Shown here: in pieces, positions 1 through 32,000 of the stretch | Layout: each line of letters starts with the position of its first letter | How positions within the stretch are numbered: position 1 is the stretch's first letter | Source of the DNA: Pseudoalteromonas translucida KMM 520 | Lineage (GTDB): Bacteria; Pseudomonadota; Gammaproteobacteria; Enterobacterales; Alteromonadaceae | Direction of reading: 5' to 3' | DNA: 32,000 nt | Assembly: GCF_001465295.1 (NCBI RefSeq) | Contig: NZ_CP011035.1 | Location: forward strand, 60,001 to 92,000 | Made by a program: the position numbers and the translations under genes | Notes under the pieces: model-generated | Database searches by the model: none | What the model saw: only the letters and a program-made list of their open reading frames with translations | Told to the model about the DNA's origin: nothing

Positions 1-220
1 ACGGTCGCGATATTGTAAATTTTAGTGTGCGTAGTGTAACCATAACGTAAAAAAGGGGGGTTGAGTGCTTTTTACTCATTCATGATATGTATAGCCGCAA
101 TAACAACTATAAATTTACTAAATCTGAAAAATAAGCCTAATGTTTAATTAAGCGCTGCAGAGCAACTAAAGCAGTCACTCTCATAACACTATAATTTACC
201 CCGTTCAAAGGATTTTAATT

Positions 221-1822
221 ATGACTACATATAAAAGCGAAACAGATACATTAGCAACACTTTGTAAAAAACAAGGTAGTGCATGGAAAACCATTAACCC
301 TGAATATGCAACACGTATGCGTTTACAAAATCGCTTTCGTACTGGGGTAGAAATTGCACAGTTTACTGCTGACATTATGCGTGAAGACATGGCCGCATAC
401 GACGCAGATACAAGCCAGTACACTCAGTCTTTAGGTTGTTGGCATGGATTTACTGCGCAACAAATGATGATGGCTATTAAGCGCCATCAAAAAACAACTA
501 AGCGTAGTTATGTATACTTAAGTGGCTGGATGGTTGCAGCACTTCGTTCAGAATTTGGTCCGCTTCCGGATCAAAGCATGCACGAAAAAACCTCAGTTCC
601 GGCACTAATTGAAGAAATTTACACCTTTTTAAAGCAAGCCGATGCACGTGAGCTAGACCATTTATTTAATGACCTAGATGCAGCTAAAGCAAATGGTGGC
701 GACGTACAAGCGGTACTCGATAAAATTGATAACTTTGAAACGCACGTAGTGCCAATTATTGCAGATATCGATGCCGGTTTTGGTAACGAAGAAGCGACTT
801 ACCTACTCGCTAAAAAAATGATTGAAGCAGGTGCTTGTGCGATTCAAATCGAAAACCAAGTGTCTGACGCTAAGCAGTGTGGCCATCAAGCAGGTAAAGT
901 AACTGTACCGCACGAAGACTTTTTAGCTAAAATTAACGCAGTACGTTACGCATTTTTAGAACTGGGTATTGATAACGGTATTATTGTTGCGCGTACCGAT
1001 TCACTAGGTGCGAGCCTAACGCAAAAAGTACCAGTTTCACAAACTCCAGGTGACTTAGCTAGCCAATACAATGCATTTTTAGAAACTACGCCAATTAACG
1101 GTGTTGAAGATTTAAATGAAGGCGACACTGCAATGAAGCTTAATGGCCAACTTTGCAAACCAACGCGCCTTGATAATGGTTTATTTCAGTTCCGCGAAGG
1201 CACAGAAAAAGACCGCGTAGTACTAGATTGTGTAACTAGCCTACAGTCGGGTGCAGACTTACTGTGGATTGAAACCGAAAAACCACATGTTAAGCAAATT
1301 GCTGAACTGGTTAATCGTGTTAAAGAGCAAGTGCCAAATGCTAAGCTTGTTTATAACAACTCACCGTCGTTTAACTGGACACTTAAGTTTCGTGAGCAAG
1401 TGTATCAAGAATGGCAAGAAGCAGGTCGTGACCTTAGCGCTTACCCAAGCTTGGGTGACAATAAAGGCCTTATGGCACCAGAAATGGATGCTACCGAGCT
1501 TGCAGTAGCAGCCGATTTACTAGTACAAAACTTCCAACGAGATGGTGCACGTGAAGCCGGTATTTTCCATCACCTAATCACATTGCCAACGTACCATACA
1601 GCAGCATTAAGTACGGATATTTTGTCAGAAGGTTACTTTGGTGACTTAGGTATGCTGGCTTATGTACGTGATGTACAGCGTCAAGAGATTCGTCGCGAAC
1701 AAGCGTCTGTTAAGCACCAAGACCTTGCAGGCTCTAATATTGGCGATACACACAAAGAGTACTTCTCTGGTGATAACGCGCTTAAAGCCGGTGGTGAAGA
1801 TAACACCATGAACCAATTCTAA
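221..1822 (+). CDS. aceA: Isocitrate lyase (long, ~530-aa form)
   Basis: 533-aa ORF. Contains the isocitrate lyase active-site signature K-x-C-G-H (KQCGHQAGK). N-terminal region and IADIDAGFGN motif are typical of the ICL/PEP mutase family. Followed by a strong terminator. Confidence 0.9.
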   Translation: MTTYKSETDTLATLCKKQGSAWKTINPEYATRMRLQNRFRTGVEIAQFTADIMREDMAAYDADTSQYTQSLGCWHGFTAQQMMMAIKRHQKTTKRSYVYLSGWMVAALRSEFGPLPDQSMHEKTSVPALIEEIYTFLKQADARELDHLFNDLDAAKANGGDVQAVLDKIDNFETHVVPIIADIDAGFGNEEATYLLAKKMIEAGACAIQIENQVSDAKQCGHQAGKVTVPHEDFLAKINAVRYAFLELGIDNGIIVARTDSLGASLTQKVPVSQTPGDLASQYNAFLETTPINGVEDLNEGDTAMKLNGQLCKPTRLDNGLFQFREGTEKDRVVLDCVTSLQSGADLLWIETEKPHVKQIAELVNRVKEQVPNAKLVYNNSPSFNWTLKFREQVYQEWQEAGRDLSAYPSLGDNKGLMAPEMDATELAVAADLLVQNFQRDGAREAGIFHHLITLPTYHTAALSTDILSEGYFGDLGMLAYVRDVQRQEIRREQASVKHQDLAGSNIGDTHKEYFSGDNALKAGGEDNTMNQF

Positions 1823-1843
1823 TTCAACTAGATAGTGTTACGT

Positions 1844-1867
1844 AAAGGGCCGAAAGGCCCTTTTTTT
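1844..1867 (+). terminator. Rho-independent terminator of aceA
   Basis: GC hairpin aaagggcc-gaaa-ggcccttt followed by a T7 run, 22 nt after the stop codon. Confidence 0.75.
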
Positions 1868-1874
1868 ATGCGTA

Positions 1875-2085
1875 TAATTAAGTAGCCTGTATGTGGATAA
1901 TAAATCTATCTTTAGTAGTTAGTTTCGATGTTAACTGCGTTAAGTTTGCTAGCTATAGCTCAGCTATTGACGCGTAAAGCTGCTTTTTTTCCTCCCCACT
2001 CCTCAAAAAATCTCTGACTAAAGAAAATAAAATTTTCATTACAGTTTAATACTTTAGTAAATATCTTAACCAGTTCAGTTAAGTT
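1875..2085 (+). repeat. MITE-like palindromic intergenic repeat, copy A (diverged)
   Basis: Alignable by eye with 2558-2762. Shared blocks: tataattaa..ggataataaa..ctaactgcg..cagctattgacgcgtaaa..aaatctctg.ctaaagaaaataaaatt..gtaaat.tcttaaccag..cag.ttaa. Confidence 0.5.
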
Positions 2086-2262
2086 GCTACCCGCAACAGA
2101 TCAGTATTTAACTAGCTGGCAATAATTACGGATCAGAGTTTAACCAAGCTTAGTGTAAAGCCCATAATTCAACCTTTTTAGCACTTTTATGGCTTTATAA
2201 ACTGTAAATAAAGGCCATAAGTGACTGATTTTAGCTTTTTGAGTGAACACTCACCTTATAAT

Positions 2263-2396
2263 AAACCGATTTTTTACTAACTTAAGCCATCCACAAAACA
2301 CTTTTTTACTAACTGAGGGCCTATAAACACTAGCTCAAACCGATTTTTTACCAACTCAGTGGGTATTTAATTGTATAAACCGAAATTTTACCAACT
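2263..2396 (+). repeat. Four-unit iteron-like array, core (AAACCGA)TTTTTAC(T/C)AACT
   Basis: Core TTTTAC(T/C)AACT ends at 2282, 2314, 2356 and 2396. Three units also share the 5' extension ATAAACCGA. Spacing between units is about 32-42 nt. Confidence 0.45.
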
Positions 2397-2557
2397 CAAA
2401 TAATAGTTAAGTCCGATACTTAAGCTAGGCATTAAGATAGCTTAAGTATTAGTAAGCATTTAGATGGCTTTATTTCTATATTGCTGATATTAGCGTGTAG
2501 GTGCATATAGTTAAATTGGACTATATCCCTAAAGGGGGAGTGTGTACTTTTGGGCTA

Positions 2558-2762
2558 TAATTAACCTGAGCTCCGGATAATAAACTTATCTCAAGCAGCT
2601 ATTTTCAGCGCTAACTGCGTGGAATTTTCTTGCAATAGGCCAGCTATTGACGCGTAAATTCGCCTTGTTTTCACTGAAAATCTCTGGCTAGAGAAAATAA
2701 AATTAAATATAAATATGATTCAATACGTTAGTAAATCTCTTAACCAGAGGTCAGGTTAATTA
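2558..2762 (+). repeat. MITE-like palindromic intergenic repeat, copy B (full length)
   Basis: Terminal inverted repeats: taattaacctgagctc at the left end, gaggtcaggttaatta at the right end. Internal arms are also mutually complementary (tatctcaagcagctattttcag versus ctgaaaatctctggctagaga), centred on gctattgacgcgtaaa. An inverted copy lies at 15784-15943. Confidence 0.65.
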
Positions 2763-2865
2763 ACTTGCCGCGGCGTTTGTGGTTTGCCTTTGCGTTACTA
2801 TTAAAAATACCTAACCTGAGTTTAGGTTACTTACTGTAAACCCCCTTTACACTTATTGGTAATGT

Positions 2866-2890
2866 AAAAAAGCCACTTTAAAAAGTGGCT
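2866..2890 (-). terminator. Rho-independent terminator of the S9 peptidase gene
   Basis: On the minus strand: agccac-tttttaa-gtggct followed by T6, about 30 nt after the stop codon. Confidence 0.7.
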
Positions 2891-2922
2891 TTAATAGTTA
2901 CATACCAAGCGGTATGTTTATA

Positions 2923-4950
2923 TTATTTAGGCTGTTTAGTGTGTTTATCAAACCACCATTGAATATAGGCAACTTTAGCCATTAAGTTAGATGGACGAGC
3001 AGTAATACCATGTGATGCATCGGGAATACGTACCATAGCGGTTTCGACACCTTGTAGCTTTAATGCTTGATAAAACTGTTCGGTTTCTGAAATCGGCGTA
3101 CGGTAATCAGATTCACCGGTTAGTAGCATAGTGGGTGTTTTTACATTGCCGACATAACTAATTGGCGAGCGTTTCATATAATGTTCTATATGATCCCATG
3201 GCTTACCCGGAAACCAATAGTCAGCAAAAAACGGGTAAAAGTCGGCAGTTAGTACAAAACTGATCCAGTTAATCACAGGTTTAGCAACCACGGCTGCGGC
3301 AAAGCGGTCGGTATGGCCAACTATCCACGCGGTAAGTACGCCGCCGCCAGAGCCACCGGTAACAAACAATTTAGACTCATCAATAAAACCTTTGGCAATT
3401 AAAGCATCTACCCCAGTCATTAAGTCGTCATAATCGTTACTTGGGTAATTATGATGAATAGTTTGTGCAAACTCTTTGCCGTAAGAGTCACTCCCGCGAG
3501 GGTTCATATACAATACAACGTTACCCTTAGCTGCGTATAGCTGTACCTCGGCGCTAAAGTGCGGACCGTAATTGGCCACCGGACCACCATGAATTTCAAG
3601 AATTAATGGGTACTTTTTACTACTGTCAAAACCAGGTGGGTAGGCTACCCAAGCTTGAATGGGCAGTTGGTCGTGGCTCGACTTAAGCCATAGCTCTTCT
3701 ACCTTGGCTAGTTGTTTATGCCCCAGCGAATTGTCATTTAAACTTGTTAAGCGCTGCGCTTTACCACGTTTAATTGCCGCTACATCGGCAGGGCGCTGCG
3801 GGTCGGCTAGGGTAAACACAATTTCGTCATCTTCGCTCACATCAAAGTCGCCACCAGAATAAGGACGACCAAACGAAACGCTGCCAATTTTTTCGGTAAT
3901 AACTTTACGTGAACCGCTACGAGGTTGGTACGCTAACGTGGTTTGCCCTTGATCAGCGTAACTAAAGTAAATACCTTTAGAGTTACCGCTCCACTTTATT
4001 TTAGCTACGCTGCGGTCTAAGTCGGCAGTTAAATTAGTTGTTTTACCCGAACGTAAGTCGCGAATATACAATTGGGTGTTTTCGTAATTAGTTTGCTTGT
4101 CATCGTAACCGGTATACGCAAGGTAACGGCCATTAGGCGATACTTGAGGTTGGCGATCGGGGCCGTTTCTATCGGTTACAGCGGTTATTTCAAGCGTAAT
4201 TAAATTAAGTTTATATACTTCGCTGTTAGTTGGCTTTAACAAGTAATTATTATGCCTATTAGCCGAAAAATATAACGCTTTTTTATCTTTACTAAAGCTA
4301 ACTTCGCCGCCGTTATTAAACTCATCAAAGGTGAGCTGTTTAGCATTGCCGCCATTTGCGTCAATAATAAATAATTGCTCAAAGCCCTTTTTAGCGTAAC
4401 CAGCACCATCAGCACGATAATACACATCGTCAATATATTTAGCTGGCTCTGCCCAAGTCGCGCCTACAGGTTTACCAGGTAAGCTAACGGGTGAGCTTGA
4501 TGAGGTGGCAACAAACATACTAAATGCGAGTTGCTTAGCATCTGGGCTCCAGCTTAGCGCTTTTGGCGTACTTGTAAGGTTACTTATTTTGCTAACCGCG
4601 CCAGTTTTAAGCCATTTCATGTAAATTTGGTTGCTACCGTCGCGGTTTGAAATAAATGCTAAACGAGAGCCATCTGGCGACAACTTTGGCGAGTGATCCA
4701 TATGTACGCCAGAAGTAAGCGGTTGAATTTGTCGTGTTTTATAATCTACTGTCCAAATATTACCTATTTTACGGTCGGTTTTTATATCCATTCTGTTACG
4801 TACAAAATAAACTGTTTTCCCGTCTTTGGTAATATCTAGCTGGTTAGCGTATTCAAGCGTAAATACATCTTCTAACTGTAGGGTGCTGCTATTGGCAAAG
4901 GCAAGATTACCCGTGCTTATTAATAGACTAAGCGCAAAAAATGTTTTCAT
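2923..4950 (-). CDS. Secreted S9 family serine peptidase (prolyl oligopeptidase / acylaminoacyl peptidase-like) with N-terminal beta-propeller
   Basis: 675-aa ORF with an N-terminal signal peptide (MKTFFALSLLISTGNLAFA). TolB/WD40-like repeats (SPDGSRLAF, SPDAKQLAF, SPNGRYLAY). C-terminal alpha/beta hydrolase domain with nucleophile motif GGSGGG, then GESDYR and DASHG, giving the S-D-H order of family S9. Confidence 0.85.
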   Translation of the reverse strand: MKTFFALSLLISTGNLAFANSSTLQLEDVFTLEYANQLDITKDGKTVYFVRNRMDIKTDRKIGNIWTVDYKTRQIQPLTSGVHMDHSPKLSPDGSRLAFISNRDGSNQIYMKWLKTGAVSKISNLTSTPKALSWSPDAKQLAFSMFVATSSSSPVSLPGKPVGATWAEPAKYIDDVYYRADGAGYAKKGFEQLFIIDANGGNAKQLTFDEFNNGGEVSFSKDKKALYFSANRHNNYLLKPTNSEVYKLNLITLEITAVTDRNGPDRQPQVSPNGRYLAYTGYDDKQTNYENTQLYIRDLRSGKTTNLTADLDRSVAKIKWSGNSKGIYFSYADQGQTTLAYQPRSGSRKVITEKIGSVSFGRPYSGGDFDVSEDDEIVFTLADPQRPADVAAIKRGKAQRLTSLNDNSLGHKQLAKVEELWLKSSHDQLPIQAWVAYPPGFDSSKKYPLILEIHGGPVANYGPHFSAEVQLYAAKGNVVLYMNPRGSDSYGKEFAQTIHHNYPSNDYDDLMTGVDALIAKGFIDESKLFVTGGSGGGVLTAWIVGHTDRFAAAVVAKPVINWISFVLTADFYPFFADYWFPGKPWDHIEHYMKRSPISYVGNVKTPTMLLTGESDYRTPISETEQFYQALKLQGVETAMVRIPDASHGITARPSNLMAKVAYIQWWFDKHTKQPK

Positions 4951-5056
4951 TTCAAATCCCTGTGGTTGTTAATAATAATAGTTATATGTTAGAGAGTTTA
5001 AAAATAATAGCTAGGGCGATGAAGTAATTGCGTGGGTAGACTGAATCTGTAAAACG

Positions 5057-5087
5057 GTTCAGCTGTAAAGGGGGTTTACAACTGAAC
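5057..5087 (-). terminator. Hairpin terminator downstream of pxpA
   Basis: 13-bp stem with one mismatch, gttcagctgtaaa-ggggg-tttacaactgaac, 16 nt after the pxpA stop. On the minus strand it is followed by cgtttta. Confidence 0.5.
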
Positions 5088-5102
5088 ATATTAAATAATG
5101 AT

Positions 5103-5831
5103 TTAACGTTTACACAATAACTTTATTTGTTGAATGAGTGCAATACCGGCAGGGTTATCGCCGTGAACGCATAAACTATCGGCATCTAAAATTAATTTTT
5201 TACCTGAGCGCGTAGTTACGCTGCCATCAGCTAACAGTTGCTTTACTTGCTCAATTAAAGCTTGCTCGTTATGCACACTGCCTGCTAACTGCCTTGACAC
5301 TAAAAGCCCTTCGTCGGTGTATTGTCTGTCGGCAAAGGCTTCTAATATTAATTTTAACCCTAAAGTGTCGGCTATTTTTTGATGCTTTTTAGCATCAGCA
5401 GTAGCTAAAATCATTAATTTTAATGGGCTAGGGTAGTGTGCTACAGCGCTCATTACGCTAGTTAAAAGCTGCTCGTTAAGCATCATGTCGTTATAAAGTG
5501 CGCCATGGGGCTTAACATAACTAAGGCTTAAGCCTTGTACTTTGGCCATACCTTCTAGCGCAGCAATTTGATAGTGCAGGCAATTTGTAAGCTCGCTTGC
5601 ACTTAGCGCCATAGATCGTCTGCCAAAACCTTGTTGATCTGGGTAACTAGGATGAGCGCCAATTTGTACCTTATGCTGTTTTGCCAGCTTGAGCGTATTT
5701 GCCATTACATCGGCATCACCCGCATGAAAACCACAAGCAATATTAGCCATATTAATGTGCGGCATAGCTTCTTCATCTAAGCCCATTTTCCAAGCACCAA
5801 AGCTTTCACCTAAATCGCAATTTAATAGCAT
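5103..5831 (-). CDS. pxpA: LamB/YcsF family protein, 5-oxoprolinase subunit A-like
   Basis: 242-aa ORF with the family-typical N-terminus LNCDLGESFG and HPSYPD, VKPHGALYN, VHGD motifs. Starts 11 nt after the upstream GH3 gene stop, so the two are probably co-transcribed. No pxpB or pxpC in the window. Confidence 0.8.
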   Translation of the reverse strand: MLLNCDLGESFGAWKMGLDEEAMPHINMANIACGFHAGDADVMANTLKLAKQHKVQIGAHPSYPDQQGFGRRSMALSASELTNCLHYQIAALEGMAKVQGLSLSYVKPHGALYNDMMLNEQLLTSVMSAVAHYPSPLKLMILATADAKKHQKIADTLGLKLILEAFADRQYTDEGLLVSRQLAGSVHNEQALIEQVKQLLADGSVTTRSGKKLILDADSLCVHGDNPAGIALIQQIKLLCKR

Positions 5832-5842
5832 TTAAGGTCTCC

Positions 5843-7705
5843 TTACTTTTTTATTGTTACAGGCAAAGTGCCATTAGCTGGCAATTTGCCTAACAGTACG
5901 TGTGCTAAAGCGGTAAATGCGGGGCCTGTTACAATATCGTTTTTATCGTGATCAATATTATAGGCATACGATGCAAGTACAGCATGGGCATAATCGCTAA
6001 ACTCAGCAATGTCGTAAGGCGCTCTTAGGCTAATAAATACCGTGTTTTTATTTTGTTTTTTTGCCACTATTAATAACGACTCAAGTGCTTTTGGTTGCTG
6101 TGCGTTGCTAAGTGCAAATTGAGGATCGTTTTTTAAATCATCCATACCGCCAATTTCTACCGCACTTTGATTTGGCGTTGCGTTGCCCGCTATAACAACA
6201 TCGGCTTTATTAATGTCTGCATGTGCTTGTTGCGGATCGAAGCCTTGCAAGCTGCTACAAGTATAGTTAAGCGTATGTTTACTAATGCTTTGCAGGGCTT
6301 GTTGTAGTGCCATGCATTTGCGAGTGTCGGGCATTATAATATGAACATGTTGCCCGGCTTTAAGTGTAAGTGGCAGTGTATTATGAGTGTTTTTAACTTG
6401 TGTAATAGCCTCTACCGCTAGTTGTGCTTCAATATCGCGATGCGCTTTACTCCCAATAACGTGCTTGGCGTTAACTAGCGCATTAATGGCATTAAAATTG
6501 GTGTTAAGTTTAAACTTACTTTTAAGCGCTGTAATACGCTGCGCCGACTCAGTTATTTCTTGCTGATTAAGTTGCTTAGACTTAACTGCAGCGACTAAAT
6601 CTTTAATGAGCTGATCAAGTTTGGTTAAGTCATCTATGCTGCGAATTTCTATTGGCATTAAGGCAATATCGACCCCTGCAGCAAAGGTATTTATAACCGC
6701 TTGAGTAGGATTGAAAAAGTGACTAATACCTGCCATATCAAGTGCATCGGTTACTACTACGCCATTATAATTAAGCTCATGGCGTAAAATATCAGTAATT
6801 ATTTTACGCGACATAGTTGCGGGTTTAATCATGCTTTTACCATCAACACTGGTAAAGGTACTGCTATCAAGCGCAGGGTACTGAATATGTGCGGTCATGA
6901 TCATGCCAGGGCTTTGCGTGGCAATAATCTGTTTAAAAGGGGCTAGGTCTTGTTGGTAAATAACCTCTTTTGCATGGTTTACCCTAGGTAAGCCCGTATG
7001 GCTGTCTACGTTAGTGTCGCCGTGGCCCGGAAAATGTTTAAGCGAACTAATAATGCCGTTATTTTCAAACCCAGCAACTTGAGCGGCACCTAAAGTTGCC
7101 ACGTGCTTAGGGTCCTCGCCAAACGAGCGCACATTAATAACGGGGTTATCTGGGTTCATATTTACGTCGATTGAAGGCGCATAATTAACGTTAATACCCA
7201 AAGCACTTAGCTCGGTGGCCATTACTTTAGCGGTTTGCGCGGCAAAATAACTGTCGTGCTTTTCAAAAGTAGCACCAATCGACATATTACCGGTAAACGA
7301 GGTTGCTACATCGCGCGGTAGGCGTGCAACACGGCCGCCTTCTTGATCAACCGAAATAAACAAAGGTAATGCAGAGCTTGATTTACTTGCAGCCTGTTGT
7401 AATTGTTGGTTAAGGGTAATTATTTGTTCAATAGATTGGGTGTTTTCAGAAAATAAAATCACCCCGCCAATATTGTATTTACTAATGGCGTTTGCTAGTT
7501 CATCGGGTAATTGAGTCATTGGCGTTCGACACTGTTTACTTGCACCTTGGTGACAAAAATAGCGAAAGTCTAGTAATAGCTTTTGGCCAAGTTGTTGTTC
7601 AAGCGTAAGCGCAGGTTGAGCTATAGAAGATTGTAATGGCATTAAACACCCGATTAAAAAAGCAATAGACGATACAGCATACTTATTTAGCAAAACACAC
7701 TCCAA
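5843..7705 (-). CDS. Glycoside hydrolase family 3 beta-N-acetylhexosaminidase-like lipoprotein
   Basis: 620-aa ORF with the NagZ/GH3 motif KHFPGHGDT and a VTDALDM region. N-terminus has a lipobox (LIGC). The start is uncertain: TTG at 7705, or TTG at 7693, which lies 6 nt after a GGAG. Confidence 0.85.
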   Translation of the reverse strand: MECVLLNKYAVSSIAFLIGCLMPLQSSIAQPALTLEQQLGQKLLLDFRYFCHQGASKQCRTPMTQLPDELANAISKYNIGGVILFSENTQSIEQIITLNQQLQQAASKSSSALPLFISVDQEGGRVARLPRDVATSFTGNMSIGATFEKHDSYFAAQTAKVMATELSALGINVNYAPSIDVNMNPDNPVINVRSFGEDPKHVATLGAAQVAGFENNGIISSLKHFPGHGDTNVDSHTGLPRVNHAKEVIYQQDLAPFKQIIATQSPGMIMTAHIQYPALDSSTFTSVDGKSMIKPATMSRKIITDILRHELNYNGVVVTDALDMAGISHFFNPTQAVINTFAAGVDIALMPIEIRSIDDLTKLDQLIKDLVAAVKSKQLNQQEITESAQRITALKSKFKLNTNFNAINALVNAKHVIGSKAHRDIEAQLAVEAITQVKNTHNTLPLTLKAGQHVHIIMPDTRKCMALQQALQSISKHTLNYTCSSLQGFDPQQAHADINKADVVIAGNATPNQSAVEIGGMDDLKNDPQFALSNAQQPKALESLLIVAKKQNKNTVFISLRAPYDIAEFSDYAHAVLASYAYNIDHDKNDIVTGPAFTALAHVLLGKLPANGTLPVTIKK

Positions 7706-7710
7706 AGCTA

Positions 7711-7746
7711 AATAAAATAGATAAGTGCATGCAGCTTATCTATTTT
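7711..7746 (-). terminator. Terminator of the hmuTUV operon (bidirectional-looking hairpin)
   Basis: Stem aaatagataag / cttatctattt around a tgcatgca loop, with T/A runs on both sides. About 100 nt downstream of the hmuV stop. Confidence 0.5.
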
Positions 7747-7848
7747 TTAGTGCAACTGCAAAGCCGATACGCAATAGCGGTGCGTTTAAGTCTTATTGAT
7801 TTTTAAAGCTGAATAAACGCTGATATTAGGGCGTTATTTTTAAGTAAT

Positions 7849-8634
7849 TTAGTAACACATTTGAATGTGTGGCATAACCTCGGTGGTGTTATTTTCAAGC
7901 CTGGCGCTAATGTTATATACCCGCTTAAGCAGCGCAGGGGTAAGCACTTCTTTTGGTGTACCGCATGCGGCTACTTCGCCATTATTAAGCATGTAAATTC
8001 GATCTGCAAAACTGGCAGCAAGCGATAGGTCGTGGATCACGGCAACCACTCCTGCGCCTTGGCTGGCAATACTTTTAGCTTGAGCCATTACATCGTATTG
8101 ATGAAAAATATCTAAGCTAGAGGTGGGCTCGTCAATTAGTAAGTAAGGTGTTTTATTGGCAACTAGGCTAGGCTGAATTTGGCATAATACCCGCGCAAGT
8201 TGTACGCGTTGCTTTTCTCCGCCAGAGAGTTGTGTAAAGGTATGGGCTTTTAAGTGCGTTACACTAAGTGCTTGCATTACTTGCTCTGAAAAATGTATAA
8301 GCTGCTGTTTACTATAGTCTGCTTGATGGGCAAAGTGCGCCATATCAACCACTTCAGCTACGCTAAATGGAAAGTCGAGTTCGTAATTTTGCGTAAGCAC
8401 AGCGCGTAATGTAGCCAAGCTTGCTATTGAGTAGTCGCTAAGTAGGCGATCATTAAGTGTGATATCACCATTATTAATTTTTATATCGCCGCATAAGGCT
8501 TTTAGTAACGACGATTTACCTGCTCCATTAGGGCCTATAATTACCACTAACTCGTTAGGTTTTACATAAAAGTTAATATGCTTGAGTAGTTTTTTTTGCC
8601 CAATTTGGGCCGACACATTATTAGCGCACAGCAT
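7849..8634 (-). CDS. hmuV: Heme ABC transporter ATP-binding protein
   Basis: 261-aa ORF. Walker A GPNGAGKSS, ABC signature LSGGEKQR, Walker B LLIDEPTS. Its start abuts the hmuU stop. Confidence 0.9.
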   Translation of the reverse strand: MLCANNVSAQIGQKKLLKHINFYVKPNELVVIIGPNGAGKSSLLKALCGDIKINNGDITLNDRLLSDYSIASLATLRAVLTQNYELDFPFSVAEVVDMAHFAHQADYSKQQLIHFSEQVMQALSVTHLKAHTFTQLSGGEKQRVQLARVLCQIQPSLVANKTPYLLIDEPTSSLDIFHQYDVMAQAKSIASQGAGVVAVIHDLSLAASFADRIYMLNNGEVAACGTPKEVLTPALLKRVYNISARLENNTTEVMPHIQMCY

Positions 8635-9690
8635 TTATAAGCTCCGTTGCTGATAAGTTTTTAACAACATAATTAAAAAGAAAGGGCCACCAATAGCACT
8701 GGTTATTAAGCCAATAGGTAACTCTGCAGGGAGCATCACAGTACGTGCAAATAAATCAGCAAAGCTTAATAACAGCGCCCCGCCTAAAATACTTGCTGGC
8801 ATTAAGTAACGATGATCGGGCCCTAAAACAAGCCTTACAATATGCGGCGCAATAAAACCAACAAAGCCAATAATACCGGTAATGGAGACGGCAGCACCGG
8901 TGCACAATGCCGTACAAATAAATACCTGTTTTTTAAGCCGCGTTACATTAATGCCTAAATGTTTAGCTTGCGCTTCGCCTAGTAAATATAAATTAAGAGG
9001 TTTTGCTAGGCGTAGTAATAAAACCACACTCAAAACAATAATACATAAAGAGGGCAGCATCATGGCAAAGTGATTACCGGCTAACGAACCCATACTCCAA
9101 AATGTTAAATCGCGCAGTTGTTGCTCGTTACTAATTAATGTAAGCCCACCAATGAGCGATCCCACAATGGCGTTAACAGCAATACCTGCTAGTAATAAGC
9201 TTATAATTGTAAACTGACCACTGTGAGCGCTTAATCTATAAATAAATACACACACACTAATACAGCCAATAAATGCGCCAACCGGTACTGCATAAACACC
9301 CAAGGTGCTGCTAAAGTTAGCAAATAAACTACTGCCTAATACTATAGTGGTTACAGCGCCAAGTGCTGCACCACTCGACACACCAATTAAACCCGGATCG
9401 GCTAATGGGTTTCTAAAAATTGCCTGCATAGCACAGCCACAAGCGGCTAGCCCTGCACCTACCACCATGGCTAACACTATGCGCGGTAAGCGTATTTGCC
9501 AAATAATAGCGTTTTTAAAGCTATCAGTTTCAAGCTGGTTAATTATTGCCACTATTTCACTTAAGCTTAAATTTACGCCACCTTTACTTAGTGCAATAAA
9601 AAACATAAAAACACAGGCTAAAAATAAACAGGGAATGGCCATTTTTCGCTGTTTTTGTTCGGTTAATAGCGTACTTCCTAATGCCAGCAT
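8635..9690 (-). CDS. hmuU: Heme ABC transporter permease (FecCD family)
   Basis: 351-aa polytopic membrane ORF with a FecCD/BtuC-type pattern (RLPRI, NPLADPGLIGVSSGA, GPFFL). Lies between hmuT and hmuV with 0-5 nt gaps. Confidence 0.9.
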   Translation of the reverse strand: MLALGSTLLTEQKQRKMAIPCLFLACVFMFFIALSKGGVNLSLSEIVAIINQLETDSFKNAIIWQIRLPRIVLAMVVGAGLAACGCAMQAIFRNPLADPGLIGVSSGAALGAVTTIVLGSSLFANFSSTLGVYAVPVGAFIGCISVCVFIYRLSAHSGQFTIISLLLAGIAVNAIVGSLIGGLTLISNEQQLRDLTFWSMGSLAGNHFAMMLPSLCIIVLSVVLLLRLAKPLNLYLLGEAQAKHLGINVTRLKKQVFICTALCTGAAVSITGIIGFVGFIAPHIVRLVLGPDHRYLMPASILGGALLLSFADLFARTVMLPAELPIGLITSAIGGPFFLIMLLKTYQQRSL

Positions 9691-9695
9691 AGTTA

Positions 9696-10613
9696 TTACT
9701 CACTTAGCTCAATGTTAGGTTGAGAGGTTTTAGCAAAGCGAAACTTATACGTTGCAGGTAATTTAGCATTAGGGTGTAAAACACTCGCAAGCTCTACTAC
9801 TGCTTGTGGTGTACGTGGGCCCATGCCTAATAAATAACTGCCGTCGAAGCTATAAACTTGCTTATTTTTAACTGCATTAGAGAACTTAAAATGTGCTAGT
9901 TTCGATACGCTTTCCAGTGGGGTGTCGCCGTGTCGTCCCATGGTAATAATTGCGTCTGGGTTAAGAGCAAGGGCCGCTTCAGTTGAAAGCGGTTTCCAAT
10001 TTTGTATATGCTCTGCTGCAATATTAATTGCTCCAGCGGCATTTATTAATTCATTTGCAGAGGTATTTGCCCCAGCTACAATAGGTTGCCCGCTGCGTAC
10101 ATTAAGAATAAAAAGTACTCTAGGCTTATAAGTACTTTGTTGTAAAACTGTGTTTAAAGCAGCTCTGTCTATTGCCAAGCTATTTGCAAGTTGCTCTCCC
10201 TTTTTAGGTACATTGAGTAAACGTGCAATGTGTTTTATTTTAGCTTCAATGCCTAAAAAGTTATCTTCTTGTGTAAGTATGGTCATGTTTATTCCCGTAC
10301 TTTTTAGCTGCTCTACTACCTTTTGAGGTCCAGTGTCGGCTTCGCCTAAGAGTAAATCTGGGCTGAGCGATAATATCCCCTCTGTACTTATTTTTCGTAC
10401 GTACCCTATTTGCGGTTTTTTAGTCGCAGCACTTGGAAATACACTGGTGCTGTCTACACCTACAATACGATGCTGCTCATTAAAGGCATAAATAATTTCG
10501 GTTATTGAGCCTCCCGAAACAACAATTTTTTGTGCCGAAAATGGAGCTGAATTACTGCTACAAGCAAATGTTAACAGGGTAAGCGTAATTAAATATGTGA
10601 ATAGGGGTTTCAT
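9696..10613 (-). CDS. hmuT: Periplasmic hemin-binding protein
   Basis: Cluster-8 periplasmic binding protein pattern with a signal peptide (MKPLFTYLITLTLLTFACSS). I chose the internal ATG at 10613 rather than the ORF-track start at 10652, because it begins the signal peptide. Confidence 0.85.
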   Translation of the reverse strand: MKPLFTYLITLTLLTFACSSNSAPFSAQKIVVSGGSITEIIYAFNEQHRIVGVDSTSVFPSAATKKPQIGYVRKISTEGILSLSPDLLLGEADTGPQKVVEQLKSTGINMTILTQEDNFLGIEAKIKHIARLLNVPKKGEQLANSLAIDRAALNTVLQQSTYKPRVLFILNVRSGQPIVAGANTSANELINAAGAINIAAEHIQNWKPLSTEAALALNPDAIITMGRHGDTPLESVSKLAHFKFSNAVKNKQVYSFDGSYLLGMGPRTPQAVVELASVLHPNAKLPATYKFRFAKTSQPNIELSE

Positions 10614-10647
10614 AACAAATCCAATGTTGATACTATTAATAAACACG

Positions 10648-10669
10648 AACAATAACAGTTATCATTTAG
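10648..10669. promoter_or_regulatory. Weak Fur-box-like sequence in the hmuT/tonB divergent promoter region
   Basis: aataacagttatcatttag matches about 11 of 19 positions of GATAATGATAATCATTATC. It lies in the 67-bp gap between divergent iron-uptake operons. Confidence 0.35.
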
Positions 10670-10680
10670 ATTTAAAAGCT

Positions 10681-11433
10681 ATGAAGTTTACTATTTTTAT
10701 ATTACTGTCAGCAGTTGCTCATTATATTGGGTTGTTTATTCAACCTGCTCCCCCTAAAGCTATGACATTTTCGCAGGGGCAAAAAGCCGATCGTGTGGCA
10801 ATTAATATTATTAACTCAACCCAGGTTAACGCCAGTAAAGTAGCTAAAAAAATACCAGCTGAGCCAAAACTAACAGCGCCTGTAGTTAAAAACGATAATG
10901 TTAGCACTGAGTTTTCGGGCACCAAGCAGCACCTTAAAATAGTAAAAAAAACACCTAAAAATATAAAAAAAATAATAGATAACCCGCCAAAAAAACCAGC
11001 TAAAGCCAAACCGGTTAACATAGCTAAAAGCACTGAACATAAAAAGTCTGTAAAAAATGTCCCAGCAAACAAAAATAAAATAAAGCCTGCTGCGCCCAGT
11101 TCTAGTACCACAAAACTAAGTAACCAGCACTCTGCTACTAATCAATTAGTTACCGTAACCGAATTACCATTATTTAAAGCCCCTAAGCCAATATTAACGT
11201 ATCCGTTACGGGCTAAAAAAAGAGGTTACGAAGGGGTTACGTTATTGCAAATTGAGTTGAATAAGCAGGGGCATATAGCAAAATTAACTGTGTTAAAAAG
11301 CAGCGGATTTACTGAGCTCGACAAAGCTGCTTTAAATAATGTAGCGCAGTGGCAGTTTCATCCTGTTGTTAAAAATAACCACCCGATAAAAGCACGATTT
11401 AGCGTGCCAATTCGGTTTTTGTTAAACGTATAA
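10681..11433 (+). CDS. tonB: TonB energy transducer (heme-locus specific)
   Basis: N-terminal membrane anchor (MKFTIFILLSAVAHYIGLF). Long Lys/Pro-rich spacer (PPKKPAKAKP...). C-terminal TonB domain (YPLRAKKRGYEGVTLLQIELNKQGHI..., AALNNVAQWQFHP). I chose the internal ATG at 10681 over the track start at 10597. Confidence 0.8.
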   Translation: MKFTIFILLSAVAHYIGLFIQPAPPKAMTFSQGQKADRVAINIINSTQVNASKVAKKIPAEPKLTAPVVKNDNVSTEFSGTKQHLKIVKKTPKNIKKIIDNPPKKPAKAKPVNIAKSTEHKKSVKNVPANKNKIKPAAPSSSTTKLSNQHSATNQLVTVTELPLFKAPKPILTYPLRAKKRGYEGVTLLQIELNKQGHIAKLTVLKSSGFTELDKAALNNVAQWQFHPVVKNNHPIKARFSVPIRFLLNV

Positions 11434-11447
11434 CAAAGAGTAATAAC

Positions 11448-11999
11448 ATGCAGTCAACTTTTAATGCGGTAGGTATTATGGCTTGGCCATTACTATTGGT
11501 GTCAATTATAGCTTTGGCTATTGTGCTGGAGCGCAGCACTATTTTAATTATTGCTAAGTGGCAATTAAAGCAACATAAATTAGGGACAAGTCAATTTGCA
11601 ATTACGCTGCAAGCTAAGCAGTTGCTGCACAGTGAGCAACGTTTGCAATGGTGCCAATTGTATTTACAAGACTGCTTAATTGATTGGCGAAAACGGCTAA
11701 ACATATTGAGCTTATTGGCCTCTTTAAGCCCTTTAATGGGGTTACTTGGTACTGTGTGGGGGTTGGTCGTTATGTTTAAACGCATTGCCGAAACTAATCA
11801 AGCGGTTACGCCTGCTTTACTAGCTGATGGCTTGTGGGAAGCTATGTATTCAACCATGGCTGGATTAGTTATTGCTATTCCATGTTTATTAGTTAGCGGC
11901 TTATTAAACACCATACTAGAAGGGTTACAAAATGATTTTACAAGAATTATCAATCATTTAAATTATAAGTTTACCTATAGTGACTCACCTTATGCTTAG
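11448..11999 (+). CDS. exbB: MotA/TolQ/ExbB proton channel protein
   Basis: 183-aa ORF with three TM segments and the family motif LGLLGTVWGL. Lies immediately after tonB. Confidence 0.85.
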   Translation: MQSTFNAVGIMAWPLLLVSIIALAIVLERSTILIIAKWQLKQHKLGTSQFAITLQAKQLLHSEQRLQWCQLYLQDCLIDWRKRLNILSLLASLSPLMGLLGTVWGLVVMFKRIAETNQAVTPALLADGLWEAMYSTMAGLVIAIPCLLVSGLLNTILEGLQNDFTRIINHLNYKFTYSDSPYA

Positions 12000-12405
12000 C
12001 TTGCCACCGCGTAATACAGCGGCGCAATTAGTGCCAGACTTAACCGCTTTGCTTGATGTGTTATTTATTTTATTGGTTTTTTTATTACTTACAGCAGCGG
12101 TTAAGTTAAATATGCTTGATGTAACGCTTCCCGATACAGGTAAAAACACCAGCACACCGGTACAACAAGCAGATGTACAGGTGCTTAGTATTCGGTTAGA
12201 GCATAATAAGCTTCAATACGCCCTCGAAAAAGAATCATTTACTTCGTTAAATGAAGCAGTTAACGCCTTAAAAAACAGTAAAGAAAGCTTACCTCTGTAT
12301 TTAGCGGTTGATCAGCAAGTACCTAGCGGCGAATTAGTAAAGCTATTAGCTAAACTTTCTGCTGAAAAGTATAAAGTTGCAAATATTTTAGTTAAAAGCG
12401 ATTGA
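11980..12405 (+). CDS. exbD: ExbD/TolR biopolymer transport protein
   Basis: 141-aa ORF with a single TM (LTALLDVLFILLVFLLLT) and a periplasmic domain. Overlaps the exbB stop. The start could be GTG at 11980 or ATG at 11992. Confidence 0.85.
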   Translation: MTHLMLSLPPRNTAAQLVPDLTALLDVLFILLVFLLLTAAVKLNMLDVTLPDTGKNTSTPVQQADVQVLSIRLEHNKLQYALEKESFTSLNEAVNALKNSKESLPLYLAVDQQVPSGELVKLLAKLSAEKYKVANILVKSD

Positions 12406-12421
12406 TAACCATTATCATTTA
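12403..12421. promoter_or_regulatory. Candidate Fur box upstream of the heme receptor
   Basis: gataaccattatcatttaa matches about 13 of 19 positions of the Fur consensus GATAATGATAATCATTATC. It lies 130 nt upstream of the receptor start. Confidence 0.5.
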
Positions 12422-12551
12422 ATGTTTATTTTGTTATAGTCAAGTTGCTTTAGGCAGTAGGGGCTAACCCAAAGCGCTATGTAACTTTTTTGCATTCAAT
12501 ATAAGTAGAGCAAAAGAGTAAACAAAATATAATTATTAAATGGAGTAAATA

Positions 12552-14639
12552 ATGCGTATTACCAAACTGGCAGCTTGCCTTGCCGCTCTGTCTTCGCCCT
12601 TAATGGCAGCTGATCTTGAAAACCCTAACCACACTAATATGCCGGTTACAGCACTTGATGCCGTAACCGTAACGGCAACCCGTACCGCAAAGTCTGCACT
12701 AAATTCAGCTCAAGCCGTTAATGTTATTAACGCAGAACAAATAGAGCAAGTACTTGCTAGTAGCGTATTCGACAGCCTTATTAGTATTCCTAACGTTACT
12801 GCAACCGGTGGCCCACGTAATATGGGACAAAAGTTTAATGTACGTGGTTTTAGTGACGCAGAAGATGTGTTGATAAGTGTAGATGGTGCAATTCAAACAT
12901 TTGAAAAGTATCGAATGGGAAGTTTTTTTTCAGATCCTGAACTTTATCGCTCTGTAAATGTTAAACGTGGACCAAGTACTGTTTTGCATGGCGGTGGTGC
13001 TTTAGGTGGTGTGGTAGAAATGGAACTTAAAGATGCCAGCGACTTTTTAGCACCGGGTGAGCAAGGTGGCGTTAAAGTTAAGCTAGGTCACCATGGCAAT
13101 AATAATGAAAATAACGGTACCGTATATGCTTATGCACGCCCTACCGACTCATTAGATATACTTACTTCGTACGTAAAGCGCAGCAGTGACGACTTTAAGT
13201 TATCAAATGGTGAAACGCTCGATAATTCGGGTATTGAGGCCGAATCGCTGCTTTTAAAAGTAGAGTACTACTTAAACGAAGACTCCTTAATTGGATTGTC
13301 GTATACAAAAAGTGAAGACAATCAGCGCACCGAGTTTAATACGACCGATCCTGGCGCATGGGGTATGGTATATAGAGAAATAGAACAGTCGGTTACTAAT
13401 TTAAGCTATGAGCTTAACCCCGCCAATAATCCTTATGTAAATTTAACAGCACGCTTAGGGCGCACCCAAAGTCAGGTTGTTGAAAGTGATGGTTCAGGCA
13501 CTTTAAAAGATTTTATTGGCTTAGAGTCTAACTACGAATACAACATAACCACACTTGATATTGCAAATACATCTTTAATTAAACAGCATACTTTAACCTA
13601 TGGCATGCAGTATTCTGAAAAAGATCGAGTGGGAACCAAGTTAAGTTATCCATGCCTTAATTTAGACATGCAAACTTATCAATGTATTGATTATGCAGAG
13701 CAAGCAATACAAGACGAAATAACATCTCAGCCCGGAGGTACTCAAAAACGTATAGGCGTTTACCTACAAGACGAATTTATTTGGCAGGCATTAACGCTTA
13801 CCACAGGGCTGCGCTATGAAAAATATAAAACCACAGCAACTTCTAGCTTTGCCAACTCATTTAATAATTTAGATACCGATGTTGAGCACTCTCAAGTGGT
13901 GCCTGCATTAACCGCCCACTATCAAATTAATAACCAACTGGCTGTTTTTTCAAGTTATCAGCAAGGATTTAGAGCCCCATTAATTGATGAGCTTTATGAT
14001 CAATATGGTGGGCGTGATCCGGCACTCGAACTTAAAGTAGAAAACAGCACCAATAAAGAAATTGGTGCGAGTTACCAAAACCAAAACATATTTACAAACA
14101 GAGATGCCTTAACTGCCCGTGTTATTTATTTTAAAGTAAAAATAGATGACGAAATTCAATCAAACACCAATATAGCCACTAATCCCGAACCCGCAGCGCG
14201 TTATAACAATAGTGGCGAAAACCAACGAGACGGCATTGAGTTTGAAATAAATTATGCACATACCTTAGGTTATGCCAACTTTTCTTATAGTCGAATATCA
14301 GGTGAAAACCAAAACAATGAACCACTATGGTATTTACCAGCCGATAAGTTTGCACTGAGTAGCGGATTAAACTTTTTTAACGACATGCTAAAAACAGGCT
14401 TTAACATTCAACATGTTAATGATCGCACAGTGCTTGTATCTGGCATTGAGCAGCAACATAAAAGTTATGTTTTAGCAGGTATAAACGCCAGTTGGGATAT
14501 TAACGACAGCTGGAATGCCCGCTTAGCAATAGATAATTTATTTGATAAAGAATACCAAGTTATAGCTGGTACTACAGGCGCCATTGGCGACTATGGTGTT
14601 GGCCGTAATATTAAAACGCAAATTAGTTTTAAATTTTAA
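12552..14639 (+). CDS. TonB-dependent heme/hemoglobin outer-membrane receptor
   Basis: 695-aa ORF with a signal peptide (ends PLMA) and a TonB box-like DAVTVTATR. Plug domain and beta-barrel ending in the terminal F (QISFKF). Contains a FRAP motif (QQGFRAPLIDELY), characteristic of heme receptors. Good RBS (ggag). Confidence 0.85.
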   Translation: MRITKLAACLAALSSPLMAADLENPNHTNMPVTALDAVTVTATRTAKSALNSAQAVNVINAEQIEQVLASSVFDSLISIPNVTATGGPRNMGQKFNVRGFSDAEDVLISVDGAIQTFEKYRMGSFFSDPELYRSVNVKRGPSTVLHGGGALGGVVEMELKDASDFLAPGEQGGVKVKLGHHGNNNENNGTVYAYARPTDSLDILTSYVKRSSDDFKLSNGETLDNSGIEAESLLLKVEYYLNEDSLIGLSYTKSEDNQRTEFNTTDPGAWGMVYREIEQSVTNLSYELNPANNPYVNLTARLGRTQSQVVESDGSGTLKDFIGLESNYEYNITTLDIANTSLIKQHTLTYGMQYSEKDRVGTKLSYPCLNLDMQTYQCIDYAEQAIQDEITSQPGGTQKRIGVYLQDEFIWQALTLTTGLRYEKYKTTATSSFANSFNNLDTDVEHSQVVPALTAHYQINNQLAVFSSYQQGFRAPLIDELYDQYGGRDPALELKVENSTNKEIGASYQNQNIFTNRDALTARVIYFKVKIDDEIQSNTNIATNPEPAARYNNSGENQRDGIEFEINYAHTLGYANFSYSRISGENQNNEPLWYLPADKFALSSGLNFFNDMLKTGFNIQHVNDRTVLVSGIEQQHKSYVLAGINASWDINDSWNARLAIDNLFDKEYQVIAGTTGAIGDYGVGRNIKTQISFKF

Positions 14640-14645
14640 GTTGCC

Positions 14646-14673
14646 GTAATGGTCACTTAGGCCATTACCTTTT
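14646..14673 (+). terminator. Intra-operon hairpin (possible attenuator) between receptor and hmuS
   Basis: gtaatgg-tcacttagg-ccattac followed by ctttt, in the 45-nt gap before the hmuS RBS (aggag). Confidence 0.4.
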
Positions 14674-14684
14674 AGGAGTAAATT

Positions 14685-15737
14685 ATGAATACCTTAGTTA
14701 ACCAATATCAAACATTAAAAGTAGCGCAGCCCAATATTCGCAGTGTAGATGCCGCCGTACAACTTGGCACCACAGAAGCACAACTTATTGCTTCTCAAGT
14801 AGGGCAGCAAGCAATTAAATTAAATATTAATCAAATCGAAAACATTCTCAAAGGGTTAAAAAAACTAGAGCATGTAATGGCACTTACACGCAACGGCGTT
14901 GTAGTGAGTGAAATTAAAGGCTGCTACGAAAAACTGTATACCTCACAGCGTAATAATAAAAAAATGGGGATAGCAATTAACCCAGGAGGCATAGATTTAA
15001 GGTTGTTTTTATCGCAATGGGCCAGTGTATTTGCTGTTAAGTTAAATAACATTGTGAGCATTCAGTGCTTTGATAAACATGGCCGAGCCGTTCATAAAAT
15101 ATTTAATACCGATAAAACTAATTTAACCGCGTATCAGGCACTAATTAATAAATATAGCGACCCAGAGCAAAGCACTACATTAATGGTCGAGCCAATCAAA
15201 ACCCCAGAGCTTGAGACCACACCGCAAGAAAATATAAATGTAGCAGGCTTTTTAACCGCATGGGAAAACTTGCAAGATGTGCATCATTTTCCGGCATTAT
15301 TAACCCAGTTTAAAGTAGGCAGAATACAAGCACTTGAACTTGCACAGCCCAATTGGGCACAAGAAATACCAACCGCAAGCTTACCGTTAATATTTAGTAC
15401 GTTAAAAGAGCAGCAAAGCGAGATAATGATTTTTGTAAATAACAACGCCGCGGTGCAAATATACTCAGGAACACTCAATAACTTAAAGCAAGTAGGCCCT
15501 TGGTATAACGTACTTGATGAAGACTTTAATTTACATATTAAAAGTGAAGATTTAGCGCGTGCTTTTGTCGTTAAAAAGCCAACAGATAACGGTAATACTG
15601 TTGTGTACTCAATAGAGTTTTTTGATGAGAGCAGCAACACAGTTATGACCTTATTTGGCCGCAGGATTGAAGGTAAAGAGCAACCGAAGCAGTGGATAGC
15701 ACTGTGTAATAAATTGAGCGACAGTTATAAAAGTTAA
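14685..15737 (+). CDS. hmuS: Hemin-degrading / heme-trafficking protein (HemS/ChuS/HmuS family)
   Basis: 350-aa ORF of the two-repeat HemS/ChuS architecture. Lies directly downstream of the heme receptor. Confidence 0.8.
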   Translation: MNTLVNQYQTLKVAQPNIRSVDAAVQLGTTEAQLIASQVGQQAIKLNINQIENILKGLKKLEHVMALTRNGVVVSEIKGCYEKLYTSQRNNKKMGIAINPGGIDLRLFLSQWASVFAVKLNNIVSIQCFDKHGRAVHKIFNTDKTNLTAYQALINKYSDPEQSTTLMVEPIKTPELETTPQENINVAGFLTAWENLQDVHHFPALLTQFKVGRIQALELAQPNWAQEIPTASLPLIFSTLKEQQSEIMIFVNNNAAVQIYSGTLNNLKQVGPWYNVLDEDFNLHIKSEDLARAFVVKKPTDNGNTVVYSIEFFDESSNTVMTLFGRRIEGKEQPKQWIALCNKLSDSYKS

Positions 15738-15783
15738 CTTGATAAAACACATTTCTAATTATTGTCTACCTATAGGTAGGCAA

Positions 15784-15943
15784 TAATTAACCGGAACTCT
15801 GGTTAAGAGATTTACTAACGTTTTGAATTATAATTAGATTTAAATTTATTTTCTTTAGCCATAAGTTTTCAGTGAAAACAAGGCGAATTTACGCGTCAAT
15901 AACTGCTTGAGATAGGTTTATTATTCGGAGCTTAGGTTAATTA
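15784..15943 (-). repeat. MITE-like palindromic intergenic repeat, copy C (inverted, internally deleted)
   Basis: The reverse complement aligns with 2558-2762 end to end (taattaacctaagctccgaataataaac...cttaaccagagttccggttaatta). It lacks about 45 bp that, in copy B, lie between two cagctatt direct repeats. Confidence 0.65.
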
Positions 15944-16048
15944 GTACTGCACATTATTAAAGTTGGTTAGATTCTTGGTTTTAAAGCAGGTAGTATAAAA
16001 TGTATTGAATATATTATGCATGCAAGTTGTACGTGAGGTATAAACAGG

Positions 16049-16252
16049 GTGTTTCACAAATTATTACCAACATTAAACCTCAGGTTTCTTATACTATTAC
16101 TTGTTTTGCTTGCCTCTATTTGCACCTTAGTAAGTAGTATGCTACTTATCAAGTGCAAAAAGAGCAGTTAATCAACTACACGTTACACAGTAATTACGCT
16201 TATGCTAATAAGCTTGCTTCAGCAACAGATAGCTTTCTTGAACATTTGCAGG
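16049..16252 (+). pseudogene. 5' fragment of a membrane sensor diguanylate cyclase gene (frameshifted)
   Basis: GTG start after gagg, then a TM helix (LRFLILLLVLLASICTLVSSMLL). A -1 frame change near 16145-16147 is needed to continue into YQVQKEQLINYTLHSNYAYANKLASATDSFLEHLQ, a typical start of a periplasmic Cache-like sensor domain. The reading frame then runs into the TnpB element. Confidence 0.5.
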
Positions 16253-16259
16253 GTGCATT

Positions 16260-18058
16260 CTCGTCGGCTTTAGCTACGAGTTAAGCCCTGCGGTTTTAGT
16301 GGTTGTGTTTTGCTACAGCTTTACTCTATTTTACAGCTAGTTCAGAGGGTGGCTTACGCTGCGAGCGAACACGTCACAGCGGTATTTTGCAACGAATGCT
16401 AGGTGTACTTGGTTCTTATAAACGCAGTTCCTGCCAGTTCTCCATTCGTGCATATTAAACTCATGATTGTTTTTTGTATAGCGCTATAATATTCTGTGTT
16501 TAGTGACTGTTCAAGGCATTTAATTAATGGCAATTCGTGGCTTTAATATCGAAATAACTGACAAAATGAGTAGTAAAGCAGCTACTCATTTTGCGCGGTG
16601 GATCGGTGGATCGAATGTCATGCGTAATCAGAAAATTGAGGAAAGCCTCGAACTTATCCGAGCCGACAAAGGCTCGGATATTGATCAGAAGTATGCAGGT
16701 ATTAAGGCTAAACCTGAGCTTTCCTTCTTAAAAGAAATACCACCACAAATACTTCGAAACGCTGCAAGTATGTTATTTAGTGATATTAATGCGTGCCGAA
16801 GTGGGCTTCGGAAGTTTCCTAAGCCCAAAGGGCGTAATCGCAAGCGTAGCTGTGTAGTAACAAAGGAAATGTTCATCCTTGAGCCGCTAAACGAAGGTCG
16901 GGCACTTCTGACATTCTACGAGAAGGCTTCGAAGAAGCCCGCACGTATGTTTTCTATAAAGCTCGACTACGAACCCGACCAGCTCGCAAAGCAGTTCCGT
17001 ATATCGCGCCAAGGTAGACGCTTCTACCTCTCAGGGTCGTATAACGACGGTGTTGAGTCTGCAACGAATGAGGAACTGTTGAAAGGCTTTGTTGCACAAA
17101 GCCTCAGTGATGACGAATTACTATCCCAAATCACAGGTATCGACCGTGGCGTTAAGCTGCCTATTGCAACAAGCGACGGTTTGCGCAAAGCCTATAGCCC
17201 TGAGACGACTGAAAGGCTAAAGCGATTAGTGCAAAAGAAGGCTCGGTATCAGCGTATTTTGGCGCGTAAAAAGCGCCAAAACAATAACAAAAACACTAGA
17301 CGTGTTGAGTCTAATGAGCAGCAAAAGCTAGCAGATAAGATAGCTAACTTCGACGCCAAGACTGCGCGAATTAGGCACGACTTTTTGCACCAGACCTCGA
17401 AAGAGGTCGTGCTTTCGGCGAAGTCTATAATCGCTTTGGAAGACTTAAAACTCAAAAACATGACCAAGCGTGCTAAACCAAAGCGCGGCAAGCATGGCCG
17501 TGGCTATGCGCGTAACAACGCGAATGCCAAGAGCAGTTTAAATCGCTCATTATTAAATGTCGCTTTAGGAAAGCTTGGTGACTTCATCAAGTATAAAGCG
17601 AACGACTACGGGAAGGCCGTAGTCGAAGTGAGCCCCGCAGGCACGTCGCAGACGTGCCATATGTGCGGTGAAAAAAATACGATAAGACCTCAGCAAGATA
17701 CATTAATTTGTTTAAATGGCTGCGGAACTTTTCATGCGGACGACAATGCCAGCATTGTCGTAGCGCAACGAGCTGTACCTTACATACAAGAGTCTACGTT
17801 TGCCGAGAAAGCAAAAACTCGTAAGAAAACAGCAGTACGTAAAAAGGCGGTAACACCGCCGTTGGGGAGCGAACTGGCCTCAACTGAAAAATCAGGGGAG
17901 TTAGAGACTGCATCAACTGATGTGTCCCTTGTGTGCTCACGCACGCAAGCTGACGTAAGACCGTCATCGACGGCAAGCCTTGTACAAAGAAACTCTCTTA
18001 CAACAATGGACGCCAGTGTTACTGGCGTCTTGGAAACTCGATAGTTTTAGCTACGAGT
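16260..18058 (+). mobile_element. IS200/IS605-family (IS1341-like) TnpB-only element; ends approximate
   Basis: Contains a tnpB ORF and no transposase gene. Bounded by a 22-nt imperfect direct repeat (16260-16281 and 18037-18058, 18 of 22 identical, with the last 13 nt TTTAGCTACGAGT identical). Visibly more G+C-rich than the flanks. Interrupts a GGDEF gene. Confidence 0.65.
16527..18044 (+). CDS. tnpB: TnpB-type RNA-guided RuvC endonuclease (IS605 OrfB family)
   Basis: 505-aa ORF. RuvC-I GIDRG (D206), RuvC-II ALEDLKLKNM (E305), zinc finger CHMCG...CLNGCG (C377/C380/C395/C399), RuvC-III HADDNAS (D405/D406). A basic Arg/Lys-rich helix lies between RuvC-I and RuvC-II. A low-complexity tail of about 85 aa follows the last catalytic motif and overlaps the structured 3' end. 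A TATAAT lies at 16485-16490 upstream. Confidence 0.85.
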   Translation: MAIRGFNIEITDKMSSKAATHFARWIGGSNVMRNQKIEESLELIRADKGSDIDQKYAGIKAKPELSFLKEIPPQILRNAASMLFSDINACRSGLRKFPKPKGRNRKRSCVVTKEMFILEPLNEGRALLTFYEKASKKPARMFSIKLDYEPDQLAKQFRISRQGRRFYLSGSYNDGVESATNEELLKGFVAQSLSDDELLSQITGIDRGVKLPIATSDGLRKAYSPETTERLKRLVQKKARYQRILARKKRQNNNKNTRRVESNEQQKLADKIANFDAKTARIRHDFLHQTSKEVVLSAKSIIALEDLKLKNMTKRAKPKRGKHGRGYARNNANAKSSLNRSLLNVALGKLGDFIKYKANDYGKAVVEVSPAGTSQTCHMCGEKNTIRPQQDTLICLNGCGTFHADDNASIVVAQRAVPYIQESTFAEKAKTRKKTAVRKKAVTPPLGSELASTEKSGELETASTDVSLVCSRTQADVRPSSTASLVQRNSLTTMDASVTGVLETR

Positions 18059-18078
18059 AGTTCATAGTCAGCAATTAA
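17790..18078 (+). ncRNA. Putative omega RNA (right-end guide RNA) scaffold plus flanking guide; boundaries inferred
   Basis: Dense GC stem-loops in an otherwise AT-rich genome:
- ggcgg-taaca-ccgcc (17846-17860)
- cagggga...tcccttg enclosing catc-aact-gatg (17893-17931)
- gtgc-tcac-gcac (17933-17944)
- ccgtc-atc-gacgg (17961-17973)
- perfect 9-bp stem gacgccagt-gtt-actggcgtc (18009-18029)
- terminal CTCG...CGAG palindrome (18037-18057)
The position, overlapping the tnpB 3' end and running to the right end, matches known omega RNAs. Confidence 0.45.
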
Positions 18079-18620
18079 GAACAGCAATGTTAAAAGGCGA
18101 AAGTATTTTACAGCTGCAAATAGGGCAGCTACGCCACGATGCACAAACAGATCCTCTAACAGGGCTTCATAATCGCAGAAGCTTAAAAGTATGGCTTGAT
18201 AAATTAATTCAAGAACAAACGTTATTTACCATTTTAGAAATAGACATCGACTTTTTTAAACGCGTAAATGACACATATGGCCATGACAAAGGCGATGAAA
18301 CACTCAAAGCATTAACCGTGCTTATTCAAAGTATTGCTCGCAAAGACGATATTGTTGCGCGCATTGGCGGCGAAGAGTTTATACTTGTGATACCTAATCA
18401 AAACAGTGAAGGTGCATTTTAAATAGCTGAAAGGCTGCGCCTTGTTGTTGAGTCGTCGCATATAGATACAGTTGGTTATATAACCATATCAATAGGTATT
18501 GCTAGTTACCCAGAGCACGGCACTAATATTGAGCAAGTATTTAAAAAAGCCGATAACGCACTTTACTATGCAAAAGAGCATGGTCGTAACCGTAGCGTTA
18601 TTGCTAATTTAATAGAGTAA
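18051..18620 (+). pseudogene. 3' fragment of a diguanylate cyclase gene (GGDEF domain, frameshifted)
   Basis: The frame opens right after the element: ...QLRHDAQTDPLTGLHNRRSL..DIDFFKRVNDTYGHDKGDETL..RIGGEEFILV. It stops at 18420-18422. The +1 frame continues IAERLRLVVESS..ISIGIASYPEHG..ADNALYYAKEHGRNR to the TAA at 18618-18620. Removing one T from the attttaaa run would restore GAFKIAERLR. Confidence 0.75.
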
Positions 18621-18682
18621 CTGAAAGGCCCTTAACTAATCTAAACAAGGTTTAATATTTTAAAATTATTTAAATAATGAAC

Positions 18683-18710
18683 TTGACACAAATTAAAACT
18701 TCTATATAGT
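18683..18710 (+). promoter_or_regulatory. Sigma-70 promoter of cspA with a long 5' UTR
   Basis: TTGACA (18683-18688), 16-nt spacer, TATAGT (18705-18710). This predicts a leader of about 150 nt before the ATG at 18871, as in cold-shock cspA mRNAs. Confidence 0.5.
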
Positions 18711-18870
18711 AAGCCGCAGCTAGAAAGAAAGCATGTAATCTATAAATCTCCATTTCGATGTTGTATAAGTAATACTTGTAGTACCGTCCTGAAGTTTTTA
18801 AAGTACCATCTCATTTTTTGCTACACCCGCTCATATGAGCATATTTTTATTTTTATATCAGGATATTACA

Positions 18871-19080
18871 ATGTCAAACATCGTATCAGGTACAGTTAAG
18901 TGGTTTAACGAGTCTAAAGGTTTTGGTTTCATCGAGCAAGAAAACGGCCCAGACGTTTTCGCACATTTCTCAGCAATCAAAAGCGAAGGTTTCAAAACTT
19001 TAGCTGAAGGCCAACGTGTAGAGTTCACTCTTTCACAAGGTCAAAAAGGTCCACAAGCTGATAACATCACAGCTGTATAA
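18871..19080 (+). CDS. cspA: Cold-shock protein, CspA family
   Basis: 69 aa from the internal ATG: [23 protein letters not shown]...DVFAHFSAI, containing the RNP1 and RNP2 motifs. The longer track ORF start at 18835 was rejected. Confidence 0.9.
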
Positions 19081-19105
19081 TTTTACTTTTTAAGTAAAAT
19101 GAAAA

Positions 19106-19128
19106 AAAGCGCTTAAGGCGCTTTTTTT
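19106..19128 (+). terminator. Rho-independent terminator of cspA
   Basis: agcgc-ttaag-gcgct followed by T7. Confidence 0.75.
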
Positions 19129-19246
19129 GTGCCTAAAATTTGGTATTCCTCGGTAACTTCCCCTTTAGTATTGTATTTCAATGCATTAAATTTAACTGCC
19201 AAACTCCGTATCGATTTTGTGAATGCAATTTTATATAAAAGGTGTC

Positions 19247-19295
19247 AGGCTCCAAGCTTTAGGCTTTAGGCTTTAGGCTCTAGGTTTCAGGCTTT
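19247..19295. repeat. Heptanucleotide microsatellite (AGGCTTT)n, 7 units
   Basis: aggctcc aagcttt aggcttt aggcttt aggctct aggtttc aggcttt, read directly from the sequence. Confidence 0.8.
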
Positions 19296-19963
19296 ATATC
19301 TCGGGAACAATTTGCGAAGCTCAATGTGTATAGCTTTAGCCGTAAATGCAAAAAGGGCTGCGAAAGTAGGCGGGAGTTTACCTCGCGCTTTTTGCTGTGT
19401 TTTTGATGCTGGGTATAAACTTACCCTGGGCGAGTAGCTTGTTGCCTGCCGCACGCTCGTAGTACGAAAAACGTATTTGTAAAAGGTGATAAGATCACAA
19501 AGTAGTGATTTAAACCCTATAGATTAGATACCAGTATGAGGTAAAAACAGGTTTTATATTTCAGGTTTATATTTAAGGTTTTAGGCGTCAAGTGTTTGAT
19601 GCAAGCTCAATAAAGTAACTAAGCAAACTCAATGTTTAGCTTTGGCTGTAAATACGAAAAGGGACAGCACTCAGGCTTGAGCTGCCTGCCAGTTAACTAT
19701 CAATTATCAACTTCTTAATTATTAGCGAGCAGTTATAATCCCACCCAAGTTAATGGTTATGGAAGCCACAGGGAGTTTACCTCGCACGCTTTTTACTGCT
19801 TTATATTGCGCTTATGGCAGGGGACTGGTGTTGATCTGTGGTGAATACCATTTTAGTGTTTAAAGGTGGTGGTTGGCAGGTGGTTCTTTATTTTATTATA
19901 TGATTCAAAGGTTAGCCTTTAAGCTCATTATAAACCTATTTATAAGCCTATTTATAAGCCCAA

Positions 19964-19988
19964 ACGATAAAAGGGCCTTGCGGCCCTT
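19964..19988 (-). terminator. Probable terminator of nupC
   Basis: On the minus strand: gggcc-gcaa-ggccc followed by ttttatcgttt, about 90 nt after the nupC stop. Confidence 0.5.
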
Positions 19989-20076
19989 GATGAAGTATCG
20001 TTCAAGTCAGATAGAGCTTTAACCCCTTAAAGCACTATCTTATTGTTTTGCAACAGTGGTTCATCTCATTAAGTTT

Positions 20077-21300
20077 CTAAGCTAGCGAGAGGAAAAATCC
20101 AGCAATTGCGGCGCTCATAAGGTTAGCCATAGATCCTGCTAACACTGCTCTGAGCCCTAAGCGAGCGATATCCTTTCGCCGACTAGGCGCCATACCGCCT
20201 AATCCACCTAGTAAAATGGCTATCGATGATAAGTTAGCAAAGCCACACAGTGCAAAAGTAACAATTGCTTGTGTGTGCGCACTTAACGTATCGCGATAAT
20301 TTATAAAGTCTAAGTAAGCAACAAATTCATTCACTACTAACTTTTGACCAATAAAGCTACCGGCTAGTATTGCTTCATTCCATGGCACACCAAGTAACCA
20401 TGCAACAGGCGCAAATACATAACCTAAAATTTCTTGCAGCGTTAATGTCGGGTAGTCAAACCAGCCGCCAATACCGCCTAATAAACCGTTCAACAATGCA
20501 ATTAATGCTACAAAAGCAAGTAGCATTGCACCTACGTTTAGTGCCAAGTGCATACCACTTGCAGCACCCGATGCAGCTGCATCAATAACGTTAACGGGCT
20601 TTTCATCATCTAAATCTAAGTCAGCTAAATTGTCTTTAGGCGTTTCGGTTTCTGGCACAATCATTTTGGCCATTAAAAAGCCGCCAGGAGCCGCCATAAA
20701 GCTAGCTGCTATTAAATACTTAAGGTCAATACCAATAATTACGTAACCGGCCATAACAGAGCCTGCTACCGTTGCTAAACCACCTACCATTACGGCAAAT
20801 AATTCCGATTTGGTCATAGTGGCAATAAAAGGTTTAACAATTAACGGCGCTTCTGTTTGACCAACAAAAATATTAGCAGTGGCCGATAGCGATTCAGTAC
20901 GTGAGGTTTTTAACAGCTTTTGCAAGCCGCCACCTAAAATCTTAATAACCCACGCCATAATGCCTAAATGATATAACACGGCCACTAACGCAGAGAAAAA
21001 CACAATTACCGGCAGTACTTGAATAGCAAAAATAAACCCTAATGTATCTTGCGATGCTAAAGGTCCAAACAAAAAGCTTATACCGTCGTTAGCAAAACCA
21101 ATAACCGATGAAACAGCGGAAGATACACTTGCTAATGCATTTTTACCTGCATCAAAAAATAATACAAAACCACCAATAATTACTTGCATCGCAAATGCGA
21201 TACCTACCGTTCTAAGCTTTATAGCTTTGCGATTAGTTGACGCCGCAAATGCAATAGCTAGCAGCACAAACATGCCAACTACGCTCATAAAAGTTGTCAT
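20077..21300 (-). CDS. nupC: NupC/NupG family concentrative nucleoside transporter
   Basis: 407-aa polytopic membrane ORF with CNT-family conserved blocks ([19 protein letters not shown]). Adjacent to udk and deoBD. Confidence 0.85.
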
Positions 21301-21317
21301 ACAAATGTTTCCCGTTA

Positions 21318-21965
21318 CTATTCTTGAAGAATATGTTTGATTTTACTTTTTATTATATCAATCGCAACGCGATTCATGCCGCCTCGAGTGACAACTAGAT
21401 CTGCATTATGCTTTGACGGTTCTATAAATTGATAAAACATCGGTCTAACAGTTGCTTGGTATTGTTCAACAACAGATTGTAATGTTCTGCCCCTTTGCTC
21501 CATATCGCGTTGCATTCTACGCATTAAGCAAATGTCTAAGGGAGTGTCTATAAACACCTTAATATCAAATTCTTTATTAAGCGCTTTATCGCTAAGTAGT
21601 AAAATACCTTCTACGATTAATATTTTAGCTGCAGTTACATACCGCGTTGTTTCGCTGCGAGTATGTTGTGCATAATCATAAATAGGTACTTCTACAGCGT
21701 GGCCGTTACGAAGTTGTGTTAAATGCTCATGCATTAACTTATATTCAAATGCATCAGGATGGTCGTAGTTAGTTTGCGTACGATGTGCAAACGGTAAATG
21801 CGACTGATCCTTGTAATAAGCATCTTCTTCGATAATGGCGATAGCGCCTGGTTCAAGTTCATTAACCAATTCATTGTAAATTGTTTGGCTAAAAAGAGAT
21901 TTGCCCGACGCTGATGCGCCAGCAATGGCTATAATAGTTCGTGTCACTAAAGTTCTCACCCACAC
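21318..21965 (-). CDS. udk: Uridine/cytidine kinase
   Basis: P-loop [12 protein letters not shown] and a conserved DHPDAF block, about 210 aa. The start is a GTG (21965 or a nearby in-frame GTG). Confidence 0.9.
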
Positions 21966-22138
21966 AGGAAGATATATTGTTGGTAGATCACAATAGCAAA
22001 AAAGACACGATTAATCTCTTTTGCTTCGCTTAAGGACGTAAATTTATAATGTTTAGGTTATATGAAACAGGACTTATGTCCTGTGCGTAAAAATCGAAGA
22101 GCAGATAAAGTAACCATATTGAATAACGGGAGGTCACA

Positions 22139-23356
22139 ATGGCAAGAGCAATTATCCTAATGGCAGACAGTTTAGGTATTGGCGCAGCACCAGATGCAGA
22201 TAAGTTTGGTGATATTGGCGCAAATACTTTAGCACATCTGCTAAAAGCATATTATGACGAAACAGGCACAGCATTATCGCTACCAAACTTATCAAAGTTA
22301 GGGTTAATTGATGCCTGCGAAGCGGCCGGTAAAGAGCCTTGTTTAGTGTCAAATCGTTCAACATCGAAAGGTGCATGGGGATACGCTAAAGAGCTTTCGA
22401 GCGGTAAAGATACGCCATCAGGCCATTGGGAAATGGCGGGAGTACCCGTTTTATTTGATTGGGGTTACTTTCCTAAAACTCAGCCAAGCTTCCCACAAGA
22501 ATTTATTGACGAGCTTATTGCTCGCACCGGTATTCCTGGCATATTAGGCAACTGCCATGCATCAGGAACCACTATTTTAGAGCAGCTAGGTGAAGAGCAC
22601 GTTAAAACAGGTAAACCTATCTGTTACACCTCAGCTGACAGCGTGTTTCAAATAGCCGCGCATGAAGAGTCATTCGGCCTAGAAAAGCTTTATCAGGTTT
22701 GCGAAACTGCACGGTCGCTACTTGATGAAATGAATATAGGGCGAGTGATTGCGCGGCCATTTTTGGGTTCAAATAATCAAGATTTTGCCCGCACCAGCAA
22801 TCGCCGTGACTACTCGGTATTACCGCCAGCTCCTACATTGCTAGACGTACTGGCAAAAGACGGTGGCGAAGTAATAAGCATTGGCAAAATTTCAGATATA
22901 TACGCGCATCAAGGTATTACCCAAAAGCATAAAGCACCAGGGTTAATAAACTTGCTGAAAAAAACCAACGAATTAATGCAAAGTGCGCCCGATCACAGCT
23001 TAATATTTACTAACTTGGTCGACTTTGACGAAATGTTTGGTCATCGTCGTAATCCTGTTGGGTATGCAAAAGCGTTAAAAGAGTTTGACGATTACTTGCC
23101 AACTATATTAAACGCACTAAAAGCCGATGATTTACTAATTATTACTGCCGATCATGGCTGCGATCCAACCTTTCCAGGTTCTGAGCACACCCGTGAATAC
23201 GTACCAGTAATTGCTTACCAACCGGGTATGACCGACACCCCACTTGGTGAGCGCAATAGCTTTGCAGACATAGGTCAAACCTTAGCACAATGGTTTAACT
23301 TACCTGCGCTTGAATACGGTGATGGCTTTATAGATAAGCTAACTACATCTAAATAA
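22139..23356 (+). CDS. deoB: Phosphopentomutase
   Basis: 405-aa ORF. The N-terminus [20 protein letters not shown], the SGHWEM block and the TADHGCDP metal-binding block are typical of DeoB. Confidence 0.92.
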
Positions 23357-23369
23357 AAAGGAAAGATTA

Positions 23370-24071
23370 ATGAGTACTCCGCATATCAATGCAAACGTAG
23401 GTGATTTCGCCGAAACAGTATTAATGCCAGGCGATCCGCTACGCGCAAAATATATAGCTGAAAACTTTTTAGATGACGCAAAACAAGTAACCAGTGTACG
23501 TAACATGCTTGGCTTTACGGGCACTTACAAAGGTAAGCCTGTAAGCATTATGGGATCGGGTATGGGCATTCCATCAATGTCTTTGTATGCGCGTGAGCTA
23601 ATTGTTACTTTTGGGGTTAAAAACCTGATTCGTATTGGCACGTGTGGCGGTATTGGTAGCGACGTTAAAATACGCGATGTTATTTTTGCACAAGGTGCAT
23701 GCACCGACTCAAACGTAAATCGTGCCCGTGTACGCGGTACAGATTTTGCTGCAATTGCTGACTTTGACCTGCTTTTAAACGGCGTAAATACTGCAAAAGA
23801 TCTTGGTATTAAAGCAAAAGTGGGCAACGTATTTACTACCGATACATTTTATCAAGCCGACGACACTTTTTATAAAGATTTAGATAAATTAGGTGTGCTT
23901 GCAGTTGATATGGAAACAGCCGGTTTATATGGTGTTGCAGCCGAATATGGCGCAAAAGCAATGGCATTATTCACTGTAAGTGATCATGTGATCACTGGCG
24001 AAGCAACTCCAGCAGACGAGCGTCAAAGCACATTTAACGAAATGGTTAAAATTGCCTTAGAGTCTATCTAA
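23370..24071 (+). CDS. deoD: Purine nucleoside phosphorylase (hexameric DeoD type)
   Basis: [34 protein letters not shown] closely resembles the enterobacterial DeoD N-terminus. 233 aa. Starts 13 nt after deoB. Confidence 0.92.
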
Positions 24072-24160
24072 GTAATTAACTATTTTAGTAAAACAGTTCC
24101 TTGGTAACGTATTCACTAAATTTTGGAGACACGCCCAAAGTGAAGTGAGACTAAACCCCA

Positions 24161-24185
24161 AAGCCGCATTTTTGCGGCTTTTTTT
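24161..24185 (+). terminator. Rho-independent terminator of deoBD
   Basis: aagccgca-ttttt-gcggctt followed by a T run. Confidence 0.75.
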
Positions 24186-24314
24186 ATGCTTAAACTTTAG
24201 CTTTTAACGTGAGTAAGCTCTGCATCTAAAAATTAAGTTTAAACCAGACATCATTTTGCAGCCAAGCAGCTTGCAGGCGTACTACGCTAAAACCTGTTTG
24301 TATACTTTCACCCC

Positions 24315-24596
24315 TTCTGCTCTTTGTGCAAAAACATCTAAGCCCATTTATTCACAAAGAGGGTATGAGACGCTGCGCCTTTAGAGGAATAACAAAGCCA
24401 AGAACAATGTATTTTATGTCTACTTATTTACTCTCATTGTCTTCTCTTTGTGCAAATTGTGTTGGCGGGGCTGTATGTATGCCGCGCACTTTAAATTAAA
24501 TTCTGTTCATAATAAGGTTAGGACGCTGCGCTTTGAGTGGGTGAAAAGAGCTGGGGGTTGTGTGAAAAATAAATATAGCTCTACTCATTTATTCCC
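24315..24596 (+). repeat. Two tandem diverged copies of a ~130-150-nt intergenic repeat (family 2)
   Basis: Each unit runs from ctctttgtgcaaa, through ggt.t.ag.acgctgcgc.tt.agagg/gagtgg, to ttatttactc.cattg / ctactcattta. The 37-mer tcacaaagagggtatgagacgctgcgcctttagagga (24352-24388) recurs inverted at 30681-30717. Confidence 0.5.
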
Positions 24597-24731
24597 TATT
24601 TTTATTCGTAAAATTTGGCAGCTAATTACTCTATAAGTATTTGTTACTTAGTGTTAAGGTTTAAGCTATAAAAACGCATATTTAAAGTCAGTAACCTTAA
24701 TACTTTATAGCCGATAATATAGGAGCTAACT

Positions 24732-25475
24732 ATGTCTAATTGGGTTGATGCAACAGTAAAAACAATTACTTGGTGGACAGACTCGTTATTTAGCATAACG
24801 GTAAATGCCGACGTTGAGCCATTTAAAGCGGGGCAGTTTACTAAGCTATCTATAATGGATGGCGATAAGCGTATTGCACGGGCTTACTCCTACGTTAATG
24901 CCCCCGATGACCCCAATTTAGAGTTTTACCTAATAAACGTAGTTGACGGTTTACTCTCATCGCATTTAGCCAAGCTACAACCAGGCGATAATGTATTAAT
25001 AGAGCGCCGTGCTACAGGCTTTTTTACCCTTGACGAAATACCCGCCAGCGAACAGTTATGGATGCTAAGTACAGGCACCGCTTTGGGGCCGTTTTTATCC
25101 ATGCTACAACAGAGTGAAGTATGGCAAAAGTATCAGCATATAAACCTAGTGCATGGCGTGCGTTTAAATGACGATTTAAGCTATCAGGAGCTTATAAACA
25201 CGCTACTTGAAGCTCATCCTACCCAGTTAAATTACATTCCAGTAGTGAGTCGTGAGCAAGCGGAAGTAGGGCTACATGGACGAATAACGGATATGATTGC
25301 GAATAAGCAATTATTTTCGCACGTTGGGCTAAATGCAACGCCCGAAAACGCACAGTTTATGATTTGTGGTAATCCGCAAATGGTAAAAGACACCACAGAG
25401 TTACTCATAAAGCAAAATTACCAACGCAATCGGCGTAGAACCCCCGGCCACATAACGGTTGAGCAATATTGGTAG
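24732..25475 (+). CDS. fpr: Ferredoxin/flavodoxin-NADP+ reductase
   Basis: 247-aa ORF. MSNWVDATVKTITWWTDSLFSITVNA..FKAGQFTKL and RAYSYVN (FAD-binding RxYS) resemble E. coli Fpr. Ends in the conserved EQYW-type C-terminus. Confidence 0.88.
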   Translation: MSNWVDATVKTITWWTDSLFSITVNADVEPFKAGQFTKLSIMDGDKRIARAYSYVNAPDDPNLEFYLINVVDGLLSSHLAKLQPGDNVLIERRATGFFTLDEIPASEQLWMLSTGTALGPFLSMLQQSEVWQKYQHINLVHGVRLNDDLSYQELINTLLEAHPTQLNYIPVVSREQAEVGLHGRITDMIANKQLFSHVGLNATPENAQFMICGNPQMVKDTTELLIKQNYQRNRRRTPGHITVEQYW

Positions 25476-25689
25476 TTAGGCGTGTTTATTTTGCCCGTTT
25501 GAACGTATAGCCGGGTGTTTGGTTTTTAGGTAAATAAGCACCTATTTAGTGTGGTTACTCCCTTAAATGGGCAATAACCATGCTAAATGCCAAACATGCC
25601 CTAGTACTAAACAGATAATCACTACCCCAAAACCGCAAAATTTGCTATGTTGCGCCCTAACAGTATTTCGTGCTCATTTTAGGAAAACT

Positions 25690-26430
25690 ATGAAACCTTT
25701 ACCTATCGTTTTTGCTTTTATATTTATTGGTGCCGCGGCACTTGTTTACGCAACAGAGCAAGAAACCAACACAACGGCGCAAAGCATTGCAGAGCAAGCT
25801 AAGCCTGTAATTGAAAAAGAGCAGCAAGCTGCCGACGAGTCAAAACAACAAGCTACAGATAGGCTCAATACCCTTGAGCATAAAGAGGCAGTATTAACAA
25901 AACCAGTTGTTGATCCTAACAAAGTAGACGACTCAAAAGTACTTGGCACCGAAACCCCTAAGCCAGTTGAAAAAATTAAAAATAAAGAGGAAAAAGCGGC
26001 TGCTATTGCCAAAGCTGAGCAAGCAGTAACGCAAGCAAAAGAAGCCTTAACTCAAAAACAGCAAACAAAAGCCAAACAATCGCGCGAATCATTAGCTGTG
26101 GTTGAACAATTAGTTAAAGCGTATAACGCCCGTAATATTGAAGAGTTTATTAGGGTTTATGCCGAAGACGTTGAGTTTTATATTTTTCCTAACGAGCTGC
26201 TATTTAAAGGCAAAGAAAAACTAATAGCCCGTTATGGCTTAATGTTTAAAAAGCTAAAATGCATTCATTCATCACCAATTAAACGCATAGTACATGGCGA
26301 TATAGTAATTGATCATGAATTATCAGAAACCTGCTCAGTAGATGAAAACGTAATAGACAAACGCTCAGAGCTTATTTCAAGCTATCAAGTTAAAGATGGT
26401 AAAATAATTCGTGTGTTATTTTTTCGATAA
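25690..26430 (+). CDS. Secreted protein with Lys/Glu/Gln-rich linker and C-terminal NTF2/SnoaL-like domain
   Basis: Internal ATG at 25690 preceded by aggaaaa. Signal peptide MKPLPIVFAFIFIGAAALVYA. Low-complexity coiled region. The last ~110 aa (VEQLVKAYNARNIEEFIRVYAEDVEFY...) resemble NTF2-fold proteins. Confidence 0.55.
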   Translation: MKPLPIVFAFIFIGAAALVYATEQETNTTAQSIAEQAKPVIEKEQQAADESKQQATDRLNTLEHKEAVLTKPVVDPNKVDDSKVLGTETPKPVEKIKNKEEKAAAIAKAEQAVTQAKEALTQKQQTKAKQSRESLAVVEQLVKAYNARNIEEFIRVYAEDVEFYIFPNELLFKGKEKLIARYGLMFKKLKCIHSSPIKRIVHGDIVIDHELSETCSVDENVIDKRSELISSYQVKDGKIIRVLFFR

Positions 26431-26457
26431 CTCACAACTAGGTAAGTAAGTATCAAG

Positions 26458-26778
26458 ATGCAGTTAAACGACGAGAAAAAAATTCGCCTAGAGTATCGGG
26501 TAGAGCCAGGCTGTTTAGGCCCACAAGGGCTAAGCTACATAGAAGATTTTTGTCGCTATGCTAATAAGCATATTAAATCGCCATATTATGCGCAATTTTT
26601 ATTTACCCCTCGTTACGACAAACAAAAAAGTGAACGTCAATACAGCGTAAATAGCCGCAACTTATCGCAAGTTCAGGCCAAGCTGTATTTCGATCACTTT
26701 CAAATAAATATAGAAGAGTTTGAAGAGCAGCTCGACGAGCTGCTCAGTAAAGCAATAGATCTGTACTTTAAACGCTAG
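26458..26778 (+). CDS. Hypothetical small protein (106 aa)
   Basis: Uninterrupted ORF 27 nt after the preceding gene. I recognise no family. Confidence 0.45.
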   Translation: MQLNDEKKIRLEYRVEPGCLGPQGLSYIEDFCRYANKHIKSPYYAQFLFTPRYDKQKSERQYSVNSRNLSQVQAKLYFDHFQINIEEFEEQLDELLSKAIDLYFKR

Positions 26779-27685
26779 TCGCACTCAAAATATCGTTAAA
26801 GCTTTCGTTGTCGTGAAGGCTAGCAAACGCACTCTCGTGTAGTAGTTCATTGCGTAAGTTAGGTGAGTAATCTAACGCCATTTTTATATCGGCTAACGCA
26901 TCGGCATGCTCATGAATTAACGCATAAGCACACGCACGTTGCCAATAAGCATAGCCATAATCGCTGTCTATCTCTATTGCTTGGTTACACAGCTCAATAG
27001 CTTGAGCTGTATCGTTAATTTCTAGCAGCGCATCGGCTTTATAAGCAATGGCTTCTACGTCTTCGGGTTTACGTTTTAAAATTTCGTCAAAAATTTCAAT
27101 TTTGTTAGCAAAATCACTTTCTAAATTAGCCCGCATCCACAGCGAATGAACTTCATTAGTGACCGAAATCCGCTCTTGGTTACTGAGTATTTCTTCAGAG
27201 CGAACGCGTAGTTTTTCTTCAAGAATTTTTAAGCGATCTTCATACTCATCGGTAATAACGCTTACTCGGGTATTTACTATGTCTTCTACTTTATTTTTAA
27301 CATCGCGCAGCGAGTTCCAACCCACTAATACTAAAATTGACGCGGTAGCAGTAATAATAAAAAATACATTGTTAATAGTATCAGTAGTATAAGTAATTGC
27401 ACGGTCGGCGGTATCTAGCTGGGCATGAGTAACTTGTTTAGTTACATCCTCACGTAGTTTTTGCTGATCTTGACGCACAGCTCTAAGCTCATCAAGAATA
27501 TAGCGCTCCATTAGCGGCTTATACATAGGAGCTGCTAGCCCATCAACAGCTTGGTTTTGTTGCTGCTCGCTGGGAGCCGAAAAAGGGTCATCTTCAGCAG
27601 CAATGATCGCTGTAGAATTAAAAGTTACGCAAATAAACAATAGTAATAAAAAGTAACGCATAGTACGCCTAATAAATAAAATCAA
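26768..27685 (-). CDS. Envelope protein with signal peptide, coiled coil, internal TM and C-terminal TPR repeats
   Basis: 305-aa ORF. MRYFLLLLFICVTFNSTAIIAA signal sequence, hydrophobic segment INNVFFIITATASILVLVGW, and TPR-like repeats (AIAYKADALLEINDTAQAIELCNQAIEIDSDYGYAYWQRACAYALI). Confidence 0.6.
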   Translation of the reverse strand: MILFIRRTMRYFLLLLFICVTFNSTAIIAAEDDPFSAPSEQQQNQAVDGLAAPMYKPLMERYILDELRAVRQDQQKLREDVTKQVTHAQLDTADRAITYTTDTINNVFFIITATASILVLVGWNSLRDVKNKVEDIVNTRVSVITDEYEDRLKILEEKLRVRSEEILSNQERISVTNEVHSLWMRANLESDFANKIEIFDEILKRKPEDVEAIAYKADALLEINDTAQAIELCNQAIEIDSDYGYAYWQRACAYALIHEHADALADIKMALDYSPNLRNELLHESAFASLHDNESFNDILSATSV

Positions 27686-27832
27686 TAAATCGCTAAGGCA
27701 ACTTTAACATGCACAGATTCAGGGTACTAGAGGAGGTTGGTGTTTCGTTAAACACTTTATAGCGCTAGTTAGGTAATTAACACCAGTTTGCAGCTATTAG
27801 ATATTTTTAGACGCTATTGATAAAAATTAGGC

Positions 27833-27859
27833 AAAAAAAACCAGCTCAAGGTGAGCTGG
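27833..27859 (-). terminator. Orphan rho-independent terminator (minus-strand orientation)
   Basis: 8-bp stem ccagctca/tgagctgg with a 3-nt loop. On the minus strand it is followed by T8. No annotated minus-strand gene lies upstream of it between here and katG. Confidence 0.5.
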
Positions 27860-28279
27860 CAAAAACTACTTAAAACAACATAATGTCAAAGGGAAAAACA
27901 ATAAGTTAGATTGCATAATAACGGTATTTAGCTGAACATTTACTTAACTTAATTCAACTATTTAAAAAATTTGTTGAAAAAATAAAGGTGTAAAAATAAG
28001 CTATCACACCTTTATTTTGGTCACATGGTGAAGGAAAAGTATATTTAATAAAAACAACTTAAAGCCACTTTAAAACCCTTCGTAAATAGATACGCTGCTA
28101 GTTTTGATACCGATCAGTTTTATTTTTAACTTTAAATTCAGTGATCGCTTTGAGGTGTATAGCCCGTATGAGTAAGTCATTGTAAGAATTAAAAAATACG
28201 ATTTATAAATGAAAGGTTTATTTAAATTAAATACTCATCAAAAAAATTAATAACAGCAATCTATTTAAAGCATCGATAG

Positions 28280-30532
<2,253 letters not shown>

Positions 30533-30557
30533 CCTTATCTGCAGGTAAATAAACACA

Positions 30558-30587
30558 GGGGAGTATTAATTACTCCCCTATTTTTTT
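30558..30587 (+). terminator. Rho-independent terminator of katG
   Basis: ggggagta-ttaa-tactcccc followed by ta and T7. Confidence 0.8.
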
Positions 30588-30624
30588 GGGGCATAGTTCC
30601 TTAAAAGCCATGTTTGCATAAACA

Positions 30625-30770
30625 GAAAAGAATGGGAGTAAATAACCAGACCTAAAACATATGGTTCATGGCATTATTAACTCCTCTAAAAGCGCAGCGC
30701 CTCATAACCTCTTTGTGAGTTAATCATTTAATGAGGCTATTGCCCGCAACTCGAAGCGCAAATAACAAGC
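30625..30770 (-). repeat. Family-2 intergenic repeat, inverted copy
   Basis: The reverse complement of 30681-30717 is tcacaaagaggttatgaggcgctgcgcttttagagga, differing at 4 positions from 24352-24388. The downstream tatttactcccattc block (30629-30643) is also shared. Confidence 0.45.
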
Positions 30771-30772
30771 AC

Positions 30773-30801
30773 AAAAAAACGGCGCTAAAGTTAGCACCGT
30801 T
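30773..30801 (-). terminator. Rho-independent terminator of the ABC-F gene
   Basis: On the minus strand: aacggtgc-taacttta-gcgccgtt followed by T7, about 40 nt after the stop. Confidence 0.7.
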
Positions 30802-30839
30802 TTTACTTAATACTTAAATAAAGTACTTAAAACCTGTTA

Positions 30840-32000
30840 TTACGCTACTTTTTTCTCTTCACAACTGGCTAGGTATTCGTCAAACGAGCCTTGAAAGTCG
30901 ATTACTTGCTTATCTTTAATATCGATAATACGCGTAGCAAGTGACGATACAAACTCACGGTCATGGCTTACAAAAATAAGCGTACCTTGGAAGTCTTTTA
31001 ACGCATTGTTAAGTGCTTCAATGGCTTCCATATCCATGTGGTTTGTAGGCTCGTCCATTACGAGTACGTTAACGTCTTGCATCATTAACTTACCAAATAA
31101 CAAACGGTTTTTTTCACCACCTGAACAGTTACGCGCTTTTTTGTTTGAATCGTCTGCTGTAAACAACAAACGGCCTAACATGCCACGTACCATTAAATCG
31201 TTGTGCTTAGCTGTGCGCCACTGCGACATCCAATCAAACAAAGTTAAATCGTTGTCAAAATCTTTAGTGCTGTCTTGCGGGCAATAACCAAAAGTAGCAT
31301 TTTCAGACCACTTAACTTCGCCCTCTAAGCTTTTAAGCTCGTCTACTAAACAGCGTAAAAAGGTGGTTTTACCCACACCATTTTCGCCAATTACTGCAAG
31401 CTTAGCGCCGGCTTCAAGTAATAAGTCGCCGCCAGAGAACAACATTTCGCCATCAAAGCCATGGCCAATTTTGTTAACTTCAAGCGCTTGGCGATACATT
31501 TTTTTACCTTCGTCAAAGCTCAGCGAAGGGCTCATACGGCTTGACGATTTAACTTCATCAAGTTTAATTTTATCCATTTTTTTAGCACGCGAACTTGCTT
31601 GTTTCGCTTTAGATGCGTTAGCACCAAAACGGTTAACAAAGTCTTGTAGTTCGTCAATTTCAGCGCTCTTTTTCGCGTTTTCAGCAAGTAATTGCTCGCG
31701 TTGTAGGCCAGCGGCTTCTAAAAACTTCTCGTAGTTACCAGGGTAAATACGCAGCTCGCCGTAATCAATATCGGCCATGTGTGTACATACCGAGTTTAAA
31801 AAGTGACGGTCATGCGAAATAATAATCATGGTACATTTACGCTTGTTAAGCTCGTTAGCAAGCCAGGTAATTGTATGAATATCCAAGTTATTGGTAGGCT
31901 CATCGAGTAGCAAAATATCAGGGTTTGCAAACAACGCCTGTGCTAAAAGCACACGTAGTTTCCAGCCTGGCGCTACGTTTGCCATTAAGCCATAATGAAA
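30840..32000 (-). CDS. ABC-F family ATPase (YbiT/EttA-like), 5'-truncated by the window edge
   Basis: Two ABC cassettes with no TM domain. Signatures include [21 protein letters not shown] (Walker A of the second cassette), CSGGEKNRL and [12 protein letters not shown], with a charged interdomain linker. The frame stays open to the window end. Confidence 0.85.

Follow-up and report, generated by a model that had tools for sequence, protein, structure and literature searches.

A probable transposase-deleted IS605-type element with tnpB and a predicted omega RNA in Pseudoalteromonas translucida

The closest described systems to the locus analysed here are the IS605/IS200-IS605 insertion sequences, represented by IS605 and IS608 of H. 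pylori and ISDra2 of D. radiodurans. These carry a Y1/HUH transposase, TnpA, together with TnpB; they have subterminal imperfect hairpins on the same strand at both ends, with neither terminal inverted repeats nor target duplication, and they insert 3' of a 5-nt motif. ISDra2 uses TTGAT as this motif, and in IS605 itself tnpA and tnpB are divergent.

In ISGst elements the right end finishes in a motif that is related to the TAM and differs from it at two positions (Meers et al., bioRxiv 10.1101/2023.03.14.532601). The same study found tnpA nearby for only ~25% of tnpB genes and described ~50 elements without tnpA in G. stearothermophilus; mobilisation of elements without tnpA is believed to occur in trans, and the homing model comes from the same source (Meers et al. 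2023, bioRxiv 10.1101/2023.03.14.532601). Two further groups of proteins invite comparison. TldRs (bioRxiv 10.1101/2023.11.30.569447) are nuclease-dead TnpB-like repressors, and Cas12p has been described as an early TnpB-Cas12 intermediate whose disordered C-terminal domain is a TnpB legacy.

The object itself is ordinary. A tnpB gene is most commonly found in a tnpB-only IS200/IS605 derivative, and in RefSeq the KMM 520 protein already carries the name "RNA-guided endonuclease TnpB family protein". The best explanation, which we hold at roughly 85%, is a non-autonomous deletion derivative of an IS200/IS605 insertion sequence with the IS605-type layout of divergent tnpA and tnpB. Its interest lies in the resolved anatomy that it provides for an uncharacterised clade of marine gammaproteobacterial TnpBs: the TAM (TTGAA/TTGAG), the TEM (TTCAT), the exact ends, a ~280-nt omega RNA supported by covariation and the predicted start of the guide, which together are enough to build and test a compact editor.

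Ends of the element and the remains of tnpA

The element occupies positions 16243 to 18065 of the window (the whole 32,000-nt stretch of DNA that was analysed), its right end reading ...GTAGTTCAT. Directly 5' of the left end, in host DNA, is the TAM, TTGAA (16238-16242, plus strand). This motif is invariant at ~15 different insertion sites, which differ in the sixth base and share no similarity in their upstream flanks. One subgroup has TTGAG instead, accompanied by a compensating T to C change immediately before the left-end hairpin. TAM and left-end guide covary, and insertion is site-specific, falling 3' of a short motif that is conserved and with which this guide pairs, as in IS200/IS605 elements.

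The left end (16243-16299, plus strand) is a two-tier imperfect hairpin that is conserved in all relatives, with an outer stem at 16249-16254/16285-16290 and an inner stem at 16260-16264/16276-16280; compensatory changes were seen in 9 of the 13 predicted pairs. The first-pass annotation, made from the letters alone, had started the element at 16260, which is this inner hairpin. The right end (18033-18065, plus strand) consists of a hairpin, helix 12 of the RNA described below, with compensatory changes at 7 pairs, and the TEM, TTCAT (18061-18065); GAA at 18033-18035 pairs with TTC at 18061-18063. TTCAT is related to the TAM and differs from it at two positions, as at ISGst right ends. Conservation across all copies extends as far as the right-terminal sequence given above, beyond which the flanks diverge at once, placing the true end at 18065 and not, as had been proposed, before 18059. 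Both subterminal hairpins lie on one strand and there are no inverted terminal repeats. No target-site duplication was seen: TTGAA and AGTCAG, which flank the element, bear no relation to each other, and comparison with homologues of the interrupted host gene shows a seamless junction.

The inner left-end hairpin is a direct repeat (D3) of the right-end hairpin. Target duplications and CRISPR-like repeats were both weighed as explanations of the 22-nt direct repeats at 16260 and 18037 and rejected, as the repeats are these two hairpins. A longer duplication, suggested by the D3/D8 pair with its spacing of 1777 nt, was likewise discarded, only the hairpins being conserved in relatives. The block had been called richer in G+C than its surroundings, and this is so: the element has 45.9%, the flanking 2 kb have 36-37% and the window mean is 40.3%, with only 5 of 267 windows of the same size elsewhere reaching the value of the element.

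In full-length relatives (~2.1 kb) a Y1/HUH tnpA, divergent from tnpB, follows the left end, the same arrangement as in IS605. The gene was found at 18 loci, and the full-length ORF matches Pfam Y1_Tnp with 131.8 bits. In the window this gene has been internally deleted, leaving a remnant on the minus strand (16305-16453) that consists of codons 1-30 (16364-16453) and codons ~128-149 (16305-16370, in another frame and with an internal stop). A tblastn search of the window with TnpA from the relative L001 recovered the two pieces with E values of 2e-12 and 3e-5. The deletion junction, at 16364/16367 of the window, corresponds to 3540/3841 of L001; ~300 nt have been lost and with them ~97 codons, including the HUH motif and the catalytic Tyr. 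Insertion 3' of TTGAA in a GGDEF gene was followed by deletion of the Y1/HUH core, which left the hairpins of both ends, tnpB and the omega RNA region intact. As only 30- and 22-codon pieces of tnpA remain while the full-length relatives have TnpA, the window copy is, judged on its sequence, a defective derivative of an IS200/IS605 member and not an autonomous member.

The annotation had found no tnpA on either side or either strand. This holds for an intact gene, and TnpB is indeed accompanied by an omega-RNA-like 3' end and by no working transposase, but the two-piece remnant had been overlooked. The description of the locus as a transposase-less orphan gives way to that of a deletion derivative whose relatives carry Y1_Tnp and in which the scar and both stubs are visible. 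Like other tnpB-only derivatives it retains its ends, tnpB and omega RNA, lacks a transposase and would need TnpA in trans for mobility; it differs from them in that the loss event is still legible. This makes it a clean example of the loss of tnpA with persistence of tnpB and the omega RNA.

The divergent tnpA-tnpB intergenic region (16454-16526) contains TATAAT at 16485-16490 (plus strand), a promoter-like site on the minus strand (16514-16486) and GCTATAATATTCTGT, which is conserved in relatives. The region may serve as a promoter; a promoter scan returned no good sigma-70 promoter for tnpB and nothing above the expectation from shuffled sequence, the minus-strand site included. In blastn the tnpA stub matches an annotated tnpA on a Klebsiella plasmid; this was the only match in plasmid and phage collections, where no related element was found. 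No cognate TnpA from P. translucida was present among the best 120 TnpA homologues, so that mobilisation in trans within this species is unsupported. The element is very probably immobile at its present site.

TnpB and the structured 3' end

The tnpB ORF (16527-18044, plus strand) encodes 505 aa, with a folded core to about residue 423 followed by a disordered tail. The RuvC motifs reported by the annotation, GIDRG (aa 204-208), ALEDL (303-307) and HADDNAS (403-409), were confirmed with their coordinates, and the catalytic D206, E305 and D405 are invariant in an alignment of 20 homologues. The triad also aligns with the catalytic motifs of Cas12p (9jfs) and of 9j09, deposited as "Transposase". 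The zinc finger had been written as CxxC-N14-CxxC but is CxxC-N14-CxxxC (CHMC...CLNGC), formed by C377, C380, C395 and C399. NCBIfam guided_TnpB matches residues 16-415 with 162.6 bits against a cutoff of 100, and Pfam OrfB_IS605 (PF01385) and Cas12f1-like_TNB (PF07282) match above their cutoffs. The profile search that the annotation had proposed as a check bears out its assignment.

The structural model has the TnpB fold, with WED/REC and a split RuvC into which the zinc finger is inserted, and its best Foldseek matches are the TnpBs of ISDra2 (8h1j) and ISFba1 (8iaz). The resemblance to ISDra2 TnpB is distant, with a phmmer E value of 1e-7 over the C-terminal 75 residues and 17% identity in the structural alignment. 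The 505-aa product is a genuine TnpB: its RuvC triad is intact and it has the TnpB fold. In the core dN/dS is 0.10, and the ORF is intact in every full-length member of a 24-member TnpB cluster.

That the frame stays open through a tail of ~85 aa had been noted, and AlphaFold gives a pLDDT of ~30 over residues 424-505. Similarity to other TnpBs stops at about residue 440-450, the ORFs of relatives stop at 450-505 aa and members of the clade range from 430 to 520 aa. The suggestion that 505 aa marks a distinctive, poorly characterised long clade was therefore dropped: the tail is constrained as RNA, and its presence is explained by read-through into the region that encodes the omega RNA. At about codon 420 constraint switches from the protein level to the nucleotide level; variability at third codon positions falls from 73% to 19% and dS drops 10-fold.

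The ~280-nt scaffold of this RNA (17786-18065, plus strand) overlaps tnpB codons ~421-505 and the right end. Helices were located at 17796-17822, 17846-17860, 17861-17884, 17894-17900/17993-17999, 17904-17909/17976-17981, 17910-17923, 17932-17945, 17961-17973, 18008-18030 and 18033-18063, all on the plus strand. The dense structure of the 3' region, including a perfect 9-bp hairpin at 18009-18029, had already been remarked on and was substantiated: the fold of the single sequence has z = -3.6, and a consensus of 15 sequences contains 67 pairs, with compensatory changes present in 39. Pairing cells amount to 94% in this consensus, compared with 38-45% for slid partners. Covariation gives a score of 0.42, where the slid controls give ~0.085, and none of 500 shuffles reached the observed score. 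The window copy keeps 66 of the 67 pairs, and conserved G-U pairs point to the plus strand. The covariation and the collapse of synonymous variation agree with the earlier reading of an omega-RNA-like 3' end, and on this comparative evidence the conserved multi-helix RNA, which spans the 3' end of tnpB together with the right end on the sense strand, is the predicted omega RNA. The scaffold is long, a point of difference from the described IS200/IS605 elements, and no Rfam family matched it, a search at the gathering threshold returning only cspA and a permissive one only matches at chance level.

As the element ends at 18065, the guide is predicted to start at 18066 (AGTCAGCAATTAAGAA...). The candidate segment, AGTCAGCAATTAAGAACAGC (18066-18085, plus strand), is host flank and part of the interrupted GGDEF gene. 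The guide had been placed at 18059-18078, 7 nt too early, since 18059-18065 (AGTTCAT) is conserved element sequence. By analogy with characterised TnpBs the guide would be 16-20 nt long, and production of the omega RNA, the position of its 5' end and cleavage by the complex would likewise follow their pattern. Judging by homology with the TnpBs of ISDra2 and ISGst, transcription of tnpB probably runs through the right end, and the last ~280 nt of the element together with ~16-20 nt of flank would give the omega RNA. The complex would recognise TTGAA followed by the guide match, that is, an empty allele, either excised or never occupied. This would be cut, and repair from an occupied copy would therefore restore the element. 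The occupied site would be spared because the DNA matching the guide is preceded there by TTCAT and not TTGAA. Without TnpA neither excision nor movement is expected unless a cognate enzyme acts in trans.

The interrupted GGDEF gene and variation among strains

The element splits a GGDEF gene of ~250 aa. Protein-level alignment with uninterrupted homologues gives the junction ...SFLE|SQQL..., which corresponds to 16242|18066. The N-terminal stub (16049-16242, plus strand), a TM segment and linker, is frameshifted in KMM 520, where a T-run at 16137 has lost 4 nt; in L038 a 79-aa gene is called at this stub. The C-terminal part (18066-18620, plus strand) is identical to PTRA_b0080 and matches Pfam GGDEF with an E value of 8e-30. 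Its ORF from the ATG at 18087 has 111 aa in KMM 520, compared with 174-177 aa in other strains, and KMM 520 has frameshifts in both parts. The downstream fragment still shows a dN/dS of ~0.1-0.2. The reconstructed empty site is ...GATAGCTTTCTTGAA|AGTCAGCAATTAAGAACAGC..., but no empty allele of the GGDEF site was found; the intact homologues P0054 and P0055 were rejected as such, being paralogues in other contexts, beside dCache genes. As no empty allele was found, the nuclease may lack a natural target in the present population.

In the P. translucida group the element is single-copy at one fixed site, with the same neighbours at 10 of the 10 places displayed among 24 contigs read. A Logan contig (L015) considered as a repeat-collapsed copy proved to be the same locus, flanks included. 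The related family has several copies per genome in Vreelandella, Marinomonas and Nitrincola, and a tnpA-less subgroup occupies at least 3 different sites, which is indirect evidence that the family transposes; the lineage of the window copy was seen at one site only. The present element differs from the tnpB-only family of G. stearothermophilus in being single-copy and fixed at one site rather than proliferating.

Total divergence within the element is only ~0.3-0.5%, with a dS of 0.007-0.015. When synonymous divergence in tnpB is set against that in neighbouring genes, the element is 3-20x less diverged across strains than its host neighbours, and its non-coding sequence is likewise less diverged than the flanks. 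In some strains polymorphism in the flanks returns no more than ~12 nt from the right end and ~12 nt from the left-end junction; in others it does so within ~60-100 nt. Such low divergence relative to the flanks is not predicted by a simple "old dead insertion".

Other readings of the locus

One might read the protein as a type V CRISPR effector of miniature size (Cas12f, c2c8 or Cas12p-like) and not as the nuclease of a transposon. Its closest RuvC and zinc-finger sequence matches are indeed Cas12p ("Cas12 hacker", PDB 9jfs), the best among solved structures (E 1e-17, over the RuvC half only), and type V-U2 c2c8. The NCBIfam scores, however, are 124.8 bits for V_cas_c2c8 against a cutoff of 350 and 71 for Cas12f2 against 450, whereas guided_TnpB exceeds its cutoff. 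Compared with these proteins the REC domain is far smaller and the total length is 505 aa as opposed to 500-740 aa, the window contains no CRISPR array or suitable repeat, and the gene lies between IS605-type ends with tnpA in its relatives. The absence of an array and the transposon context refute the idea, whose residual probability is negligible. Another possibility, very unlikely in our view, is the domestication that the annotation had tentatively raised: the immobilised nuclease and its omega RNA would have been kept for a host function, such as control of the GGDEF fragment or defence, and not as a selfish remnant. The single copy at a fixed site, the 505-aa ORF intact in every strain examined, the destroyed tnpA, the lack of any known empty allele and the constraint on the adjoining downstream GGDEF fragment would all fit. 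Within the clade the tnpB core has 2 non-synonymous and 4 synonymous polymorphisms, a weak hint of purifying selection, but these counts are tiny and partly biased, as the contigs compared were picked for an identical TnpB protein. Divergence is moreover so low that an intact ORF is expected even without selection. The protein resembles TldR in belonging to the TnpB family and in being encoded at a fixed chromosomal site that has no transposase, but in the known domesticated TldR repressors the RuvC catalytic residues are lost, whereas here the triad is intact, the predicted guide is the adjacent flank and matches nowhere else in the window, and both ends of the transposon are kept. Of the self-contained, possibly immobilised or domesticated module first proposed, the predicted module and, very probably, its immobility stand, and these features speak against its domestication.

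The deletion derivative favoured here could still be inert, with tnpB and the omega RNA unexpressed or inactive and intact-looking only since the insertion or the last sweep was recent. This we regard as rather unlikely. In its favour, the very low divergence within the element implies that it has had little time to decay, the promoter scan gave no strong candidate, decay has begun around the element in the deleted tnpA and the frameshifted GGDEF parts of KMM 520, and in the related copy L027 tnpB is already frameshifted. Against this, all catalytic and zinc-binding residues are present, nearly all omega RNA pairs are kept and the ORF has survived throughout the full-length members of the cluster. 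A more active history can be entertained only tentatively, and we regard it as improbable: the transposase-dead element would have entered the locus recently and spread to fixation by TnpB-driven homing between strains, through the already diverged P. translucida, nigrifaciens and haloplanktis lineages. Alleles with TTGAA and the guide match would have been cut, and repair would have copied the element in with only short co-conversion tracts. If true, homing would explain the low synonymous and non-coding divergence of the element relative to its flanks, the return of flank polymorphism close to both ends, the absence of an empty allele and the signature of purifying selection on the disrupted GGDEF gene. 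The population pattern, with the element fixed at one site and much younger than its flanks, could serve to ask whether homing by TnpB takes place in nature.

Transposase remnant and ends of the element

A defective IS200/IS605-family member, the element carries a TnpB/omega RNA module and has a gene layout resembling that of IS605. The first-pass annotation, an orphan TnpB, was largely right in what it observed and right in kind in its interpretation; it erred on origin, on the guide (by 7 nt) and on the meaning of the extra protein length. Related loci were retrieved from both genomes and metagenomes, and in 18 of them the interval from the left end to tnpB holds a 149–168-aa ORF, read on the other strand. 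This ORF encodes a HUH transposase of the Y1_Tnp/IS200-like type (Pfam, 131.8 bits), and examples carrying this tnpA include Pseudoalteromonas sp. AOP31, Marinomonas algarum, Nitrincola schmidtii and Vreelandella rituensis. Full-length elements are about 2.12 kb long and present in several copies per genome, with 97–100% identity among copies.

The window element aligns with the full elements on both sides of a gap of about 300 nt (window 16364/16367, equivalent to 3540/3841 in the related locus L001). Two pieces of tnpA remain on the minus strand: codons 1–30 at 16364–16453 (MHEWRTGRNCVYKNQVHLAFVAKYRCDVF) and the last ~22 codons at 16305–16370, which are out of frame with the first piece and contain a stop. 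Neither the HUH motif nor the catalytic tyrosine is preserved. A blastn comparison of the element with plasmids gave a sole match, to an annotated IS200/IS605 tnpA (window 16368–16464), which independently supports the remnant. Judged from these alignments, the transposase has been deleted and the element is not an orphan by origin; the earlier statement that it has no transposase holds in that no working tnpA is left. As tnpA is deleted, the element can neither excise nor transpose on its own, and no cognate TnpA from P. translucida was found among the best 120 TnpA homologues. Different deletions removed tnpA in other lineages (the related loci L014 and L017 and the L021 group), and one tnpA-less form was found at at least three different sites. 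Thus tnpA has been lost repeatedly, and mobilisation is still possible for copies without it.

The transposon-adjacent motif (TAM) TTGAA is invariant at ~15 independent insertion sites whose flanks are unrelated up to it; the sixth base, next to TTGAA, is variable, and the left end starts. Here the TAM lies at 16238–16242 and the element at 16243–18065 (1823 nt), closing with the terminal motif TTCAT (18061–18065). In all copies the right end finishes ...GTAGTTCAT and the flanks diverge straight afterwards. Uninterrupted homologues of the GGDEF gene into which the element is inserted read ...SWYFE-SQQLK..., against ...DSFLE, the element, then SQQLR... in the window, with no residue gained or lost, fixing the junction at 16242/18066. 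With the right end at 18065, the predicted omega RNA guide begins at 18066 (AGTCAGCAATTAAGAACAGC); the guide previously proposed, 18059–18078, opens with 7 nt of conserved element. No second match to the guide occurs within the window. The inner left-end hairpin and the right-end hairpin account for the 22-nt repeats at 16260–16281 and 18037–18058, and compensatory changes occur in both hairpins.

In one subgroup TTGAG replaces TTGAA, together with a compensating T to C change directly 5' of the left-end hairpin (CATTCTCG to CATCCTCG), as predicted by the IS608-type model, in which the cleavage site is recognised through pairing with a DNA guide. The subgroup is a natural TAM switch with a possible effect on TnpB specificity. 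Its members, represented by the left ends of L021, L024, L025, L027 and L033, are tnpA-less (78% aa identity) and occupy at least three different sites; tnpB is frameshifted in the L027 copy.

A (GCTTTAG)x5.9 tandem downstream of cspA (19256–19296) has the same heptamer as the loop of the left- and right-end hairpins (GCTTTAGC), probably by coincidence. In the metagenomic locus L020 (2140–2190 and 2223–2489), with intact tnpA, the right end adjoins an apparent tRNA 3' half (T-arm GGGGGTTCGAATCCC, then acceptor end ...CTCCGCCA), beyond which lies a tRNA-Ser/Leu/Arg cluster; a tRNA gene may have been the insertion target.

The TnpB protein and its RNA-coding tail

The ORF at 16527–18044 (plus strand) encodes 505 aa, identical to ALS34614.1/WP_058374676.1 of P. 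translucida KMM 520, the latter already named "RNA-guided endonuclease TnpB family protein" in RefSeq. A search against TnpB/OrfB models bore out this assignment: guided_TnpB (NCBIfam) was matched at 162.6 bits (cutoff 100) over residues 16–415, and Pfam OrfB_IS605 and Cas12f1-like_TNB were also passed. The motifs noted at first reading are all present (GIDRG 204–208, ALEDL 303–307, HADDNAS 403–409), with D206, E305 and D405 invariant in 20 homologues of 46–99% identity. The zinc finger needs a small correction, from CxxC-N14-CxxC to CxxC-N14-CxxxC. In the AlphaFold model, residues 1–423 are predicted with confidence and residues 424–505 are disordered (pLDDT ~30); the model is structurally nearest to ISDra2 TnpB (8h1j), ISFba1 TnpB (8iaz) and Cas12f. 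The protein differs from TldR-type dead nucleases and is not one of them. The nearest sequence matches to its RuvC half are Cas12p and c2c8; an effector of that type was rejected, as scores stayed below the family cutoffs and the window contains no CRISPR array.

The structure of the 3' end, taken as the omega RNA scaffold, was confirmed by aligning the 3'-terminal 300 nt from 15 elements, with protein identity down to ~45%. The consensus has 12 helices (two of them long-range) and 67 pairs, 39 of which show double compensatory changes; the window copy keeps 66. Pairing cells amount to 94.4%, against 38–45% with partners slid by 1–3 columns, and the covariation score of 0.42 (~0.085 in the slid controls) was reached by 0 of 500 shuffles. 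Conserved G-U pairs at several positions are workable on the plus strand only. No Rfam family matches this RNA.

Among six 505-aa relatives, third positions are variable at 73% in codons 1–415 (dS ~1.0, dN/dS 0.10) and at 19% in codons 416–505 (positions 1 and 2, 17% and 12%; dS 0.10, dN/dS 0.6). The switch is sharp, near codon 420 (nt ~17786), and its placement is independent of the covariation. From this collapse of third-position variation, the C-terminal tail is constrained as RNA and not as protein. The length of 505 aa, once read as a sign of a poorly characterised clade, is normal here: 430–520 aa is usual (86 clusters at 50% identity, E ≤ 1e-30), and stop codons in relatives fall anywhere between 450 and 505 aa.

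Host gene and population pattern

The downstream fragment of the interrupted GGDEF gene is PTRA_b0080 of the KMM 520 genome and has a dN/dS of ~0.1–0.2; it may still be expressed, possibly via read-through from the element. The whole gene (16049–16242 plus 18066–18620) is a ~250-aa TM-linker-GGDEF diguanylate cyclase. Its N-terminal stub is frameshifted in KMM 520 by a 4-nt loss in the T-run at 16137, and the C-terminal ORF, 111 aa in KMM 520, is 174–177 aa in other strains, starting 22 nt past the right end. No uninterrupted orthologue was found.

The commonest allele accounts for 161 blocks in the contig index. In the 24 contigs read (six isolate genomes among them; 10 places shown) the neighbourhood is constant: TonB receptor, HemS, element, GGDEF, CspA, NupC. 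The window, L015, L018 and L019 have one insertion and one tnpA deletion in common. From this constancy and common deletion, the element is single-copy and fixed at the GGDEF site in the P. translucida, nigrifaciens and haloplanktis group.

Across strains sharing the insertion, divergence is 3–20 times lower in the element (16243–18065) than in adjacent host genes (flanks 14066–20556; L018, L019 and L036–L045, further loci). The dS is 0.007–0.015 for tnpB, against 0.05–0.09 for hemS, 0.09–0.15 for the TonB receptor, 0.04–0.05 for nupC and 0.07–0.18 for the GGDEF fragment. The non-coding stretch from the left end to the ATG has 0–1 differences over its 284 nt, and 10 of the element's 1823 nt are variable, compared with 27 of 355 nt in the right flank. 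Part of the sample was picked for identical protein, a choice that skews the non-synonymous counts alone, and the contrast recurs in the pairs free of this bias (window with L018 or L019); between the window and L018, the element differs at 9 of 1823 nt and the flank at 27 of 797 nt (Fisher's exact test, p = 4e-8). It is this population pattern alone that could open something new.

The nuclease triad and both ends are intact, as is the conserved RNA scaffold, and the transposase is destroyed. By analogy with characterised IS200/IS605 systems (bioRxiv 10.1101/2023.03.14.532601), a transcript through tnpB and the right end would yield an omega RNA whose ~16–20-nt guide is copied off the flanking DNA. 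In complex with this omega RNA, TnpB would then cut TTGAA + AGTCAGCAATTAAG..., that is, the empty allele, and recombinational repair would restore the element. The resident copy would be spared, its guide match being preceded by TTCAT instead of TTGAA. The element would work as the ISDra2 and ISGst TnpB systems do, and in its present state it is like the many tnpA-less tnpB elements (bioRxiv 10.1101/2023.03.14.532601).

The low divergence could reflect a recent insertion that recombination carried in a sweep across diverged strains, conceivably with the help of TnpB cutting empty alleles. An ordinary sweep is also possible, as is a contrast produced by unusually recombinogenic flanks. The Logan unitig L015 (SRR11495310; window 16213–18078) starts exactly 30 nt (k-1) before the junction of TAM and left end, a weak hint that other alleles exist. 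The start could mark the point where an empty allele branches off in this sample; a SNP at 16212 accounts for it just as well. Its other end lies one base ahead of 18079, a site polymorphic in other strains.

About 650 nt downstream of the element, 5' of a cold-shock protein gene, is an Rfam cspA thermoregulator (18713–19131; 79.1 bits, barely over the gathering score). A ~200-nt intergenic repeat, possibly MITE-like or regulatory, occurs at 2558–2769 and, inverted and 90% identical, at 15784–15943, with a partial direct copy at 1895–1990; the inverted copies flank a ~13-kb heme-uptake cluster (TonB receptor, HemS and others). Further afield, the Tara contig L017 (ERR594345 k127_1401224) has two related tnpB copies ~4.4 kb apart (5001–6518 and 9402–9587) amid small ORFs without Pfam hits (one YoqU), a context that looks phage-like, and the viral contig L035 (IMG/VR UViG 2648501160_000003) carries a 48%-identical relative.
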